The notes under the pieces are model-generated. The model saw only the letters and a program-made list of their open reading frames with translations, had not been told where the DNA came from and ran no database searches. From Candidatus Latescibacterota bacterium (GTDB taxonomy: Bacteria; Latescibacterota; UBA2968; UBA8231), in NCBI GenBank assembly GCA_965217585.1, contig OZ244561.1, positions 5,376,001 through 5,440,000 on the forward strand: a DNA stretch of 64,000 nucleotides. The letters run 5' to 3'. The first letter of the stretch is position 1. Every line of letters begins with the position of its first letter. Both the position numbers and the translations under genes were made by a program. Shown here piece by piece: positions 1 to 64,000 of the stretch.

Positions 1-577
1 CTGCGCTTGTTAGCGGTTCCCAAGCGCGGCGCACATCGGCGGCGGTAGGTTCCTCCACTCCCGTTGGATGGGCCCAGATGCCGCCGTTGTGGTAGCACAG
101 GACCGCGGCGTGTGCCCCGCGCTCGTGGATTAGGTGGTGCTCGCCGTCGATGGGCTGCCAGCCGTCGACGAAGGCCAATTCCGCCGCGGCCGCGATGAGT
201 GGCCCCCCGCGCCCCGGATGAATTAGGCGTAGCATGGCATTCAGGTATATTGACCCATCTACCCATGCCCAGGTCTCCTGCATGGCGTCTCCGAGGTGAA
301 TGCCGTCGGCATCGCACAGGCGCTGAACGGCGCGCAGCGCGAGGCGGTGGGGGCCTGCTTCCACTGGGATCAGACGAGGGTCTTGATCGGCCGCCGAGCA
401 GAGAGTGGCTCCCGCTAGGTGTGCGTGTATGGCGAAGCGACCGACCGGCAGCGACTCTCCGGCGACTAGCCGGGATATGGTCAGTCTGCCGCCCTCGTGC
501 CGGTCCCAAGCCAACACGAGCGGGCCGATGCGTCCGATCAAATTCTTTCCCTCGCGGGTGAATAGCCCAATGTCCAT
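1..577 (-). CDS. Hypothetical protein, runs off the left window edge (MDIGLFTREGKNLIGRIGPLVLAWDRHEGG...)
   Basis: Manual translation: ATG at 577 preceded by GAGGAG, open without stops to position 1. Absent from the ORF track because it has no stop in the window. Co-directional with the two upstream genes. Confidence 0.7.
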   Translation of the reverse strand, partial: MDIGLFTREGKNLIGRIGPLVLAWDRHEGGRLTISRLVAGESLPVGRFAIHAHLAGATLCSAADQDPRLIPVEAGPHRLALRAVQRLCDADGIHLGDAMQETWAWVDGSIYLNAMLRLIHPGRGGPLIAAAAELAFVDGWQPIDGEHHLIHERGAHAAVLCYHNGGIWAHPTGVEEPTAADVRRAWEPLTSA

Positions 578-626
578 TTTTAACGATCTCCTCGTCGGTG
601 CGAATAGATCGGCCGATCTGAGCGGT

Positions 627-1583
627 CTAGTACCCCTTCTTCTTATCGATGATATTGAGCACCGGTTCGCCCTTGAGGTAGCGCTCTAATTGGGCGCAGA
701 AGAACTCGTAGACTTTGCGCGGTCGGTGCTGTGAGGCTCCAGCCCGATGCGGGGTGAGGATGATGTTGGGCGCGTCCCACAGCGGAGATTCGGGGGGCAA
801 CGGCTCGACTTCGGTAACGTCGATACCGGCACCGGCGATCTGCCCGTCGTGCAGGGCCTCGCAGAGAGCATCCTCGTCAATGATGCCGCCCCGCGTCACG
901 TTGATCAGATAGGCGCTCTTCTTCATCTGCGCTAGTTCCTCACTCCCGATGAGGTGATAGGTCTCCTTGGTGAGCGGACAGGCCATCATCACCACGTCGG
1001 TGCGACGGAGGAGGTCGTGCAGGTTGTCGCGGGTGTTGTCCCTGAGCTCGGAAATGCCCGGCGGCAGGTCGCGGCGCACCGGGTCAATGGCGATGATCGG
1101 CATATCGTAGCCGGCAGCCCGCTTGGCCATTTCAATCCCAAAGCCCCCCAGTCCCACAAGGCCCAACGTTTGCCCGGTCAATTCGACAGTAGCGCCACCG
1201 GCCCACTTGCGCTGGTCGTTTTGGCGAATCGACTGATCGATGCCTCGGGTCAGGGCGAGGAGCAAGGCCCAGGCGTGTTCGCCGCCTTGGGGGGCGTATA
1301 GCCCGGCTACGTTGGAAATGGCGACTTCGTCGCGGGCGATAATTTCGGGGAAGAGGAATTTGTCCATGCCGGTGCTGAAGGACTGGACCCAGCGCAGGTT
1401 GGGGGCAGCGGCACAGACTGCGGGCGGGAAGTTGCCGACAATGATGTCGATCTCGCCGGCTACGGCGATGGCCTCTTGATCGTCGTGGGCCACAAAGACT
1501 TCGTGCCCGCCGTTTTCGCGCGCTATCTGGCGCAGACGGTCGTGCTGTTCGTCGGTGAATGGGTAGTGGACTAGGATCTTCAC
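627..1583 (-). CDS. D-2-hydroxyacid dehydrogenase (SerA/GhrA-like, NAD(P)-binding)
   Basis: GLGGFG Rossmann motif, INVTRGG, DVTEVEPLP, LTPHRAG. GTG start at 1583 after GGAGG. Confidence 0.9.
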   Translation of the reverse strand: MKILVHYPFTDEQHDRLRQIARENGGHEVFVAHDDQEAIAVAGEIDIIVGNFPPAVCAAAPNLRWVQSFSTGMDKFLFPEIIARDEVAISNVAGLYAPQGGEHAWALLLALTRGIDQSIRQNDQRKWAGGATVELTGQTLGLVGLGGFGIEMAKRAAGYDMPIIAIDPVRRDLPPGISELRDNTRDNLHDLLRRTDVVMMACPLTKETYHLIGSEELAQMKKSAYLINVTRGGIIDEDALCEALHDGQIAGAGIDVTEVEPLPPESPLWDAPNIILTPHRAGASQHRPRKVYEFFCAQLERYLKGEPVLNIIDKKKGY

Positions 1584-1596
1584 GCGAGCCTCCAAG

Positions 1597-2598
1597 CTAG
1601 GTTGAGAAGTGGGATAGGATGCGATCGATGCGATCGGCGAGCGATTGTTCTAGGCGCGGCCCGAAGCGGGTTACCACTTGCGCGGCAGCATAGCAGCCCA
1701 GACGCGCCGCGTCTAAGGGGCTGTACTCGTGGGACAGCCCGTAGAGCACGCCACCGGCAAAGAGATCACCGGCACCGTTGGTGTCGATAGCTTGCACGGG
1801 GACGCCGGGCACTTGGTAGTGGGTGCTGTCGGCGTACACTAGGGCACCGTCGGCTCCGCACGTTACGTAGGCCGTGCCGACTTGGGAAGCTAAGGCCGCG
1901 CCGGCTGTTTCGCGGTCGCTGATGCCGGTGCTGGCGAGGGCCTCCTCCTCGTTGCAGAAGAGCAGGTCTACGCCATACTGCAGGAGCGCGTCAAAGCGTG
2001 CCCGAAAGGCCCGGACGGCAAAGGGATCGCTCAGAGTCAGGGAGACGGCCGTGCCGTGCCGCTGGGCCATTTGCTGTGCTCGGCACGCAGCGGCAAAGCC
2101 GTCGTCCGAGCCGAGGAGATATCCTTCTATATAGATATACTGGCTGTCGGCGATGACCTCCTCTTGGAGCTGGGCCGGGCCGATGGCGCTGCTGATGCCC
2201 AAAAAGGTGTTGAGGGTGCGGTCGGCATCTGGCGTAATAAAAACCAAGCACTGGCCGGTCTTGCCTGCGCCGCGGCTGGCCGGATGAGTGGCCACGCCGG
2301 CTGCTTCGAGATCGCGCTGGTAAAAGTCGCCCCAAGCGTCGCGGCCGGTCAGGCAGGCATAATAGGTTCGGCCGCCAAAGCGGGCGACGCCGATGAGGGT
2401 ATTGGCCGCCGAGCCGCCCGAAGCCGAGGCGACCGGCTCGCCGCCGACCGCTGCTGTGAGGTTGCGCTGCCGCGCCTCATCGACGAGGGTCATAACCCCC
2501 TTTTCGATCTGGAGCTCGGCGAGGAACGCTGGGGCGACTTGATATTGGATGTCCACTAGAGCGTGGCCGACTCCATAGACGTCGTACGTGCGGGCCAT
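1597..2598 (-). CDS. PfkB-family carbohydrate/adenosine kinase
   Basis: SGGSAANT, FCNEEEA and DTNGAGDLFAGG PfkB signatures. Confidence 0.9.
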   Translation of the reverse strand: MARTYDVYGVGHALVDIQYQVAPAFLAELQIEKGVMTLVDEARQRNLTAAVGGEPVASASGGSAANTLIGVARFGGRTYYACLTGRDAWGDFYQRDLEAAGVATHPASRGAGKTGQCLVFITPDADRTLNTFLGISSAIGPAQLQEEVIADSQYIYIEGYLLGSDDGFAAACRAQQMAQRHGTAVSLTLSDPFAVRAFRARFDALLQYGVDLLFCNEEEALASTGISDRETAGAALASQVGTAYVTCGADGALVYADSTHYQVPGVPVQAIDTNGAGDLFAGGVLYGLSHEYSPLDAARLGCYAAAQVVTRFGPRLEQSLADRIDRILSHFST

Positions 2599-2677
2599 GG
2601 GCTTTCCTTCGGGTGGGAAATAGGCAAAATAACCTATTCGCTCATGGCTGCCAAAGAGGGAAGGGGCAAATCTTTTC

Positions 2678-2705
2678 TTGTTTTAATTCGCACTGCGAAT
2701 ATATT
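2678..2705 (+). promoter_or_regulatory. Putative sigma70 promoter for infC
   Basis: TTGTTT-16 nt-TATATT in the AT-rich intergenic region. Confidence 0.4.
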
Positions 2706-2758
2706 AAAACTTCTGCGGGAAACGCCCGCGCCTTCCACCCTTTACGGAGGTTGATGCA

Positions 2759-3280
2759 ATCGCAGCAAAGAAAAAGAGTTTTACGAGAGTAAACGATGAT
2801 ATTCGCGTGCCCCAAATTCGGCTCATCGGGTCCGATGGGGGGCAGGTGGGGATCATCGAAACGGCCCGTGCCTTGGCCATGGCGGAGGAAGCCAATCTCG
2901 ACCTAGTGGAAGTGGCCGCCGAAGCGCGCCCGCCGGTCTGCCGGATTATCGACTACGGTAAGTTCCGCTACGACCAAGAGAAAAAGGCCAAGGAAGCGCG
3001 CAAGAAGCAGCAAAACGTGCAGATGAAGGGCATTCGCATCGCCGGAGCCAATATCTCCGAACACGACCTTGAATACCGGATGGGCCACATCCGCACGTTT
3101 ATCGAAAAGGGGAACCGGGTCAAAGTCAGCGTCCGCTTCAAAGGGCGGCAGATGGCCTATCAGGAACGGGGGCACCAGCTACTGCAAGAGTTGGCTGCCA
3201 AGCTCGAGGATGTGGCCGTCGTTGATCAGAATCCCAAAATGGAGGGCCGCGAAATGTCACTCATTCTCAGGCCCCTCTGA
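2759..3280 (+). CDS. infC: Translation initiation factor IF-3 (probable non-canonical ATC start)
   Basis: RVNDDIRVPQIRLIG, DLVEVA, PPVCRIIDYGKFRY, VRFKGRQ. GGAGG at 2746-2750 lies 8 nt before an in-frame ATC at 2759. Confidence 0.95.
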   Translation: MAAKKKSFTRVNDDIRVPQIRLIGSDGGQVGIIETARALAMAEEANLDLVEVAAEARPPVCRIIDYGKFRYDQEKKAKEARKKQQNVQMKGIRIAGANISEHDLEYRMGHIRTFIEKGNRVKVSVRFKGRQMAYQERGHQLLQELAAKLEDVAVVDQNPKMEGREMSLILRPL

Positions 3281-3298
3281 GGTTGGTCTAGAGCGCGC

Positions 3299-3341
3299 AA
3301 AAAGGCCGGTGTCCGCACTGCGGGCGTCGGCCTTTTTTATT
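3299..3341. terminator. Bidirectional intrinsic terminator between infC and the convergent phyH-like gene
   Basis: AAAAAGGCCGGTGTCCGCA / TGCGGGCGTCGGCCTTTTTT stem with A and T tracts on either side. Confidence 0.8.
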
Positions 3342-3420
3342 CGCGCTCTTCCGCCGCTGCCCGCCTTGCCTAAAGGGTTTTGGCACTTAGGGATAGAACT
3401 CTTTTTTTAGAGCGGTTGCT

Positions 3421-4221
3421 TCAGGAGGAGACTAGCATGTGTTCGGCTGCGCCATCGAGGCCGGCGATGACCGGGAAGGACTTCGACCGCGGGCCGTTGG
3501 CACCGGGTGTGTAGCGCACATGCGGTGAGAAATAGGCGTAGAGCGCGGTGTTGCGCGAGCGGTCCGTCTGGTTGGGGCCAGAACCGTGGACCATCAAGCT
3601 GTGGAACAGCACGGCAGACCCGGCCGCAAGCGGCACGTCGATCTGGCGCGAGCGGTCGATGTCCTCGCGGCTAGTCAGCGGTGCCCCTTGCTGTTGGGCG
3701 ATGTGGCCCCATTCCTGCAAGCCCCAATGGTGGCTACCGGGAATGACCTTAATGCAGCCGTTGTCCGGGGTGGCGTCGTCGAGGGCGATACTCGCGGTCA
3801 CGAGAGCGGGAGGCTCCATTGGCCAATAAGCCGAGTCTTGGTGCAGGGCGTGGGCCGAGCCGTGGAAGGCGGGCTTGAGCATTAGGGTACTCCGGAAGAG
3901 GAGCAGGTCGTCCCCGAGGAGCGATTGCACGGTGGCGACGAGGTGGGGATGGGCCGCGAGTTGGGCAAAGCACGGCGATAGAGCGCGAGTGTTCTCGATT
4001 TTGCGCAGCACCGGCAGGCCGTCGCGGTTTTGATCCTTAGAAAAAGGCTCGCGCTGAAAGTGACTGCTGAACGGGTCTTGGCGGTCTTCTAGGTCGGCGG
4101 CTAGTTGGTGCAGGCGTTGGATCTCGCGCTGGCATTCGGCGACCTCGCGGCCGTTGAGCAGGTCGGGGACGATTAAGTAGCCCTGCTGCTCGAAAAAGGC
4201 TCGCTGCTTGTGTGGGTCCAT
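3421..4221 (-). CDS. Phytanoyl-CoA dioxygenase (PhyH) family Fe(II)/2-oxoglutarate dioxygenase
   Basis: FFEQQGYL, HQD (HxD) motif, DDATPDNGCIKVIPGSH, VHGSGPN..R. Confidence 0.9.
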   Translation of the reverse strand: MDPHKQRAFFEQQGYLIVPDLLNGREVAECQREIQRLHQLAADLEDRQDPFSSHFQREPFSKDQNRDGLPVLRKIENTRALSPCFAQLAAHPHLVATVQSLLGDDLLLFRSTLMLKPAFHGSAHALHQDSAYWPMEPPALVTASIALDDATPDNGCIKVIPGSHHWGLQEWGHIAQQQGAPLTSREDIDRSRQIDVPLAAGSAVLFHSLMVHGSGPNQTDRSRNTALYAYFSPHVRYTPGANGPRSKSFPVIAGLDGAAEHMLVSS

Positions 4222-4303
4222 GCGGCACTCCCGCTGTTGAGGTGATAACCCGCTAAGTGTACACTGGCCGCCGACTAGGTGTCAACCGGCCCATAGCGAA
4301 CGT

Positions 4304-6043
4304 ATGAAGCGATTTTTTCCATTTATATGCTGGCTGCCCGAACTCGGCCAGCCGGGCGTCTTGCGTGCCGATTTGATCGCGGGCCTCACCGTAGCGACGA
4401 TCCTCGTGCCCCAGGCCATGGCCTACGCCGAGTTGGCGGGGCTGCCGCCGGTCTATGGACTATACGCGGCCTTTCTGCCGCCGGCCGTAGCCGCGCTCTT
4501 TGGCTCTTCCCGGCATTTGTCCACCGGCCCGGTGGCCATAGCTTCGCTCATCAGCGCGACGACCGTGCAAGGGCTTGCTCCCGAGGGCGGCGAGCTATAT
4601 ATCGCCTATTCGCTGGTCTTGGGCTTGCTCGTCGGTCTGATACGGATCGCCTTGGGCGTGTTGCGGTTGGGTTTGCTGATTGACCTGCTGTCCGGCCCGG
4701 TGGTCGTCGGCTTTACCAATGCCGCGGCCTTTATCATCGCCATTTCCCAATTGCACAAGGTATTCGGTGTGGAGCCTCAACAGGGGGGGCATTTGCTGGC
4801 GGCCCTCCGCGTCATCGACGTGGCGCTATTAGAGGTCCATTGGCCGACGCTGGGGATGGCGGCGTTGGCCGGAGGGCTGCTGGTGGTTTTGCGCCGCGTG
4901 CGCTGGGAGCTGCCGAGCATGTTGACGACGCTGCTGGTCACCACACTCGTCTCTTGGCTGGTCGGATTTAGCGGGGAAGTGGTCGGCGAGGTCCCGCGCG
5001 GTTTGCCGCGGCCTTTGGTGCCGGCCCTAGACGCGGAGATCCTATCCCAGCTTTTCGTGGGGGCCTTGACCTTGACACTGCTCGGCCTGATGGAGGCCAT
5101 GGCCATTGCCAAGACCCTTGCCGCACGGACGCGACAGCATCTCGATATCAATCGGGAACTCATCGGCCAAGGCATGGCTAACGTGATCGGCGGGCTTTTC
5201 CAAAGCTATGCGACTTCGGGCTCGTTCTCGCGGTCGGCCGTCAACTACCAAAGCGGGGCACGGACGGGTTTTGCGTCGGTCGTGGCGTCGCTGGTCATCG
5301 CCGCGACGCTGCTCTGGCTCACGCCGCTGTTGTACTATCTGCCGCAAGCGACTCTCGCCGTTGTTATCATCACCGCGGTGTTCGGCTTGGTGCGCATCCA
5401 GCCCCTAGTGACAGCTTGGCGCATTAAATTCCACGACGGGTTGATTGGGGCCGCGACTTTTGTCGGCACGCTGGTCTTGGCACCGGACCTGCACTTGGGG
5501 GTTGGCCTTGGGGTGGGGGCTTCGCTGGTACTCAACTTCTACCGCACCATGCGGCCCCGCGTGGTTCTTCTCGCTCGGCACCTCGACGGCACGATGCGCG
5601 AGAGCGACGCGGGCCTGAGGCCGGATCAGCAGATCGCGATTATGCGCTTTGACGGCCAACTGTACTTTGGGTCTGGCCGTTATTTTGAGGACAAGGTACT
5701 CGAAACGATCGCTTCGGCACCCGAACTGAGGTACTTGATTCTCGATGCAGACGGAATCAATCGGATCGACGCTTCTGGCGAACAGGCGTTGCGCAACGTG
5801 GTTGAACGCCTGCGCGAAGTTGGGCTGGACCTATATTTCACGCGGGCGAAACGGCAGCTTACCGACGCGCTGGAGCGGTCGAGGCTGATGGAGCAGATTG
5901 GCCGCGATCACTTTTTTCGCTGGAATCAACACGCGCTCGAGTTCTTGTGGGCGCGGCTCCATCCCGATTACAAGGCGCGGTGTCCACTCAATGTGCCTCA
6001 CGCCCAAGAGTATAGGGACCGGGAAATCCAGTACTATATATAG
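4304..6043 (+). CDS. SulP/SLC26 family anion transporter with STAS domain
   Basis: DLIAGLTVA..VPQAMAYA, GLYAA, FGSSRHLSTGP, GSFSRSAVN, C-terminal STAS (LYFG...IDASG). Confidence 0.92.
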   Translation: MKRFFPFICWLPELGQPGVLRADLIAGLTVATILVPQAMAYAELAGLPPVYGLYAAFLPPAVAALFGSSRHLSTGPVAIASLISATTVQGLAPEGGELYIAYSLVLGLLVGLIRIALGVLRLGLLIDLLSGPVVVGFTNAAAFIIAISQLHKVFGVEPQQGGHLLAALRVIDVALLEVHWPTLGMAALAGGLLVVLRRVRWELPSMLTTLLVTTLVSWLVGFSGEVVGEVPRGLPRPLVPALDAEILSQLFVGALTLTLLGLMEAMAIAKTLAARTRQHLDINRELIGQGMANVIGGLFQSYATSGSFSRSAVNYQSGARTGFASVVASLVIAATLLWLTPLLYYLPQATLAVVIITAVFGLVRIQPLVTAWRIKFHDGLIGAATFVGTLVLAPDLHLGVGLGVGASLVLNFYRTMRPRVVLLARHLDGTMRESDAGLRPDQQIAIMRFDGQLYFGSGRYFEDKVLETIASAPELRYLILDADGINRIDASGEQALRNVVERLREVGLDLYFTRAKRQLTDALERSRLMEQIGRDHFFRWNQHALEFLWARLHPDYKARCPLNVPHAQEYRDREIQYYI

Positions 6044-6050
6044 AAGAGAA

Positions 6051-6383
6051 TCAGAACCGCTTGGTGTCTGTGGCGGGGGGATCGTCTGTGGCGGGGGGAT
6101 CGTCGGACAGCAACTGGGTGAAGGAGTCGATGCGGGCATCGGCTCTGTTGATCAGCGCGTCTTTGTGCTGGCGGGCGCGGATCACTTCTTCGGCGATATC
6201 GAGCGCGGCCAAGATGGCGATATCGAGCGCGGCTCGGGATCCGACCCTAGCGGCGGTCTGCTGCATCTTCTCGTCGAGATAGGCCGCAGCGAGCCGAATG
6301 TACTCGGGGTCTTGGCCCTCGCTGTTGACGAGCTGATAGGTCTGATTATAGATGCGGACAGCGACAGGTTGTTGTTGTGACAT
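6051..6383 (-). CDS. zapA: Cell division protein ZapA
   Basis: VAVRIYNQTYQL, YIRLAAAYLDEKM, IAILAALDIAEE. Confidence 0.85.
   Translation of the reverse strand: MSQQQPVAVRIYNQTYQLVNSEGQDPEYIRLAAAYLDEKMQQTAARVGSRAALDIAILAALDIAEEVIRARQHKDALINRADARIDSFTQLLSDDPPATDDPPATDTKRF
6066..6104. repeat. 18-bp tandem duplication (GTCTGTGGCGGGGGGATC x2) encoding DDPPAT x2 at the ZapA C-terminus
   Basis: Exact copies at 6066-6083 and 6084-6101. Confidence 0.9.
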
Positions 6384-6475
6384 GAGATTTTGTGAAATAA
6401 AAAGTGGAGACTTCCGCGATCTCCCCTTGTCCCGGAAGCCCCCTCTTTTGCGCGCTAACCACGTGGCAACTAACC

Positions 6476-6504
6476 AATCTATTGGGGTCGAAAATGTTTG
6501 TCAA
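6476..6504 (-). promoter_or_regulatory. sigma70 promoter upstream of zapA
   Basis: Minus strand TTGACA (6504-6499), 17 nt, TAGATT (6481-6476). Confidence 0.7.
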
Positions 6505-6695
6505 CTACATATTGGATATTTTTTTAGAAAAATGAAAAACAAGTTTTCATAAAAATGAGGAACTCGGCCAGTGCGGGAATTTGACGGCCCGTAGAGTGCG
6601 TTCTTAGTTATTGAGATGTCTCTACCAAGTGACCAAAGTGCGCACCAGTCCTCTTTAAGGCGAAGAAGAAGCGCACAATCGATCAATGCCTAAGA

Positions 6696-9551
6696 ATGGA
6701 TAGAAATACATTGGAGATGGCCTTGCAGCAGGCCATCCAAGGCGAAGTGCGCTTTGACGCTGTTTCGCGCATGCTCTACCGCACCGACGCCAGCATCTAC
6801 GAGATGGAGCCCCTAGGGCTGGTCGTGCCCAAAGACGAGGCCGATGTGGTCGCCGTGGTAAAAATTGCCGCCGAGCAGGGGGCGGCTGTATTGCCGCGGG
6901 GCGGCGGTACGAGTTTGGCGGGCCAGTCAGTGGGTGCCGCGGTCCATCTCGACTTTTCCAAATACATGAACCGGATCTTGGAGTTCGACCCGGACGAGTG
7001 CTGGGTTCGGGTCCAGCCAGGCTTGGTGCTCGATGAGCTCAATGCCTACTTGCAGCCCTACGGCCTGATTTTCGCGCCCGATGTATCCACGAGTAGCCGG
7101 GCCAATATCGGCGGGATGATCGGCAACAATTCTTGCGGTGCGCACTCTATTATATACGGCAAGACCATCGACCACGTACAGGAGCTAAAGGTGGTACTGG
7201 CCGATGGCTCGCAAGCGGTATTCGGGCCGCTAGACGACGAGGAGTGCGAACTCCGCGCGAGCTTGGACAGCCTCGAAGGTCGCATTTACCGCGAAGTTCG
7301 CCGCATCGTCCGCGAGCGCGAAACGCAGATCCGCACAGGCTTTCCCCAAGTGATGCGCCGCGTCTCGGGCTACAATCTCGACGAGTTCATCGACGGCGCT
7401 CCCTTTGACCTGAGCAAGCTGGTCGTCGGCTCGGAGGGCACGCTCTGCGCGGTCGTCGAAGCGCGGTTGAACTTAGTGGAGCTGCCCGCGCACAAGGGCT
7501 TGGTGGCCGTCCACTTCCACGACTTAGTCGAGGCCACGGAGGCCAATTTGGCCGCGTTGGAGACCTCGCCAGTCGCCAGCGAGCTGATGGACGACATCCT
7601 GCTCGACCAGACCAAGGACTCCAGCGAACACGCCCCGGGTCGCCGCTTTTTGCGGGGCGACCCAGCCGCCCTGCTCGTCGTCGAGTACTACGCGGACTCG
7701 GCCACCGAGCTGGGCCGCAAGCTGGACGGATTGGAAGAACGATTGCGGGAGCGCGGGATGGGCTACGCTTGGGTGCGGTCCGTCGATCCGGCAGACCAGC
7801 AGGCGATTTGGGGGATACGCAAGGCCGGATTGGGACTTTTGATGGGCATGAAGGGCGACCCCAAACCCCAGCCAGGGGTGGAGGATACCTGCGTCCCGGT
7901 GGCCAAGCTGCCCGAGTACGTCCGCCGGGTGGTCGCGCTGATGGCGGAATTGGGGATTGAGGCCGAATTCTATGGGCATGCGAGCGTCGGCCTGTTGCAC
8001 ATCCGGCCGATCTTCAACCTCAAAGCCCCCGAGGGTATAAAGCTCCTGCGCCAGATCGAGGAGCGGATGAGCGATATGGTGCGCGAATACGGCGGAGCCA
8101 TGTCGGGCGAGCACGGCGATGGCTTGGCCCGCAGCGAGTGGATCGCCAAGATGTTTGGCCCGGAGTTGGTCGCGGCTTTTGTCGAGGTTAAGGACGCCTT
8201 TGATCCACAGGGAATTATGAACCCCGGCAAAATCACTCGCCCCCCTCGGATGGACGAGAACCTGCGCTACCACGAGGATTATCAGACGCCCAAGGTGGAG
8301 ACGTTTTTCAGCTTTAGCGAGGCGGGCGGCTTTCAGGAAGCCGTTGAAATGTGCTCCGGGGTGGGCCACTGTCGCAAAAAGCTGGTGGGCACGATGTGCC
8401 CTTCGTACATGGCGACTTTAGACGAAGAACACACCACCCGCGGCCGGGCCAATGCCCTGCGCGCCGCGCTCGCCGGTACGTTGCCCGACGGCCTGCACAG
8501 CCAAGAGGTCCACCGCGTGATGGACCTCTGCTTGGAGTGCAAAGCCTGCAAGACCGAGTGCCCGTCGAGCGTGGATATGGCCAAGCTCAAGTACGAATTT
8601 CTCGCTCACTACCATCGCGAACACGGCTATCCGTTGCGGTCGCGGCTCTTTGCCGACATAGCCCGCATTAGCCGCTTGGGATCGGCGTTGGCACCGCTGT
8701 CGAATTGGATAGGTCGCAGCGGGTTCAACCGCTGGCTGTTGGATGCGTTTTTGGGCATTGACCGGCGGCGGCGGCTACCGGCCTTTGCCCGCCAGCCGTT
8801 TTCGCGCTGGTTCGCCGGGCGGCGTCCGGCTCGCGGCTCCAAGGGCCGCGTCGTGCTCTTCAACGACACCTTCGTCGAGTACAACGAGCCGGCCATTGGC
8901 ATGGCGGCGACGATCATCTTGGAGCGCACCGGGTACGAGGTTGCCTTGGTCGCCAACAAGGTATGTTGCGGTCGGCCGCTCATATCCAAGGGCTTTCTCG
9001 ACCGCGCTCGTGCCTTGGCACAGCGCAATGTGGAGGTGCTCGCGCCTTGGGCTGCGGAAGGGGTGCCGATCATCGGGCTGGAGCCGAGCTGCGCGTCGGC
9101 TCTCAGCGACGATTACCTAGACTTAGTTGACGATCCACAAAGCCGACTCGTGGCTGAGCAGGTCGTCTTGCTCGAGGACTTTCTCGTCCGCGAGTCTCCG
9201 CTAGATTTGGAGTTTACCTCGACTATCCGCCATATTTTGGTGCATGGCCACTGCCATCAAAAGGCCCTGACGGGAACGGCCGCGACATTGGCCGTGCTCA
9301 ACATGCCGCCCTACTTTCGCGCCGAGGAGATCCCGTCGGGTTGCTGTGGTATGGCCGGTAGTTTCGGCTATGAGAAGGAGCACTTTGAAATATCGCGCGC
9401 GGTGGGGCAGGAGCGGCTTTTTGCCGTGCTAGAAGCGGCAGCGGAGGACGTGGAGATCGCGGCTGTAGGCACCTCGTGCCGCCACCAGATTGCCGATTTT
9501 ACCGGGCGTCGGGCGCGACATTGGGCCGAGATTTTCGTCGAAGCACTATAA
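6696..9551 (+). CDS. FAD-binding and 4Fe-4S oxidoreductase (GlcD/GlcF-type fusion, D-lactate/2-hydroxyacid dehydrogenase-like)
   Basis: PRGGGTSLAGQ, GSEGTL, SGEHGDG, MNPGK, CSGVGHC, CLECKACKTECP, CCG motifs. Confidence 0.9.
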   Translation: MDRNTLEMALQQAIQGEVRFDAVSRMLYRTDASIYEMEPLGLVVPKDEADVVAVVKIAAEQGAAVLPRGGGTSLAGQSVGAAVHLDFSKYMNRILEFDPDECWVRVQPGLVLDELNAYLQPYGLIFAPDVSTSSRANIGGMIGNNSCGAHSIIYGKTIDHVQELKVVLADGSQAVFGPLDDEECELRASLDSLEGRIYREVRRIVRERETQIRTGFPQVMRRVSGYNLDEFIDGAPFDLSKLVVGSEGTLCAVVEARLNLVELPAHKGLVAVHFHDLVEATEANLAALETSPVASELMDDILLDQTKDSSEHAPGRRFLRGDPAALLVVEYYADSATELGRKLDGLEERLRERGMGYAWVRSVDPADQQAIWGIRKAGLGLLMGMKGDPKPQPGVEDTCVPVAKLPEYVRRVVALMAELGIEAEFYGHASVGLLHIRPIFNLKAPEGIKLLRQIEERMSDMVREYGGAMSGEHGDGLARSEWIAKMFGPELVAAFVEVKDAFDPQGIMNPGKITRPPRMDENLRYHEDYQTPKVETFFSFSEAGGFQEAVEMCSGVGHCRKKLVGTMCPSYMATLDEEHTTRGRANALRAALAGTLPDGLHSQEVHRVMDLCLECKACKTECPSSVDMAKLKYEFLAHYHREHGYPLRSRLFADIARISRLGSALAPLSNWIGRSGFNRWLLDAFLGIDRRRRLPAFARQPFSRWFAGRRPARGSKGRVVLFNDTFVEYNEPAIGMAATIILERTGYEVALVANKVCCGRPLISKGFLDRARALAQRNVEVLAPWAAEGVPIIGLEPSCASALSDDYLDLVDDPQSRLVAEQVVLLEDFLVRESPLDLEFTSTIRHILVHGHCHQKALTGTAATLAVLNMPPYFRAEEIPSGCCGMAGSFGYEKEHFEISRAVGQERLFAVLEAAAEDVEIAAVGTSCRHQIADFTGRRARHWAEIFVEAL

Positions 9552-9571
9552 CGCCAAGCGAAAGGGGTTCT

Positions 9572-10096
9572 ATGGCATTTAACGTCAAGCAACGCGGCCG
9601 ATTGACCTATTACTACAACGGGGATCACCCGACCTTATCGGCCTTGGTGACCGAGGCGCTGGACAACGGCGACTTGAAGATCTACTTCGCTGGTTTGACC
9701 GGCGGACATTCGGCGCAGGGGATCCTCGGCCGCGACGAGTTGGTGAGGATGACGCCCGCCGTTGAGGTCGAACTAGTCTTCCGCTGTTGGGAGAAATGGC
9801 TGCAGGAAGCCGGGATTTGCGACTCGATTGCCCAGATAGATTTTATCGAGGTGCACGCTTTCGGTGCCCAGCCCAAGGACGTCAACCCGCTGACCGATCC
9901 GCAGCGCTTTCACGAGGAACAACAGCGCATTTATCAGGAATACGCCCAAGCCTATAGCCGCTTTTTCCGCGACTGTATGCCCGACGCCGGGGTACCGGCC
10001 CGTTTCACGGTTCACGTAGTTGATTTCCCGGACAAAGCTGCTGCTTATGAATTCTACAGCGTGGGCCTGTATCAGAAGGCCCTGCACGGAGCCTGA
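9572..10096 (+). CDS. Hypothetical protein, probable divergent Rid/YjgF/YER057c/UK114 family member
   Basis: IYFAGLTG ... LQEAG ... AYSRFF ... PARFTVHVVDFP ... YEF resembles the Rid pattern (SGQ..G, LxxAG, YxxFF, PARxxV, P, xE). ATG at 9572. Confidence 0.6.
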   Translation: MAFNVKQRGRLTYYYNGDHPTLSALVTEALDNGDLKIYFAGLTGGHSAQGILGRDELVRMTPAVEVELVFRCWEKWLQEAGICDSIAQIDFIEVHAFGAQPKDVNPLTDPQRFHEEQQRIYQEYAQAYSRFFRDCMPDAGVPARFTVHVVDFPDKAAAYEFYSVGLYQKALHGA

Positions 10097-10099
10097 GCC

Positions 10100-10321
10100 A
10101 TGCCGATTTTTGAATACGCCTGCAAGGAGTGCGGCGCGGAGTTCGACGCGCTCATACAAGGGGCGGCTAGGCCCGCTTGCCCGTCTTGTGAGAGCGTGCG
10201 GTTAGAGAAGAAGCTGTCGAGTTTTGCCGTTGCCGGCCGCGCCGCCAGCGAGCGCGAGCCAATAGGGCCGTGTGGAACCTGCGGCGATCCACGCGGTGCT
10301 GGTGCCTGTGCCCTCGACTAA
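10100..10321 (+). CDS. FmdB family zinc-ribbon protein
   Basis: MPIFEYACKECG...CPSC, plus an extra C-terminal CGTC...C. Confidence 0.85.
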   Translation: MPIFEYACKECGAEFDALIQGAARPACPSCESVRLEKKLSSFAVAGRAASEREPIGPCGTCGDPRGAGACALD

Positions 10322-10334
10322 TTGAGGAGGAGCT

Positions 10335-11597
10335 ATGGCTGTGACGCAAATCGAGCTGCCCTTTGGCGACTCCCACCTGCAAGTCACCGTGCCTAGTGAG
10401 CACCTGCTAGGCATCGTTCTGCCGAGAGCAGAACAATGCGGCGACGGCGCGGAGCACGCGTTGGTGCGGGATGCGCTGGACCGGCCCGTGGGCACGCCGG
10501 CATTGCGCGCGTTGGTGCGGCCCGGTCAGCAGGTCGCGATTGTCGTCAGCGATATGACCCGGCCCTGCCCAACGGATCGCCTGTTGTCGCCGGTGCTGGA
10601 GGAACTCGCCGCGGCCGGTGTGCCGGACGCCGACGTGACCGTGGTCGTGGCCTTGGGACTGCACCGAGCGCAGACCGCAGCCGAACTGGCCGCTTTAGTG
10701 GGGCCGGCGGTCTATGCTCGGGTGCGGGTCGTGAACCACGATCCAAAAGACGTGGTGCGGCTAGGCGTCACCGCCCGAGGTACGCCCGTGGAACTCTTCC
10801 GTCCCTTGGTAGAGGCCGATGTGCGGATCTGTTTGGGTAACTTGGAGTTTCACTACTTCGCCGGCTTTTCGGGCGGGGCCAAGGCGATCTTGCCCGGCTG
10901 TGCCTCCCCTAGCGCCATAGCGGCCAACCACGGCTTGATGGCCCGGCCCGGCGCGGAGACCGGGCGGCTCGTGGGCAATCCGGTGCGGGAAGATTTAGAA
11001 GAAGGGGCGGCCATGTTGGGGATTGACTTCATCCTCAATGTGATCGTCGACGATCGCCACCGCATTGTCGCCGCCTTTGCCGGGCACGTGCGGGAGGCCC
11101 ACCGCAAAGGGTGCGAGCGAGTGGCCGAGCGCGGGGCCGTGCCCATTGCGCGATGCGCTGATATCGTCCTCGTCAGCGCGGGCGGCTATCCGCTGGATGT
11201 CAATATGTACCAAGCGCAAAAGGCCCTCGACAACGCCGTGCATGCCGTGCGCGAAGGAGGCGTCATCGTCTGGGTGGCTGAATGCCGAGAGGGACTGGGC
11301 AGTGCTACCTTTGCCTCTTGGTTGCAGGAGGCGGATTCGGCCGACGGGATTCTCGCACGCATAGAGCGGGAATTCGTCTTGGGCGGGCACAAGGCCGCAG
11401 CCATTGCCGCGGTGCTGAAAAAGGCCCGCGTGCATTTGGTCTCATCGCTGCCGGCCGAGGCCATCGGCCGCGTCGGTTTAGTGCCCTTTGACGACCTAGA
11501 CCAAGCTGTGGCGGCCGCGCACGAGGTAGTCGGCCCCGAGGCCCGGGTCTGGGCGCTGCCCTATGGAGATTCGGTGTTGCCGCAGGCCGCAGCCTAG
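10335..11597 (+). CDS. larA: Nickel-pincer-dependent lactate racemase family protein (LarA)
   Basis: SDMTRP, GLHR, VNHD, HYFAGFSGGAKAILPG, NH, YQAQKAL. GAGGAG RBS. Confidence 0.9.
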   Translation: MAVTQIELPFGDSHLQVTVPSEHLLGIVLPRAEQCGDGAEHALVRDALDRPVGTPALRALVRPGQQVAIVVSDMTRPCPTDRLLSPVLEELAAAGVPDADVTVVVALGLHRAQTAAELAALVGPAVYARVRVVNHDPKDVVRLGVTARGTPVELFRPLVEADVRICLGNLEFHYFAGFSGGAKAILPGCASPSAIAANHGLMARPGAETGRLVGNPVREDLEEGAAMLGIDFILNVIVDDRHRIVAAFAGHVREAHRKGCERVAERGAVPIARCADIVLVSAGGYPLDVNMYQAQKALDNAVHAVREGGVIVWVAECREGLGSATFASWLQEADSADGILARIEREFVLGGHKAAAIAAVLKKARVHLVSSLPAEAIGRVGLVPFDDLDQAVAAAHEVVGPEARVWALPYGDSVLPQAAA

Positions 11598-12499
11598 GGC
11601 TTTTCACCGGCAAACAAATCGAGCTGTTCGATCTCCTCGTCGGCAAATCCCCCCAACCCTATGCCGAGCAGGCGCGTGCCCAAGTCGCCGGCCTCTGTGT
11701 CCTCTAACAGCTCGCAGGCAGCCGCGAAGATGGCTTGGGCGCGGTCGGTAAAGGCGGCTAAGCGCGATGTGCGCGTCGCGGTACGAAAATCTGGGTAGCG
11801 CACCTGTAGGCTCACGTCGCGCGCTTGCAGTCCTCTGCGCTGCAAACGCCCACAGAGCGCAGCGGCCAACTCGCGCAAGGCCTCGCGCATTTCTTCGCGG
11901 GTGTACATCGGGGTGGCAAAGGAGGTTTCCTCGCGGATTTGGCTAAGCTGCTCGGCCAGGGCGACCGAGTCGTCGTCCCGGCCTTGGGCAAGGTGCCAAA
12001 AGCTACTACCCCGCTGGCCAAAGTGGCGCACGAGTTCGTTCAGCGACACTTGAGCCAGCGAGCCGACGCGCTCTATTTGCATAGCCGCGAGTTGCTGGCG
12101 CGTAATGGCCCCCACGCCGGGGAGCTGGTCGATGGGCACGTCGGCGAGGAAATCTCCTATCTGTTCGGGCAGCACGACCGTTAGGCCATCGGGCCGCTGG
12201 CGCTCCATAGCCAGCCGCGCCAAGAACTTGCTAGGTGCCAACCCCACGGAAACGCTCCAACCTAGCTGCCGCTTGATATCGCTCTTGATCATCTTGGCGA
12301 CACGCATTCCGAAGGGGATGTCGAGCTTATTGTCGGTGACGTCGAGGATGGCGTAGCCGTCGCCCCATTCGATCCAATCGGTGTATTCGCGCAGGAGCAC
12401 GGCGAATTTGGAGCAAGCCTGGGTGTCGCGGCTAGGCGGGCCGCTATCGACTCCAATGTGAACTATCTTGCGGCGTCCGCCAGCCCTAGTGGGACTCAT
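11594..12499 (-). CDS. DinB/Pol IV-like Y-family polymerase homolog lacking the fingers domain and catalytic carboxylates
   Basis: RKIVHI, YTDWIE..AILDVT, SVGLAPSKFLA, PGVG, little-finger region (VRYPDF, RLLGIG), C-terminal QLDLF clamp motif. Confidence 0.8.
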   Translation of the reverse strand: MSPTRAGGRRKIVHIGVDSGPPSRDTQACSKFAVLLREYTDWIEWGDGYAILDVTDNKLDIPFGMRVAKMIKSDIKRQLGWSVSVGLAPSKFLARLAMERQRPDGLTVVLPEQIGDFLADVPIDQLPGVGAITRQQLAAMQIERVGSLAQVSLNELVRHFGQRGSSFWHLAQGRDDDSVALAEQLSQIREETSFATPMYTREEMREALRELAAALCGRLQRRGLQARDVSLQVRYPDFRTATRTSRLAAFTDRAQAIFAAACELLEDTEAGDLGTRLLGIGLGGFADEEIEQLDLFAGEKP

Positions 12500-13451
12500 G
12501 CGACAAAAAAGGCAGGGAAACTACGGTGGCCTGTGCTCCGTCCGCGTCTAGCGCAGTGCCCTCGGCGCAAGCGCTCCGCCGCACATAGGCGAGGGCGATC
12601 GGGCCGAGGCTTGGGGAATGGACCGCAGAAGTGATGCGCCCTACTTCGCGCACTCCATCGCGCAGCGGTTGCCCCGTTGGCGGCAGCTCGGCGGCGGAAA
12701 GCCGCAGCCCCACTAGATGCTGCTTGACTTTGTCGTAGGTGTCTAGGCGAGCGATGACTTCTTGGCCGATATAGCAGCCTTTGTCTAGATGAATGGCGCG
12801 ACCAAGCCCTGCTTCCCAGGGGTTGTAATCTTGGGTCAGTTCTCGCCCGCGCAGGGGAAGACCCTGTTCGACGCGCAGAATTTCCCAGGTCGCCGCCCCT
12901 ATTGGACGAGCACCTGCGGCGGCAAGGCGTTGCCAAAGGGCCGCTACGGCTGCGGGCGGCCCGAAGGTGCGCAGCCCCGGCCCGGCCGTCCGCGCCAGCC
13001 ACAGGCCGTCCGCGACCTGTGGGTCGAGTAGCTGGTGATCCTGAAGTTTTGCCAGATCCGCGTCCAATACGCGGGCGACTAGCTGGGTGGCGTGTGGGCC
13101 GACGAGTTCGAACATGGCCGTCTCGTCTGTGCGGTCTGCCAATTCGAGAGCCTCGGCAAAGATAAAGCGGTCCAGCCAAGCGGGGATCGCAGTGCGCGAA
13201 TCGGGACTGAGGATCAAGGCGGTGACGTCCGGGCCGCGATAGCAGGTGGCGAGGTCGAGAATCCGCGCCCGCTGTTCGATAAAAACGGCTTCGAGGCCGT
13301 GCCCTAGTTGCAGGTTATGGAAGTCGTTGGAGGTCATGCGGTGCAGGAAATCGAGATGGTCGGCACCGCGCGTGTACAAGCGAAACGAGGCTTGCGCGTC
13401 GCGTAGGGCCGCGCTGGCGCGGGCGGCGTGGTATTCGTCGTAATGGGTCAT
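12486..13451 (-). CDS. ygfZ: YgfZ/GcvT-family folate-binding protein
   Basis: KGCYIGQE signature, GADHLDFLHRMTSND, ILRVEQGLP. Confidence 0.85.
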   Translation of the reverse strand: MTHYDEYHAARASAALRDAQASFRLYTRGADHLDFLHRMTSNDFHNLQLGHGLEAVFIEQRARILDLATCYRGPDVTALILSPDSRTAIPAWLDRFIFAEALELADRTDETAMFELVGPHATQLVARVLDADLAKLQDHQLLDPQVADGLWLARTAGPGLRTFGPPAAVAALWQRLAAAGARPIGAATWEILRVEQGLPLRGRELTQDYNPWEAGLGRAIHLDKGCYIGQEVIARLDTYDKVKQHLVGLRLSAAELPPTGQPLRDGVREVGRITSAVHSPSLGPIALAYVRRSACAEGTALDADGAQATVVSLPFLSHESH

Positions 13452-13464
13452 AACGGGCAAGAGG

Positions 13465-16400
13465 CTAGGCGTGCTGCGTCACGGAGAAACGCGAGCCTAA
13501 GTCGGGGTGTTTGGCGACCTCTATTTGCACCGGGAAGGTCGCCTTGAGCTGGTCGAGATGCGTGACGATTAACACCTTTTTGAAATCCTCGCTGATTTTT
13601 TGGATGGCTTCGATGAGTTGCTCCAGCCCCTGCTCATCTTGGGTCCCGAAGCCCTCGTCGATAAAGAGGGTGTGGAGGCGGGTGCCCGAGCGCATGGCCA
13701 GCACCTTGGAAAGCGCGATGCGCAAGGCGAAATTGGTGCGGAATGCCTCGCCCCCAGAATAGAGGTGATAGGAGCGCTCGCCGACCTCGTCGGCGATTTT
13801 GACGTCGAGGGTTTCGCGGGTGCCGCCTTTTTTGAGGTCGCGCAGCGACTCAAAGGCGATTTGGATGCGGTTGTCTGTCAGGCGTGCGAGGATGGCGTTG
13901 GCCTCGTCGGCGATCTGCGGCACGGCGTTTTCAATGATCAGCGCTTGGATCCCATCCTTGCCGAATGCCTTGTCGAGCTGTTGGTAGATCCAGGCCTGTC
14001 GCTGGGTGCCTTGCAGGTCTTGGCGCAACGCGTCCCGTTCCAGCGCTAGTTCGGCGCAGCGCGAGCACAAGGCCTCTAGGTTGCCTCGGCGCTGGAGGAG
14101 TTGATCCCTTTCGACCCGCAGCTTTTCCAAGAGGGCTTGGTTTTCGCCGAGTTGCCTATCGACGTCTTCTAACTCGCCGGCCCGCTTGTCTAATCTTTCC
14201 TGTTCTTTTTTCGCGGCCTGCAATTGTTCCGCTAGAGAGGAGGCTTCGGCCTCGTAGCGCACCCGCGATTCACTGGCCGAAGCACGGCGTTCGCGGGCGT
14301 TTTGCAGGCGCTCGAATTGCCGCGCGCTGTCGCGCAGGTCGTCCTGTTGGTGGCGTAGCTGCTGGTGCTCGGCACCATTGTAACCCAAGGCTGCGAGCTG
14401 GTGCTCGACTTGGCCGAGTTGTTCCCGTTCCTCTTGGGCATAGCGGGCCTCGGCGAGTTGGCGGTCTGCTTGGTCGAGTTGGTTCTGGGCTTCGGCCCGA
14501 TCGCTGTTGAGGCGCTCGGCTTGGCTTTTGGCGTCCTGCAAGCGGGCGTGCTCGGCCTCGACCGGGCGCAACTCGGCGAGCTTTTGGCGCAGCGCCTCGT
14601 GCTCGGCGCTGCTGTAGCCCAATAGCTCTATTTCCCCGGCTAGCTTGTGCAGGCGTTCGCGTTCGCTGGGAGCGTATGATTGGTCGCTGAGTTCGCGGTC
14701 GAGGGCGGCTAGTTGCTCAGCTAGCGACTGGGCCCCAGCGGCCGATTCCCGCAATTGCCCGAGACGAGCTTCCCCGGCGGCCAGTTCTTGATGCACCTGC
14801 TGGAGGGGCGCGATTTCCTCTCCAAGGGCCCTGTAGTGCGTGCGCATCTTTTGCAACAGGTCGTCGAGAGTGGCCAGCTCGCTGCCGAGAACGGCGATGC
14901 GCTCTTGGCGGCGTTCTTCCCGTTGCGAGAGTTCTGCCGCGACCTGCTGGCGATGTTCGGCGTCGAGTGCGCTGCCGCACAATGGGCAATTGGCGTCGTC
15001 GGAACCGGCCAAGGCCTGAGCCTGCTGGCGCTCGTTGGCCAATTCTTCTTCTTCGGCGCGGAGTTTTTGCTGCCGCTCGGTGATCTGGGCATTGAGATCT
15101 CGGCCCTCGTCCTCGAGGCGGTTCCGTTCTTCGACTTTGGCCTGCAATTGGGTCCGTTGCGCTTGCAACTGGTGGATGTGAGCTGCTAGGGTTTCCCCCT
15201 CGGCGCTGGCTCGTTCTAACTGCGCCAATTGCTTGGCTAGTGCTTGGCGCTGGCTTTTGCGGCGCTCTTCTGCGAGAGATAGTTCGTGTTCGAGGCGACG
15301 GCGCTCGCGGAGGAGATCCTCGTAGCGAATCCGCGCCTGCTCTAGGGCTTGGGCCTGCTCGCTAATGGTTTTGAATTGGACGTAGCGGATGGCGATGGTC
15401 TGTTCCCGATTGAGCAAGGCTTGGTGCTCGGCGAGCTGGCGCTGTCGCTCGCCGAGGGTGGCCGCCCAGCGCTCTTGCTGTCGCTCCACTTCTTGGCGCA
15501 CCTGGGCGATTCGCTCTTCTAGCTGGCGGCGGCGGGCCTCTAACTCGCCGTGCTCCTGAGCTTTTTGTTCGATTAGGCCGATTTGAGTGCGAAGCTGGTC
15601 GTAGGTCGCAAAGTCCCGCTCGATGGATTCGGTGGCCGCTAGAATTTCGCCGTCTTGGCGCTGCTGCTCCCGCAGGTTTTCGAGTTCGGCGGAGACCTGT
15701 TGCGCCCGCTCGGCAACGCGCTGCTGCTCCCTCACTAGCTCGGAGACACGCTGGCGGATCTGCGCTAGCTCTAGGCGCTGGGCCTCCAACTCGGCTTGCT
15801 CTTTTTCACGGCTGCTGATTTCGCGGCCGAGTAGAGCGAGGTGATCATCGACGGCGCGCAGCTCGGCTTCGTAGCCTTCTCGCCTAGCCAATTCGGTATC
15901 GAGTTCACCGAGGCGAGTTTGCTGAGCCTCGCTCTGGCGCTGGTGCTCTTGATAGCGGACCCGGGCCATGCCTTGGAGCTGGTCGTAGCGCCCCAAGCCG
16001 AGGATGCGACCGAGTACCTCCTTGCGCTGCCTGGCGTTTTTCTGGGTGAACTCGTCGGCGCGCCCTTGGACGATGAAGGCCGAGTTGACGAAGGTGTCGT
16101 AGTCCATGGATAGGAGCTCGTTGATGCGCCGCTGGGTGGGATTAATGCCCTCGCCTTCGCTGAGAGTGCGGAAGACGCCGTCGCTTTCTACTTGCAGGTC
16201 TAGGGCCGGGACGCCTCGCTTGGTGCGGCGCCAATTGCGGATGACGCGGAAGTGCTTTTCGCCGAGGGCGAAGTCGAAGTCGACCCGCATCTCTCTGGCT
16301 CCGATCCGACACAGTTCTTCGTCGCTGCGGCTTTTGCGAGCTTGGCCCCACAGGGCGTAGGTAATCCCGTCGAGCAGGGCGGATTTGCCGTGGCCGTTGC

Positions 16401-16500
16401 CGCCTGTGAGGCAGGCGACGTGGAACTGGGTAAAGTCGAGTGGTGGCACCTCCTCGCCGTAGCTGAGAAAGTTGCGCAGCGAAAGGGAGAGAGGGATCAT
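13465..16500 (-). CDS. sbcC: SbcC/Rad50 SMC-like ATPase
   Basis: Walker A GGNGHGKS, long coiled coils, zinc hook CPLC, YSGGE signature, Walker B IDEGFGTQD. Confidence 0.92.
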   Translation of the reverse strand: MIPLSLSLRNFLSYGEEVPPLDFTQFHVACLTGGNGHGKSALLDGITYALWGQARKSRSDEELCRIGAREMRVDFDFALGEKHFRVIRNWRRTKRGVPALDLQVESDGVFRTLSEGEGINPTQRRINELLSMDYDTFVNSAFIVQGRADEFTQKNARQRKEVLGRILGLGRYDQLQGMARVRYQEHQRQSEAQQTRLGELDTELARREGYEAELRAVDDHLALLGREISSREKEQAELEAQRLELAQIRQRVSELVREQQRVAERAQQVSAELENLREQQRQDGEILAATESIERDFATYDQLRTQIGLIEQKAQEHGELEARRRQLEERIAQVRQEVERQQERWAATLGERQRQLAEHQALLNREQTIAIRYVQFKTISEQAQALEQARIRYEDLLRERRRLEHELSLAEERRKSQRQALAKQLAQLERASAEGETLAAHIHQLQAQRTQLQAKVEERNRLEDEGRDLNAQITERQQKLRAEEEELANERQQAQALAGSDDANCPLCGSALDAEHRQQVAAELSQREERRQERIAVLGSELATLDDLLQKMRTHYRALGEEIAPLQQVHQELAAGEARLGQLRESAAGAQSLAEQLAALDRELSDQSYAPSERERLHKLAGEIELLGYSSAEHEALRQKLAELRPVEAEHARLQDAKSQAERLNSDRAEAQNQLDQADRQLAEARYAQEEREQLGQVEHQLAALGYNGAEHQQLRHQQDDLRDSARQFERLQNARERRASASESRVRYEAEASSLAEQLQAAKKEQERLDKRAGELEDVDRQLGENQALLEKLRVERDQLLQRRGNLEALCSRCAELALERDALRQDLQGTQRQAWIYQQLDKAFGKDGIQALIIENAVPQIADEANAILARLTDNRIQIAFESLRDLKKGGTRETLDVKIADEVGERSYHLYSGGEAFRTNFALRIALSKVLAMRSGTRLHTLFIDEGFGTQDEQGLEQLIEAIQKISEDFKKVLIVTHLDQLKATFPVQIEVAKHPDLGSRFSVTQHA

Positions 16501-17765
16501 CCGTCGTCTTCGTCGCGTTGGCCAGATTCGAGCTCGCGCTCGAGGTGGAGCGCGTAGTTTTTGAGCTCGGACCGGTGCGTTTGCAGGTCTGGGCTGTTGT
16601 CGATATAGCGGTCGAGGGCGTCGCCTAAGCCGGCCTCCTCGCTGATTTCAGCACGGCGTTGACGCACTTCCGGGGCGAAGCGCGGCTGGATAAAGGCGAC
16701 GTGGAAGGCCGGTTCAAGTGCCTGCCGCACCTGTTGTAAGTCCACCGGCGTGGCGTAGCCTGCGGGCAGGTCGTAGAGGACGCGGACTACGGCGTCTGCC
16801 AGATCGGCCTCGGCGCAGGCCGCGACGAGGCGCTCGGTGGCGTCTTGGCCGTCGAGCACCTTCAGCTTGATGGTCGCAAAGCGCCGGGACGGGACGGGGA
16901 CGAACTCAAAAGTAGTCGCCTGGCCCCTCGGCGCAGTTGCGTCCTCTGCGATACGTACGAGGCAGAAGCCCTTGTCTTCGCCTTCCTCGCCAAAGTCGAT
17001 GCGCTCTAGGCTGCCCGAATAAATCACGGGCGGATGTTGGCCGGGGTTGAGGTCTTGATATTTGTGAATGTGCCCCAAGGCGACATAGTCGTAGGCGGGA
17101 TTGGCAAGGGTGCTGGTGAGCAAAACGGGGTCTTGGCCGATAATAGCGGTGCGTTCGCCCCCAGAATAGACGGCGTCGGCGGCAGCGAGGTGGGCGATGA
17201 GTACGCCCGGCAGCTCGGGGTCGAGCTGCCGGGCGTACTCATCGATCTGGGCTGCGCAGATCTTTTGAATCTCGACGCGGACTTCCTCTAGGGACAGGTC
17301 GCGGTATTCATCGCGGGTGAGTAGGGCATGGCGCGTTGGCCAGGGTAGGCCGGCCACTTGTACCGGGCCATTGGCCGTTTCGATCCGCAGAAGCTCCGGG
17401 CGGCGGATGACATGGGTGCCCTCTAGCTGTAGGGTGCTGAAAATATCGACCGAAGTAGCTTTGCCGAAAGCGCCCGGTGCGTCGTGGTTGCCGACCACCA
17501 GCACGATGGGGATGCGGGCCGCTTGCAGGCGCTGGAGCTGGCGGGCAAAGACGCGCTGGTGGGTCGGGGTCGGATCGCAATTTTTGTACATGTCGCCGGC
17601 GAAGAGGACCAAATCGACCGCCTTTTCAATGGCTAGGTCGAAGACTGCTTCTAGGCTGGCGGCAAAATCTCGAACCCGCGAATGCAGGCCAGAGCTTGGG
17701 TCGAGGCTGCCGTGGTTTTCGATGCCCAAATGCAGATCGGCAAAGTGCAGGAGTGTCAAGGCCAT
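16497..17765 (-). CDS. sbcD: SbcD/Mre11 nuclease
   Basis: ADLHLG, AGD, GNHD, ALGHIH, YSGSLERIDFGE. 4-nt overlap with sbcC. Confidence 0.92.
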   Translation of the reverse strand: MALTLLHFADLHLGIENHGSLDPSSGLHSRVRDFAASLEAVFDLAIEKAVDLVLFAGDMYKNCDPTPTHQRVFARQLQRLQAARIPIVLVVGNHDAPGAFGKATSVDIFSTLQLEGTHVIRRPELLRIETANGPVQVAGLPWPTRHALLTRDEYRDLSLEEVRVEIQKICAAQIDEYARQLDPELPGVLIAHLAAADAVYSGGERTAIIGQDPVLLTSTLANPAYDYVALGHIHKYQDLNPGQHPPVIYSGSLERIDFGEEGEDKGFCLVRIAEDATAPRGQATTFEFVPVPSRRFATIKLKVLDGQDATERLVAACAEADLADAVVRVLYDLPAGYATPVDLQQVRQALEPAFHVAFIQPRFAPEVRQRRAEISEEAGLGDALDRYIDNSPDLQTHRSELKNYALHLERELESGQRDEDDG

Positions 17766-17857
17766 GAGACGCGCGAATGCGTTGTGTTTGGAAAGGGGGC
17801 GGCTCGGTCTGTAAATTTATTAAAAGGAGGGTGGCGAACTTGGGCAAGTCCCTTTGC

Positions 17858-17886
17858 TTGCACCTAGACATCGTTTTTAGTACATT
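17858..17886 (+). promoter_or_regulatory. sigma70 promoter (probably the original greA promoter, now reading into the IS)
   Basis: TTGCAC (17858-17863), 17 nt, TACATT (17881-17886). The -10 hexamer lies in the duplicated target site. Confidence 0.6.
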
Positions 17887-17929
17887 AACTGACGTTACGC
17901 ACCTGTATTTATCTTGGTATATTCCCCGT

Positions 17930-18994
17930 ATGGACAAACACCTTTTAGAATTATATAGCGATTATCTGCTCAGTTCGTTTGGCGCGACGACGGCGACCGG
18001 CTTATCGGCACTGGTGGACGGGGCCTTAAGCCATGATCAAGTCACGCGCTTTCTGTCGGGTGCCGACTATGATGGCCGCACGCTGTGGCAGCAGATCAAG
18101 CCGATGGTACGCGAGATCGAGCAGGACGATGGGGTGCTGATCGTCCCCCCGCGTACGCGGGGGCAAGAAAAGCCGCATACGGATGAAAATGACCTGATCT
18201 GTTGGCATTATGATCACAGCCAAAACCGTTCGGTCAAGGGCCTCAACCTGCTCAACTGTGTGTATCATGCCAGCGGGGTGAGTCTGCCGGTGACGTATGA
18301 GTTGATCCGTAAACCCATTCTCTTTAGCGATGTGCAGACTCGTCAGGTCAAGCGCCGGAGTCTGCACACGAAAAATGAGTTGATGCGCCAGATGTTGCGC
18401 ACCTGGCAACATAATCAGCTCCCCTATCGCTACGTGCTGGCCGATAGCTGGTTTTCGGCCAAAGACAACTTAACCTTCATCCGCAAGACCCTCCACAAAC
18501 ACTTCGTCGTCGCCCTTAAATCCAATAGGACGGTCGCCTTGAGCTATGAACAGAAACGTCAAGGAGCCTTCGCACGCATCGACGCACAACCGTTGCCTGA
18601 ACATCAGCCGGTACTCGGCTGGATCAAAGGATTAGACTTTCCCGTCCTGTTGCTCCGGCAGGTCTTTACAAACCAGGATGGCAGCACCGGCACCTTGTAT
18701 CTGGCGTGTAGTGATCAAACGTGTGATGGAGCCACCATCGAAACAATCTACCAGAAACGGTGGAACGTGGAGACGTTTCATAAAACGCTCAAGTCGCATG
18801 CTGCCTTAGCCAAGTCGCCGACCAAGCGGGTACGCACCCAAAGCAACCACTGTTTTATGGCCCTGTATGCGGCCGGTCGCTTGGAGGGCCTGCGGATCAA
18901 GCACCGACTCAATCACTTCGCGCTGCGATCCCGACTCTATCTCAAGGCCATTCGATATGCCTTCGATGAACTACAAACGCTCAAAACTGCGTAA
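17930..18994 (+). CDS. IS701-like DDE transposase, probably inactivated
   Basis: YSDYLLSSF..TATGLS, SHDQVTRFL, EKPHTDEN..CWHYDH, VLADSWF, RWNVETFHK. The first DD motif reads PPRTRG. Stop codon lies inside the right TIR. Confidence 0.85.
   Translation: MDKHLLELYSDYLLSSFGATTATGLSALVDGALSHDQVTRFLSGADYDGRTLWQQIKPMVREIEQDDGVLIVPPRTRGQEKPHTDENDLICWHYDHSQNRSVKGLNLLNCVYHASGVSLPVTYELIRKPILFSDVQTRQVKRRSLHTKNELMRQMLRTWQHNQLPYRYVLADSWFSAKDNLTFIRKTLHKHFVVALKSNRTVALSYEQKRQGAFARIDAQPLPEHQPVLGWIKGLDFPVLLLRQVFTNQDGSTGTLYLACSDQTCDGATIETIYQKRWNVETFHKTLKSHAALAKSPTKRVRTQSNHCFMALYAAGRLEGLRIKHRLNHFALRSRLYLKAIRYAFDELQTLKTA
18146..18163. repeat. Perfect 18-bp palindrome CCCCCGCGTACGCGGGGG inside the transposase
   Basis: Self-reverse-complementary and occupies exactly six codons (PPRTRG). 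Confidence 0.9.
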
Positions 18995-19019
18995 CGTCAG
19001 TACATTAATTTACTTGAGT

Positions 19020-19055
19020 AGCGGAAGCGGTCAGCGCGCTTCCGCTTTTTGTGTT
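19020..19055 (+). terminator. Terminator-like hairpin in the greA leader
   Basis: AGCGGAAGCG / CGCTTCCGCT 10-bp stem followed by TTTTGTGTT. Confidence 0.65.
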
Positions 19056-19094
19056 AAGTAGCACATGTTGTTCTCTCCTGCTTGAGGCTTGGTA

Positions 19095-19565
19095 ATGAGT
19101 GAAGTATATCTTTCGCGAGAAGGCTACGAAAAACTTCAGGTCGAGTTGAAAGGACTCAAGGAGACCGAACGCCCGGCAGTGCGCCAAGCGCTGCAGCGAG
19201 CGCGGGAGTTTGGCGACCTGTCCGAGAACGCCGAGTATTCAGCAGCTAAAGAAAGGTTGCTCTTCCTAGAGCAGCGCATCGGCAAGCTCGAAGAGACACT
19301 CAGCCGGGCCCGCCTGCTAGAAAACGAGGCGATCCCAGAAGACAAGGTCTATATCGGTGCCACCGTAGAGCTAGAGGACCTCGCGAAGGCGCGGCAGCTC
19401 ACGTACACACTAGTCGCACCCGAGGAAGCGGATTTTGAGGCGGGGAAAATTTCCACGGTTTCGCCGATAGGCAGGGGGTTACTAGGGCACGAAGAAGGAG
19501 AAGAAATCGAGATTGAAGTGCCCGTTGGCAAGCTGCACTACAGGATTGTCAAGATCACGCGCTGA
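19095..19565 (+). CDS. greA: Transcription elongation factor GreA
   Basis: AREFGDLSENAEYSAAKE, ISTVSPIGRGLLG. Confidence 0.95.
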   Translation: MSEVYLSREGYEKLQVELKGLKETERPAVRQALQRAREFGDLSENAEYSAAKERLLFLEQRIGKLEETLSRARLLENEAIPEDKVYIGATVELEDLAKARQLTYTLVAPEEADFEAGKISTVSPIGRGLLGHEEGEEIEIEVPVGKLHYRIVKITR

Positions 19566-19588
19566 GCGCAGTGCCAGTTTACTTGACG

Positions 19589-19623
19589 GCTCCCGGAAAG
19601 GTCTGCGCCTCTCCGGGAGTTTC
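19589..19623 (+). terminator. Probable terminator after greA
   Basis: GCTCCCGGA...TCCGGGAGT stem followed by short T runs. Confidence 0.5.
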
Positions 19624-19649
19624 GCGTTTTGGGTTCGCGCCGGGTCTTC

Positions 19650-19678
19650 TTGACATATTAAAAAAGCTGTTGTATATT
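19650..19678 (+). promoter_or_regulatory. Strong sigma70 promoter for the tRNA-rpmG-secE cluster
   Basis: TTGACA-17 nt-TATATT. Confidence 0.8.
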
Positions 19679-19717
19679 ATGTCTTCTATAAATTAAACGG
19701 GCATTAATCCGGCTCGA

Positions 19718-19794
19718 GCGGGAATAGCTCAGTTGGCTAGAGCGCGAGCCTTCCAAGCTCGGGGTCGCGGGTTCGAGTCCCGTTTCCCGCTCCA
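19718..19794 (+). tRNA. tRNA-Gly (TCC)
   Basis: Acceptor GCGGGAA/TTCCCGC, anticodon loop CTTCCAA, GGTTCGAGTCC T-arm, encoded CCA. Confidence 0.97.
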
Positions 19795-19813
19795 GATAGC
19801 CAAAACAATTGCA

Positions 19814-19889
<76 letters not shown>

Positions 19890-19926
19890 CTTTCCTAGTG
19901 CTTCCATCTAAACACGGCAAGTTCTG

Positions 19927-20079
19927 ATGCCAAGAGATCAAATAACGCTGGAATGCGAAGTATGCAGTCAGCAAAATTACACTACGACCAAAAATAGACG
20001 AAGCCAGCCAAGCCGCGTGGAGTACAAAAAATATTGCCGCTTTTGCCACAAGCACACGGCCCACAAGGAAGCCCGCTAG
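19927..20079 (+). CDS. rpmG: 50S ribosomal protein L33 (zinc-binding C+ type)
   Basis: Manual translation [50 protein letters not shown] (below the ORF track cutoff). Confidence 0.95.
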
Positions 20080-20083
20080 GCAT

Positions 20084-20159
20084 AGGGCAGTAGCTCAATT
20101 GGTAGAGCTCCGGTCTCCAAAACCGGCGGTTGCAGGTTCAAGTCCTGTCTGCCCTGCCA
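20084..20159 (+). tRNA. tRNA-Trp (CCA)
   Basis: Acceptor AGGGCAG/CTGCCCT, anticodon arm CCGGT-CTCCAAA-ACCGG, encoded CCA. Canonical position before secE. Confidence 0.97.
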
Positions 20160-20181
20160 GGCTTCTGTATTAGGGAACGGG

Positions 20182-20370
20182 ATGTGGAATAAACTTACTA
20201 ATTTCGTCAAAGATGTGCGGACCGAATTCTCCAAAGTGAGTTGGCCCACTCGCGAGGATTTGGTCAGTTCCACAGGAGTAGTATTAGCCTTTTCGGCGAT
20301 CTTTGCGGTTTTTATCGGCATGTTCGACCTGATTATCTCCTTTGTTTGGGGAATGCTTCTAGGACAGTAA
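20182..20370 (+). CDS. secE: Preprotein translocase subunit SecE
   Basis: EFSKVSWPTRE plus one TM helix; synteny. Confidence 0.95.
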   Translation: MWNKLTNFVKDVRTEFSKVSWPTREDLVSSTGVVLAFSAIFAVFIGMFDLIISFVWGMLLGQ

Positions 20371-20469
20371 CTCCCGCTAGGGCCTATCTAAGGGAAGCGG
20401 CGCATAGCATGCACCGCTTCTTTTCCTTGTTTACGCTCGGCAAACGGGAGCTAACACCGGATTGAAGTC

Positions 20470-21015
20470 ATGGCACAGCGCTGGTACGCTCTTCATACGT
20501 ATTCGGGGCACGAAAATAAAGTAAAGACCTATTTGGAGTTGCTCATTGAGTCGGGGGCTGCCAGCGGTGCAATTGCTCAGGTCGTTGTGCCGACCGAGGA
20601 AGTGGTTGAACTCCGCGCCGGCAAGAAAACCAAGACTAGGAAGCGGTTTTTGCCTAGTTATGTGCTGGTGGAAATGGAAATGTCCAAGGACGCTTGGTAC
20701 CAGGTGACCAACATTCCCGGGGTGACTAACTTCGTCGGCCCAGCGCGCAAGCCACAACCGCTGCGGCAGGAGGAAATCGACCGCATCTTGGGGCACGTTG
20801 ACCGCCGCAAAGACCAAGATGTCGAAGAGATTCCCTTTGCCGTCGATGATCAAGTCAAGGTCAACGACGGCGCGTTCAAGGATTTTATCGGCACCGTGCA
20901 GGAGGTGCTGCCAGAGAAGCGGAGATTAAAAATTATGGTGAGCATCTTCGGGCGCGGTACATCAGTGGAATTGGACGTGTTGCAGGTCGAGCCAGTCCAA
21001 GAGGCGGTTGGCTGA
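20470..21015 (+). CDS. nusG: Transcription factor NusG
   Basis: WYALHTYSGHENKVK, FLPSYVLVEM, KOW domain. Confidence 0.97.
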   Translation: MAQRWYALHTYSGHENKVKTYLELLIESGAASGAIAQVVVPTEEVVELRAGKKTKTRKRFLPSYVLVEMEMSKDAWYQVTNIPGVTNFVGPARKPQPLRQEEIDRILGHVDRRKDQDVEEIPFAVDDQVKVNDGAFKDFIGTVQEVLPEKRRLKIMVSIFGRGTSVELDVLQVEPVQEAVG

Positions 21016-21035
21016 TTTTCAGAGGGATTAAATAA

Positions 21036-21458
21036 ATGGCTAAAAAGGAAATAGCCCAAATCAAATTGCAGGTTCCGGCCGGTCAGGCGAATCCGACGCC
21101 GCCCGTTGGGCCGGCACTGGGTCAACACGGCGTCAATATCATGGAATTCTGCAAGACCTTCAATGCCCAGACCCAAGACCAGCAGGGGTTAATCATTCCC
21201 GTAATCATTACGGTGTACGCTGACCGCACGTTTTCGTTTATCACCAAGACGCCGCCGGCTGCGGTACTGTTGTTGCGGGCTGCTGGGCAACCCAAGGGGT
21301 CGGGCGTGCCCAACAGGGACCACATCGGCGTTGTATCTGAGGACCAAGTGCGCGAAATCGCCGAATTGAAAATGCCCGATTTGAACGCTGCCTCAATGGA
21401 AGCCGCGATGTCGATGATCGCGGGGACGGCCCGCAGCATGGGGCTCTTGATTGAGTAG
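21036..21458 (+). CDS. rplK: 50S ribosomal protein L11
   Basis: [19 protein letters not shown]. Confidence 0.97.
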
Positions 21459-21495
21459 TTGCTTCGCATCACAACCCTCATAAGAGGTTTAAAAT

Positions 21496-22194
21496 ATGGC
21501 CAGAGGAAAAAAATACAGGAACGCCTTGGCGTCTTTCGACCGCGACAGGGCCTATTCGTGGGAAGAGGGGATCAATATCCTCAGGGGATTCCCAGCCTAT
21601 AACTACGACCCGACCATCGAGCTTTCTTGCAACCTAGGGATCGATGGCCGACAGGCCGACCAAGCGCTGCGTGGCACGGTGATGTTGCCCCACGGCACCG
21701 GGAAGGAACTCCGGGTCTTAGTCATTACCCAAGGACCGCTAGTGCAGGAGGCCCAAGACGCTGGGGCCGATTTCGTTGGCGGGGCCGATATGGCCGAGAA
21801 AATCCAGGGCGGTTGGCTCGATTTCGACTTGGTCATCGCCTCTCCAGATATGATGGGGCAAGTGGGTAAGCTGGGAAGGATCTTAGGGCCGCGGGGCCTG
21901 ATGCCCAATCCCAAGACCGGCACGGTAACGCGCGAAGTGGCCCAAGCCGTTCGCGAGGCCAAGGCCGGCCGCGTTGAATACCGCGCCGACAGCAAATCCG
22001 GCAACAACGCCCAAGGCCCCATCGGCAAGCTGTCCTTTACCGATCATGCACTGATCGAAAACGCCCAAGCGTTTACTGACGCCATTTTGCGTGCCAAGCC
22101 GGCCGCGGCGAAAGGGCAGTACATCCGCAAGTTAGTCCTCTCGTCGGTAATCGGGCCGGGCATCAAGATCGACCGCGCCCAGTTCGCTGAGTAA
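21496..22194 (+). CDS. rplA: 50S ribosomal protein L1
   Basis: LPHGTGK, LGPRGLMPNPKTGTV. Confidence 0.97.
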   Translation: MARGKKYRNALASFDRDRAYSWEEGINILRGFPAYNYDPTIELSCNLGIDGRQADQALRGTVMLPHGTGKELRVLVITQGPLVQEAQDAGADFVGGADMAEKIQGGWLDFDLVIASPDMMGQVGKLGRILGPRGLMPNPKTGTVTREVAQAVREAKAGRVEYRADSKSGNNAQGPIGKLSFTDHALIENAQAFTDAILRAKPAAAKGQYIRKLVLSSVIGPGIKIDRAQFAE

Positions 22195-22209
22195 AGAAAG
22201 CTCTGTACT

Positions 22210-22743
22210 ATGGCGACGGTAGAGAAAGAAGCAAAAGTAGAAGAATTGAAGGCCATTATGGCCGAGGCCAAGGGCTTTTATTTGGCTGATTTTACGGGTA
22301 TTGACGTAGCCGCGGTGACCGAGCTACGCAATAAGCTGCGCGATGCCGACGTCCAATACCAAGTGATCAAAAATCGCTTGGCCATTCGCGCGGCCGAGGA
22401 AGTAGGCATCGCCGGCCTCAAAGAGTATTTCACCGGGCCTACGGCCATGGCCTACTCAATAGAAGATCCCATCGCACCGGCCAAAATTCTGCAAGACTTC
22501 GTCGCCGATGGCGGGAAAATTCAGATCAAGACCGGCTTTATGGAAGGCGAGGTCCTCGCCGCCGACAAAGTCGAGGCGTTGGCCAAGCTGCCCTCTAAGG
22601 AAGAATTGCTAGGCAGGGTAGCTGCCGGCGTCCAGAGCCCGCTCTACGGGCTGAGCGGCGTCTTGAGTGGGTTGCTCAGAGGCTTGGTCGGCGCGTTGTC
22701 GGCCATCGAAAAGCAACGGGGAGAAGGCGGGGAAAACGCCTGA
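22210..22743 (+). CDS. rplJ: 50S ribosomal protein L10
   Basis: [17 protein letters not shown]; synteny. Confidence 0.95.
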
Positions 22744-22802
22744 TTCCCACTCGTTCCTTATTCAATAAAACTCAAATACGGATATACAGGAGGCTGTATC
22801 CC

Positions 22803-23210
22803 ATGACCGAAGAAACCACTGCCACCGCCGCCAACGGCAAGATAGGCGAAATCATTGAGACCATCGGCGGCCTGACCGTCCTAGAGCTGGCCAAGCTGGT
22901 TAAAGCCCTTGAAGACAAGTTCGGAGTGTCAGCCGCAGCACCGGTGATGATGGCCGGCGTGATGCCCGGCGATGGCGGCGAAGAAGCTGCCGAGGAGAAG
23001 GATTCTTTTAATGTCGTGCTCACCAATGTCGGCGAGAAAAAGATCCAAGTCATCAAGGTCGTCCGCGAGATCACCAGCCTAGGGCTGAAAGAGGCCAAAG
23101 CTCTCGTCGACGAGGCTCCCAAGCCCGTCAAGGAAGGAGCGACCAAGGAAGAAGCCGAAGAAATCCAGAGCCGGTTGCAGGACGCCGGGGCCACGGTAGA
23201 ACTCCAATAG
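22803..23210 (+). CDS. rplL: 50S ribosomal protein L7/L12
   Basis: [31 protein letters not shown]. Confidence 0.97.
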
Positions 23211-23267
23211 GGAACTGCTGCGGATACAGTAGTTCATCTATTCATACCTGCTTTTCTGCAGCACGCA

Positions 23268-23299
23268 CTCATGGAGCTATTGGTTGATAGCTCCATGAG
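23268..23299 (+). promoter_or_regulatory. 13-bp perfect hairpin in the rplL-rpoB spacer (attenuator or processing site candidate)
   Basis: CTCATGGAGCTAT / ATAGCTCCATGAG with only a weak downstream U-tract. Confidence 0.55.
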
Positions 23300-23334
23300 C
23301 ATTTGCCTTAAACCACCAATTGAGGAGTTGGACT

Positions 23335-27114
<3,780 letters not shown>

Positions 27115-27146
27115 ATCGCAGAGCATTCGCATAAAGCGCAAAGGGG

Positions 27147-30100
27147 GTGCCAGTGTTACAGATTGCCAATGCATCGCGCAAACCGACTGATTTCGATTCC
27201 ATTCGCATTCAGCTCGCTTCTCCTGAGACCATTCGCGCTTGGTCTCAAGGTGAGGTCACCAAACCCGAGACGATCAACTACCGCTCCTTCAAACCGGAGC
27301 GCGACGGGTTGTTCTGCGAACGCATTTTTGGTCCGGTCAAGGACTGGAACTGCCACTGCGGCAAGTATAAAGGCATCCGCTATCGAGGCGTAGTATGCGA
27401 CCGTTGTGGCGTCGAGGTCACACAGGTCAAGGTTCGTCGCGAGCGTCTTGGGCACATCGAGTTGGCCGTACAGGTCTCCCATATCTGGTATTTTAAGTCG
27501 CTGCCTTCGCGCATCGGTGCTCTACTCGACATCTCGATGCGCAACCTCGAGCGCATCCTCTATTACGAGTCCTATGTCGTCATCGATCCGCGGGGTGCAC
27601 CTGTGGAGAAGTTGCAGCTTTTGACTGAGGAGGAGCTCTTTGAGGTAGAGGAAGAGGGTGGCGATCCCGATGTTGATATGGGAGCACCAGCGGTCAGGCG
27701 ACTCTTAGAGCAGATCGATATCGAAGAGCTCTCGGCCGAATTGCGAACCTTGGTCAGGATGGAGAGTTCGATCCAGCGCAAGCAAGAGGCGCTCAAGCGG
27801 CTCAAGGTCGTCGAGGCCTTCCGCCAGTCCGAAAACCGGCCCGAGTGGATGATTCTCGACAACATCCCAGTCATTCCGCCGGATCTGCGTCCCTTGGTGC
27901 CCCTAGAGGGCGGTCGCTTTGCCACTTCCGACCTCAACGACCTCTACCGCCGAGTCATTAACCGTAACAACCGCTTGAAGAAGCTAATCAACATCAAGGC
28001 TCCCGAGGTCATTCTGCGCAACGAGAAGAGGATGCTCCAAGAAGCCGTTGACGCCCTCTTCGACAACGGGCGTCGCTCGCGGGCTGTACGCGGTGACGGC
28101 AATCGCTCGCTCAAGTCACTCAGCGATTTGCTCAAGGGTAAGCAGGGCCGTTTTCGCCAAAACTTGCTGGGCAAGCGCGTCGACTATTCGGGCCGTTCAG
28201 TCATCGTCGTCGGTCCAGAACTCAAATTGTACCAGTGTGGCCTGCCCAAGGGCATGGCACTAGAGCTGTTTAAGCCATTTGTGATCAAAAAATTAGAAGA
28301 AAAAGGGCTGGTGCAAACCGTCAAAAGCGCCAAGAAGTTGGTCGAGCGCGAGCGCTCGGAGGTCTGGGACATTCTCGAGGAGATCATTCGCGACCACTGC
28401 GTATTGCTCAATCGGGCGCCGACGTTGCACAAGTTGGGCATTCAGGCTTTTCAGCCCATTCTCGTCGAGGGTAAGGCCATTCGCCTACACCCGCTGGTCT
28501 GCGCCGCCTTTAACGCCGACTTCGACGGCGACCAGATGGCTGTGCATGTCCCGCTCTCGTTCGAGTCCCAGATCGAGGCGCGGCTCCTAATGCTCTCTAC
28601 CAACAACATCCTCAAACCGGCCGATGGCGAGCCGGTGATTATGGACAATCCTCAGGATATCGTACTCGGCAGTTATTACCTGACCAAGGTGCGCTTTAGC
28701 GAAGCCGGTGGAGTCGAGCGCAGCTTTGCCAATAAGACCGAGGCGGTTGCGGCCTTTGAATCGGGCCGCATTACCTTGCACCAGCCGATCGTGGTGCGCA
28801 TCGATGGCGAGATGGTGAATACGACCGTCGGTCGCTTGCTCTTCAACGAGGTGCTCCCGGAGGAAATCGGCTTCATTAACCGCACGGTTGACAAGGGCGA
28901 TATCAAGAAGATCACCTCTAAGGTGCATCGCCTACTGGGCAACAGACGCACGGCCGAGTTCGTCGATCAGCTCAAAAACGTGGGCTATCACTATGCGACG
29001 CTGGCAGGAGTATCCATTGCCGTTGACGACGTAGTCGTACCCGATAGTAAAACCAAGCTCATTGACGGGGCGCTCAAGGAAGTGGAGAAAGTCCGTGATC
29101 AGTACGCCAATGGCATCATCACCGATGGCGAGCGCTATAACAAGATCATAGACATCTGGATGCATTCCACTGAAGTGGTCTCGCGCGCTGTGCAGAACGC
29201 GCTCGAGGAAGCCGAAGAGGGCTTTAACTCGGTTTACATTATGAAGGATTCCGGCGCACGCGGCAGCGGGGATCAGATTAAACAGCTAGGCGGCATGCGT
29301 GGCCTGATGAACAAGCCGCAGAAAAAGTTGACCGGTGCCGTCGGCGAAATTATCGAAACGCCGATTATCGCCTCTTTCAAAGAGGGGCTGTCGGTACTCG
29401 AGTACTTCATCTCGACTCACGGGGCGCGCAAAGGCTTGGCCGATACGGCCCTGAAGACGGCCGAAGCCGGGTATCTGACTCGTCGGATGGTCGATGTGGC
29501 CCAAGATGTGGTAATCAGCGAGAATGACTGCATGACTAGCCAGGGGCTGAAGACCGGCGCTCTCAAGGACGGAGAGGAGGTAATCGAGCCGCTAGCCGAC
29601 CGCATTGTCGGCCGCGTGTTGCAGGAGGATGCCCTCGACGCCGACGGCAATGTGGTAGCCCAAGCGGGCGTTCTCTTGGAAGAGGAAGACGCCAATCGCA
29701 TTGCCCAAGTCGGCATTGAAGAAGTGCTCATCCGCTCGGTGCTTACATGCGAGTCCGAGCGCGGCGTGTGCATCAAGTGCTACGGGCGCAACATGGCTAC
29801 TGGCCGCGAGGTCAATGTGGGCGAGGCGGTTGGGGTCGTGGCCGCGCAGAGCATTGGCGAGCCAGGTACTCAGCTAACGCTGCGAACTTTTCACATCGGC
29901 GGTACGGCTAGCCGCATTGCCGAACAGTCGCAGATCACCGCTCGCCGGACCGGCCGCGTCCAATTTTCCAATGTCGATACGGTACAAAATCCGACAGCCG
30001 GCGTCACGGTCGTCGGACGCAACGGTGAAATCGAGTTGCTCGACGAACAGAATCGAGTGCGGGTGCGGCAAATCGCTCCTTATGGCGCGGTGCTCAAGGT

Positions 30101-31235
30101 CGAAGACGGCGATCAAGTCGAGATAGAACAGGTGTTATACGAATGGGATCCATACAACACTGTGATCCTCACCGACCGCCCAGGCAGGATCAAGTTCAAC
30201 GATATCATTGCCGGGGTAACTATGCGCGAGGAATTCGACGAAAGCACGGGCATGAGCGTCCGCGTCATTGTCGAACAGCGAGACCGCTCGCTGAGCCCGC
30301 AGATCGAGATCGAGAGCGAGGAATACGGAGCCCGTTCCTATATCATTCCGGTCGGTGCTCGTCTTCTGGTCGAAGACGAGGATCAAATCGCACCGGGGCA
30401 GGTGTTGGTCAAGATCCCGCGCGAGCGTTCCAAGACGCGCGACATCACCGGCGGCTTGCCGCGCGTTGCCGAGCTCTTCGAGGCGCGCCGGCCCAAGGAA
30501 CCTGCGGTAATATCGGAAATCGACGGCACTGTGAGCTTTGGCGGCCTAGTCCGCGGCAATCGCGAACTGTTCGTCACTCCGCTGGACGGCGAGAAAAAGA
30601 AATACTCGGTGCCCTACGGCAAGCACCTGCGCGTACACGAAGGCGACCGGGTCGAAGCCGGCGAGCGCCTCTCCGAGGGTTCGGTCAACCCGCACGATAT
30701 TCTGCGGGTCCAGGGCGTGAATAAGGTACAGGAGTACTTGGTCAACGAGATTCAGGACGTCTACCGCCTACAGGCCGTGGAGATCAACGACAAGCACATT
30801 GAGGTGATCGTTAAACAGATGCTGCAGAAGGTGCGCATCATCGACCCGGGCGACACGAATTTTCTTGAAGGGGAGGAAGTGGATAAGATCCGCTTCAACA
30901 GGGAAAATGACAAAGTCCTCTACGAGGGAGGGGACCCGGCTACCTGCCAGCCAATCCTTCTAGGCATTACCCGCGCCTCGCTGCGTACGGACAGCTTTAT
31001 CTCTGCCGCCTCCTTTCAGGAGACGACGCGTGTGTTGACCGAAGCGGCCGTGCAAGGCAAAGTAGACCATCTGCGCGGTTTGAAAGAAAACGTCATCATC
31101 GGCCGCTTGATCCCAGCCGGTACGGGCACTACGTCCTACCAAGAGATCACCTATGAGAGCTTGGTGCCCGAAGGTAATGGCAAAGCTGAGTTGACCGAAG
31201 TCGCGGCTGCGGAAACGGGTGTTTTGGACGAGTAG
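27147..31235 (+). CDS. rpoC: RNA polymerase subunit beta'
   Basis: [12 protein letters not shown] catalytic motif, N-terminal zinc finger. Confidence 0.98.
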
Positions 31236-31237
31236 TA

Positions 31238-31266
31238 TTGACAGTTATACAATTTGTAGTTAATAT
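31238..31266 (+). promoter_or_regulatory. sigma70 promoter of the str operon
   Basis: TTGACA-17 nt-TAATAT right after the rpoC stop. Confidence 0.75.
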
Positions 31267-31309
31267 ATGAGCTTGCTATTTATTACGGAATCGCGAGGAG
31301 AAACAGCGC

Positions 31310-31681
31310 TTGCCAACGGTTAGCCAGCTGGTCCGCAAAAGCCGGCAAAAATCACTAAAAAAGACGGACTCTCCAGCGCTGAGAGGTTGTCCTCAGCGCC
31401 GCGGCGTATGTACGCGCGTTTACACTCAGACGCCCAAGAAGCCCAATTCGGCCCTGCGCAAGATGGCTCGCGTGCGTTTGACTACGGGGATTGAAGTCAC
31501 GGCTTATGTTCCAGGCGAGGGCCATACGCTTCAGGAGCACTCCATCGTTTTGGTGCGCGGGGGGCGGATCAAGGACTGCCCCGGCGTGCGCTACCACATC
31601 GTGCGCGGCGTCCTCGATGCGACGGGCGTGGCCGACCGCCGCCAGGGTCGCTCCAAATATGGCACCCGGCGGCCAACCTAA
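31310..31681 (+). CDS. rpsL: 30S ribosomal protein S12
   Basis: [27 protein letters not shown] start after GAGGAG. Confidence 0.98.
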
Positions 31682-31693
31682 GAGTACAAACTA

Positions 31694-32164
31694 ATGTCGC
31701 GGCGTAAAAAAGCAATCAAACGCAAGCTGCTACCGGACCCGAAATTCCACAACGTCTTGGCGGCGAGGTTCGTAAATTCGCTGATGAAGCAAGGCAAGAA
31801 GAGCGTGGCCGAGCGCATATTCTACGACTCGATTGACTTAGCCGCCGAGCGCAGTGGCCAAGACGGTATTGATGTCTTCCAGAAGGCGCTAGAAAACGCC
31901 AAGCCCATCGTCATGGTTAAATCGCGTCGAGTCGGTGGCCAGACCTATCAGGTACCGGTTGAAATGCGGCCAGACGAGCGCACGGCGCGTTCGATTCGCT
32001 GGTTGATTCGCTTTGCCCGCGAGCGTTCTGAGCGCACCATGGCCGAGCGCTTGGCCAACGAGTTTATCGCTGCGTCAAGGGGCGAAGGTGGGGCTATACG
32101 CATGAAGGAAGATATCCACCGCATGGCCGAGGCGAATAAGGCCTTCGCCCACTACAGATTTTAG
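31694..32164 (+). CDS. rpsG: 30S ribosomal protein S7
   Basis: [26 protein letters not shown]. Confidence 0.98.
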
Positions 32165-32180
32165 GGAGTTCTCAGGGGAA

Positions 32181-34259
32181 ATGGCACGACAGTTTTTACA
32201 ACAAGACACGCGCAATATCGGAATTGCGGCTCACATCGACGCTGGCAAAACCACTACTACCGAGCGGATCCTCTACTACACTGGCCGCGTTCACCGCATG
32301 GGAGAGGTCCACGACGGCACGGCGACTATGGACTGGATGGAGCAAGAGCGCGAGCGCGGCATTACTATCACCTCTGCGGCTACCGCTTGCGAGTGGAAAG
32401 ATCACCGTATCAACATTATCGATACGCCCGGCCACGTGGATTTTACCGCCGAGGTCGAGCGTTCGTTGCGCGTCCTCGACGGGGCCATAGGCGTCTTCTG
32501 TGCGGTCGGCGGAGTCGAACCTCAGTCCGAGACCGTCTGGCACCAAGCCGACAAATACGGGGTTCCGCGCATTGCTTTTGTCAACAAAATGGATCGCAAT
32601 GGGGCTGATTTTTTCCAGGTCCTGAGCATGCTCAAAGAGCGGTTGAACAGCAATTTCGTGCCCGTCCAGTTGCCCATCGGCGTCGGCGAGACGTTCAATG
32701 GCTTGATAGACTTGGTCGAGATGAAGGCCATTACCTATGAAGAGGCCAGCCAAGGCGTCAAGTTTTTCGAGGACGAGATCCCCGCGGATTTGCTGGAGAA
32801 TGCCTTGCAATACCGCGAAAACCTGCTCGAGGCGGTGGCCGAATTCGACGATGGACTGCTCGAAAAATTCCTCGAAGGGGAGGAAATTCACCCCGACGAA
32901 ATCCGAGTTGCGCTGCGCCAAGCCACCATCGCGCTGAAGGCTGTGCCCGTAACATGTGGCAGTGCTTACAAATACAAAGGCGTTCAGCGCTTGCTCGACG
33001 CTGTGCTGCACTATCTTCCATCCCCGGCCGACATCGGCGAAATCAAGGGCATGCTACCCCATTCCAGCGCGGAGGCGGTGCGTCCCGCCCACGACGATGC
33101 GCCTTTTGCCGGGTTGGCCTTTAAAGTTATGACGGACCCTTTTGTCGGGCGCCTCACCTTTGTTCGCGTCTATTCAGGTGTGCTAAGCTCGGGGACTTAC
33201 CTCTACAATGTGCCTACTGAGCGCCGCGAGCGGACCGCGCGCTTGCTGGAGATGCACGCCAATGACCGCACCGAGCTGTCTCATGCCTATGCAGGTGATA
33301 TAGTCGCTGTGGTCGGCCTCAAAAACACGACTACTGGCGATACGCTTTGCGACGAGCAGCACCCCATCGTCTTGGAAAAGATCGAATTTGCCGAGCCGGT
33401 GGTCCACGTGGCAATTGAGCCAAAGACGCGGGCCGACCAGGAGCAGCTATACATTGCTCTGTCCAAGCTCAGCGAGGAAGATCCGACCTTTCAGATCAAG
33501 CACGACGACGAGACGGGCCAGACGATCATGTCGGGCATGGGCGAACTTCACCTAGAGATACTCATCGACCGCCTCTTCCGCGAATTCAAGGTCGAGGCTA
33601 ATGTCGGCAGGCCCCAAGTGGCCTACAAAGAAGGCCTGCGCAAGGCCGTCGAGAGCACGGGCCGATTCGTGCGACAGACAGGAGGTCGCGGCCAGTACGG
33701 GCACGTCGAGTTGGAGATCGAGCCAGGCGAGCCGGGCAGTGGGCTGGTCTTCGAGTCGAAAATTATCGGTGGCAACATCCCCAAGGAATACATCAATCCA
33801 GTGCGCGAGGGCATCATTGAAGCGATGACCACTGGCCCCGTTGCCGGTTATCCGATCGAGGATATTAAGGTCGTGCTGGTAGATGGGTCGTATCACGAGG
33901 TCGATTCATCGGAAGTCGCCTTTAAGGTTGCCGGGACCATGGCCTTCAAAGACGGTGCTCTGAAGGCGGCTCCCTATCTAATGGAGCCGATTATGGAGTT
34001 GGAGGTCGTCGTCCCCGATCAATATATAGGCGACGTAATGGGCGATCTCAATTCGCACCGGGGTGAAATACAAGGCATTAATCCCCGTTCCGATGCCCAG
34101 GTCGTCAAGGCTTTCGTGCCGCTGAGCGAGACTTTTGGCTACGCCACTCGTCTGCGTTCGCTGACCCAAGGACGGGCGCTTTTTACCATGCAGTTTTCCA
34201 AGTACCAAGCTGTCCCCAAGCACATCACTGAAGAAATCGTCGATAACACTAAAAGTTAA
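32181..34259 (+). CDS. fusA: Elongation factor G
   Basis: [26 protein letters not shown]. Confidence 0.98.
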
Positions 34260-34307
34260 AGCTGTAACCGCCTTCCCAAGGACTAAGGAAAGGAGAGGAT
34301 TAAGGAA

Positions 34308-35498
<1,191 letters not shown>

Positions 35499-35527
35499 GG
35501 ACAGCCTCGTTAGGGAGATGTAAGCCA

Positions 35528-35836
35528 GTGGCAGTTGACAGAATACGCATTCGCCTCAAAGCCTATGACCACATGGCGTTGGACAAATCTGTGGACGAGA
35601 TAGTCCAGACGGTCAAGCGAAGCGGGGCCCGTATCGCCGGCCCGGTGCCGCTGCCGACGGCTCGCACCATATACACCGTGCTGCGATCCCCACATGTGGA
35701 CAAGAAATCGCGCGAGCAGTTCGAAACGCGCATCCACAAGCGGCTCATCGACATTTACGATTCGACGCCGCAGACTGTGGACGCGCTGATGAAGCTCGAT
35801 CTGCCTGCGGGCATCGGCATCGACATAAAGGTTTGA
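35528..35836 (+). CDS. rpsJ: 30S ribosomal protein S10
   Basis: [31 protein letters not shown]. Confidence 0.98.
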
Positions 35837-35843
35837 TTGGACA

Positions 35844-36485
35844 ATGATGGGTGCGCAGGTAGAAGTGCTAAATAGCGAAGGGCAAGCAGACGGCTCAGTG
35901 GAATTGCCCGAGGATTTGTTCGGCATTGAGGTTTCAGAATACGCCCTCTATCGAGCGGTCGTCGCTAACCGGGCGAATCAGCGGCAGGGGACGGCCTCGG
36001 CCAAGACCCGGTCCGAGATAGCCCGCACGAGCAAGAAGCACCATCGCCAGAAAGGCACGGGTTGGGCGCGTCGGGGTTCGCTGCGCTCGCCTTTGGTGCG
36101 CGGTGGCGGCGTGGCCTTTGGTCCCCGTCCTCGCTCTTATTCTTCCAAGCTGCCCAAGTCCCTCAAGCGTCTGGCATTCCGCTCGGCACTCACGCTCAAA
36201 GGCACGGGGGGGCAGGTCAAGGTCGTCACCGACTTCGACTTTCCGACTCCCAGTACCCGTTCCTTTCAGAAGGTCATTGAAGCGTGCGGTCTCAAAGACC
36301 AGAAGGTTCTGTTTGTCTCTGTGGAAAGCTCTCCGGTGTTGATCAAGTCGAGCCACAATCTACCTAAGGTGAAAATTGCTCATCTCGGGTCGCTATCTAC
36401 CTATGACTTGCTGGCAACGGACGTGGTCTTATTTACTCGCCAAGCCTTTGACCGGCTCGTAGAAACCCATGGCCAAAGGGGCTGA
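35844..36485 (+). CDS. rplD: 50S ribosomal protein L4
   Basis: RQGTASAKTRSE, RQKGTG.AR.GS.RSP..RGGGVAFGP. Confidence 0.95.
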   Translation: MMGAQVEVLNSEGQADGSVELPEDLFGIEVSEYALYRAVVANRANQRQGTASAKTRSEIARTSKKHHRQKGTGWARRGSLRSPLVRGGGVAFGPRPRSYSSKLPKSLKRLAFRSALTLKGTGGQVKVVTDFDFPTPSTRSFQKVIEACGLKDQKVLFVSVESSPVLIKSSHNLPKVKIAHLGSLSTYDLLATDVVLFTRQAFDRLVETHGQRG

Positions 36486-36489
36486 GAAG

Positions 36490-36774
36490 ATGAACCCGCG
36501 AGCGATTATTCAGGAGCCGGTGATCACCGAAAAAGCCTCCATGTTGCGCGAGGGCAATAAGTACGCCTTTCGCGTCCATCCCAAGGCCAACAAACTCCAG
36601 ATCCGCCAGGCAGTAGAATCCATTTTTTCGGTCAAGGTCGAATCCGTCCGCACCATCAAAGTCCCCAGCAAGCCCAAGCGGCAAGGGATGTACCTAGGGC
36701 GGCGTGCTGGTTGGAAAAAGGCCTATGTGACGCTCCGGGCCGGTGACTCCATTGAATTTGCTGAAAATATCTAG
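36490..36774 (+). CDS. rplW: 50S ribosomal protein L23
   Basis: PVITEKA, ANKLQIRQAVE, WKKAYVTL. Confidence 0.95.
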   Translation: MNPRAIIQEPVITEKASMLREGNKYAFRVHPKANKLQIRQAVESIFSVKVESVRTIKVPSKPKRQGMYLGRRAGWKKAYVTLRAGDSIEFAENI

Positions 36775-36790
36775 CTAAACTGGACTTGAG

Positions 36791-37642
36791 ATGGCAGTCA
36801 AGAAATTTCGCCCCACAACCCCGACGCTGCGCTACAAGACGGTCAACTCCTTTGAGGAGCTAACGCGCAGCAAGCCCGAGAAGTCGTTGCTCGCTGCTGC
36901 CGTTGGCAAGTCGGGCGGGCGCAACAATCAGGGCCGCATGACCATGCGTCGGCGCGGAGGGGGGCACAAGAGGCGCTACCGCGTCATCGACTTCAAGCGC
37001 ACCAAATTCGACAAGCGCACCAAACTCGGTGTCCCGGGTCGGGTCGCCGCGATCGAATACGATCCCAACCGCTCGGCATTTATTGCCCTTGTCGTCTACG
37101 CCGATGGAGACAAGCGCTACATTCTCGCGCCTTTGGGGCTGAAGGTCGGGGCCGAGGTCATCGCCGGTCCCAATGCCCCAATCCAAGTCGGCAATGCCTT
37201 GCCGTTGGCCAATATTCCCTTGGGGGCGACGGTTCACAATGTCGAGCTCAATCCCGGTCGCGGCGGGCAATTAGCGCGTAGCGCGGGTGCCGAAGTGCAG
37301 CTTCTTGGCCGCGACGGCGGGCGGGCGCAGTTGCGACTGCCTTCGGGGGAAAATCGCGAAGTACCCGTCCAGTGCATGGCGACCTTGGGGCAGGTGGGCA
37401 ATATCGAACACGCCAATATTGTCATTGGCAAGGCTGGCCGCTCTCGTTGGTTGGGGCGCAGGCCCAAGGTGCGGGGCGTAGTTATGAATCCGGTTGACCA
37501 CCCGCATGGCGGAGGCGAAGGCCGATCTTCAGGCGGACGACACCCGGTCACTCCTTGGGGCAAGCCCACCAAGGGGTACAAGACGCGCAAGCGCAAAAAC
37601 CAAAGCAATCAGTGGATCATACGCCGGCGCAACGCGAAGTAG
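36791..37642 (+). CDS. rplB: 50S ribosomal protein L2
   Basis: [28 protein letters not shown]. Confidence 0.98.
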
Positions 37643-37651
37643 CGAGGAATT

Positions 37652-37939
37652 ATGGCAAGATCGATTAAAAAAGGCCCCTTTATCGACGGGCATTTAGCAA
37701 AAAAGGTCGAGCACCTCAATCGCACGGGCGACAAGCAGGTCGTACGGACTTGGTCGCGGCGCTCAACCATTACGCCCGACTTCGTCGGCCATACGCTAGC
37801 CGTTTACAACGGCAATAAGTTCATTCCGGTGTACATCACAGAGAACATGGTCGGGCACAAGCTCGGCGAGTTCGCTCCGACCCGCACCTTCCGCGGCCAC
37901 GGGGGGCGGTTGACCGAGCGCGGCACGAGAGTGCAATAA
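37652..37939 (+). CDS. rpsS: 30S ribosomal protein S19
   Basis: [19 protein letters not shown]. Confidence 0.98.
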
Positions 37940-37941
37940 GC

Positions 37942-38289
37942 ATGGAAGCCAAAGCCGTACTCAAACAAATCGGTGTACCGACGATTAAGGTGCGCCAACT
38001 CATTGACCTGATTCGCGGCAAGCCGGTCGCCGAGGCCCTTACCATTCTTCGGTTTTCGCCTCGCCCAGTGGCCAAGCTGGTCGAAAAGACCCTGCGTTCG
38101 GCCATATCCAATGGGATCAATCAGGACGAAGAAAACCCGGTCGACGCCGACGATCTCTACGTAACGCGCGTCTTCGCCGACGAAGGACGCGATCTCAAGC
38201 GCATTCGTCCGCGGGCCCGCGGCTCGGCTGATCGCATTCGCAAGCGCCACTGCAATCTCACGGTCGTCGTCAGCGACGAGACCAACTAA
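37942..38289 (+). CDS. rplV: 50S ribosomal protein L22
   Basis: DLIRGK, RIRPRARG; synteny. Confidence 0.96.
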   Translation: MEAKAVLKQIGVPTIKVRQLIDLIRGKPVAEALTILRFSPRPVAKLVEKTLRSAISNGINQDEENPVDADDLYVTRVFADEGRDLKRIRPRARGSADRIRKRHCNLTVVVSDETN

Positions 38290-38299
38290 GGGGGACAGC

Positions 38300-38956
38300 T
38301 TGGGACAGAAAACACATCCATACGGCTTCCGTCTCGGGGTCATCAAGCCCTGGCGTTCAAATTGGTTCGCCGAAAAGGATTTTTCCGAGTTGCTCAAAGA
38401 AGACCTCATGTTGCGGCGCTACGTGCGCCAGCGCCTACAGCGAGCCGGCGTGTCCCAGATCAACATTGAGCGTCAGCCCAAGCGGGTTACCGTTGAAGTG
38501 CATACGGCTCGTCCTGGTATTGCCATTGGTCGCCGCGGGGCCGAAGTCGATAAGATCCGCGATGAGCTCAAGGCACTGACCAGCAAGGATGTCTCGCTCA
38601 ATATCCAAGAGATTAAGAAGCCCGAACTGGATGCTCAGCTAGTGGCCGATAATCTCGCTCGCCAGCTAGAGCAGCGCGTTTCTTTTCGCCGGGCTATGAA
38701 GAAATCCGTAGCCTCGTCGATGCGCATGGGGGCCGAGGGTATCCGCATCGTCTGTTCCGGGCGCATCGGTGGTTCGGAAATGGGGCGGCGCGAGCGTTCC
38801 GAGCCAGCCGGTCGGGTTCCCTTGCACACGCTGCGCGCCGATATCGACTACGCCATGGCAACGGCCTATACCGTATCGGGGACTGTGGGCGTAAAAGTTT
38901 GGATTTGCCACGGCGAAGTCGTGGCCGAAGAAGAAGGGGCCGCTCGCGCGGTCTAA
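38300..38956 (+). CDS. rpsC: 30S ribosomal protein S3
   Basis: GQKTHPYGFRLG, GRVPLHTLRADIDY. Confidence 0.97.
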   Translation: MGQKTHPYGFRLGVIKPWRSNWFAEKDFSELLKEDLMLRRYVRQRLQRAGVSQINIERQPKRVTVEVHTARPGIAIGRRGAEVDKIRDELKALTSKDVSLNIQEIKKPELDAQLVADNLARQLEQRVSFRRAMKKSVASSMRMGAEGIRIVCSGRIGGSEMGRRERSEPAGRVPLHTLRADIDYAMATAYTVSGTVGVKVWICHGEVVAEEEGAARAV

Positions 38957-38974
38957 TTACAGCGAGACACTCTC

Positions 38975-39382
38975 ATGTTGATGCCCAAGAAGTCCAAGTG
39001 GAGGAAGCAGGCGCGGGGCCGCATGCGTGGCCAGACTAAAGGCGGGGACATGGTCTCCTTCGGCGAATACGGTCTCAAAGCCCTCGAGCCCTGTTGGGTC
39101 ACCAGCCGTCAGATCGAGGCTATGCGCGTGACGATCAGTCGGGCGATGAGCCGCACGGGCAAGATGTGGATCCGCATTTTTCCCGACAAACCGATCACCA
39201 AGAAACCAGCCGAAACCCGCATGGGCAAAGGCAAGGGGCCGCCGGAGGGATGGGTTGCGGTCGTCAAACCCGGGCGGGTGATGTTCGAGCTTTCCGGGGT
39301 GCCCGAAGACATGGCCCGCGAGGCATTCCGCCGCGCTGGCCACAAATTGCCCATCAAGACCAAGGTCGTCAAACGAGTTTGA
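38975..39382 (+). CDS. rplP: 50S ribosomal protein L16
   Basis: [16 protein letters not shown]. Confidence 0.97.
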
Positions 39383-39386
39383 GGTT

Positions 39387-39602
39387 ATGAAGGTCAGCGA
39401 ATTGCGCGAGATGAGTTCAGAGGAAGTGCAAAACAGGTTGGAAGAACTGCACGAGGAGTTTTTCAACCTGCGTTTTCAGCACGTAGCCGGCCAGTTGACT
39501 AGCCCCATTCGCTTGCGGCAAGTGCGGCGCGACATTGCCAAGGCGCACACCGTGCTCAAAGAGCACGCCCTCGGGGTGCGTCCCTTGGCCGGTGGGAAAT
39601 AA
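39387..39602 (+). CDS. rpmC: 50S ribosomal protein L29
   Basis: [13 protein letters not shown]; synteny. Confidence 0.95.
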
Positions 39603-39607
39603 AGGAA

Positions 39608-39865
39608 ATGGCTAAACAAAAAAGAGGCCGGCGTCAGGCCGAAGGACGAGTGCTCAAGGCCAACAACGTCAAGACGCGCATCGTGGCGGTTGAACAGCGC
39701 ATTCCGCATGCCCTGTACGGCCGGATCATCCGCCGCACCGCCAAGTTCGTCGCCCACGACGAGCGCGAAGAGTCGCAGGTTGGCGATCTCGTGCGCATTG
39801 AGGAGTGCCGCCCCCTGAGCAAGACCAAGCGTTGGCGGCTCGTCGATGTATTAGAGCGGCAGTAA
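39608..39865 (+). CDS. rpsQ: 30S ribosomal protein S17
   Basis: [22 protein letters not shown]. Confidence 0.96.
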
Positions 39866-39892
39866 ATCAAAATTTAGGCTTGTAGGAACAAA

Positions 39893-40261
39893 ATGATTCG
39901 GGAATACAGCGTAGTCAAAATGGCGGATAATGCCGGGGCCCGCACAGGCCGCTGCATTCGCGTACTCGGCGGCTCCCGCAAGCGCTATGCCAGCATTGGC
40001 GACCTGATCGTAGTCGCCGTCCATGGCGTAGCGCCGAACGGGCCTTTAGAGGAAGGGCAAGTCGTCAAGGCCGTAGTCGTGCGGACCAAGAAGGAGTATC
40101 GCCGTCCAGATGGATCCTATATCCGCTTTGACGACAATGCCGCCGTACTGGTCAACGACGACAAGGAGCCAACAGGTACTCGCATATTCGGGCCTGTGGC
40201 CCGCGAGCTGCGCGAAAAGCAATACATGCGCATTGTATCGCTGGCACCCGAGGTAGTCTGA
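39893..40261 (+). CDS. rplN: 50S ribosomal protein L14
   Basis: [21 protein letters not shown]. Confidence 0.97.
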
Positions 40262-40272
40262 GGAAGAGCGCA

Positions 40273-40590
40273 ATGGACATTCGCAAAGGCGATACAATAC
40301 AGGTCATAAGCGGCAACGACAAAGGTCGACGCTCGACGGTGCTCAGCGTGTTCAAGGATCGGGGGCGGATCATCGTCGAAGGCGTGAATATGCGCAAGCA
40401 CCACACTCGTCCCACATCGCGCGATCCCCAAGGGGGTATCGTTGAGCGCGAGGGCCCCATTCACGTTTCCAATGTCATGATCGTCTGCCCCAAGACCGAC
40501 CAACCGACGCGCATCGGGCACAAGAAGCTCGACAACGGAAAACGCGTGCGCGTCTCTATTCGCAGCGGCGAAATGATTGACCCAGAATAA
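40273..40590 (+). CDS. rplX: 50S ribosomal protein L24
   Basis: KGDTIQVISGNDKG, EGPIHVSNV. Confidence 0.96.
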   Translation: MDIRKGDTIQVISGNDKGRRSTVLSVFKDRGRIIVEGVNMRKHHTRPTSRDPQGGIVEREGPIHVSNVMIVCPKTDQPTRIGHKKLDNGKRVRVSIRSGEMIDPE

Positions 40591-40593
40591 GCC

Positions 40594-41139
40594 ATGAACG
40601 AAGCCAGACTAAAAAAACAGTACAAAGAAGAGGCGCTGCCTCAGCTCAAGGCCCGCTTCTCGTTTGAGAACGACATGCAGGTACCGCGCTTGGAGAAGGT
40701 CGTCGTCAATATGGGCGTCGGCGAGGCGGTGCAGGAGCCCAAGGTGCTCGAAGGTGCTATATCCGAATTGACGGCTATCACCGGCCAAAAGCCCGCCGTC
40801 CGCCACGCCAAGAAGGCGATCTCAAACTTCAAGTTGCGCGTCGGCATTCCCATCGGCTGCATGGTCACCTTGCGGGGCACCCACATGTACGAGTTTCTCG
40901 ACCGCTTGATCAGCTTCGCTTTGCCGCAGGTCCGAGATTTCCGTGGGGTTTCTCCCAAGAGCTTCGACGGACGCGGCAACTACAATCTGGGCATCAAGGA
41001 ACAGATCATATTCCCCGAGATCAACTACGACATGATCGACCAAGTCCGGGGTATGAATATCACCATCGTCACCTCGGCTAAAAGCGACGAGCAAGGTCAA
41101 GAGCTGCTCCGGTTGTTGGGCATGCCCTTTAGTCAATAG
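40594..41139 (+). CDS. rplE: 50S ribosomal protein L5
   Basis: [23 protein letters not shown]. Confidence 0.97.
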
Positions 41140-41158
41140 AGCCGGAAAGAACCTGCTA

Positions 41159-41344
41159 ATGCCAAAGAAATGCCTGATAGCCAAAGCGCAGCGCAAACCC
41201 AAGTTTTCCTCGCAAGCCTATACTCGCTGCCACCGCTGTGGACGCCCGCGTGCCGTATATCGCAAGTTCGGCCTGTGTCGCATCTGTTTCCGCGAATTGG
41301 CCCTCAGGGGCGAGATTCCGGGCGTTCGCAAGGCGAGCTGGTAG
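41159..41344 (+). CDS. rpsN: 30S ribosomal protein S14 (zinc-binding type Z)
   Basis: [25 protein letters not shown]. Confidence 0.96.
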
Positions 41345-41362
41345 CGGGCTGGAGAAATCAAT

Positions 41363-41761
41363 ATGAGCATGACGGATCCCATAGCGGATATGTTGACCCG
41401 CATTCGCAATGCCTCGAGTGCCAAGCACTCGAGAGTTGACGTGCCCGCCTCTAGACTGAAGCGAGAAGTGGCCCGCGTATTGGCCGAGTCCCGTTTTATC
41501 GACAACTTCGCCTTTATCGAAGACAGCAAGCAGGGCATTTTGCGGCTCTACCTGCGCTACGATAAGAATGAAAACAGCATCATTCGCGGGATAGAGCGCG
41601 TCAGCAAGCCTGGCTTGCGCCAATATTCGGGCAAAGCCGGTATTCCGCGCGTGCTCCGCGGGCTGGGCATCGCCATCATCTCCACCTCTAAGGGAGTGAT
41701 GACGGATAAACAAGCGAGGATGAACGGCGTAGGCGGCGAAATCCTCTGTAGCGTCTGGTAA
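41363..41761 (+). CDS. rpsH: 30S ribosomal protein S8
   Basis: DPIADMLTRIRNA, SKPGLR, STSKGVMT. Confidence 0.97.
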   Translation: MSMTDPIADMLTRIRNASSAKHSRVDVPASRLKREVARVLAESRFIDNFAFIEDSKQGILRLYLRYDKNENSIIRGIERVSKPGLRQYSGKAGIPRVLRGLGIAIISTSKGVMTDKQARMNGVGGEILCSVW

Positions 41762-41786
41762 ATGAAGTCACTAGGAGAATGTTAGA

Positions 41787-42344
41787 TTGTCGCGCATAGG
41801 TAGCGAACCCCTTCCCCTACCACAGGGAGTTGAAGTCGCGTTGGCCCCTGCCGAGGTCTCCGTAAAAGGGCCAAAGGGCCAGTTACAGGTGCCGTTTATC
41901 GCCGAGCACCTCGCGGTGGCTCAGCAGGACAGCGCTTTAACTGTGACGCGCAAAGGCGAGAGCAAACATGCTCGCTCCCTACACGGATTGACCCGAACCT
42001 TGATCGCCAATGCGGTCGAGGGGGTCTCTGAGGGTTTTTTCAAGAACTTGGATCTATTCGGCGTAGGGTACCGGGCCGAGGTCCAGGGCAGACAGCTCGT
42101 GCTCCACGTGGGCTATTCGCATCCGGTGATCTACGAAGTGCCCGAGGAGATCCAAGTCGAAGTGTCCGCGGGTGCTGGAGGGGCACAAGCCCGCATCGTC
42201 GTCCGGGGTATCGACAAGCAACTCGTGGGTCAAGTGGCCGCCAATATTCGCTTCAAGCGCCGCCCGGAGCCTTATAAGGGCAAGGGGATCCGCTATGAGA
42301 ACGAGACTATTCACTGGAAACAGGGCAAGACGGCAGGCGAATGA
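41787..42344 (+). CDS. rplF: 50S ribosomal protein L6
   Basis: SRIG, VKGPKG, PEPYKGKGIRY. Confidence 0.97.
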   Translation: MSRIGSEPLPLPQGVEVALAPAEVSVKGPKGQLQVPFIAEHLAVAQQDSALTVTRKGESKHARSLHGLTRTLIANAVEGVSEGFFKNLDLFGVGYRAEVQGRQLVLHVGYSHPVIYEVPEEIQVEVSAGAGGAQARIVVRGIDKQLVGQVAANIRFKRRPEPYKGKGIRYENETIHWKQGKTAGE

Positions 42345-42715
42345 AAGACAAAAAACACTTGGTCGAAAATCGCCAGCGGCGGCAGCGGCGGCGGCACCGG
42401 CTGCGCAAGATTGTCTCCGGTACGTCCGCTCGACCGCGCATGGTGGTGCATCGTTCCCTGCGCCATATCGAGGTGCAGCTCGTCGACGACGTGGCGGGTC
42501 ATTCCCTTTTAGGCCTTTCCACTCTGTCTCAGGAGCTAAGGGAGCGGCAGTTTGACAATCGGGTGGTGCAGGGGCACGAGATAGGTAAGATAGTTGCCGC
42601 TAAGGCGCGCGAACAAGGCATTGAGCAGGTCGTCTTTGATCGCGGCGGCTTTCTCTATCACGGGGTAATCAAAGCCGTGGCCGACGGGGCGCGGGAAGCC
42701 GGCTTGAATTTCTAA
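42341..42715 (+). CDS. rplR: 50S ribosomal protein L18
   Basis: [18 protein letters not shown]. Confidence 0.96.
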
Positions 42716-42726
42716 GGGAGAACGGC

Positions 42727-43275
42727 GTGGCGAAAGCAGATACTAGCAGAGCGAAATCCGACAGAGCGAAATCCGATCCCAGTGGTACGGAACTGAGCGA
42801 AGTTGTCGTCCAAAACAGCATCAAGCGAGTTTCGCACGTGCGCAAGGGCGGTCGGCGTTTCAGCTTCAGCGCGATGGTCGTAGTTGGCGACCGCAATGGC
42901 CGAGTGGGGTTTGGCGCTGGCAAGGCCGGCGAGATCGCCGAGGCCATCCGCAAGGGTGCTGAGGCGGCCAAAAAGAACGTCGTCGAGGTCCCGGTGACTG
43001 ACGGGACCATACCGCATGAGATCGTCGGGGTCTTTGGCGCGGCTAAGGTACTTTTTAAGCCAGCTACCCCGGGAACTGGTATCATCGCCAGCGGCGGTAC
43101 CCGCATCGTGCTGGAGCTAGCCGGCGTCCATGATATTCTGACCAAATCCCTCGGCTCCAACAACGTGCAGAATTCAGTGAAGGCGACCGTCAAAGCACTG
43201 GCACAACTGCGCAGTGCCGAGATGATCGCTCGGGATCGCGGCGTGCCGGTGGAATCGCTCCGCGCTTGGGATTAA
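42727..43275 (+). CDS. rpsE: 30S ribosomal protein S5
   Basis: [29 protein letters not shown]. Confidence 0.96.
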
Positions 43276-43281
43276 CAGCCA

Positions 43282-43464
43282 ATGAAACTGGTCATTACAC
43301 AGCGGCGCAGTGCCATCGGCCGCGCCAAAGGGCAAAAGGCGACGATTTCGGCTCTGGGAATCAAGCGTCTATATCAACAGGTCGTACACGACGACACCCC
43401 CCAGATCCGGGGTATGATCGCCAAAGTCAAGCATTTGGTCGCAGTTGAGGAAGTAGAAAAGTAA
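43282..43464 (+). CDS. rpmD: 50S ribosomal protein L30
   Basis: RSAIGR, TPQIRGMIAKVKHLV. Confidence 0.95.
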   Translation: MKLVITQRRSAIGRAKGQKATISALGIKRLYQQVVHDDTPQIRGMIAKVKHLVAVEEVEK

Positions 43465-43477
43465 GCGAGAGCGTATC

Positions 43478-43927
43478 ATGCGTCTAGAAAATATAAAATG
43501 CCCTCCGGGGTCTAAGCGGGACCGCAAGCGGTTGGGGCAAGGACCGGGTTCGGGGACGGGCAAGACTGCGGGCAAAGGCCATAAAGGTCAGCGGGCTAGG
43601 TCCGGTGCTAGGCGCGGTAACCGCATTGGGTTCACTGGCGGTACGCTACCGCTGTTCCGCCACATTCCCAAGGTGGGTTTTTCCAACCACAAATTCAAAA
43701 CGATCTATCAGATTGTCAATCTGCGAGATCTCGAAGAGAGGGGACTCAGCGGGGAAATCGGGCCAGAGGAAATGGCTGCTGCTGGCTTAATCGCCAAGCC
43801 ATCGGGACTGCTGAAGGTCCTAGGCGAAGGGGAACTGAGTCAGTCCCTGACGGTCAAAGCGCACAAATTCTCCTCTACGGCAGCAGAGAAAATCGCCAAA
43901 GCGGGCGGTCAGGCCGAGGTAATTTGA
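43478..43927 (+). CDS. rplO: 50S ribosomal protein L15
   Basis: GSGTGKTAGKGHKGQRARSG, KVLGEG. Confidence 0.96.
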   Translation: MRLENIKCPPGSKRDRKRLGQGPGSGTGKTAGKGHKGQRARSGARRGNRIGFTGGTLPLFRHIPKVGFSNHKFKTIYQIVNLRDLEERGLSGEIGPEEMAAAGLIAKPSGLLKVLGEGELSQSLTVKAHKFSSTAAEKIAKAGGQAEVI

Positions 43928-45270
43928 TGCAATTGCTGCAGAGTTTTCAAAACTGCTTCAAAATTCCCGATTTGCGGCGTCGCATCCTCTTCACCTTAGG
44001 GCTTTTGATCGTCTATCGCATCGGTGGTCAGATCACGGTCCCCGGCGTCGAGTTGGTCGTGCTCAAAGAGTACTTTGAAAGCGCCGGCAACACCCTTTTT
44101 GGGCTATACGACATGTTTGTGGGTGGTGCCTTTACCCGCGGGACGATCTTCGCTTTGGGCATCATGCCCTATATCAGCGCCTCGATTATTTTGCAGTTGC
44201 TGGGCGCGGTTATTCCCCACTTCCAGAAACTGCAGCGCGAAGGCGAAGAGGGACGCAAGAAAATCACTCAGTACACGCGCTATGGCACAGTCTTCCTAGC
44301 GGCCGCTCAGTCCTACGGCGTCAGTTTCTTCATTACCAGCATCAAGGCCCCGTACTCGGGTCAGCCGGCCGTTGCCGACCCGGGCATTGGCTTTACGCTG
44401 GCGACTATGCTGACGATCACCACTGGTACGATCTTTATCATGTGGTTGGGTGAGCAGATCACGGAGCGCGGCATTGGCAACGGCATTTCCCTGATCATAT
44501 TCATCGGTATCATCGCCGAGTTGCCCTATGCGATCAATCAGGAGTACAAGTTCTTCATCATCAATCGCGGTTTCAGCAAAAACATCATTGAAGAGATCTT
44601 CCTCGTCGCGCTAATGTTCGCCGTAGTGGCCTTTGTGATCTTGCTGACCCAGGGCTTGCGCAAAATTCCCGTTCAGTACGCCAAGCGCGTCGTCGGGCGG
44701 CGGGTTTACGGCGGCCAGACCACGCACATTCCGCTGCGGATCAACACGGCGGGCGTGATTCCGATCATATTTGCCCAGTCGATCATGTTTCTGCCCGGCA
44801 CGATCACTCAGATGTTCCCAGGCCATGAATTCATGCTGGCGATTGGTTCGTTTTTCTCGACCGAATCCATGTTTTATTGGTTCGTCTATGGGCTAATGAT
44901 CATCTTCTTTTGTTATTTTTATACTGCCATCGTCATGGATCCCAATCAGCTCTCTGACAACATGAAAAAGCACGGGGGATTCATCCCGGGCGTCCGCCCC
45001 GGTCCCCGGACCGCCCAGTACATTGATGGCATTATGACGCGCATTACCCTGCCGGGTTCTATTGCCCTCGCTATGGTGGCGATTTTTCCCTTCTTCGTCA
45101 CGAGGCAGTTCAACGTGGCCCCTTCGTTTGCCCAATTTTTTGGCGGGACAGGGCTTTTGATCGTCGTTGGCGTGGCTTTAGACACCTTGCAGCAGTTGGA
45201 GTCCCAGCTAATGACTCGCCACTACGAGGGATTTATGAAGCGGGGCAAGATCCAGGGACGCCGCAGCTAG
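43927..45270 (+). CDS. secY: Preprotein translocase subunit SecY
   Basis: [42 protein letters not shown] coupling to rplO. Confidence 0.97.
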
Positions 45271-45302
45271 GGCGAACTTCAACCCCATTTGGAGCGAGTA
45301 CC

Positions 45303-45419
45303 GTGAAAGTTAGAGCATCCGTCAGCAAGCGCTGTAACGAGTGTAAGATCGTCCGTCGGCGCGGGGTCGTGCGCGTTATATGCAAGCGCAATCCCCGCCA
45401 CAAGCAGAGACAAGGCTGA
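45303..45419 (+). CDS. rpmJ: 50S ribosomal protein L36 (C+ type)
   Basis: Manual translation from GTG: [38 protein letters not shown]. Confidence 0.95.
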
Positions 45420-45430
45420 GGAATAACCCT

Positions 45431-45817
45431 ATGGCGCGCATAGCAGGTGTAGATTTACCCCGCGACAAGCGGGTCGCCATCGCATTGACCTATATCTTTG
45501 GCATTGGGCACACGATGGCCAATCGCATCGCTGCCCAGGCGAGGATTGACTCTCAGACTCGGATCAACGAGCTGAGCGAAGACCAAGTCAACAGTTTGCG
45601 CTCGATCATTGAGGTCAGCCACAAGGTCGAAGGTAGTCTGCGCGGCGAAACCACCATGAATGTCAAGCGGCTGATGGATATCGGCTGCTATCGGGGTTTG
45701 CGGCATCGCCGCGGGCTGCCGGCCAACGGCCAGCGCACCAAGACCAACGCCCGCACGCGCAAGGGGCCGCGGCGGGCTATTGCCGGCAAGAAAAAGGCCC
45801 CCGCCCCCGCCCAGTAG
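45431..45817 (+). CDS. rpsM: 30S ribosomal protein S13
   Basis: [34 protein letters not shown]. Confidence 0.97.
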
Positions 45818-45845
45818 ATCAACCCAAAACGGAGAGGATTGACCT

Positions 45846-46235
45846 TTGCCGCCCGAAAGACGCAAGAAACACAAGAAAGCAAAACAGGTAGAGGCTGTGG
45901 GCGTGGCTCACATTCTGGCCACGTTCAACAATACGATTATCACGCTTACCGATACTAGTGGCAATGTGATTTCTTGGGCGACCCCAGGGAAAATGAGTAT
46001 CAAGGGCAGTCGCAAATCTACGCCCTTTGCCGGCCAGCTCGCCGCTGAAAAGGCCGCCCAAGAAGCCATGAATATGGGGTTGCGCCGCGTGGAGGTCTGG
46101 GTCAAGGGGCCGGGGGTAGGGCGCGAGTCCGCAATCCGCGCTCTGCAAAACGCCGGGCTCGAGATTTCTGCAATCCGCGACGTGACGCCCATGCCGCACA
46201 ACGGCTGTCGGCCGCCCAAGCGTCGCCGCGTTTAG
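45846..46235 (+). CDS. rpsK: 30S ribosomal protein S11
   Basis: [28 protein letters not shown]. Confidence 0.97.
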
Positions 46236-46252
46236 AAGGAGTTAACCACATT

Positions 46253-46882
46253 ATGAGCAGGCATACAGGTCCCAACTGTCGCTTCTGCCGCCGGGAAGGA
46301 GCCAAACTCTTCCTGAAGGGCGAACGCTGCAACCTCGAAAAATGCTCCTTTGAGCGGCGCAGTTATGCCCCGGGTCAACACGGCCAGGGCTTGCGGCGCA
46401 AGCAGCCGTCCGACTACAACGTGCAGCTGCGGGCCAAGCAAAAATTAGCTCGACTCTACGGAATCCGCGAAGGCCAGTTCAGGGGCTACTACAAGGAGGC
46501 GTCGCGAGTGCCGGGCGTCAGTGGCGAAAATCTGTTGCGCCTGTTGGAGCGCCGCCTCGACAACATTGTCTATCGGCTCGGTTTCGCGCCGTCGCGCAAG
46601 GCCGCGCGCCAGTTAGTGCGCCACAACCACATCGTGGTAAACGGCAAACGGGTCAATATCCCTTCGTTCCTGACCCGGATGGGCGATGTGGTGCAGGTCG
46701 CCGAGCGCAGTCGCCAGCTAGAGGCCATTCACGAATCGCTGCGGCGCTCGCGGGAGACCGTGCCTTGGTTGGCCATAGATAAGGTTAACCTGACTGGGAC
46801 CGTAGCAGAGATCCCCGGACGCGAAGACATTCCCACGGTCGCCGAAGAACAACTGGTCATTGAGTTTTATTCTCGCGTCTGA
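46253..46882 (+). CDS. rpsD: 30S ribosomal protein S4
   Basis: CRFCRREG, LERRLDNIVYRLGFA, VIEFYSR. Confidence 0.97.
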   Translation: MSRHTGPNCRFCRREGAKLFLKGERCNLEKCSFERRSYAPGQHGQGLRRKQPSDYNVQLRAKQKLARLYGIREGQFRGYYKEASRVPGVSGENLLRLLERRLDNIVYRLGFAPSRKAARQLVRHNHIVVNGKRVNIPSFLTRMGDVVQVAERSRQLEAIHESLRRSRETVPWLAIDKVNLTGTVAEIPGREDIPTVAEEQLVIEFYSRV

Positions 46883-46925
46883 AGTTTTACTCCGCCCAAT
46901 CCAGCAAGGGGCAAGAGGCTAAAGT

Positions 46926-47942
46926 ATGAAATTAGAAGGTCTCCAGATGCCGAGGCTAGCCGAGGTAGAAAAAGAAAGCCTCAGCGAGACGTATGGCATG
47001 TTTATTGTCCAGCCGCTCGAGCGCGGTTTTGGCGTCTCTATAGGGCACGCGCTGCGCCGCGTATTGCTGTCCTTTATCCAAGGAGCCGCGATCAAGCAAG
47101 TCAATATCGAAGGCGTACATCACGAGTTTTCCACGATTGCCGGGGTGCGCGAGGATGTGCCGGAGATCGTGCGCAACTTCAAGGAAGTGGCGATCCGCTA
47201 TCGCGGCGAGGAGGATCGCGTCTTGCGCGTCGAGCGCACGACAGAAGGAGCCTTGGTGGCCAAGGACCTAGAAGTGGACCCCAGCGTCGAGGTGATGAAT
47301 CCCGATCTGCACATCGTCACCTTGGATAAAGGGGCCTCCCTGAAAATGGAACTGACGGTCGGCTGCAGCCGCGGCTACCAGTTCGCCGAGGAGAACAAAA
47401 TCCCCGATCAGCCCATAGGTGCTATTCCGCTCGATACGAACTATTCGCCGGTTCTCAAGGTCCACTACGAGATCGAGAACGCACGCGTCGGGCGGCGCAC
47501 CGACTACGACAAGCTGATTATGAAAGTCTGGACCGATGGCTCCGTGCATCCCGAAGACGCCATGTCCCAGGCCGCCCGGATCCTGACCGAACATCTGAGC
47601 CTTTTTATTAGTTTTAAAGAAGAGCCTGAAAGCACGGAGGAGAAGGAAGTTGACGAGGAGGCCAAGAAAATCGCCCAACTCTTGCAAACGCCCGTCGAAG
47701 AGATTGAGTTGACGGTGCGCTCGGCCAACTGCCTCAAAGCCGCAGGGATCACCCATCTCAGGGACTTGGTATCGCGCACGGAGGCTGAGATGCTCCAGTA
47801 TCGCAACTTCGGCCGCAAATCGCTCAACGAGTTGGAGAAAATACTCGAGGAGAACAATCTTAGCTGGGGCATGGACCTGAGTCCATACGCCGACATTGAG
47901 ATCGACCAAAAAGCAGACAACCCGCTGGCGGAAGAATTCTAG
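46926..47942 (+). CDS. rpoA: RNA polymerase subunit alpha
   Basis: [24 protein letters not shown]. Confidence 0.97.
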
Positions 47943-47944
47943 CC

Positions 47945-48367
47945 ATGAGACACGGCAAAAAAATAGCCAAGCTGGGGCGCACGGCCCCGCACCGCAAGGC
48001 CATGTTGTCCAACATGATGACCTCGCTCTTTATCAACGAGCGCGTCACCACCACCCAGACGCGCGCCAAAGAGCTTAAGCGCACGGCCGAGCGGGTGCTG
48101 ACCTGCGCCAAGAAAGGCGACTTACACGCCCGGCGCCAAGTGTTGCGCGTCATAGCCGACAAGCAGGTGGTCGCCAAGCTCTTTGACGAACTGGGTCCTC
48201 GCTACAAAAGTCGCAATGGAGGCTATACTCGCTTGATCAAGTTAGGGCCACGGCGCGGCGACGGGGCATTTATGAGCATCGTCGAGCTCGTGGACCGCCC
48301 TGGGGCGGTCGCAGAAGAGACTCAGGAGTCCGCGGCCGCAGAAGAGGCTCAGCAGGCCGAAGAATAA
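47945..48367 (+). CDS. rplQ: 50S ribosomal protein L17
   Basis: MRHGKK..KLGR, RNGGYTR, RRGDGA. Confidence 0.97.
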
Positions 48368-48390
48368 GGTGGGCGTCCAAGGTAGTAGCG

Positions 48391-48424
48391 ACGGGGCAAG
48401 ATGATGACCATCTTGCCCCGTTTG
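48391..48424 (+). terminator. Hairpin ending the alpha operon
   Basis: ACGGGGCAAGATG / CATCTTGCCCCGT 13-bp stem followed by TT. Confidence 0.65.
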
Positions 48425-48442
48425 CATTGTAGATAGGGGCAC

Positions 48443-49801
48443 GTGAAACGAGGAGATCGCATCGAGGTCGAGGTCGCTGCGCTCACCGCCAAGGGCGACG
48501 GGCTAGCTTATGTCGGGCACCGCGAGGTCGTCGTGCACCAGTCTGTTCCCGGGGACCGGGTCGCCGCCCGGGTCGTAAAGAAGCGCAAAGGGCGCTTCGA
48601 GGCCGAGGTGGAGGAGTATCTCGCAGAGGGCTACAAGCGCGAGGAGCCTCGCTGCGCCCATTTTGGGCGTTGCGGCGGCTGTCGCTGGCAGGAATTGCCC
48701 TACGCGGCTCAGCTCGTCGTCAAGGAGCAGATGGTCGCCAGCGCATTGGCGACTAGTGGGCTATCGCTGCCGCCCGCAGCGCCGATTTTGCCCAGCCCGA
48801 CTCCCTTTTTTTATCGCAACAAGATGGAATTTTCCTTTGGCACGGATCGCGAGGGCTTGCTGCAACTGGGCTTGCACGTACGCGGGCGTTTCAATTGGAT
48901 CTTCGACGTCGAAGAGTGCCACCTACAGTCGCGCATTTCCAACCGCATCGTCGGAGCGGCCCGCCGCATCAGCCAAGTGTTGGGCCTGAGCGCTTACGAC
49001 TTGAAGCGGCACCAAGGACTGTTGCGCTTCTTGGTCGTCCGCGAGGGCAAGCGGACCGGAGAAGTGATGGTCAACCTCGTCGTGTCCTCGTATCCCGACC
49101 TAGGGGTCCAACAACTCGCCGAGCAACTGTTGGATGCCATACCCGAAATTGACGTCTTGCTCGTTACCTTACACACCGGCAAGGCCCAAATCGCAGCCGG
49201 GGAGCGCGAGTTTGTGCTCAAGGGGAGCGGGCGCATCGCCGAAGTGTGCGCTGGTCTCGAATGCGACATTTCTCCCCAGTCCTTTTTTCAAACGAATTCA
49301 CTGCAAGCCGAGCGGCTCTACGAGGTCATAGCCCGCGTGGCCGGGCCGCAAAAGGCGGTGCTGGATTTGTACTGCGGCACGGGCAGCATCAGCCTGCTTT
49401 TGGCGCGCCAGTCCCAGTTCGTGTTGGGCATCGAAGTGGTCGCTGAAGCGGTGGAGGACGCCAGACGCAACGCCGTGCGCAATCGGATAGAACACTGCGA
49501 GTTTATGGTCGGCGCAGCCGAGGGTATACTTGGGGAATTAGCAGTACAAGGCCGGCGATTTGACTTGGCCGTCGTCGATCCACCGCGGCCCGGGATCCAC
49601 AAAAAGGCGCTGGCCGGTCTGTGTGCGTTGGCACCGCCACGCATCATCTACGTCTCCTGTAATGTCCACGCGCTAGCCGGCGATTTGTGCGCCTTGGGCC
49701 AAGCTGGCTACGGCGTCCGCAGTGTGCAGCCCGTAGATATGTTCCCCCAAACGCCGCACTGCGAGGTGGTCGTCGAGTTGTGCAAGCAGGTCGCCCCGTG
49801 A
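48443..49801 (+). CDS. rlmD: 23S rRNA m5U1939 methyltransferase RlmD (TrmA family)
   Basis: TRAM domain, CAHFGRCGGC Fe-S motif, SFFQTN, LDLYCGTG, VDPPRPG, YVSCN, DMFPQTPHCE. Confidence 0.92.
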   Translation: MKRGDRIEVEVAALTAKGDGLAYVGHREVVVHQSVPGDRVAARVVKKRKGRFEAEVEEYLAEGYKREEPRCAHFGRCGGCRWQELPYAAQLVVKEQMVASALATSGLSLPPAAPILPSPTPFFYRNKMEFSFGTDREGLLQLGLHVRGRFNWIFDVEECHLQSRISNRIVGAARRISQVLGLSAYDLKRHQGLLRFLVVREGKRTGEVMVNLVVSSYPDLGVQQLAEQLLDAIPEIDVLLVTLHTGKAQIAAGEREFVLKGSGRIAEVCAGLECDISPQSFFQTNSLQAERLYEVIARVAGPQKAVLDLYCGTGSISLLLARQSQFVLGIEVVAEAVEDARRNAVRNRIEHCEFMVGAAEGILGELAVQGRRFDLAVVDPPRPGIHKKALAGLCALAPPRIIYVSCNVHALAGDLCALGQAGYGVRSVQPVDMFPQTPHCEVVVELCKQVAP

Positions 49802-51168
49802 GTGAGAAGCGCCATACGCAGCCGCGGCTGTTGGTCGTGCTACCCGAATCCCAGCAAGCCCGGGCGCTGATTTTCTATCTAGAACAGCGAGCGTACGAAG
49901 TGCTCTGGGCGCATGAGGGCCAGAGTGCGTACGACATACTCGACGCCGATGCGGTTGACGCGCTGATCTACGCCCTGCGCGAGAAGCGCATCGACGGGTT
50001 GCGGATTCAGCAACTGGCCCACAAGCGCAATCCGGCCATCTGCGCGATTGCCATCGCCGGGCCTGAAGACATTGAGCTAGGGGTTGAAGCGATGCGCCAA
50101 GGGGCCTACGACTTTCAGCTACAGCCGCTGAATTTGGCCAAGGTCGGCGCAGTGTTGGAAAAGGGCCTGCGCTACCAGCAGCTAGTAGGGGAAGTATCGG
50201 ATCTACAGCGCCGCTTGGACGAGCGCTACCGCTTTGACGACATCGCCCGCCGCTCGTCGCCTTGGCAGCGTATTTACCTCCAGATCGAACAGGTGGCTCA
50301 ATCGCGCACCAGCGTTCTGATTGCCGGCGAGACCGGCACGGGTAAGGGCGAGGTGGCAAAGGCCATCCACCAACGGAGCCGACGGCGGGAAAACGCCTTC
50401 GTCGAAATAAACTGCGGTGCCCTGCCAGAGAGCTTGGTCGAAAACGAGCTTTTCGGCCACGAAAAGGGGGCCTATACCGGGGCCGTAGGAGCGCGCAAAG
50501 GGCGCTTTGAACTGGCCGATCAAGGGACCTTGTTCCTCGACGAAGTCGGGGACATTCCCCTGCCGACGCAAGTGAAGCTGCTGAGGGTGATTCAGGACGG
50601 CCGCTTTGAGCGGGTCGGCGGCACCCAGACCCGGCGGGCCGATGTGCGCTTGATCGCAGCGACGCACCGCGATCTCGAAGCTATGGTGCGGGAGGGAACC
50701 TTCCGGGCGGATCTCTTCTACCGGCTCAACGTGATCAAGATCGAAGTGCCGCCGCTGCGCGAATGCTGGGAGGACATACCCATTCTGGCCGATGCGTTCA
50801 TCCAGCAGTTCGCCGCCGAGAACAACAAGCGCATCGAGGGCATTCGGCCGCGGGCTTTAGACGTGTTGCGCGATTACGACTGGCCGGGCAATGTGCGGGA
50901 ATTGAAAAACTGCATCGAGGGCATGGTCGTCATGTGCACTCGCGATGGCGTGCTCGAGGTCGGGGACATCCCGCGCTACATAAACCGCCAAGAGCGCGTC
51001 TTTCCCGGGTTGGGTTTTCGCGTCGGCATGAGCATGGCCGAGATCGAACAGATGGCGATTGCCGAGACCTTGAAGGCCGTTGGCGACGACCGGCGGCGGG
51101 CGGCCGAAATCCTGCAAATCGGCCTTAGTACGCTCTACCGCAAGGTAAAGCAGTACGGCGGGATTTAG
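49798..51168 (+). CDS. NtrC-family sigma54-dependent activator with degenerate receiver domain
   Basis: GETGTGK, ELFGHEKGAYTGA, LFLDEVGD, WPGNVREL, Fis-type HTH. GTG start overlaps the rlmD stop. Confidence 0.88.
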   Translation: MSEKRHTQPRLLVVLPESQQARALIFYLEQRAYEVLWAHEGQSAYDILDADAVDALIYALREKRIDGLRIQQLAHKRNPAICAIAIAGPEDIELGVEAMRQGAYDFQLQPLNLAKVGAVLEKGLRYQQLVGEVSDLQRRLDERYRFDDIARRSSPWQRIYLQIEQVAQSRTSVLIAGETGTGKGEVAKAIHQRSRRRENAFVEINCGALPESLVENELFGHEKGAYTGAVGARKGRFELADQGTLFLDEVGDIPLPTQVKLLRVIQDGRFERVGGTQTRRADVRLIAATHRDLEAMVREGTFRADLFYRLNVIKIEVPPLRECWEDIPILADAFIQQFAAENNKRIEGIRPRALDVLRDYDWPGNVRELKNCIEGMVVMCTRDGVLEVGDIPRYINRQERVFPGLGFRVGMSMAEIEQMAIAETLKAVGDDRRRAAEILQIGLSTLYRKVKQYGGI

Positions 51169-52670
51169 CTGCGTTGATTGTAGTGGTATTTGATGAGCGC
51201 GTTGAGTGCCTCTTGGGGAGCGGCGACTACATCCGCGTCAATGCAGAACTGGCTCAGACCGGCCAGTTTCAGGCCGTGTCCGTAGTCGCTGAACATTTCT
51301 TCGCACAATTCGCCGGGTGCCATGTTCCGCGTACTGGCTAGAGACTCAATTTGTGCGGAGGCTTCCGGCGTAATCTCCAAGGCGATGTCGTGTTCGCGTT
51401 GAAAGTTGTCGAGGAAGCGGCGCAGCGAGGTGTCTTGCAGCAAGCGCTCCAGACCGGCCGCAGGGTCGAGTACGGTATCGGCCTCGACGGCAAAGCGCTC
51501 GATGCCGACGGAAGGGAGCTTTTTTTCGTAGTTGAGCAACACCTTTTCAATGGCGCTGACCAAGCCGCGGGCACCGATGTGCTCGGTGTGTGCGCGCTCG
51601 GCTAAAAGGGCTAGGGCCTCGTCGGCAAATTCGACCTCAATGCCATAGGCGCGGAAGTCGCGCTTTTTGGATAGGATGACGCTGCTTTTGGGGTTGCGGA
51701 GGATTTCGAGGAGATCTTCGGGGCCGAGGCCGTGCAATACGGCGATGATGGGCAAGCGGCCGATGAACTCGGACTCAAACCCATATTCGATCAGGTCCTC
51801 AGCCCGCACGTGAGACAGGAGCTGGTCGGCGTTGAGGTGGGCCGGGTCGGCTTGGGAGTGGAACCCCATGGTGCCTTTGTTGAGCCGGCGGCCGATGATT
51901 TCGTCAAGCCCGGAAAAGGCTCCGCTAACGATAAAGAGGATGTTGCGGGTGTTGACCTTTTGGCGTTCGATCTTGCCCGTCTGCTGCATCTGGATGACGG
52001 ATTCCATTTGCGAGGCAATGTCGTGCGGGGCCTTGAGGTCGACGTCGGTTTCCTCCATCAGCTTGAGCAGGTTGCGCTGGACGCCAGAGCGCGAGACATC
52101 CGGGCCGTGTACTCCCTGCGCGGAGGCGATTTTGTCGATTTCGTCGATGTATATGATGCCGCACTGGGCGCGTTCAATATCGCCGTTGGCCTCGCGGACT
52201 AGGTCGCGCACCAAGTCTTCGACATCGCCGCCGACATAGCCGGTCTCGCTGAATTTGGTGGCATCGCCCTTGACGAAAGGGACGCCGATTTTGCGGGCGA
52301 TGAGGCGGATTAAATAGGTTTTGCCCACGCCGGTAGGGCCGATCATCAGCACGTTGTTCTTGATGTTGCCGACGAGCCCCTCGTCTTCCTCCGGGGGCAG
52401 TTTTAGGCGGTTGAAGTGCGTGCAGATCTTGGTGGCGAGAATGGCCTTGGCTTCTTGCTGCTTGATGACGTATTGATCGAGATAGGACTCTAATTCTTCC
52501 GGTTTGAGGTCGAAGTGGAGGGCCTCGGACTCGGAGGTCTCTGTACCTTCGCCTTGGGTGGAGGAAGCCTCGGGCTGGGCTGGCGCTTGCTCTTGTTCTT
52601 CGATTTGTCTAGCTAGGAGACGGCGCAGTTTTTCTGGGTCAATCTCCACTTTTTCAGCACGCGGTTGCAT
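51165..52670 (-). CDS. ClpX-like AAA+ ATPase lacking the N-terminal zinc-binding domain
   Basis: GPTGVGKT, DATKFSETGYVGGDVE, YIDEIDKI, EFIGRLP, GARGL. Confidence 0.85.
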   Translation of the reverse strand: MQPRAEKVEIDPEKLRRLLARQIEEQEQAPAQPEASSTQGEGTETSESEALHFDLKPEELESYLDQYVIKQQEAKAILATKICTHFNRLKLPPEEDEGLVGNIKNNVLMIGPTGVGKTYLIRLIARKIGVPFVKGDATKFSETGYVGGDVEDLVRDLVREANGDIERAQCGIIYIDEIDKIASAQGVHGPDVSRSGVQRNLLKLMEETDVDLKAPHDIASQMESVIQMQQTGKIERQKVNTRNILFIVSGAFSGLDEIIGRRLNKGTMGFHSQADPAHLNADQLLSHVRAEDLIEYGFESEFIGRLPIIAVLHGLGPEDLLEILRNPKSSVILSKKRDFRAYGIEVEFADEALALLAERAHTEHIGARGLVSAIEKVLLNYEKKLPSVGIERFAVEADTVLDPAAGLERLLQDTSLRRFLDNFQREHDIALEITPEASAQIESLASTRNMAPGELCEEMFSDYGHGLKLAGLSQFCIDADVVAAPQEALNALIKYHYNQRS

Positions 52671-52695
52671 ATATTACCTTAAGGAGAGGTTGGAA

Positions 52696-54675
52696 ATGCA
52701 GTGGCGTAAAAAATATACTCGCCCTCTCAAATACGGACAACCTAGGCCCTGTGCCTTTTCCCGGCCTGCTGCCATACAGTGCATTGCTCGCTACGTATGC
52801 GTGATCCTCGCGGCGGTGCTGGCACCGAACTTCGCAGAAGGGCAGGCGCACACGTGGACGTACTCGGCCGACGCCGAAAAGGCCTTTGGCAACGGGCTTG
52901 AGGCATATCAGCAGGGGCGTTTCGATGAGGCACTCAACCACCTGCGGCAGCTAGCGGAGTTCCCGCTCAATCAGCGGTCCAGCGAAGGCCAGTTCCTCTT
53001 GGGAAAAGCCCTGTACCGCTTAGGGCATTTTGCCGAAGCTATCGACGCGGCCTTGGTCTTGCAGCGCAGGTTTCCCTCGAGCCGCTACCTGCCCAATGCC
53101 CGGCTGTTGATCGGCGACTCGTTTTTCAATAGCAAGGACCACCGCGAGGCCGCGTCCCAGTACGGCCGTTTGTTGGCCACTCAGGCCCCCCTCGGCATCC
53201 AAGCCCAAGCGGCCGAGCGGTTGGCGGCCATGGATTGGAACGGACAGGTAAAAGAGCAAGAGCTGACGCGCCTGCGTCAGTCCGTAGGGGCCGGGCGGCT
53301 GCGCGAGGCCCTGTTCTACGGCCGGGCGCGCTGGTATCAGCGCCTCGGCTGGGAAGGGGAAGCTGCCCAGGCGATGCAGACCTATCGCGATAGCGTTGTC
53401 AATGGCATATTCGCTCCGTTAGCCGCCGTCTGGAGGGGCGGTCAGTCCGCATCTCGCCCGCGCGTTGGCTCGGGACCGCCCCGGCTGGGCTTACTGCTGC
53501 CGGTGACCGGGCCCGGGCCGGACAGCCGAATCGGCGAGGAGCTCCGCCAGGGGGTGCAATTAGCCAATCTGGAAGCCGGCAGTCCCTTCGAACTTGTAAT
53601 CGCCGACACTGGGGTTGACTACGGTAATTTGCCCATCGGCACCGACCGCGGCAGCGACCTTAGCGAAAGCCCGGCCACCGGTTTGTTGCGCGTGGCATAC
53701 GGTGCCCAGCAGCTACTGGACCAAGGGGTCGTGGCCATCGTCGGTCCTCTCCATAGCAGCTCTAGCGTAGTGGCGGCCACAGTCGCCGGGCGCGCTGGTG
53801 TTCCCCTGTTGGTGCCGCTGGCTCAACAGAGCGGCTTGGATTCGCTCGGCCACAGCATCTTCCAGTTGAGCACGGTCTCGAAAACGCAGGCGCGTCTATT
53901 GGGCGAGTACGCGACCCTCGTCCTCGGCTTGGAACACTTAGCGATTATTTCTCCCCTCAGCGACTACGGCTGGGATTTCGCGCGCGAATTCACCCGCATT
54001 GCCGAGCGCAACGGCGGCCAGATCGCGCACAGAGATTGGTATGTCCCCAATAAGACAAAGGATTTTCGCCGCGTCTTCGAGGAGATCCGCGCGGCCGGTT
54101 TTGCGCTGAGGCCGCCACCGCCAGATACGCTTGAAGTGGTCGAGGAAGAGCTAGAAGCGGATATGTTTATCGACACCATCGACGGGGTGGTGGTCGTCGT
54201 CGAGAGCTTTGCGGACGCCAAGACGATCGCGCCGCAGGTGCATTTTCACCGTTTGCAGACCCAAGTCCTCGGCAATGATGCTTGGTGGGATCCCGAAGCC
54301 ATTCGGCAGATGCGTCCGGGCGAGCGCAAGAATTTCGACGGAGTCATTTTCGTTTCCGCGCGGCAGGTCGAGTCCGCTGCCGCGCGGTCGTTTGTCAGCA
54401 CCTTTCGCAAACAATTCCGCCGCGACCCGCACTACGCGGCGGCTGGCTATGACGGCGCCCGCTTGCTCATCGAAGGGTGGAAGCAGGGGCACCGCGATCC
54501 GGCCGCGCTGGTCGAGTGGTTGACCACGGTCCGTTTCTACGAAGGGGCCTCGGGCGTCATCTCTCTGTCGCCGGACGTGCGCTCCAACAGCGCGCTGACC
54601 TTGCTCAAAATCGAGCGCGACAAAGTGCGTTCCCTCGGCACGGGCGATCTCCCGAAAATGGGCACCGCCGAGTAG
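52696..54675 (+). CDS. Exported TPR plus type-I periplasmic-binding-domain protein (LppC/LpoA-like); start uncertain
   Basis: Signal-like VCVILAAVLAPNFAEG, TPR helices, LGLLLPVTG, AIVGPL, AAGYDG. Confidence 0.65.
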   Translation: MQWRKKYTRPLKYGQPRPCAFSRPAAIQCIARYVCVILAAVLAPNFAEGQAHTWTYSADAEKAFGNGLEAYQQGRFDEALNHLRQLAEFPLNQRSSEGQFLLGKALYRLGHFAEAIDAALVLQRRFPSSRYLPNARLLIGDSFFNSKDHREAASQYGRLLATQAPLGIQAQAAERLAAMDWNGQVKEQELTRLRQSVGAGRLREALFYGRARWYQRLGWEGEAAQAMQTYRDSVVNGIFAPLAAVWRGGQSASRPRVGSGPPRLGLLLPVTGPGPDSRIGEELRQGVQLANLEAGSPFELVIADTGVDYGNLPIGTDRGSDLSESPATGLLRVAYGAQQLLDQGVVAIVGPLHSSSSVVAATVAGRAGVPLLVPLAQQSGLDSLGHSIFQLSTVSKTQARLLGEYATLVLGLEHLAIISPLSDYGWDFAREFTRIAERNGGQIAHRDWYVPNKTKDFRRVFEEIRAAGFALRPPPPDTLEVVEEELEADMFIDTIDGVVVVVESFADAKTIAPQVHFHRLQTQVLGNDAWWDPEAIRQMRPGERKNFDGVIFVSARQVESAAARSFVSTFRKQFRRDPHYAAAGYDGARLLIEGWKQGHRDPAALVEWLTTVRFYEGASGVISLSPDVRSNSALTLLKIERDKVRSLGTGDLPKMGTAE

Positions 54676-54696
54676 CTCTCGACGCGCCGCCAAGTA

Positions 54697-54725
54697 TTGC
54701 GTCCCTAGTTGACCGAATTTATATT
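54697..54725 (+). promoter_or_regulatory. Putative sigma70 promoter
   Basis: TTGCGT-17 nt-TATATT. Confidence 0.5.
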
Positions 54726-54764
54726 AGTAAGTTTGTATTTTTAGTTATAGCAAGAGTCAAAGTC

Positions 54765-55046
54765 ATGCCCACATACGAATACGAATGCCAGCAGTGCGGC
54801 TACCGATTTGAAGAGTTTCAGAGCATCACCGCCGAGCCGCGTCAAACCTGCCCGGAAGCAGAATGTCAAGGCCCGGTCAAGCGGCTCATCGGCATGGGCG
54901 GCGGTCTGCTCTTCAAGGGGACGGGCTTTTACACAACCGACTATCGCAGCGATGGATATCAGAAGGCGGCTAAGGCCGACAAAGACAGCGGCAAGACGGG
55001 CGACAAAAAGGGCGGCGGCAAAGCGGATGCCGCCAAAGCCGATTGA
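54765..55046 (+). CDS. FmdB family zinc-ribbon protein
   Basis: MPTYEYECQQCG, CPEAEC, FKGTGFYTTDY. Confidence 0.9.
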   Translation: MPTYEYECQQCGYRFEEFQSITAEPRQTCPEAECQGPVKRLIGMGGGLLFKGTGFYTTDYRSDGYQKAAKADKDSGKTGDKKGGGKADAAKAD

Positions 55047-55080
55047 GGAACTTTCCCACGCGATGCGCGGTTAAACATAA

Positions 55081-55572
55081 ATGGTATCGAGGATACTACT
55101 GGGAATTTTTGTCGCCGGGTCTTGGTGGGGAGGTTGCGTCCAGCAAGGCGCTGAGGAGTTGTTCGCGGCCGGTGAAGCCGCTGCGGCCGACCCCGCCACG
55201 GCCGACCAAGCGGTCGCGCATTTTACGGCTTTTCTCGAGCGCTTTGACGAATCTCCCAAAGCCCCGGAGGCGCTGAGAAAACTCGCCGGCTTGGCCCAGC
55301 AGCAAGGGAAAATGCAGGAAACCATCGGTTATTACGAGCGCGTGTTGGCCGAGTATCCCGATAGCGGGCACGGCGACGAAGCCCAATTTATGATCGCCTT
55401 TATATACGAGGAGTACATCCGCGACCTAGAAAAGGCGCGGCGAGCCTATCAGCGCGTAATCGAGCGCTACCCTGATTCCGAGCTCGCGGCTAGCGCCCGG
55501 CACCTGTTGCCCAACGTCGGACGCACTCCCCAAGAATGGGTCCAATTTCAGGACGAGGTCGCCGCTCCTTAA
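55081..55572 (+). CDS. TPR lipoprotein (BamD/YbgF-like repeats)
   Basis: Hydrophobic N-terminus ending in GGC, repeats YERVLAEYPDS and YQRVIERYPDS. Confidence 0.7.
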   Translation: MVSRILLGIFVAGSWWGGCVQQGAEELFAAGEAAAADPATADQAVAHFTAFLERFDESPKAPEALRKLAGLAQQQGKMQETIGYYERVLAEYPDSGHGDEAQFMIAFIYEEYIRDLEKARRAYQRVIERYPDSELAASARHLLPNVGRTPQEWVQFQDEVAAP

Positions 55573-55613
55573 CACATTAGAAGTCGCCATAGAGGTTTGA
55601 GGCAGATAGGCCC

Positions 55614-55647
55614 AGCCGCTTGCGAATCCGCAGGGCGGTTTTTTATT
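55614..55647 (+). terminator. Intrinsic terminator-like hairpin before moxR
   Basis: AGCCGCTTGCG / CGCAGGGCGGTT followed by TTTTATT. Confidence 0.6.
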
Positions 55648-55681
55648 GGCTGAGGCCCAGAGCATGTCGAGAGTACATCCG

Positions 55682-56680
55682 ATGACGCAAACAACAATAG
55701 ACATCCACGCCATTAGCGAGCAGGTCCAGCGCGAGAGTTTGGTGGTGGAGCGCATTTTGCAGGAGATGGACCGGGTCATCGTCGGCCAACGCGCCATGGT
55801 GGAGCGGATCCTGATGGGTTTGTTGTGCAACGGCCACATCCTCCTCGAAGGGGTGCCCGGACTAGCCAAGACCCTGACGGTGGCGACGCTGGCGAGGATT
55901 GTGGCCGCTCGTTTCAAGCGGATCCAGTTTACCCCCGATCTTTTGCCCGCCGATCTGACCGGTACCACCATCTACAACCAGCACCAAGGGGTGTTCATAC
56001 CCAAGAAAGGCCCGATTTTCGCCCATTTGATTTTGGCCGACGAGATCAACCGGGCACCGGCCAAAGTGCAGAGCGCACTCTTGGAGTGCATGCAGGAGCG
56101 GCAGGTTACTATCGGTGAGGAAACCTATGCACTCGACGACCCGTTTTTGGTCATGGCCACTCAGAATCCGATTGATCAAGAGGGAACCTATCCGCTGCCC
56201 GAGGCCCAGGTCGATCGCTTCATGCTCAAAGTGAGAGTCGATTACCCGTCGCGCGCCGAGGAGCGGCTGATCTTGGACCGCATGGCCAACGACAATCCGA
56301 TAGAGGTGGAGCAAACAGTGAGCATCGAAGAAATACGCCGCCTGCGCGAGGTGGTGGAGATCGTCTATATCGACGACAAGATCAAGGATTACGTCGTCGA
56401 TCTCGTCCAGGCCACCCGGCGACCAGCCGACTACGGACTAGCCGACATGGCACCGCTGATCGAGTACGGAGCCTCGCCGCGGGCCACTATTTTCCTCGTC
56501 CGCACGGCGCGTGCCCACGCCTTCATCCAGCGGCGCGGCTACGTCACCCCGGAAGATGTCAAGGCCGTGGGGGTCGATGTGCTCAGGCACCGAATCATCG
56601 CCTCGTACGAGGCCGAGGCCGAGGAAATCGACAGCGACCACATCGTGCAGCAGCTCTTCGACCACATCGAAGTTCCCTAA
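55682..56680 (+). CDS. moxR: MoxR-family AAA+ ATPase (start uncertain, 55646-55682)
   Basis: EGVPGLAKT, RIQFTPDLLPAD, DEINRAPAKVQSALL, ATQNP, LPEAQVDRF. Confidence 0.92.
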   Translation: MTQTTIDIHAISEQVQRESLVVERILQEMDRVIVGQRAMVERILMGLLCNGHILLEGVPGLAKTLTVATLARIVAARFKRIQFTPDLLPADLTGTTIYNQHQGVFIPKKGPIFAHLILADEINRAPAKVQSALLECMQERQVTIGEETYALDDPFLVMATQNPIDQEGTYPLPEAQVDRFMLKVRVDYPSRAEERLILDRMANDNPIEVEQTVSIEEIRRLREVVEIVYIDDKIKDYVVDLVQATRRPADYGLADMAPLIEYGASPRATIFLVRTARAHAFIQRRGYVTPEDVKAVGVDVLRHRIIASYEAEAEEIDSDHIVQQLFDHIEVP

Positions 56681-56694
56681 AGCCAAGGCGAGCC

Positions 56695-57570
56695 GTGATT
56701 CCCAAAGAGATACTCGACAAAGTTCGCCTGATCGAGATCCACACCCGCAGCATGGTGAATAATCTCTTCGCCGGCGAATACCACTCGGCGTTCAAAGGGC
56801 GGGGGATGGAGTTTGCCGAGGCGCGTGAATATCAGCCCGGCGACGACGTGCGCCACATCGACTGGAACGTGACGGCGCGGGTGGGCGCGCCCTTCATCAA
56901 AATATTCGACGAGGAGCGCGAGCTGACCGCCGTGCTGGTGGTAGATGCTAGCGCGTCCGGGGCCTTTGGCTCACAGCAGCAGATGAAGGGGGAAATTGGG
57001 GTCGAGGTCTCGGCGCTGTTGGCCTTTAGCGCGATCAAGAACAACGACCGCGTGGGCCTGCTCATCTTCACCGACGAGGTCGAAGTTTTCGTGCCGCCGA
57101 AAAAGGGACGCAAGCACGTGCTACGCGTCCTGCGCGAGTTGCTGTACTTTCAGCCGCAGGGGCGCCAGACCTCCATCGCCGGGGCCTTGGAATACCTCAG
57201 CCGCGTCCTGCACCGCCGCAGCGTGATCTTTGTCATCTCCGACTTTCTAGACCAAGGCTACGAGCCAGCGCTGCGGCACTTGAGCCAGCGCCACGACTTG
57301 ATCGCCGTGGTGGTGAGCGACCCGCGCGAGTGGGAGCTACCCGATGTTGGTTTTATCAACCTGCAAGATGCCGAGACCGGCCAACAGGTGCTCGTCGATA
57401 GCGGCCACGAGGGCATGCGCGCGTTTTTCGCCGCCGAACAGCGGACCGCGGCCGAGCGCCGCAGCACCCTATTGCACAAAGCGGGCGTCGACGAAATCGC
57501 GATTGACCTGTCGCGCCCTTATGTCGAACCCCTCATTCACTTTTTTCGCGCGCGGATGCAGCGACACTAA
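56695..57570 (+). CDS. DUF58 / VWA-like MoxR partner
   Basis: FKGRGMEF.E.REYQPGDDVRHIDWNVTAR, DASAS, ISDF. Confidence 0.9.
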   Translation: MIPKEILDKVRLIEIHTRSMVNNLFAGEYHSAFKGRGMEFAEAREYQPGDDVRHIDWNVTARVGAPFIKIFDEERELTAVLVVDASASGAFGSQQQMKGEIGVEVSALLAFSAIKNNDRVGLLIFTDEVEVFVPPKKGRKHVLRVLRELLYFQPQGRQTSIAGALEYLSRVLHRRSVIFVISDFLDQGYEPALRHLSQRHDLIAVVVSDPREWELPDVGFINLQDAETGQQVLVDSGHEGMRAFFAAEQRTAAERRSTLLHKAGVDEIAIDLSRPYVEPLIHFFRARMQRH

Positions 57571-57582
57571 GGAGGAAGTACC

Positions 57583-58515
57583 GTGATTGAAGTACGCGAA
57601 CTGTCCAAATACTACGGAGATGTGGTCGCCGTGGAGAATGTGTCCTTCAGCGTTGAGAAGGGCGTCATCCTCGGGTTCCTCGGGCCGAATGGCGCGGGCA
57701 AGACCACGACGATGCGCATGCTTACCTGTTATCTGCCGCCTTCGCAGGGCGGAGCCAAAGTCGCTGGTTTCGATATTATCGAGGAGTCCATGGAGGTGCG
57801 CAAGCGCATTGGCTACCTACCCGAGCAGCCGCCGCTCTACCACGATATGACGATAAACGCCTATCTGCGCTTCGTGGCCAAAATCAAGGGCGTGCCCAGC
57901 GCTGCGCTCAACAGCCGGATCGACGACACCATGGAAAAAACCGGCATCGCCGACCACCGCCACACGGTGATCGGCCACCTGTCCAAGGGCTACCGGCAGC
58001 GCGTCGGTTTGGCCCAGGCGCTCGTCCACGAGCCGGAGGTACTCATCCTCGACGAGCCGACGGTGGGCCTCGACCCCAAGCAGATCATCGAGATCCGCGA
58101 GGTCATCAAGGGCTTGGGGGGCGACCACACGGTCATTCTCAGCACCCACATCCTGCCAGAGGTCAGCATGACCTGCGGGCAACTGGCGATCATCCACAAC
58201 GGCCGCATCGCCGGCCAGGGCACGCCCGAAAGCCTCATGGCCCAGCTCAAGGAGGGCGAGGTGCTGCGCGCCCACATAGACGGCCCCAGCGAGCAGGTGC
58301 TGGGCATGATCGGCCAGCTAGAGGGCGTGCTGGAGGTAGAAGTCAGTGGCGAGGAGGGCGCGTACGTGGTGACGAGCGCCCCCGGAGCCGACGTGCGCGA
58401 CGACTTGACCCGCAAGGTCGTGGAAAGCGGCTTCAGCCTCCGCGAATTGCGGCCGCTCGACATGACCCTCGAAGACATTTTCCTGAGCTTGACTAGTGAG
58501 GAGGTAGCAGCTTAA
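57583..58515 (+). CDS. ABC-2 type exporter ATP-binding subunit (GldA-like)
   Basis: GPNGAGKTT, LSKGYRQRVGLAQAL, LDEPTVGLDP, STH. Confidence 0.92.
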   Translation: MIEVRELSKYYGDVVAVENVSFSVEKGVILGFLGPNGAGKTTTMRMLTCYLPPSQGGAKVAGFDIIEESMEVRKRIGYLPEQPPLYHDMTINAYLRFVAKIKGVPSAALNSRIDDTMEKTGIADHRHTVIGHLSKGYRQRVGLAQALVHEPEVLILDEPTVGLDPKQIIEIREVIKGLGGDHTVILSTHILPEVSMTCGQLAIIHNGRIAGQGTPESLMAQLKEGEVLRAHIDGPSEQVLGMIGQLEGVLEVEVSGEEGAYVVTSAPGADVRDDLTRKVVESGFSLRELRPLDMTLEDIFLSLTSEEVAA

Positions 58516-58516
58516 A

Positions 58517-59299
58517 ATGCGCAATTTTGCCGCCGTGTACACCAAGGAGATGCGCTCCTATTTTGTTTCGCCGGTCGCCTATGTGATCGCCGGCGTGTTC
58601 CTGTTTCTCTCGGGCTATCTGTTTCGCAATATCCTGATGCAGTTCAACCTCTGGTGCTTGCAGTTTGGCCAGCGGGCGCAGATGGGCATGGGGGGGATGC
58701 CAGCGCTCAATCTCAACGAGATGGTCGTCACCCAATTCTTCGCGGTCATGGACTTCATCTGGCTCTTGGTCATCCCGATGCTGACCATGCGGCTCTTTGC
58801 CGAGGAGAAGAAATCCGGCACCATCGAATTGCTGATGACCTCGCCGCTGCGCACCATCGAGGTGATGCTGGGCAAGTTCTTGGCCTGCTTTTCGCTCTAC
58901 GGCATCATCGTCAGCCTGACGCTGATCTACTTTGTTATCCTCGAAGTGTACGGCTCGCCCGACTGGGGGCCGATTTTTTCTGGCTATCTCGGCTATTTGT
59001 TCCTCGGCGCGACCTTTATCTCTGTGGGCATCCTAGCCTCGGCGCTGACTGAAAATCAGATCGTCGCCGTGCTGTTGACCTTTGGCATGTTGCTCCTTTT
59101 TTGGCTCATCGATTGGTCGGCTAGCTTTGCCGGCCCGACGGCCGCCAAAATCTTGCAGTACCTCTCCTTTATAGATCACCTCGAAGATTTCCAGCGCGGA
59201 GTCATCGACACCAAGGACGTGGTGTTCTACCTGAGCTTTACCTTTTTCTGCTTGTTTTTGACCACGCGCGTCATTGAATCGCGGAGATGGAGGCGCTGA
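58517..59299 (+). CDS. ABC-2 type permease (GldF-like)
   Basis: KEMRSYFVSPVAY, TMRLFAEEKKSGTIELLMTSP, NQIVA, RGVID. Confidence 0.9.
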   Translation: MRNFAAVYTKEMRSYFVSPVAYVIAGVFLFLSGYLFRNILMQFNLWCLQFGQRAQMGMGGMPALNLNEMVVTQFFAVMDFIWLLVIPMLTMRLFAEEKKSGTIELLMTSPLRTIEVMLGKFLACFSLYGIIVSLTLIYFVILEVYGSPDWGPIFSGYLGYLFLGATFISVGILASALTENQIVAVLLTFGMLLLFWLIDWSASFAGPTAAKILQYLSFIDHLEDFQRGVIDTKDVVFYLSFTFFCLFLTTRVIESRRWRR

Positions 59300-59301
59300 G
59301 C

Positions 59302-62300
59302 ATGAAGGCATATACCACGCCCTTGGGGCTGGTCGGCGCGGCGCTGATGGTCGCGGGTGGCTCGGCCTATCTGCTCAATGCCGAAAGCGGCTCAATCGGG
59401 CTTTTCAACTTGGCACTCGGTGCCCTGATGGTGGCCGCGGCCGGGCTGCTTAACCCAACGCTCTTCCGCCAGTACGGCCGTTGGCTCAACGCCTTTTGGG
59501 GCGGCATCATGGTCTTCGGTATTGTGGCCATGATCAATTTTTTGGGCAATCGCTATCCCGAGCGCTTCGACCTGACCGAAGGCCAGCTACACAGCCTCGC
59601 CGACCTGACAGTGGAGACGCTCAAGGCGCTGGACAGGGATGTCCACGCCCTCGCCTTTATGGAGGGGGGGGAGAACGCCGGACTCGAACTGCTGCTGGCC
59701 GAGTTAGAAACGTACAGCACCCGCTTTAGCTACGAGTTCATCGACCCGGACCGCGACCCGAGTCGCACCGAGGACTACGGCATCCGCCGCTACGACACGC
59801 TGGTGTTGGAAAGCGGCGACAAACAACAGCAAATCACCGAACTCGCAGAGCGCGAGATCGTCAACTCGCTACTCAAGCTGACGCGAGAGCGCCAAGACCG
59901 GATCTACTTAACGGTGGGGCACGGCGAGCGCCGGCTCGTCAACCAACCCGAGGGACTAGAACAGCTACAGGCCCAATTGGGGGAGATCGACTACGCGGTC
60001 GAGGATTCGCTGTTCCTCGCCCGCGAGGGAGCGGTGCCCGAAAATTGCGCCGTGCTGGTCATAGCCGGCCCGCGCACGCCTTTCTTCCCGGTGGAGGTAG
60101 AGGCCATACGCTCCTACCTAGCAGCAGGCGGTGCCCTGCTGTTGCTTTTGGACCCGCTCGCCGACAGCGGCTTAGAAGAGCTGTTGGGCGAGTGGGGCGT
60201 GGTGGTCGGCGACGACTTCGTCATCGACACCAGCGGCGTTGGCTCGCTCTTTGGCCTCGACTTTACCACGCCGGTTGCCCTCTCCTACGGCGACCATCCA
60301 GTCACGCGCAAGCACCAGGGCCTGATGACCTTCTTCCAACTCGGGCGCTCGGTGCGCTTTGACGAGCGCAGCGGTCGCGAGGGGGCCACCTTGGTCCAGA
60401 CGTCGGAGGCCGGTTGGGCCGAGACCGACTTGAGCGTGCTCACCAGCGAGGGCAATCAGACGGTCAAGCTCGACGAGGGCGTCGATCAGCCCGGGCCGGT
60501 GTCCTTGGCCGTCGCCGTCCTAGACACCGAGGCCGGGGGCCGCTTGGTGGTCTTTGGGGATTCGGACTTTGCCACCAACCAGTACTTCGGTGTCCAGGGC
60601 AACGGCGACTTGGCCCTCAACGCCCTGAGCTGGCTGGCCGAGGACGAAGCCCTGATCTCGATTCGCCCCCGTGAGCCAGGCCACAATCCCATCGCCCTGA
60701 CCGAGAGCGACAGCGAGTGGATTTTCTGGCTCAGCGTGGTGCTCTACCCAGGGCTGATCGCCTTGGTCGGCATTGTAGTCGTCTCGCGCAAGGGGCGCTG
60801 GAGCTTGGCCGACTTGAGCGCGGCCGGGTTGGGCATTGTGATTTCGCTCGGCATTGCCGCGCTGGTCAACTTCCTCGGCGACCGCTACCACCTCCGCAAG
60901 GACCTGACCGCCGACGCGCTCTTTACCCTCTCCGACGACACCCACCGACTCCTCGCACCGCTCGAAGACAACGGCCAGTACGTCAGCGTCAAGACCTTCA
61001 TGGGCGAGATGGAGAACGTGCGCTTTGAGGACCTCTTAAAAGAATACAGCTATCTATCGCCCAACTTCGACTACGAGCTGCTGGACCCGCAGAAGAACCG
61101 GCTGCGCGTTGAGCAGAACAACATCCGCGAGCGCGGGACCTCGATTATTGAAGTGATCGAGGAAGGGCAGGTGCGCAGCGAGCGCATTACCGCCCAAAGC
61201 GAAGAGGCGTTGAGCAATGCCATTCTCAAGGCGCTCAAAGGCCGCGAGCTAAGGGCCTACTTCACCAGCGGCCACGGCGAGGCCGAGCTGGACCAAGTGG
61301 ATGAGTTGGGCTATTCCACCCTCAAAGGCCGCCTCAAGGAGCTAAATTTCGCGGTCGAGGGAGGGCTGACGCTCGCCGAGCCGGTGCCCGACGACGCCAC
61401 GTTAGTGGTGGTTTTGGGACCAAAGGAGCGCTTTGCCGCGGCTGAGGTCGAAGTGCTGCGGCAATACTTGGCCGGCGGGGGCAGTGCGCTGTTCTTGCTG
61501 GATCCGGGCCAGCCGACCGGGCTCGAAGCGCTGCTGAACGAGTACTCGGTCGAGCTGGGGCAGGACTTTGTCGTTGATCTGAGCGGCTTGGGCCAGCTCT
61601 TTGGCGCGGATGTCTCGGTCCCGGTGGTCATCAACTACGGCGATCACCCGATCACCCAAAAGCTATCCGCCGGAACGATGAGCTTCTTCCCACTGGCCCG
61701 CTCGGTGCAGTTGACCGAACACCGGCTCAAGGAGCCGGACATCGCCGCGTTGGCGTACACCCACAAAAGCAGTTGGGGCGAAACCGACCTAGCGCCTATA
61801 GTGGGCGAGGGCGGCGAGGTGGAGTTCGACCCAGAAGTAGATATGCGTGGCCCAGTGCCACTGGGCGTGGCGGTTTCCGCAGCCGCTGATACTAGCTTAG
61901 CGCCCGAAGGACGGACGCGACTGGTGGTCATCGGCGACGCGGATTTTGCCTCCAACCAGTACTTTGCCCAACAGGCCAATGGCGAGCTATTCCTCGGCAG
62001 CGTCAGTTGGCTAACCGAGGATGAAGACCGCCTGACCATCGCCGACAAGCAACCCGCCTTTAACCCTATCAACCTGATCGGCAATCAGGGCGCGGTCATT
62101 CTCTGGATCTCGGTGTTCATCGTGCCCTTTGCGGTCGCTTTGTCGGGCATGGTCATGGTGCTCAGGCGCGGCTATCAGACCTATGTCGACGGCTTTGTCT
62201 CGTGGCTGGTGTACACCTTTTGGGGCAATGCGATGTTCTTCTTCATCAGCGGCATCATTGCCACTAGCGAGGGGGCGATCTTTGAGGGCGAGGTCAAGTT

Positions 62301-62553
62301 GATCGCGGCCTTGGCCTCGGCGGCTATTGGCTACGGTCTCTATCGGCACGCGGCGTGGGCTTGGCAGTCCGGCTTGGCGTTTTCGGCGTTGTGTGCCGGC
62401 GTGGTCGCGCTGACGATTTTTACCGGTGCCAGCCTTGGTTTCTCGCTGATTCCCAACGAGACGGTCCAACTGCTCTACGCCGCGGTCTTCGTGGTCAACG
62501 CGGCCATTCTCGTGTGGATTAAAAAGGTCTTTGTACAAGAGGAGCTAGTATGA
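59302..62553 (+). CDS. GldG-family membrane protein with two tandem GldG modules and extra C-terminal TM helices
   Basis: Repeated motifs NFLG.RY...DLT, GHGE, LLDP, YGDHP.T, W.ETDL, GD.DFA.NQYF, each seen twice. Confidence 0.82.
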   Translation: MKAYTTPLGLVGAALMVAGGSAYLLNAESGSIGLFNLALGALMVAAAGLLNPTLFRQYGRWLNAFWGGIMVFGIVAMINFLGNRYPERFDLTEGQLHSLADLTVETLKALDRDVHALAFMEGGENAGLELLLAELETYSTRFSYEFIDPDRDPSRTEDYGIRRYDTLVLESGDKQQQITELAEREIVNSLLKLTRERQDRIYLTVGHGERRLVNQPEGLEQLQAQLGEIDYAVEDSLFLAREGAVPENCAVLVIAGPRTPFFPVEVEAIRSYLAAGGALLLLLDPLADSGLEELLGEWGVVVGDDFVIDTSGVGSLFGLDFTTPVALSYGDHPVTRKHQGLMTFFQLGRSVRFDERSGREGATLVQTSEAGWAETDLSVLTSEGNQTVKLDEGVDQPGPVSLAVAVLDTEAGGRLVVFGDSDFATNQYFGVQGNGDLALNALSWLAEDEALISIRPREPGHNPIALTESDSEWIFWLSVVLYPGLIALVGIVVVSRKGRWSLADLSAAGLGIVISLGIAALVNFLGDRYHLRKDLTADALFTLSDDTHRLLAPLEDNGQYVSVKTFMGEMENVRFEDLLKEYSYLSPNFDYELLDPQKNRLRVEQNNIRERGTSIIEVIEEGQVRSERITAQSEEALSNAILKALKGRELRAYFTSGHGEAELDQVDELGYSTLKGRLKELNFAVEGGLTLAEPVPDDATLVVVLGPKERFAAAEVEVLRQYLAGGGSALFLLDPGQPTGLEALLNEYSVELGQDFVVDLSGLGQLFGADVSVPVVINYGDHPITQKLSAGTMSFFPLARSVQLTEHRLKEPDIAALAYTHKSSWGETDLAPIVGEGGEVEFDPEVDMRGPVPLGVAVSAAADTSLAPEGRTRLVVIGDADFASNQYFAQQANGELFLGSVSWLTEDEDRLTIADKQPAFNPINLIGNQGAVILWISVFIVPFAVALSGMVMVLRRGYQTYVDGFVSWLVYTFWGNAMFFFISGIIATSEGAIFEGEVKLIAALASAAIGYGLYRHAAWAWQSGLAFSALCAGVVALTIFTGASLGFSLIPNETVQLLYAAVFVVNAAILVWIKKVFVQEELV

Positions 62554-63962
62554 AATTCAAGACCAATGCAGTGATCGGCGCAGTCTTCTTGGCACTGCTG
62601 GCCTTTGTCTATTTCTACGAGATCAAGGGCGGCGAGGAGCGCCGCGAAGAAGCAGAAAAATCCAAGCAGCTATTCGCCTTCCAAGACGGCGACGCACAGC
62701 GGCTTGAGCTGTTGCGCGGCAGCGATGCCTTGGTGTTGGACAAGGGGGCGAGCGGCTGGAACCTGAGCGCACCCATGACCGATGGCGCAGACCAAGAGGC
62801 CGTGGAGCGCTACTTGCGCAATCTGCGCGAGTGCGAACGGGAAAAGGTGGTCGTCGATAGCGCGGCGGCGAGCGCAGACGAAGCCGCCCAATACGGACTG
62901 GACGCGCCGAGGCTCAAAGTGCGGCTGCAAACCGAGGACGGCACCGAGCAGGTGGTGGCTTTCGGGTCGGACAGCCCCACCGACCGCTTCACCTACGTCC
63001 AACTACAAGGCGACAATCCCGAGATCTTTGTGGTGCGCGCTTGGCGCTTCGACAACCTCGACAAGCGCGCGTTTGACCTGCGCGACCGCCGGGTGTTGGC
63101 CTTTGCCAAAGACGAGGTCATGCAGGTGCAGCGGTGGGGCGCAGGCGGCGCGGCCTTGCTGGCGCGGGCCGAGCCTGGCTGGCAATTGCGCGAGCCGGTA
63201 GCTGCCCGGGCCGACGCCGACGCGGTGGGCGGCCTACTCGACAAACTCGACCAAGCCGAGATCGAGGCTTTTGTCGCCGAAGATCCAGATGCCGACGCCT
63301 TGGCCACCTATGGCTTGGGGAGTGCGCCGCAGGTGGAGATCGCCCTGCTCGTCGGCGAAGACCGGGCCGAGAAGCGCTTGGCCATTGGCGGCGCAGACGA
63401 ACAGGGCCGTTGGTACGCGCGCGACGCCAGCCGGCCGCAAGTGTTCTTGGTCGATTCGACGCTGGTGCAAGAGCTTGCCAAGGACATCGCCGACCTGCGC
63501 GACAAAAAGCCCTTGCGCTTTGAGCGCGAGCAGGTCGAGCGCATCGTCCTGACCCGAGGGGCCGCGCCTGAGTTTGCGGCCGACAAGGACACGAGCGGTG
63601 TGTGGCACCTGTCCGAGCCTGTGGGGCGCAACGCCAAATCGTGGAAGCTCAACAGCCTCCTGAGCGATTTGGAGCAACTCGAAGTCGAAGGTTTTGCCGA
63701 GGAGCTGCCTGCCGAGGCCGCTCACGCCTTCAGCATCCAGCTCCTCGGCGGAGAGCAAGCTCTGCTGACCGCTCGCTTCAGCCAAGCCGCTGGGCCCTCG
63801 TACCTGCAACAGGAAGGCGACGGCGCGGTGTACGTCGTTAGTGCCGACGACTTCGCCGAGTTGGACTTGGGCCTAGACGATGTGGCACAAGCCCCCAAAA
63901 AGCCGGCTGCACCCGCCGCCAGCAGCGAAGACCCCAACGACGGCGGCGCTGACAGTCCGTAA
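62550..63962 (+). CDS. DUF4340-type membrane-anchored protein with repeated modules
   Basis: N-terminal TM, repeated W.L..P....AD, YGL, DLRD motifs; typical position after GldG. Confidence 0.75.
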   Translation: MKFKTNAVIGAVFLALLAFVYFYEIKGGEERREEAEKSKQLFAFQDGDAQRLELLRGSDALVLDKGASGWNLSAPMTDGADQEAVERYLRNLRECEREKVVVDSAAASADEAAQYGLDAPRLKVRLQTEDGTEQVVAFGSDSPTDRFTYVQLQGDNPEIFVVRAWRFDNLDKRAFDLRDRRVLAFAKDEVMQVQRWGAGGAALLARAEPGWQLREPVAARADADAVGGLLDKLDQAEIEAFVAEDPDADALATYGLGSAPQVEIALLVGEDRAEKRLAIGGADEQGRWYARDASRPQVFLVDSTLVQELAKDIADLRDKKPLRFEREQVERIVLTRGAAPEFAADKDTSGVWHLSEPVGRNAKSWKLNSLLSDLEQLEVEGFAEELPAEAAHAFSIQLLGGEQALLTARFSQAAGPSYLQQEGDGAVYVVSADDFAELDLGLDDVAQAPKKPAAPAASSEDPNDGGADSP

Positions 63963-64000
63963 TGCGTATCGGCGGTCTGTTCGCCGCGCTAGTCGTCCTC
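63962..64000 (+). CDS. Start of next gene (signal-peptide-like MRIGGLFAALVVL), truncated by the window
   Basis: TAATG coupling with the previous stop. Confidence 0.5.
   Translation, partial: MRIGGLFAALVVL

Follow-up and report, generated by a model that had tools for sequence, protein, structure and literature searches.

Four open reading frames lie in a row on the minus strand of the window, the 64,000-nucleotide stretch of Latescibacterota DNA analysed here, and in the window's list of reading frames they correspond to sbcD, sbcC, a YgfZ-type gene and a gene for a 301-residue homologue of DinB. The last protein has neither a fingers domain nor any of the three catalytic carboxylates, and it raises the question of what a DinB that is not expected to copy DNA is kept for. 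A sequence-only reading of the locus had described an sbcD-sbcC-ygfZ operon ending in a fingerless, catalytically dead DinB with its β-clamp motif, and the motifs, the gap and the gene layout all proved to be as it described.

All features considered here are on the minus strand. The sbcD gene (16497..17765) encodes a 422-residue Mre11-type nuclease that matches PF00149 and scores 163 bits against TIGR00619, above the cut-off of 77.65. The adjoining sbcC gene (13465..16500) encodes a 1011-residue Rad50-type ATPase matching PF13476 and PF13558, which aligns to TIGR00618 from end to end (1–1002) with 304 bits, below the cut-off of 478.5, and contains the Rad50 zinc hook (PF04423). Side by side, the two genes thus supply the components of an SbcCD nuclease, a phosphoesterase (SbcD) and an ATPase that has a coiled coil and the hook (SbcC). 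The third gene (12486..13460) encodes a 324-residue YgfZ/CAF17-type folate-binding protein (PF01571, PF08669), which has the YgfZ signature domain (TIGR03317, 89.1 bits; cut-off 49) in addition to a folate-binding fold of the GcvT type and scores under the cut-offs for GcvT itself. Six PF01571 matches are present in the source genome, and as the window gene is the sole YgfZ-like one, it is probably the housekeeping copy. The genes are tightly packed, with a 4-nt overlap of sbcD and sbcC, a 4-nt spacing between sbcC and ygfZ, and a 14-nt overlap between the end of ygfZ and the start of the DinB-like frame.

The dinB-like gene (11594..12499; 301 residues plus stop, assigned with Pfam, NCBIfam, AlphaFold2 and Foldseek) contains neither a stop nor a frameshift. 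Its product keeps the first palm strand, the remaining palm, the thumb, the little finger and the C-terminal EQLDLF, and is without about 66 fingers residues; sister proteins are 365–368 residues long. The first palm strand, KIVHIGVDS (residues 11–19; 12443..12469), is defined by alignments A1 and A6 and by a strand at residues 12–19 of the structural model. Within it, HIGVDS (residues 14–19) is the remnant of motif I, which reads HVDMDA in relatives, and the first catalytic Asp has become Gly. Residue 87 of E. coli DinB aligns with residue 32 here, so that a linker of about 14 residues stands in for roughly 66 residues of the fingers. Alignment gaps place this short, variable linker at residues 20–33 (12401..12442), a block with a pLDDT of 67. 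At the linker site P0070, a relative, carries about 50 inserted residues.

The remaining palm (residues 34–100; 12200..12400), delimited by the alignments, retains K91, which is common to active DinBs. It also contains a degenerate motif III, WGDGYAILDV (residues 45–54; 12338..12367), which aligns with xLDEAYLDV in relatives and has no Asp-Glu pair. The thumb (residues 101–178; 11966..12199) matches PF21999 and PF11798 and includes a helix-hairpin-helix (HhH) with the sequence LPGVG, whose G128 and G130 are invariant alignment columns. The little finger domain (residues 188–284; 11648..11938) matches PF11799 over profile positions 3–109 of 109 (E = 7.5e-26), and is modelled with strands and helices across residues 188–283. 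Seven residues separate the little finger from EQLDLF (residues 291–296; 11612..11629), a putative β-clamp-binding motif of the QxxLF type, for which the consensus was taken from section 16 of PMC12926913. Residues Q292, L293, L295 and F296 are invariant in 35/35 rows of alignment A6, and the protein ends 5 residues past the motif.

Profile searches place the protein near DinB and below the cut-offs of the DinB models. PF00817 is covered only at profile positions 76–148 of 148. Every model listed by the NCBIfam scan is for DinB or UmuC, and the protein scores under the cut-off of all ten; the best DinB model, NF002677, aligns at positions 91–347 of 357 with 177.1 bits where 256 are required. 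The AlphaFold2 model has a mean pLDDT of 88.8, and its best Foldseek matches in the PDB are DinB, Dpo4 and pol kappa (E = 8e-28 to 1e-18). A Y-family fold is therefore predicted with confidence, with an HhH-containing thumb and a little finger (PAD) domain. The features of an active Y-family polymerase are missing from it, namely the metal-ligand acids (the motif I Asp and the motif III Asp-Glu) and the fingers domain.

In a tree made with DinB-type sequences, from which ImuB reference sequences were left out, the 23 fingerless rows fall on a single branch (SH-aLRT 99) that lies within a set of full-length DinBs, and the DinBs of the surrounding sister genera have intact motifs. The fingerless form has a single origin, inside DinB and within one bacterial family, and descent from DinB is evident both from its grouping with DinB orthologues and from its orthologous locus. 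Among the 150 matches listed from a set of 1.84 billion proteins (50% clusters), P0121 is the only representative with the fingerless architecture. The full-length metagenome relatives P0090 and P0123–P0126 resemble the fingerless clade in keeping QLDLF and in having degenerate catalytic motifs, motif I and/or motif III being partly lost in the alignment. They differ in that the fingers are retained and each is without a different subset of catalytic residues. They group beside the fingerless clade in a quick tree (SH-aLRT 95), a placement that is unsure owing to their long branches (0.5–1.2). The partly eroded sites of these full-length relatives may point to a loss of catalysis that came before the loss of the fingers domain.

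An intact fingerless copy was found in 30/30 same-genus genomes searched, down to 52% protein identity, and synonymous divergence among genus genomes reaches about 1.5. Across 18 genus genomes the median pairwise dN/dS of the fingerless dinB is 0.228, and the same comparison gave 0.175 for ygfZ, 0.205 for sbcC, 0.136 for sbcD and 0.046 for nusG. Five deeper members of the genus gave a value of 0.24. The dead DinB is under purifying selection and is not decaying. The sequence-only reading had named a full-length active dinB in close relatives and a dN/dS near 1 as signs of recent decay; the genus has the fingerless copy throughout, and its dN/dS is near that of sbcC and far from 1. Contigs from RNA libraries, which can contain DNA, cover the gene.

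The constraint is nonetheless weaker than on active DinB. In three sister genera, active DinB has a dN/dS of 0.11–0.15, approximately 0.4–0.6 of that of ygfZ in the same genomes, whereas the fingerless form has 0.20–0.24, approximately 1.15–1.6 of ygfZ, and thus evolves, measured against that gene, at about twice the rate. By region, dN/dS is lowest in the palm remnant (residues 34–100; 0.127), followed by the thumb (0.21), the little finger and first palm strand (0.26 each) and the linker (0.73). The clamp motif has a dN of 0, with zero amino-acid changes across the 18 genus genomes. The catalytic positions vary within the fingerless clade (GDGY, GDDY, TDDH, AADAV, AHQAA and others), as is expected after the loss of catalysis.

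Gene order was compared across the genus and its sisters. The sbcC-ygfZ-dinB order, with tight spacing, is present in 22/22 genus loci examined, and sbcD was seen in 21 of the 22. In sister genera, sbcD-sbcC-ygfZ also precedes a dinB that is full-length and has intact motifs, at locus L057 and at L154, L159, L160, L162, L166, L172, L174 and L175. As active DinBs occupy the same place in sister genera, the gene order predates the loss of the fingers, and the sbcCD linkage is inherited and not specific to the inactive form. At L163, L167, L169, L171 and L173, greA lies directly upstream of ygfZ in place of sbcCD, and sbcCD was not found in the 19-kb sister locus L052; in at least these six sister genomes sbcCD is not at the dinB place. 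The constant neighbour of dinB is ygfZ, not sbcCD: ygfZ lies directly upstream in 22/22 genus loci and in 24/25 sister-genus loci, the 25th being cut by a contig end. Dead and full-length sister DinBs share ygfZ upstream and larA, orf206 and a glcD-like gene downstream. Three more distant genomes, two from other families of the phylum and one from another genus of the same family, did not show ygfZ next to dinB at their DinB loci (L176–L178).

The source genome contains one PF00817 match and one PF07733 match (Pol III alpha), and LexA is present. It has no PF00136 match for a family-B polymerase, and tblastn found no detached fingers piece in it (best E 0.39). The remnant is the only PF00817 match in 28/30 genus relatives; G016 and G023 have a second, full-length match, so that the absence of another Y-family gene does not hold for the genus as a whole. 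Two PF07733 matches were seen in 0/30 genus relatives, and neither DnaE2 nor a second polymerase gene in the 19-kb loci examined. Extra Pol III alpha copies occur in 31/45 sister-genus genomes, some about 2 kb from a weak PF00817 match. The single PF00817 and PF07733 matches, together with the nesting of the clade among DinBs, agree with the earlier view that this is not an imuA-imuB-dnaE2 system.

By sequence, fold and descent, the closest known protein is DinB, or DNA polymerase IV, of the PolY-core group. The two share the thumb, the little finger, the C-terminal clamp motif and the chromosomal place of active sister DinBs; unlike DinB, the protein here has no fingers and none of the three catalytic carboxylates, and falls under every DinB equivalog cut-off. 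It differs from ImuB in that no imuA or dnaE2 adjoins it, no DnaE2 is found in the source genome, and the fingers region, which ImuB presumably keeps, is missing. Judged from its length, it also has neither the C-terminal extension (ImuB-C) nor a RecA-NT-like motif, features defined here from PMC6511836 and PMC12926913; section 16 of the latter reports the RecA-NT motif in the absolute majority of Y-family groups. Timinskas and Venclovas describe further inactive PolYs (scDinB2-like, gbDinB2-like and Kyrpidia-type), related to PolY-core and without catalytic residues, which section 16 of the 2026 survey (PMC12926913) calls 'dispersed or form diffuse groups'. Those described are coupled to DnaE2 and/or to ImuB-C and RecA, partners that the fingerless DinB does not have. 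The loss of a whole domain also goes beyond them, and the available text of PMC12926913 and PMC6511836 does not mention fingers loss for inactive PolYs.

Several explanations bear on what the protein does. If the protein were an adaptor linking the SbcCD nuclease of its own operon to the sliding clamp, the four genes would be a dedicated repair module, in line with the tight gene order in the genus, the invariant clamp motif and the link of E. coli Pol IV to break repair reported in PMC7470938. This is improbable given that the linkage is older than the inactive form and that ygfZ-dinB stays paired where sbcCD is not at the locus. Of the sequence-only interpretation, a conserved, non-catalytic DinB outside an ImuB cassette therefore stands, while an sbcCD operon module built around the dead protein does not. 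The constancy of ygfZ directs attention instead to a YgfZ-DinB functional unit, whose translationally coupled products would act together and of which the dead DinB would keep only the part needed for the joint role. Such a role could be, for example, folate- or Fe-S-dependent chemistry, or replication control, linked to clamp-bound DNA. The overlapping reading frames in the window fit this idea, as does the tie of E. coli YgfZ to replication-initiation control in PMC13036160. It too has only a small chance of being correct, since the sole YgfZ-like gene of the genome may be a bystander, the pairing was not seen at L176–L178, and the one paper found to name both proteins concerns, by its title, GC content.

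ImuB itself is an inactive Y-family homologue with a clamp motif that is thought to be a scaffold (PMC6511836 and PMC12926913), and the same combination of lost catalysis and kept motif could indicate a scaffold that recruits the replicative DnaE1 or Pol I to clamps at damaged sites, without ImuA and DnaE2. The constrained palm surface could then be a protein interface. This seems unlikely: there is no ImuB-type C-terminal extension, the 7 residues before the clamp motif leave no room for a RecA-NT motif, and neither DnaE2 nor a second polymerase gene is nearby. The palm remnant, being the most constrained region and having D18, E44, D53 and K91 invariant in the fingerless clade, might alternatively retain another nucleotidyl-transfer or hydrolytic activity through other residues. 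D53 and K91 are, however, also invariant in active DinBs, and D18 and E44 nearly so, hence these residues are not new; with metal-ligand positions that vary freely and no fingers for holding substrate, a surviving enzyme is very improbable. Least credible is a non-functional relic, a recently broken and drifting gene, to which the missing catalytic residues and domain and the relaxed constraint might point. Against this, 30/30 genus genomes have an intact frame although synonymous divergence reaches about 1.5, dN/dS is 0.2–0.24, and the clamp motif is free of amino-acid change.

It is proposed that the dead DinB is a non-catalytic pseudo-polymerase that binds the clamp and DNA and would occupy clamps and DNA ends, a reading that the pattern of sequence conservation favours by a modest measure. 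As the clamp hook was kept under selection while catalysis was lost, the task of the protein is probably something other than DNA synthesis. The fingers domain would have been excised in frame from a DinB (Pol IV) core and the three metal-binding carboxylates lost, with the palm sheet, HhH thumb, little finger and EQLDLF hook retained by selection. Through the hook, the protein would attach to the β sliding clamp, and its thumb and little finger may clasp duplex DNA where a primer ends or a gap lies. Without fingers and active site, a template base or nucleotide would not be held and the DNA would not be extended. Such an occupant could act as a brake, placeholder or hand-off factor where forks stall, at gaps or on intermediates of break repair, a structural role that may already have been present in the ancestral active DinB. 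Pol IV has been described in roles beyond fork lesion bypass, in RecB-dependent break repair (PMC7470938) and in slowing fork progression during the SOS response (PMC4330395). As no recognised translesion polymerase is left in the lineage, the role would not be ImuB-style recruitment of DnaE2. Simple clamp and DNA binding is no full explanation, because constraint is strongest on the palm remnant; this hints at a partner or activity on the palm surface.

On the best reading, what is new is a variant of the inactive Y-family homologues that is independent of DnaE2. More tentatively, the genus may be a natural separation-of-function experiment, in which the recognised TLS polymerases (active DinB, ImuB-DnaE2 and Pol II) were discarded and the shell of DinB was long kept. 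If so, DinB would have a selectable, non-catalytic role at the clamp, for example in the handling of replisomes or gaps, or in repairing breaks alongside its neighbours YgfZ and/or SbcCD, and the fingers would be dispensable for that role.

Four ORFs, encoding SbcD, SbcC, a YgfZ-type protein and a DinB-like protein, lie head to tail on the minus strand of the window. The sbcD gene (16497–17765; 422 aa) matches TIGR00619 above the cut-off, and sbcC (13465–16500; 1011 aa) aligns with the whole of TIGR00618 and encodes a Rad50 zinc hook. The YgfZ-type gene (12486–13460; 324 aa) matches PF01571, PF08669 and, above the cut-off, the YgfZ domain TIGR03317. sbcD and sbcC overlap by 4 nt, a 4-nt gap separates sbcC from ygfZ, and ygfZ overlaps the DinB-like ORF (11594–12499; 301 aa) by 14 nt. 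The stop codon of this last ORF overlaps that of the convergent plus-strand gene larA (10335–11597) by 4 nt, at 11594–11597, which leaves no space for a terminator between the two. A scan of positions 11000–19500 found one promoter-like site, with 1.5 expected, and 14 terminator-like sites, with 9.2 ± 3.6 expected. In the window, the first codon of the YgfZ-type ORF is TTG (13451–13460). Several relatives begin at an ATG three codons downstream (321 aa), so that ATG may be the true start.

The spacer between greA and sbcD holds an insertion of ~1.1 kb encoding a DDE transposase (PF13546, PF01609; 17889–18998), ~124 nt upstream of the sbcD start. About 10 nt appear to be duplicated at its junctions, and two further copies, 87% identical, lie elsewhere in the source genome. 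In L033, the sole related locus compared base by base, the spacer is uninterrupted (~216 nt), and the two genes are ~190–220 nt apart in the 20 loci of the genus that hold both. The insertion may separate the operon from its promoter, in the source genome only.

The DinB-like protein lacks both the fingers domain and the catalytic carboxylates. Its anatomy was established by alignment with relatives and with solved DinB structures. The first palm strand (residues 11–19, KIVHIGVDS) is followed by a linker of ~14 residues, and alignment to E. coli DinB picks up at about residue 32, which corresponds to E. coli residue 87, and continues from there; the ~66 absent residues constitute the fingers domain. 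The first catalytic aspartate is replaced by glycine (HIGVDS, compared with HVDMDA in relatives), and the Asp-Glu pair of motif III is lost (IEWGDGYAILDV, compared with IEPxxLDEAYLDV). The thumb keeps its helix-hairpin-helix glycines, and the little finger and the C-terminal clamp-type motif EQLDLF (residues 291–296) are also present. Profile searches matched the little finger (PF11799, E 7.5e-26), the thumb (PF21999) and only positions 76–148 of the 148-position palm/fingers profile PF00817. The best whole-protein models were all DinB equivalogs, every one scoring below its cut-off (at best 177 vs 256 bits). An AlphaFold2 model built from a 62-row alignment has a mean pLDDT of 88.8, with low values at the termini and linker only, and DinB, Dpo4, pol kappa and Rev1 are its top matches in the PDB (E 8e-28 to 1e-18). 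The anatomy described in the sequence-only reading was thus borne out by profiles, alignments, motifs and model in each detail examined. No separately encoded fingers piece was found: tblastn of six N-termini from sister genera against the whole source genome gave a best E of 0.39.

The fingerless form arose once, inside DinB. In a quick maximum-likelihood tree of 68 proteins, all 23 fingerless sequences form one branch (SH-aLRT 99), nested among DinBs of its own bacterial family. Among the 150 best matches in a representative library of 1.84 billion proteins, the architecture occurs once (P0121, 474 bits), and the match ranked next is a full-length sister. The eleven aligned matches of ~260–320 aa, P0121 aside, were rejected as independent fingerless forms; they are cut at the N-terminus and keep LDEAYLDV. 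Five full-length metagenome proteins (P0090 and P0123–P0126) fall beside the fingerless clade (SH-aLRT 95), a placement made unsure by their long branches. Each retains the fingers and QLDLF and lacks a different part of the catalytic motifs, which hints that catalysis may have become dispensable first and the domain been lost later.

A search of 5.8 billion protein clusters recovered ~80 clusters of 293–314 aa with 51–100% identity. All 22 that were aligned share the fingerless architecture, as does P0070, a member of the fingerless branch lengthened to 353 aa by a Pro/Thr/Gln-rich insert of ~50 residues exactly at the former fingers site; this site evidently tolerates large changes in length. 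Two more of the clusters listed are shorter fragments (193 and 261 aa), and by alignment P0074 (304 aa) is a full-length-type protein that is cut at the N-terminus. Fingerless copies occur in public MAG records of Candidatus Latescibacterota bacterium (L071–L074), and some of the clusters are named as Gemmatimonadetes or Latescibacteria MAG. Contigs identical to the window inside the gene were found in two RNA libraries of one study, labelled sponge metagenome. In a second study, a related strain (~93% alike) is represented by a 2672-nt contig that bridges larA, the entire gene and the 3′ part of ygfZ. RNA-library contigs may contain DNA, so these matches attest presence in a library only, not transcription, and the uncovered parts are uninformative.

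The fingerless dinB is conserved and not decaying. Whole genomes of the 30 relatives in the genus all contain it intact, with no internal stop and at 52–90% identity. Its dN/dS (median pairwise, Nei-Gojobori, 18 genomes, all pairs with dS < 1) is 0.228, with 0.205 for sbcC, 0.175 for ygfZ, 0.136 for sbcD, 0.120 for larA and 0.046 for nusG. By region, the ratio is 0.127 in the palm remnant, 0.21 in the thumb, 0.26 in the little finger and 0.73 in the linker; EQLDLF shows zero amino-acid changes. The expectation that a dead, fingerless DinB is under conservation was thus upheld, with a ratio far from the value near 1 that decay would give. Constraint is weaker than on active DinB: full-length dinB in three sister genera has a dN/dS of 0.11–0.15, about half that of ygfZ in the same genomes, and dinB in the genus has 0.20–0.24, slightly above ygfZ.

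Long flanks were examined for 22 of the 30 relatives. The order sbcC-ygfZ-dinB is present in all 22, and sbcD is seen in 21, the remaining contig beginning within sbcC. The sbcC match is split into two overlapping or abutting pieces in L048 (G009; 11015–14046) and L054 (G023; 5417–8447), which points to either a frameshift or an error of assembly. In the family's other genera, the same place is occupied by a full-length DinB that retains intact DMDAFY and DEAYLDV motifs (25/25 loci), so the gene order is older than the loss of the fingers. ygfZ lies directly upstream of dinB in 24 of these loci, the 25th contig being cut. sbcC is visible upstream of ygfZ in eight of these 25 short loci; in five, greA abuts ygfZ with no sbcCD between, and the 19-kb locus L052 gave no sbcCD match. 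None of these neighbours was seen at the DinB loci of three more distant genomes (L176–L178), two from other families of the phylum and one from another genus of the same family. The sbcCD linkage is thus inherited and variable; what stays constant is the pairing with ygfZ. In L174 (G135:C2:4038529–4042422), the match of the query to a full-length-type DinB stops at about query residue 300; the 321-aa open frame closes with unrelated residues, and the little finger and clamp motif of this DinB may be disrupted.

The source genome (7.32 Mb, one contig, estimated completeness 94.6%) has no other known translesion polymerase. It contains one PF00817 match, the fingerless gene itself, one match to Pol III alpha (PF07733) and no match to a family-B polymerase; LexA is present. 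The remnant PF00817 match also stands alone in 28 of the 30 relatives. Two deep members of the genus have a second, full-length match: G016:C23:31703–32134 (140 bits; open frame of 498 aa) and G023:C15:14129–14560 (132 bits; 571 aa). Exactly one Pol III alpha match occurs in 29 of the 30 relatives and none has two; the 30th, a genome 58% complete, has zero. In other genera of the family, 31 of 45 genomes have two or three, and in several (e.g. G032, G140, G136 and G167) the extra Pol III alpha has a weak PF00817 match ~2 kb away, as an imuB-dnaE2 arrangement would. From these counts, the genus seems to have shed the DnaE2 system as well as DinB catalysis.

Inactive Y-family homologues are covered by two surveys by Timinskas and Venclovas, the accessible text of which describes ImuB1, ImuB2, scDinB2-like, gbDinB2-like and Kyrpidia-type groups, all tied to DnaE2, ImuB-C and/or RecA (PMC6511836, PMC12926913). 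Other proteins without catalytic residues are said there to be "dispersed or form diffuse groups" (PMC12926913). Unlike the described groups, the fingerless DinB occurs without DnaE2, ImuA or ImuB-C, and it also lacks a whole structural domain. No mention of a form without fingers was found in the accessible text of either survey, and the part of the PMC12926913 supplement that was searched has no 'Latescibacter' entry. A full-text literature search for a polymerase without fingers returned nothing on polymerases, judged by titles, although unseen supplements may bear on the point. On this basis, the protein is rated as a probable new variety of inactive Y-family homologue: DinB-derived, DnaE2-independent and missing a domain.

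A Y-family core that lacks both fingers and active site, is under selection and has an invariant clamp-type motif inclines us slightly towards a role in occupying clamps or primer ends. EQLDLF would bind the beta clamp, with duplex DNA held by the thumb and little finger. The protein would then sit on clamps or primer ends without extending them, as a brake, placeholder or hand-off factor, and a structural role of the ancestral DinB would thereby be kept. Such an occupant does not account for the strong constraint on the palm remnant, which suggests a partner surface there. A scaffold of the ImuB kind, serving DnaE1 or Pol I, could have such a partner; this is the foremost alternative and itself unlikely. 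The context is unlike that of ImuB, as the sequence-only reading had held, and the source genome has single PF00817 and Pol III alpha matches.

That reading had also proposed a repair module built around SbcCD, which, judged by the history of the linkage, is unlikely. A tether for SbcCD would fit the gene order kept across the genus; that order predates the loss of the fingers, and we regard the tether as improbable. Among the papers listed by a literature search, two name both DinB and SbcCD, and by title neither concerns a partnership. Joint function with YgfZ, for which the constant pairing speaks, is rated no higher. The source genome has no second YgfZ-type gene, its remaining strong PF01571 matches being GcvT and two large proteins of oxidase or dehydrogenase type, and the YgfZ-type gene may simply be the housekeeping copy. 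Complex prediction with both proteins entered as alignments gave no support and is neutral on binding, and the one paper that a literature search found to name both YgfZ and DinB concerns, judged by title, GC content. A new enzymatic activity, to which the strong constraint on the palm remnant might point, is very improbable. A drifting relic, to which the relaxed constraint relative to active DinB might point, is hardly credible for a gene intact throughout the genus.

If the clamp and DNA binding proposed for the occupant are true, the fingerless DinB would be a natural isolate of the non-catalytic side of Pol IV, which to our knowledge is accessible in E. coli only through engineered dead mutants. 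It may also offer structural work a minimal clamp-binding Y-family core. Inactive Y-family homologues have so far been understood as parts of DnaE2 mutasomes, and this form stands without DnaE2, ImuA or ImuB-C. Most genomes of the genus have no other Y-family gene, and the lineage seems to get by with none of the known translesion polymerases.

Follow-up and report, generated by a model that had tools for sequence, protein, structure and literature searches.

Within the window, as the whole analysed stretch of 64,000 nucleotides is called here, an IS701/IS4-like insertion sequence of 1112 bp with intact ends occupies positions 17889..19000 of the plus strand, and its copies align from CTGACGTTACGCA to TGCGTAACGTCAG. 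These two sequences represent the terminal inverted repeats of 13 bp, the left one (17889..17901, +) being evident from both the sequence and the alignment of the copies, and the right one (18988..19000, +) overlapping the stop codon of the transposase gene. The element is bordered by an 8-bp target-site duplication, TACATTAA, as read from the sequence at 17881..17888 and 19001..19008 (no strand assigned), and the joint of an empty site, leading directly from 17888 to 19033, is found in the public runs X1, X3, and X8. The transposase ORF (17930..18994, +) is open over its full length and translates to 354 amino acids without a DDT motif, which match the Pfam families DDE_5 (2.1e-11) and DDE_Tnp_1 (6.6e-11) and are 93% identical over 100% of their length to P0001, a protein of 352 amino acids with the sequence DDTI. 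The sole match of a profile search against PDB was weak (E ~0.04) and relates positions 267-337, i.e., the Glu region, to positions 314-383 of the Tn5 transposase.

The palindrome at the DDT codons

The place of the motif is taken by a perfect 18-nt palindrome, CCCCCGCGTACGCGGGGG (18146..18163, no strand), which is aligned with the codons of the ORF at 17930-18994 and read as PPRTRG in the context VLIV-PPRTRG-QEKPHTDEN, exactly as an earlier note on this DNA had described it. No stop codon can be read from its sequence in any of the six frames, and as a single strand it forms a 7-bp hairpin around a GTAC loop, with a folding energy of -8.8 kcal/mol, compared to -2.2 kcal/mol for the ancestral stretch. 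The pre-existing target flank CTGATCGTC (18137..18145, +) contains a TGATC motif and a CGTC located directly 5' of the new DNA. An extra (sixth) C is present at 18145, directly before CCCCCGCGTACGCGGGGG. The window holds no second copy, again in agreement with the note, since of all genomic positions of the palindrome it includes just 5394146.

As judged from other copies of the insertion sequence, the palindrome has replaced 12 nt of sequence GATGACACGATC, coding for DDTI, by 18 nt coding for PPRTRG. In the same genome, all six other copies covering the site read GATGATACGAT(C/T) or GATGACACGATT, and the sequence GATGA(C/T)ACGAT(C/T), which likewise codes for DDTI, is found in 6/6 readable copies from relatives (twelve were fetched, of which six aligned on the same strand and are counted as readable, the other six lying on the opposite strand). 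Moreover, a 275-nt contig of the public run X3 carries GATGACACGATC at the site, together with an unchanged CTGATCGTC flank and only two other substitutions in about 257 flanking bases. Because the genomic copies, the copies of the relatives, and this contig all read DDTI, the earlier proposal that about 12 nt including the DDE Asp had been swapped for 18 nt is borne out. The palindrome-bearing form is also represented in public data: run X8, which comes from another study, yielded contigs with both palindrome arms and no difference, and run X1 one with the left arm. In X8, a flank coding for QAK adjoins the unchanged right arm, providing indirect DNA support for other insertion sequence copies bearing PPRTRG. 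A metagenome scan for GTCCCCCCGCGTACGCGGGGGCA returned three loci, none of which is this insertion sequence element.

The DDT motif is invariant in 20/20 aligned homologues, and we take the Asp of its replaced codons to be the catalytic first Asp of the DDE triad, as known for the family. The remaining triad residues are kept, as had been noted before: translation reveals a conserved Asp codon within LADSW (18443..18445, +), presumably coding for the second triad residue, and a conserved Glu codon within VETFHK (18770..18772, +), located in a YREK-type signature; D170 and E279 are invariant in alignment A1. Because the DDT motif is conserved in the homologues, the window insertion sequence, as far as its sequence tells, combines intact ends and an open reading frame with a presumably inactive transposase.

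A wider view on 120 representative homologues (excluding the window protein) shows DDT[ITV] in 115 and PPRTRG in four of them, which disposes of the objection that PPRTRG might be the native sequence of the homologues in general. The PPRTRG carriers do not form one clade, an AU test rejecting this topology with p=6e-5, and the nearest relative of each carrier has DDTI. Within this family of insertion sequences, three or more distinct lineages have the palindrome at the very same codons. The full-length PPRTRG proteins (the window protein, P0002, P0003, and P0004) are all encoded by open reading frames, consist of 354-361 amino acids, and diverge from each other by 8-11%.

Copies and target sites in the genome

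In the 7.32-Mb genome (G000), the exact 18-mer is present in three copies versus 0.0001-0.0006 expected and its 16-mer core in six copies versus 0.003-0.008 expected, as calculated with Markov models of order 1, 3, and 5. All six copies are single and located in coding sequences. Among 168 genomes of the phylum, only two contain the 16-mer, namely G000 with six copies and the sister species G001 with one. The palindrome of the window belongs to a very small family with a core CCCGCGTACGCGGG of 14-18 nt, whose occurrence in four kinds of coding site speaks against the one-off motif considered in the earlier note.

Each copy of the 16-mer replaces 8-13 nt of its target. In an ISAs1-like transposase gene, TTCGTTGAA has been changed to CCCGCGTACGCGGG, resulting in a net gain of 5 nt and a frameshift. 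This change is present in three of nine copies belonging to two sublineages, one of the carriers (P5082) is 97% identical to copies without the palindrome, and the three carriers reside at different loci, each with its own 10-bp target duplication. The second kind of site is a gene of the Uma2 family, where TGCAAAAAG has been converted to CCCGCGTACGCGGGG (+6) in both G000 and G001, while the orthologues of other species show the old form in 6/6 readable rows of the alignment (five further rows being misoriented). In a TPR gene, 9 nt have been exchanged for 18 nt (+9), according to 2/2 close orthologues. The frame-preserving placement raised in the earlier note holds for the window insertion sequence, the Uma2 gene, and the TPR gene (+6, +6, and +9), but not for the ISAs1-like gene. 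The replacement itself recurs at all three further kinds of site, in line with the suggested spread of a short palindrome by base replacement; that this is indeed its mode of spreading is what we infer from the pattern of the sequences. The length of the new DNA varies between the sites, amounting to 14, 14-15, 17-18, and 18 nt.

The targets share some features which were present before the palindrome arrived. A (C/G)TGAT(C) motif lies 0-5 nt upstream of the replaced stretch at all of them, and its reverse complement ATCA[GC] occurs within 6 nt of 4/4 sites; the probability of the latter at a random genome position is 0.022, giving a joint chance of 2.5e-7 for a motif which was chosen after the fact. 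Likewise, 4/4 sites are adjoined by [CT]G[TA]C (p=0.076 each), a motif also defined after seeing the sites. The four bases immediately preceding the new DNA on its 5' side read CGTC in the window (18142-18145) and in the ISAs1-like gene, CGAC in the Uma2 gene, and TGAC in the TPR gene, and at every site they belong to the pre-existing target. The sequences following the palindrome are CAA in the window, CCG in the Uma2 gene, CCA in the TPR gene, and GATCAG or ATCAG in the ISAs1-like gene, where the position assigned to the stem end decides between the two. The new DNA begins and ends at the stem base, and the flanks have not been co-converted, even where those of donor and target are alike.

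Relation to REP hairpins and other repeats

The genome contains about 30 canonical REP units of the CGTC-tagged type, which follow the pattern (C/T)GTCA-TTCCCGCG-AAAG-CGGGAA-TCCAG, and the unit at position 177752 contains the same 14-nt core as the palindrome, giving substance to the REP-like appearance recognized in the earlier note. The stems form a compensated series, leading from TTCCCGCG..CGCGGGAA via TCCCCGCG..CGCGGGGA in the ISAs1-like copies to CCCCCGCG..CGCGGGGG. In other phyla, the exact 18-mer occurs as GTCA|18-mer|TCCAG beside units with ATTCCCGC..GCGGGAAT stems, i.e., framed by the GTCA tag of the CGTC-1 family and a TCCAG tail. The palindrome is a compensated-stem variant of the CGTC-tagged REPs (dRS3 type) of this genome. 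In total, 119 loci with the exact 18-mer were recorded in other phyla, and the ORFs spanning them are dominated by spurious long ORFs of genomes with high GC content. Single 18-mer hits in actinomycetes, as well as those in terminator-like hairpins with A-runs and T-runs, may reflect chance or convergence.

CGTC-type REPs are widespread, and Di Nocera et al. (2013; PMC3733652) describe them as repeats which lack a dedicated transposase and of which intragenic copies exist. Members of the CGTC-1 family are mostly extragenic, often arranged as head-to-head dimers, and consist of a stem of 8-9 bp with almost invariable A and T in the first and second positions, a loop of 4-5 nt, an unpaired CGTC motif at one end (with TGTC or CCTC as allowed variants), and a 3-nt tail fitting CCA (PMC3733652). 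Compared with this description, the palindrome resembles the CGTC-1 repeats of the Neisseria dRS3 type in being a GC-rich hairpin with the core CCCGCG..CGCGGG, in having CGTC directly at its 5' side in the window and the ISAs1-like copies, in the occurrence of copies inside genes, and in that a dedicated transposase is not known. It differs in its stem, which starts with CC..GG (TC..GA in the ISAs1-like copies) instead of AT, while the canonical units of G000 start with ATT. Moreover, the palindrome is perfect and has GTAC at its center; its stem can be counted as 7 bp plus a 4-nt loop or as 9 bp lacking a loop. Its six copies are single and all intragenic rather than mostly extragenic and dimeric. 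Unlike in CGTC-1 units, the tag and tail of the palindrome are the target's own bases and have not been imported. None of the canonical REPs of G000 lies within a long ORF, which makes a location inside genes a peculiarity of the palindrome variant. As to the arrival of canonical units, three of ten retrieved loci were searched for in five relatives, and the one that was aligned is situated in a hypervariable intergenic region without a clean empty site. An arrival by replacement of 8-13 nt does not figure in the account of CGTC REPs in the available part of PMC3733652, and our literature search found no title or abstract on REP-type palindromes arriving via replacement of target bases.

The Rickettsia palindromic elements (RPE), which include the CGTC-type repeats RPE-4 and RPE-6 as well as the longer RPE-1 (PMC3733652), are similar in that palindromic repeats are placed in frame in coding genes and read through without stops. 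However, they are described as insertions adding residues and extending surface loops, whereas the palindrome also removes target codons, destroys an invariant motif in the window insertion sequence, and has a far lower copy number. With the REPIN/RAYT systems, in which GTAG-tagged REPs are mobilised by Y1 tyrosine transposases and are thought to move via single-stranded hairpin intermediates (PMC3733652), it shares the format of a miniature hairpin with a conserved unpaired tetranucleotide beside the stem. The differences are a CGTC-like instead of a GTAG tag, a single hairpin instead of an inverted REP doublet, and the lack of a RAYT gene: a six-frame search of the genome for the Y1/HUH transposase family PF01797 gave no match, while control genomes were matched, and the RAYT/TnpA(Y1) locus envisaged in the earlier note did not materialize. 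A separate 28-nt GTAG palindrome family with 39 copies in G000 is a better candidate for the REPIN/RAYT class.

Further candidates for a mobilising system were rejected along with Y1/RAYT. A six-frame search for Y2_Tnp (IS91) recovered just a fragment of 39 positions, and type I-E CRISPR was dismissed because the arrays of the genome are unrelated to the palindrome. The possibility that the palindrome is the excision footprint of a longer element ending in its two arms was pursued through the 8-nt arm CCCCGCGT, which occurs 277 times in the genome and was considered together with the 32-40 nt adjoining it on the inside; among the matches listed, no shared extension past the six copies was apparent. 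An IS110-family (bridge-type) recombinase of G000 inserts exactly at the junction between tag and stem of this REP family.

Possible modes of arrival

Taken together, the events suggest that the hairpin alone was transferred and that a short target stretch was replaced rather than added to, and the conserved "tag" may be something that the target has to provide instead of being a part of the element. Our best explanation, with an estimated probability of about 0.5, is that a REP-variant hairpin overwrote the DDT codons and the three other coding sites as a mobile core, by a reaction of the cut-and-replace type. The mobile unit would be the hairpin core alone. At a "pseudo-REP" site, with one flank resembling the tag and another resembling the tail, it would take the place of a short segment in a structure- or site-specific reaction of a putative enzyme cutting at the stem base. 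In-frame outcomes (+6, +6, +9) would survive in working genes, and the +5 frameshift only in an insertion sequence, while the patch might reach further copies of the insertion sequences in one of two ways, the same site being targeted again and again or the copies exchanging it through short-patch gene conversion. One fixed excised unit is disfavored by the varying amount of new DNA (14-18 nt). Ordinary gene conversion between copies can explain the recurrence inside the insertion sequence families and would require no site-specific enzyme. Further points against this explanation are that just four kinds of site are available, that the target motifs were defined after the fact, and that the CC start of the stem deviates from the AT start stated for CGTC REPs.

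A possible, though less probable, route to the same pattern is a template switch, in which the nascent strand of a stalled fork would copy a remote palindrome and return out of register, gene conversion then spreading the patch; such microhomology-mediated copy choice would transfer 14-18 nt, up to the hairpin, with no need for a dedicated enzyme. The varying length of the new DNA, the identity of 0-3 nt between possible donor and target at the junctions, and the lack of a transposase candidate from the PF01797 search are consistent with such an event, as are GG and GTC, which fit the junctions in the TPR gene if the Uma2 copy was the donor. The presence of carriers with homologous flanks in two ISAs1 sublineages and at least three IS701-like lineages would suit the spreading by gene conversion, and the compensated arm changes in perfect palindromes would fit hairpin-templated correction. 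Yet the microhomology is minimal, amounting to zero at the left junction in the window, where the full 18-mer follows GTC; the alike flanks GCTGATCG in the Uma2 gene and the window insertion sequence were not used as junctions; and copy choice does not predict the TGAT(C) motif common to four unrelated targets. In the related process of quasi-palindrome correction (Ripley model), neighboring bases serve as the template, and their reverse complement is newly written. The palindrome recalls this process in the replacement of a stretch by one of different length, the perfect hairpin, and the compensated arm changes, but both of its arms are new and neither is contained in the ancestral GTC|GATGACACGATC|CAAG. 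Since both arms are new and identical at unrelated loci, the template, if any, must have been remote.

It is rather unlikely, but would be of consequence, that a sequence-targeted "overwrite" process acts at pseudo-sites consisting of TGATC and a CGTC-like motif and repeatedly and independently creates catalytically dead full-length transposases. Their recurrence would then follow from the location of a pseudo-site on the DDT codons, and the IS110-family recombinase would be a candidate actor. If true, the process would amount to a natural silencing or taming of insertion sequences.

End joining appears improbable. Breaks near TGATC-type sites would have lost about 10 nt and captured a duplex or hairpin released from a REP; the loss of 8-13 nt, the gain of 14-18 nt, and the "nibbled" ends have the classic look of filler capture, and the motif shared beside the sites could be that of a nuclease. 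However, we know of no source for a free REP-derived fragment, and identical boundaries in separate lineages of the insertion sequence would be improbable unless gene conversion is added.

We give equally little credence to PPRTRG being a native, selected form, i.e., a dead but DNA-binding transposase which inhibits its active relatives, the palindrome mattering mainly for its coding or its mRNA fold. The in-frame change and the four full-length proteins, open despite their divergence, would agree with this, and RNA library X4 contains parts of the window insertion sequence at 100% identity, positions 18108-18283, and with them the palindrome itself, being outside its coverage. Such selection would account for the maintenance of the sequence but not for its origin; the same DNA is present in the TPR gene, the Uma2 gene, and out of frame in the ISAs1-like transposase gene, and with DDTI in the nearest relatives, the frames may be open just because they are young.

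The repeats of type I-E CRISPR systems form a stem-loop of the layout CCCCGC-N4-GCGGGG, which the palindrome shares and which is matched with flanks in the ISAs1-like copies (GTCGT-CCCCGC-GTAC-GCGGGG-ATCAGTCC). A remnant or by-product of such a system, either a stray repeat or an off-target product of Cas1-Cas2, is nevertheless largely refuted. The flanks are ancestral sequence of the insertion sequence, matches to the palindrome with up to three mismatches are scattered singles without any array or spacers, and the two Cas1 genes of the genome adjoin two arrays with unrelated repeats of 36-37 nt. Apart from a weak Cas6e-like match of 24 residues at position 6774282 of G000, no type I-E locus or cas operon was encountered, and the link drawn in the earlier note is not supported.

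Finally, chance and errors of sequencing or assembly come into consideration, given that short-read assembly graphs are broken by palindromes and that some public contigs end inside this one. Such an origin is refuted by the excess of copies over expectation, the palindrome arms in independent runs of other studies (both in X8, the left one in X1), the conservation of the Uma2 copy in a second species, and the individual 10-bp target duplications of the ISAs1-like copies.

The events described here are very recent and come with sequences from before and after; in one of them, the palindrome-less allele differs at just those two of about 257 flanking bases. They illustrate how insertion sequences presumably lose activity while the ORF stays open, and they tell annotators that repeat DNA can be the source of six odd codons within a conserved motif. 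According to PMC3733652, nobody knows how CGTC-type REPs move or whether they still give rise to new copies. Their mobility may be approachable in this lineage, which makes the question testable.

A palindrome in the place of a conserved transposase motif

The perfect 18-nt palindrome CCCCCGCGTACGCGGGGG occupies positions 18146-18163, where the window reads GTGCTGATCGTC CCCCCGCGTACGCGGGGG CAAGAAAAG, and is codon-aligned within a transposase ORF (17930-18994; Pfam matches DDE_5, 2.1e-11; DDE_Tnp_1, 6.6e-11; DDE_Tnp_2, 1.2e-4) that encodes VLIV-PPRTRG-QEKPHTDEN at this point. The gene is part of a complete IS701/IS4-like insertion sequence (17889-19000) with 13-bp terminal inverted repeats (CTGACGTTACGCA and TGCGTAACGTCAG) and an 8-bp target duplication (TACATTAA). 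Its insertion must be polymorphic and young, since an IS-less joint (17888 to 19033, with 24 other letters between the sides) is found in public contigs of the sequencing runs X1, X3, and X8, which come from three studies. Just downstream follow a GreA-like ORF (19089-19565) and two tRNA-like genes (19720-19890), as judged from the sequence, and directly upstream lie two long minus-strand ORFs (13465-17765), which we take to be SbcC-like (1011 aa) and SbcD-like (422 aa). SbcC/SbcD is a nuclease that cleaves hairpins and palindromes, and the vicinity of these ORFs to the element is probably a coincidence of position.

An earlier note had proposed that the palindrome stands in frame in the place of DD(T/S)I codons and has exchanged about 12 nt for 18, which is borne out by the related alleles. 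The genome of the window (G000, one contig of 7.32 Mb) contains seven further matches to the element, and the six of them that span this position all carry GATGATACGAT(C/T) or GATGACACGATT, corresponding to DDTI. Matches are also present in 21 of 31 genomes of the genus; from these, 12 copies were fetched and aligned, and the six same-strand ones, which are readable at the site, all show GATGA(C/T)ACGAT(C/T), including a 92%-identical copy from the sister species (G001). The nearest allele, a 275-nt contig of X3, carries GATGACACGATC at the site and deviates from the window at only two other positions; its immediate flanks are identical, and the change therefore leads from GTC-GATGACACGATC-CAAG to GTC-CCCCCGCGTACGCGGGGG-CAAG, with 12 nt lost, 18 gained, and the frame kept. 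Nor is PPRTRG the common native state, as the best 120 cluster representatives of the transposase comprise 115 with DDT[ITV], one garbled sequence, and four with PPRTRG (P0002, P0003, P0004, and P0079), and D73-D74-T75 is invariant in a 20-sequence alignment. One Asp of this motif presumably represents the first catalytic residue of the IS4/IS701 families, the only structural anchor being Tn5 transposase, to which the profile aligns weakly over the YREK region. Judging from the loss of the invariant motif in an otherwise intact element, the transposase is presumably inactive. An assembly or sequencing artefact, one of the lower-ranking explanations, is ruled out by X8, which has both arms unchanged, and by X1, which has the left arm.

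Replacements in further genes and recurrence at the same position

The palindrome is neither a one-off nor a product of chance: the 18-mer, its 16-mer core CCCCGCGTACGCGGGG, and the 14-mer occur 3, 6, and 7 times in G000, compared to expected values of 0.0001-0.0006, 0.003-0.008, and 0.06-0.11, respectively (Markov orders 1-5). The genome count places a single copy in the window, as noted before. Among 168 genomes of the phylum, the 16-mer is confined to G000 (six copies) and G001 (one copy), and a reversed control word does not occur in them. When a single genome per species was scanned, the exact 18-mer turned up at 119 loci at least, many of which are single matches in high-GC actinomycetes or form the center of terminator-like hairpins with A- and T-runs in AT-rich genomes; these may reflect chance or convergence. 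The same scan found it in multiple copies in one Dehalococcoidia and one Alphaproteobacteria MAG and also in several CPR/Patescibacteria MAGs, and several Proteobacteria frame it as GTCA-18-mer-TCCAG beside ATTCCCGC..GCGGGAAT units.

All six G000 copies of the 16-mer are located in coding sequence, and each stands in the place of target bases. Three of nine copies of an ISAs1-like transposase gene read CTGATC-CCCGCGTACGCGGG-GACGAC, whereas the other six read CTGATC-TTCGTTGAA-GACGAC, which amounts to a net gain of 5 nt and a frameshift within the LDVVFNEDQSRIR region. A Uma2-family (DUF820-like) gene reads CTGATCGACC-CCCGCGTACGCGGGG-GCCGC in G000 and in its G001 orthologue, and the orthologues of other species show CTGATCGA(C/T)C-TGCAA(A/G)(A/C)A(G/A)-GCC in six of six readable cases (five more, misoriented rows are outside this count); the replacement adds 6 nt and converts WLIDLQKGRIEVY to WLIDPRVRGGRIEVY. 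Finally, a TPR gene of G000 contains GTGATTGG-18-mer-TCAACG in the place of GTGATCGG-CTTGGCAAG-TCAACG and GTGATGGG-GTTGGTACG-TCAACG in two close orthologues, a gain of 9 nt. The 18-mer is free of stop codons in every frame, and three frames are in use (PPRTRG, PRVRGG, and TPAYAG). Frame-preserving placement, for which the earlier note had suggested a test, applies to the window element, Uma2, and TPR, but not to ISAs1; the in-frame outcomes concern presumably working genes and the frameshift an IS. An IS-dense spot of the same contig (G000:C1:5469993-5474049) harbors a tandem ISAs1-like pair, one member without and one with the palindrome, and an 87%-identical copy of the window element follows 0.4 kb past the pair.

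In a tree of 46 transposases, calculated with the motif columns removed, the four full-length PPRTRG carriers do not group together: the transposase of the window pairs with P0001 (DDTI; 100/92) and P0003 with P0020 (DDTI; 100/99). This tree requires at least three changes, and a single PPRTRG clade is rejected by the AU test (p=6e-5, log-likelihood difference 117). In one X8 contig, an unchanged right arm is flanked by sequence of the P0002 type (QAK). Among the ISAs1 carriers, P5471 and P3368 share 99.5% identity with one another and 90-92% with every other copy, and P5082 matches two palindrome-free copies at 97% identity. Because the carriers are scattered in both transposase families, the patch has repeatedly arrived at the same position, whether through renewed targeting of the site or through short-patch gene conversion from one IS copy to another. 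The palindrome-bearing ISAs1 copies each possess their own 10-bp target duplication, indicating that these defective copies still moved, presumably with help in trans.

Relationship to REP families

G000 contains about 30 units of the type (C/T)GTCA-TTCCCGCG-AAAG-CGGGAA-TCCAG, which represent the CGTC-1 family of small hairpin repeats (REPs) by the description of Di Nocera et al. (2013; PMC3733652), where this family is equated with dRS3 of Neisseria, REPs inside genes are described, and CGTC REPs are stated to lack a dedicated transposase. With its GTAC loop, the REP at G000 177752 shares the 14-mer of the palindrome, and a series of compensated stems comprises TTCCCGCGTACGCGGGAA (REP), TCCCCGCGTACGCGGGGA (ISAs1), and CCCCCGCGTACGCGGGGG (window element, Uma2, and TPR). 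The REP-like character assumed in the earlier note holds for the tag, the absent transposase, and the common 14-mer, but not for the AT stem start or the extragenic, dimeric habit; membership in CGTC-1 is therefore partial. None of the canonical REPs of G000 lies within a long ORF. No gene for a Y1/RAYT transposase, which that note had suggested looking for, was found in G000.

Other hairpins share this genome. A second mini-hairpin, CGTCA-CCCCGTG-CCCCGA-CACGGGG, is nested in CGTC-1 REPs between AAAG and CGGGAATCCAG in three copies (G000:C1:5837043, 4085908, and 2965991). A 28-nt perfect palindrome, GTAGGGGCGACCGGCCGGTCGCCCCTAC, is present in 39 copies with unique flanks on G000:C1 (up to 3 mismatches; e.g., 204152, 216889, and 529853), none of them in the window, and constitutes a REP family of the GTAG type, even though the search for Y1/RAYT genes in G000 gave none. 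Those at 4487052, 216889, and 3640246 directly abut 11-14-nt fragments of the terminal inverted repeat of the IS701-like element (CTGACGTTAC / GTAACGTCA), and the vicinity contains no IS body; either the IS targets this palindrome, or the palindrome overwrote IS ends.

Target flanks and possible modes of replacement

At all four ancestral sites, (C/G)TGAT(C) lies to one side of the core at a distance of 0-5 nt; ATCA[GC] is equally close to a random genome position with p=0.022, giving 2.5e-7 for the four together, although the motif was picked post hoc. A [CT]G[TA]C tetranucleotide adjoins the new DNA at all four sites (p=0.076 each), namely CGTC in the window element and ISAs1, CGAC in Uma2, and TGAC in TPR. 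The flanks predate the palindrome, as the palindrome-less X3 allele already has CTGATCGTC, and the new DNA starts and ends at the stem base, even similar flanks not being co-converted. A hairpin core of REP type, 14-18 nt long, has repeatedly replaced 8-13 target bases beside pre-existing TGATC and CGTC-like flanks, in a lineage lacking Y1 transposases.

We consider it about an even bet (roughly 0.5) that this occurs by cut-and-replace, in which a putative structure- or site-specific enzyme would cut at the stem base and exchange segments between a REP and a pseudo-REP site. Such an exchange would account for the replacement, the common flanks, the clean boundaries, and the recurrence. Two IS110-family copies of 99.9% identity (PF01548, 360-aa ORF; G000:C1:418441-419648 and about 5836213-5837420) each interrupt a CGTC-1 REP exactly where the CGTCA tag meets the stem, as read from the interrupted dimer at 418380-419720 versus the intact one at 862560-862700, and a recombinase recognising that junction is therefore present in G000, which might or might not play a part in the overwriting. 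The stem behind the element is CTCCCGCG rather than TTCCCGCG, and several REPs elsewhere have a compensated CT..AG stem.

The main rival, an enzyme-free switch of template to a copy already present elsewhere, after which gene conversion would carry the patch among IS copies, is a weaker candidate: the varying length of the new DNA and the absence of a candidate enzyme agree with it, but it is harder to reconcile with a motif common to the targets and with zero microhomology at the left junction of the window copy. A local template switch is rejected, the ancestral sequence containing neither arm, and no longer element with the arms as termini occurs among the matches listed. End-joining capture of the palindrome and selection of the PPRTRG protein as an inhibitor rank lower than the template switch, as does the CRISPR origin raised before, since G000 has no array of the palindrome and its two arrays beside two Cas1 genes consist of unrelated repeats. 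At G000:C1:6774282-6774353, a fragment of 24 residues matches the Cas6e C-terminus (PF08798; 24.4 bits), and no array or cas operon was seen there.

Taken by itself, the palindrome is an intragenic REP-type palindrome and as such of a known kind; what is unusual, and testable, is that it arrives by replacing bases and does so at a recurrent site, on a conserved transposase motif.
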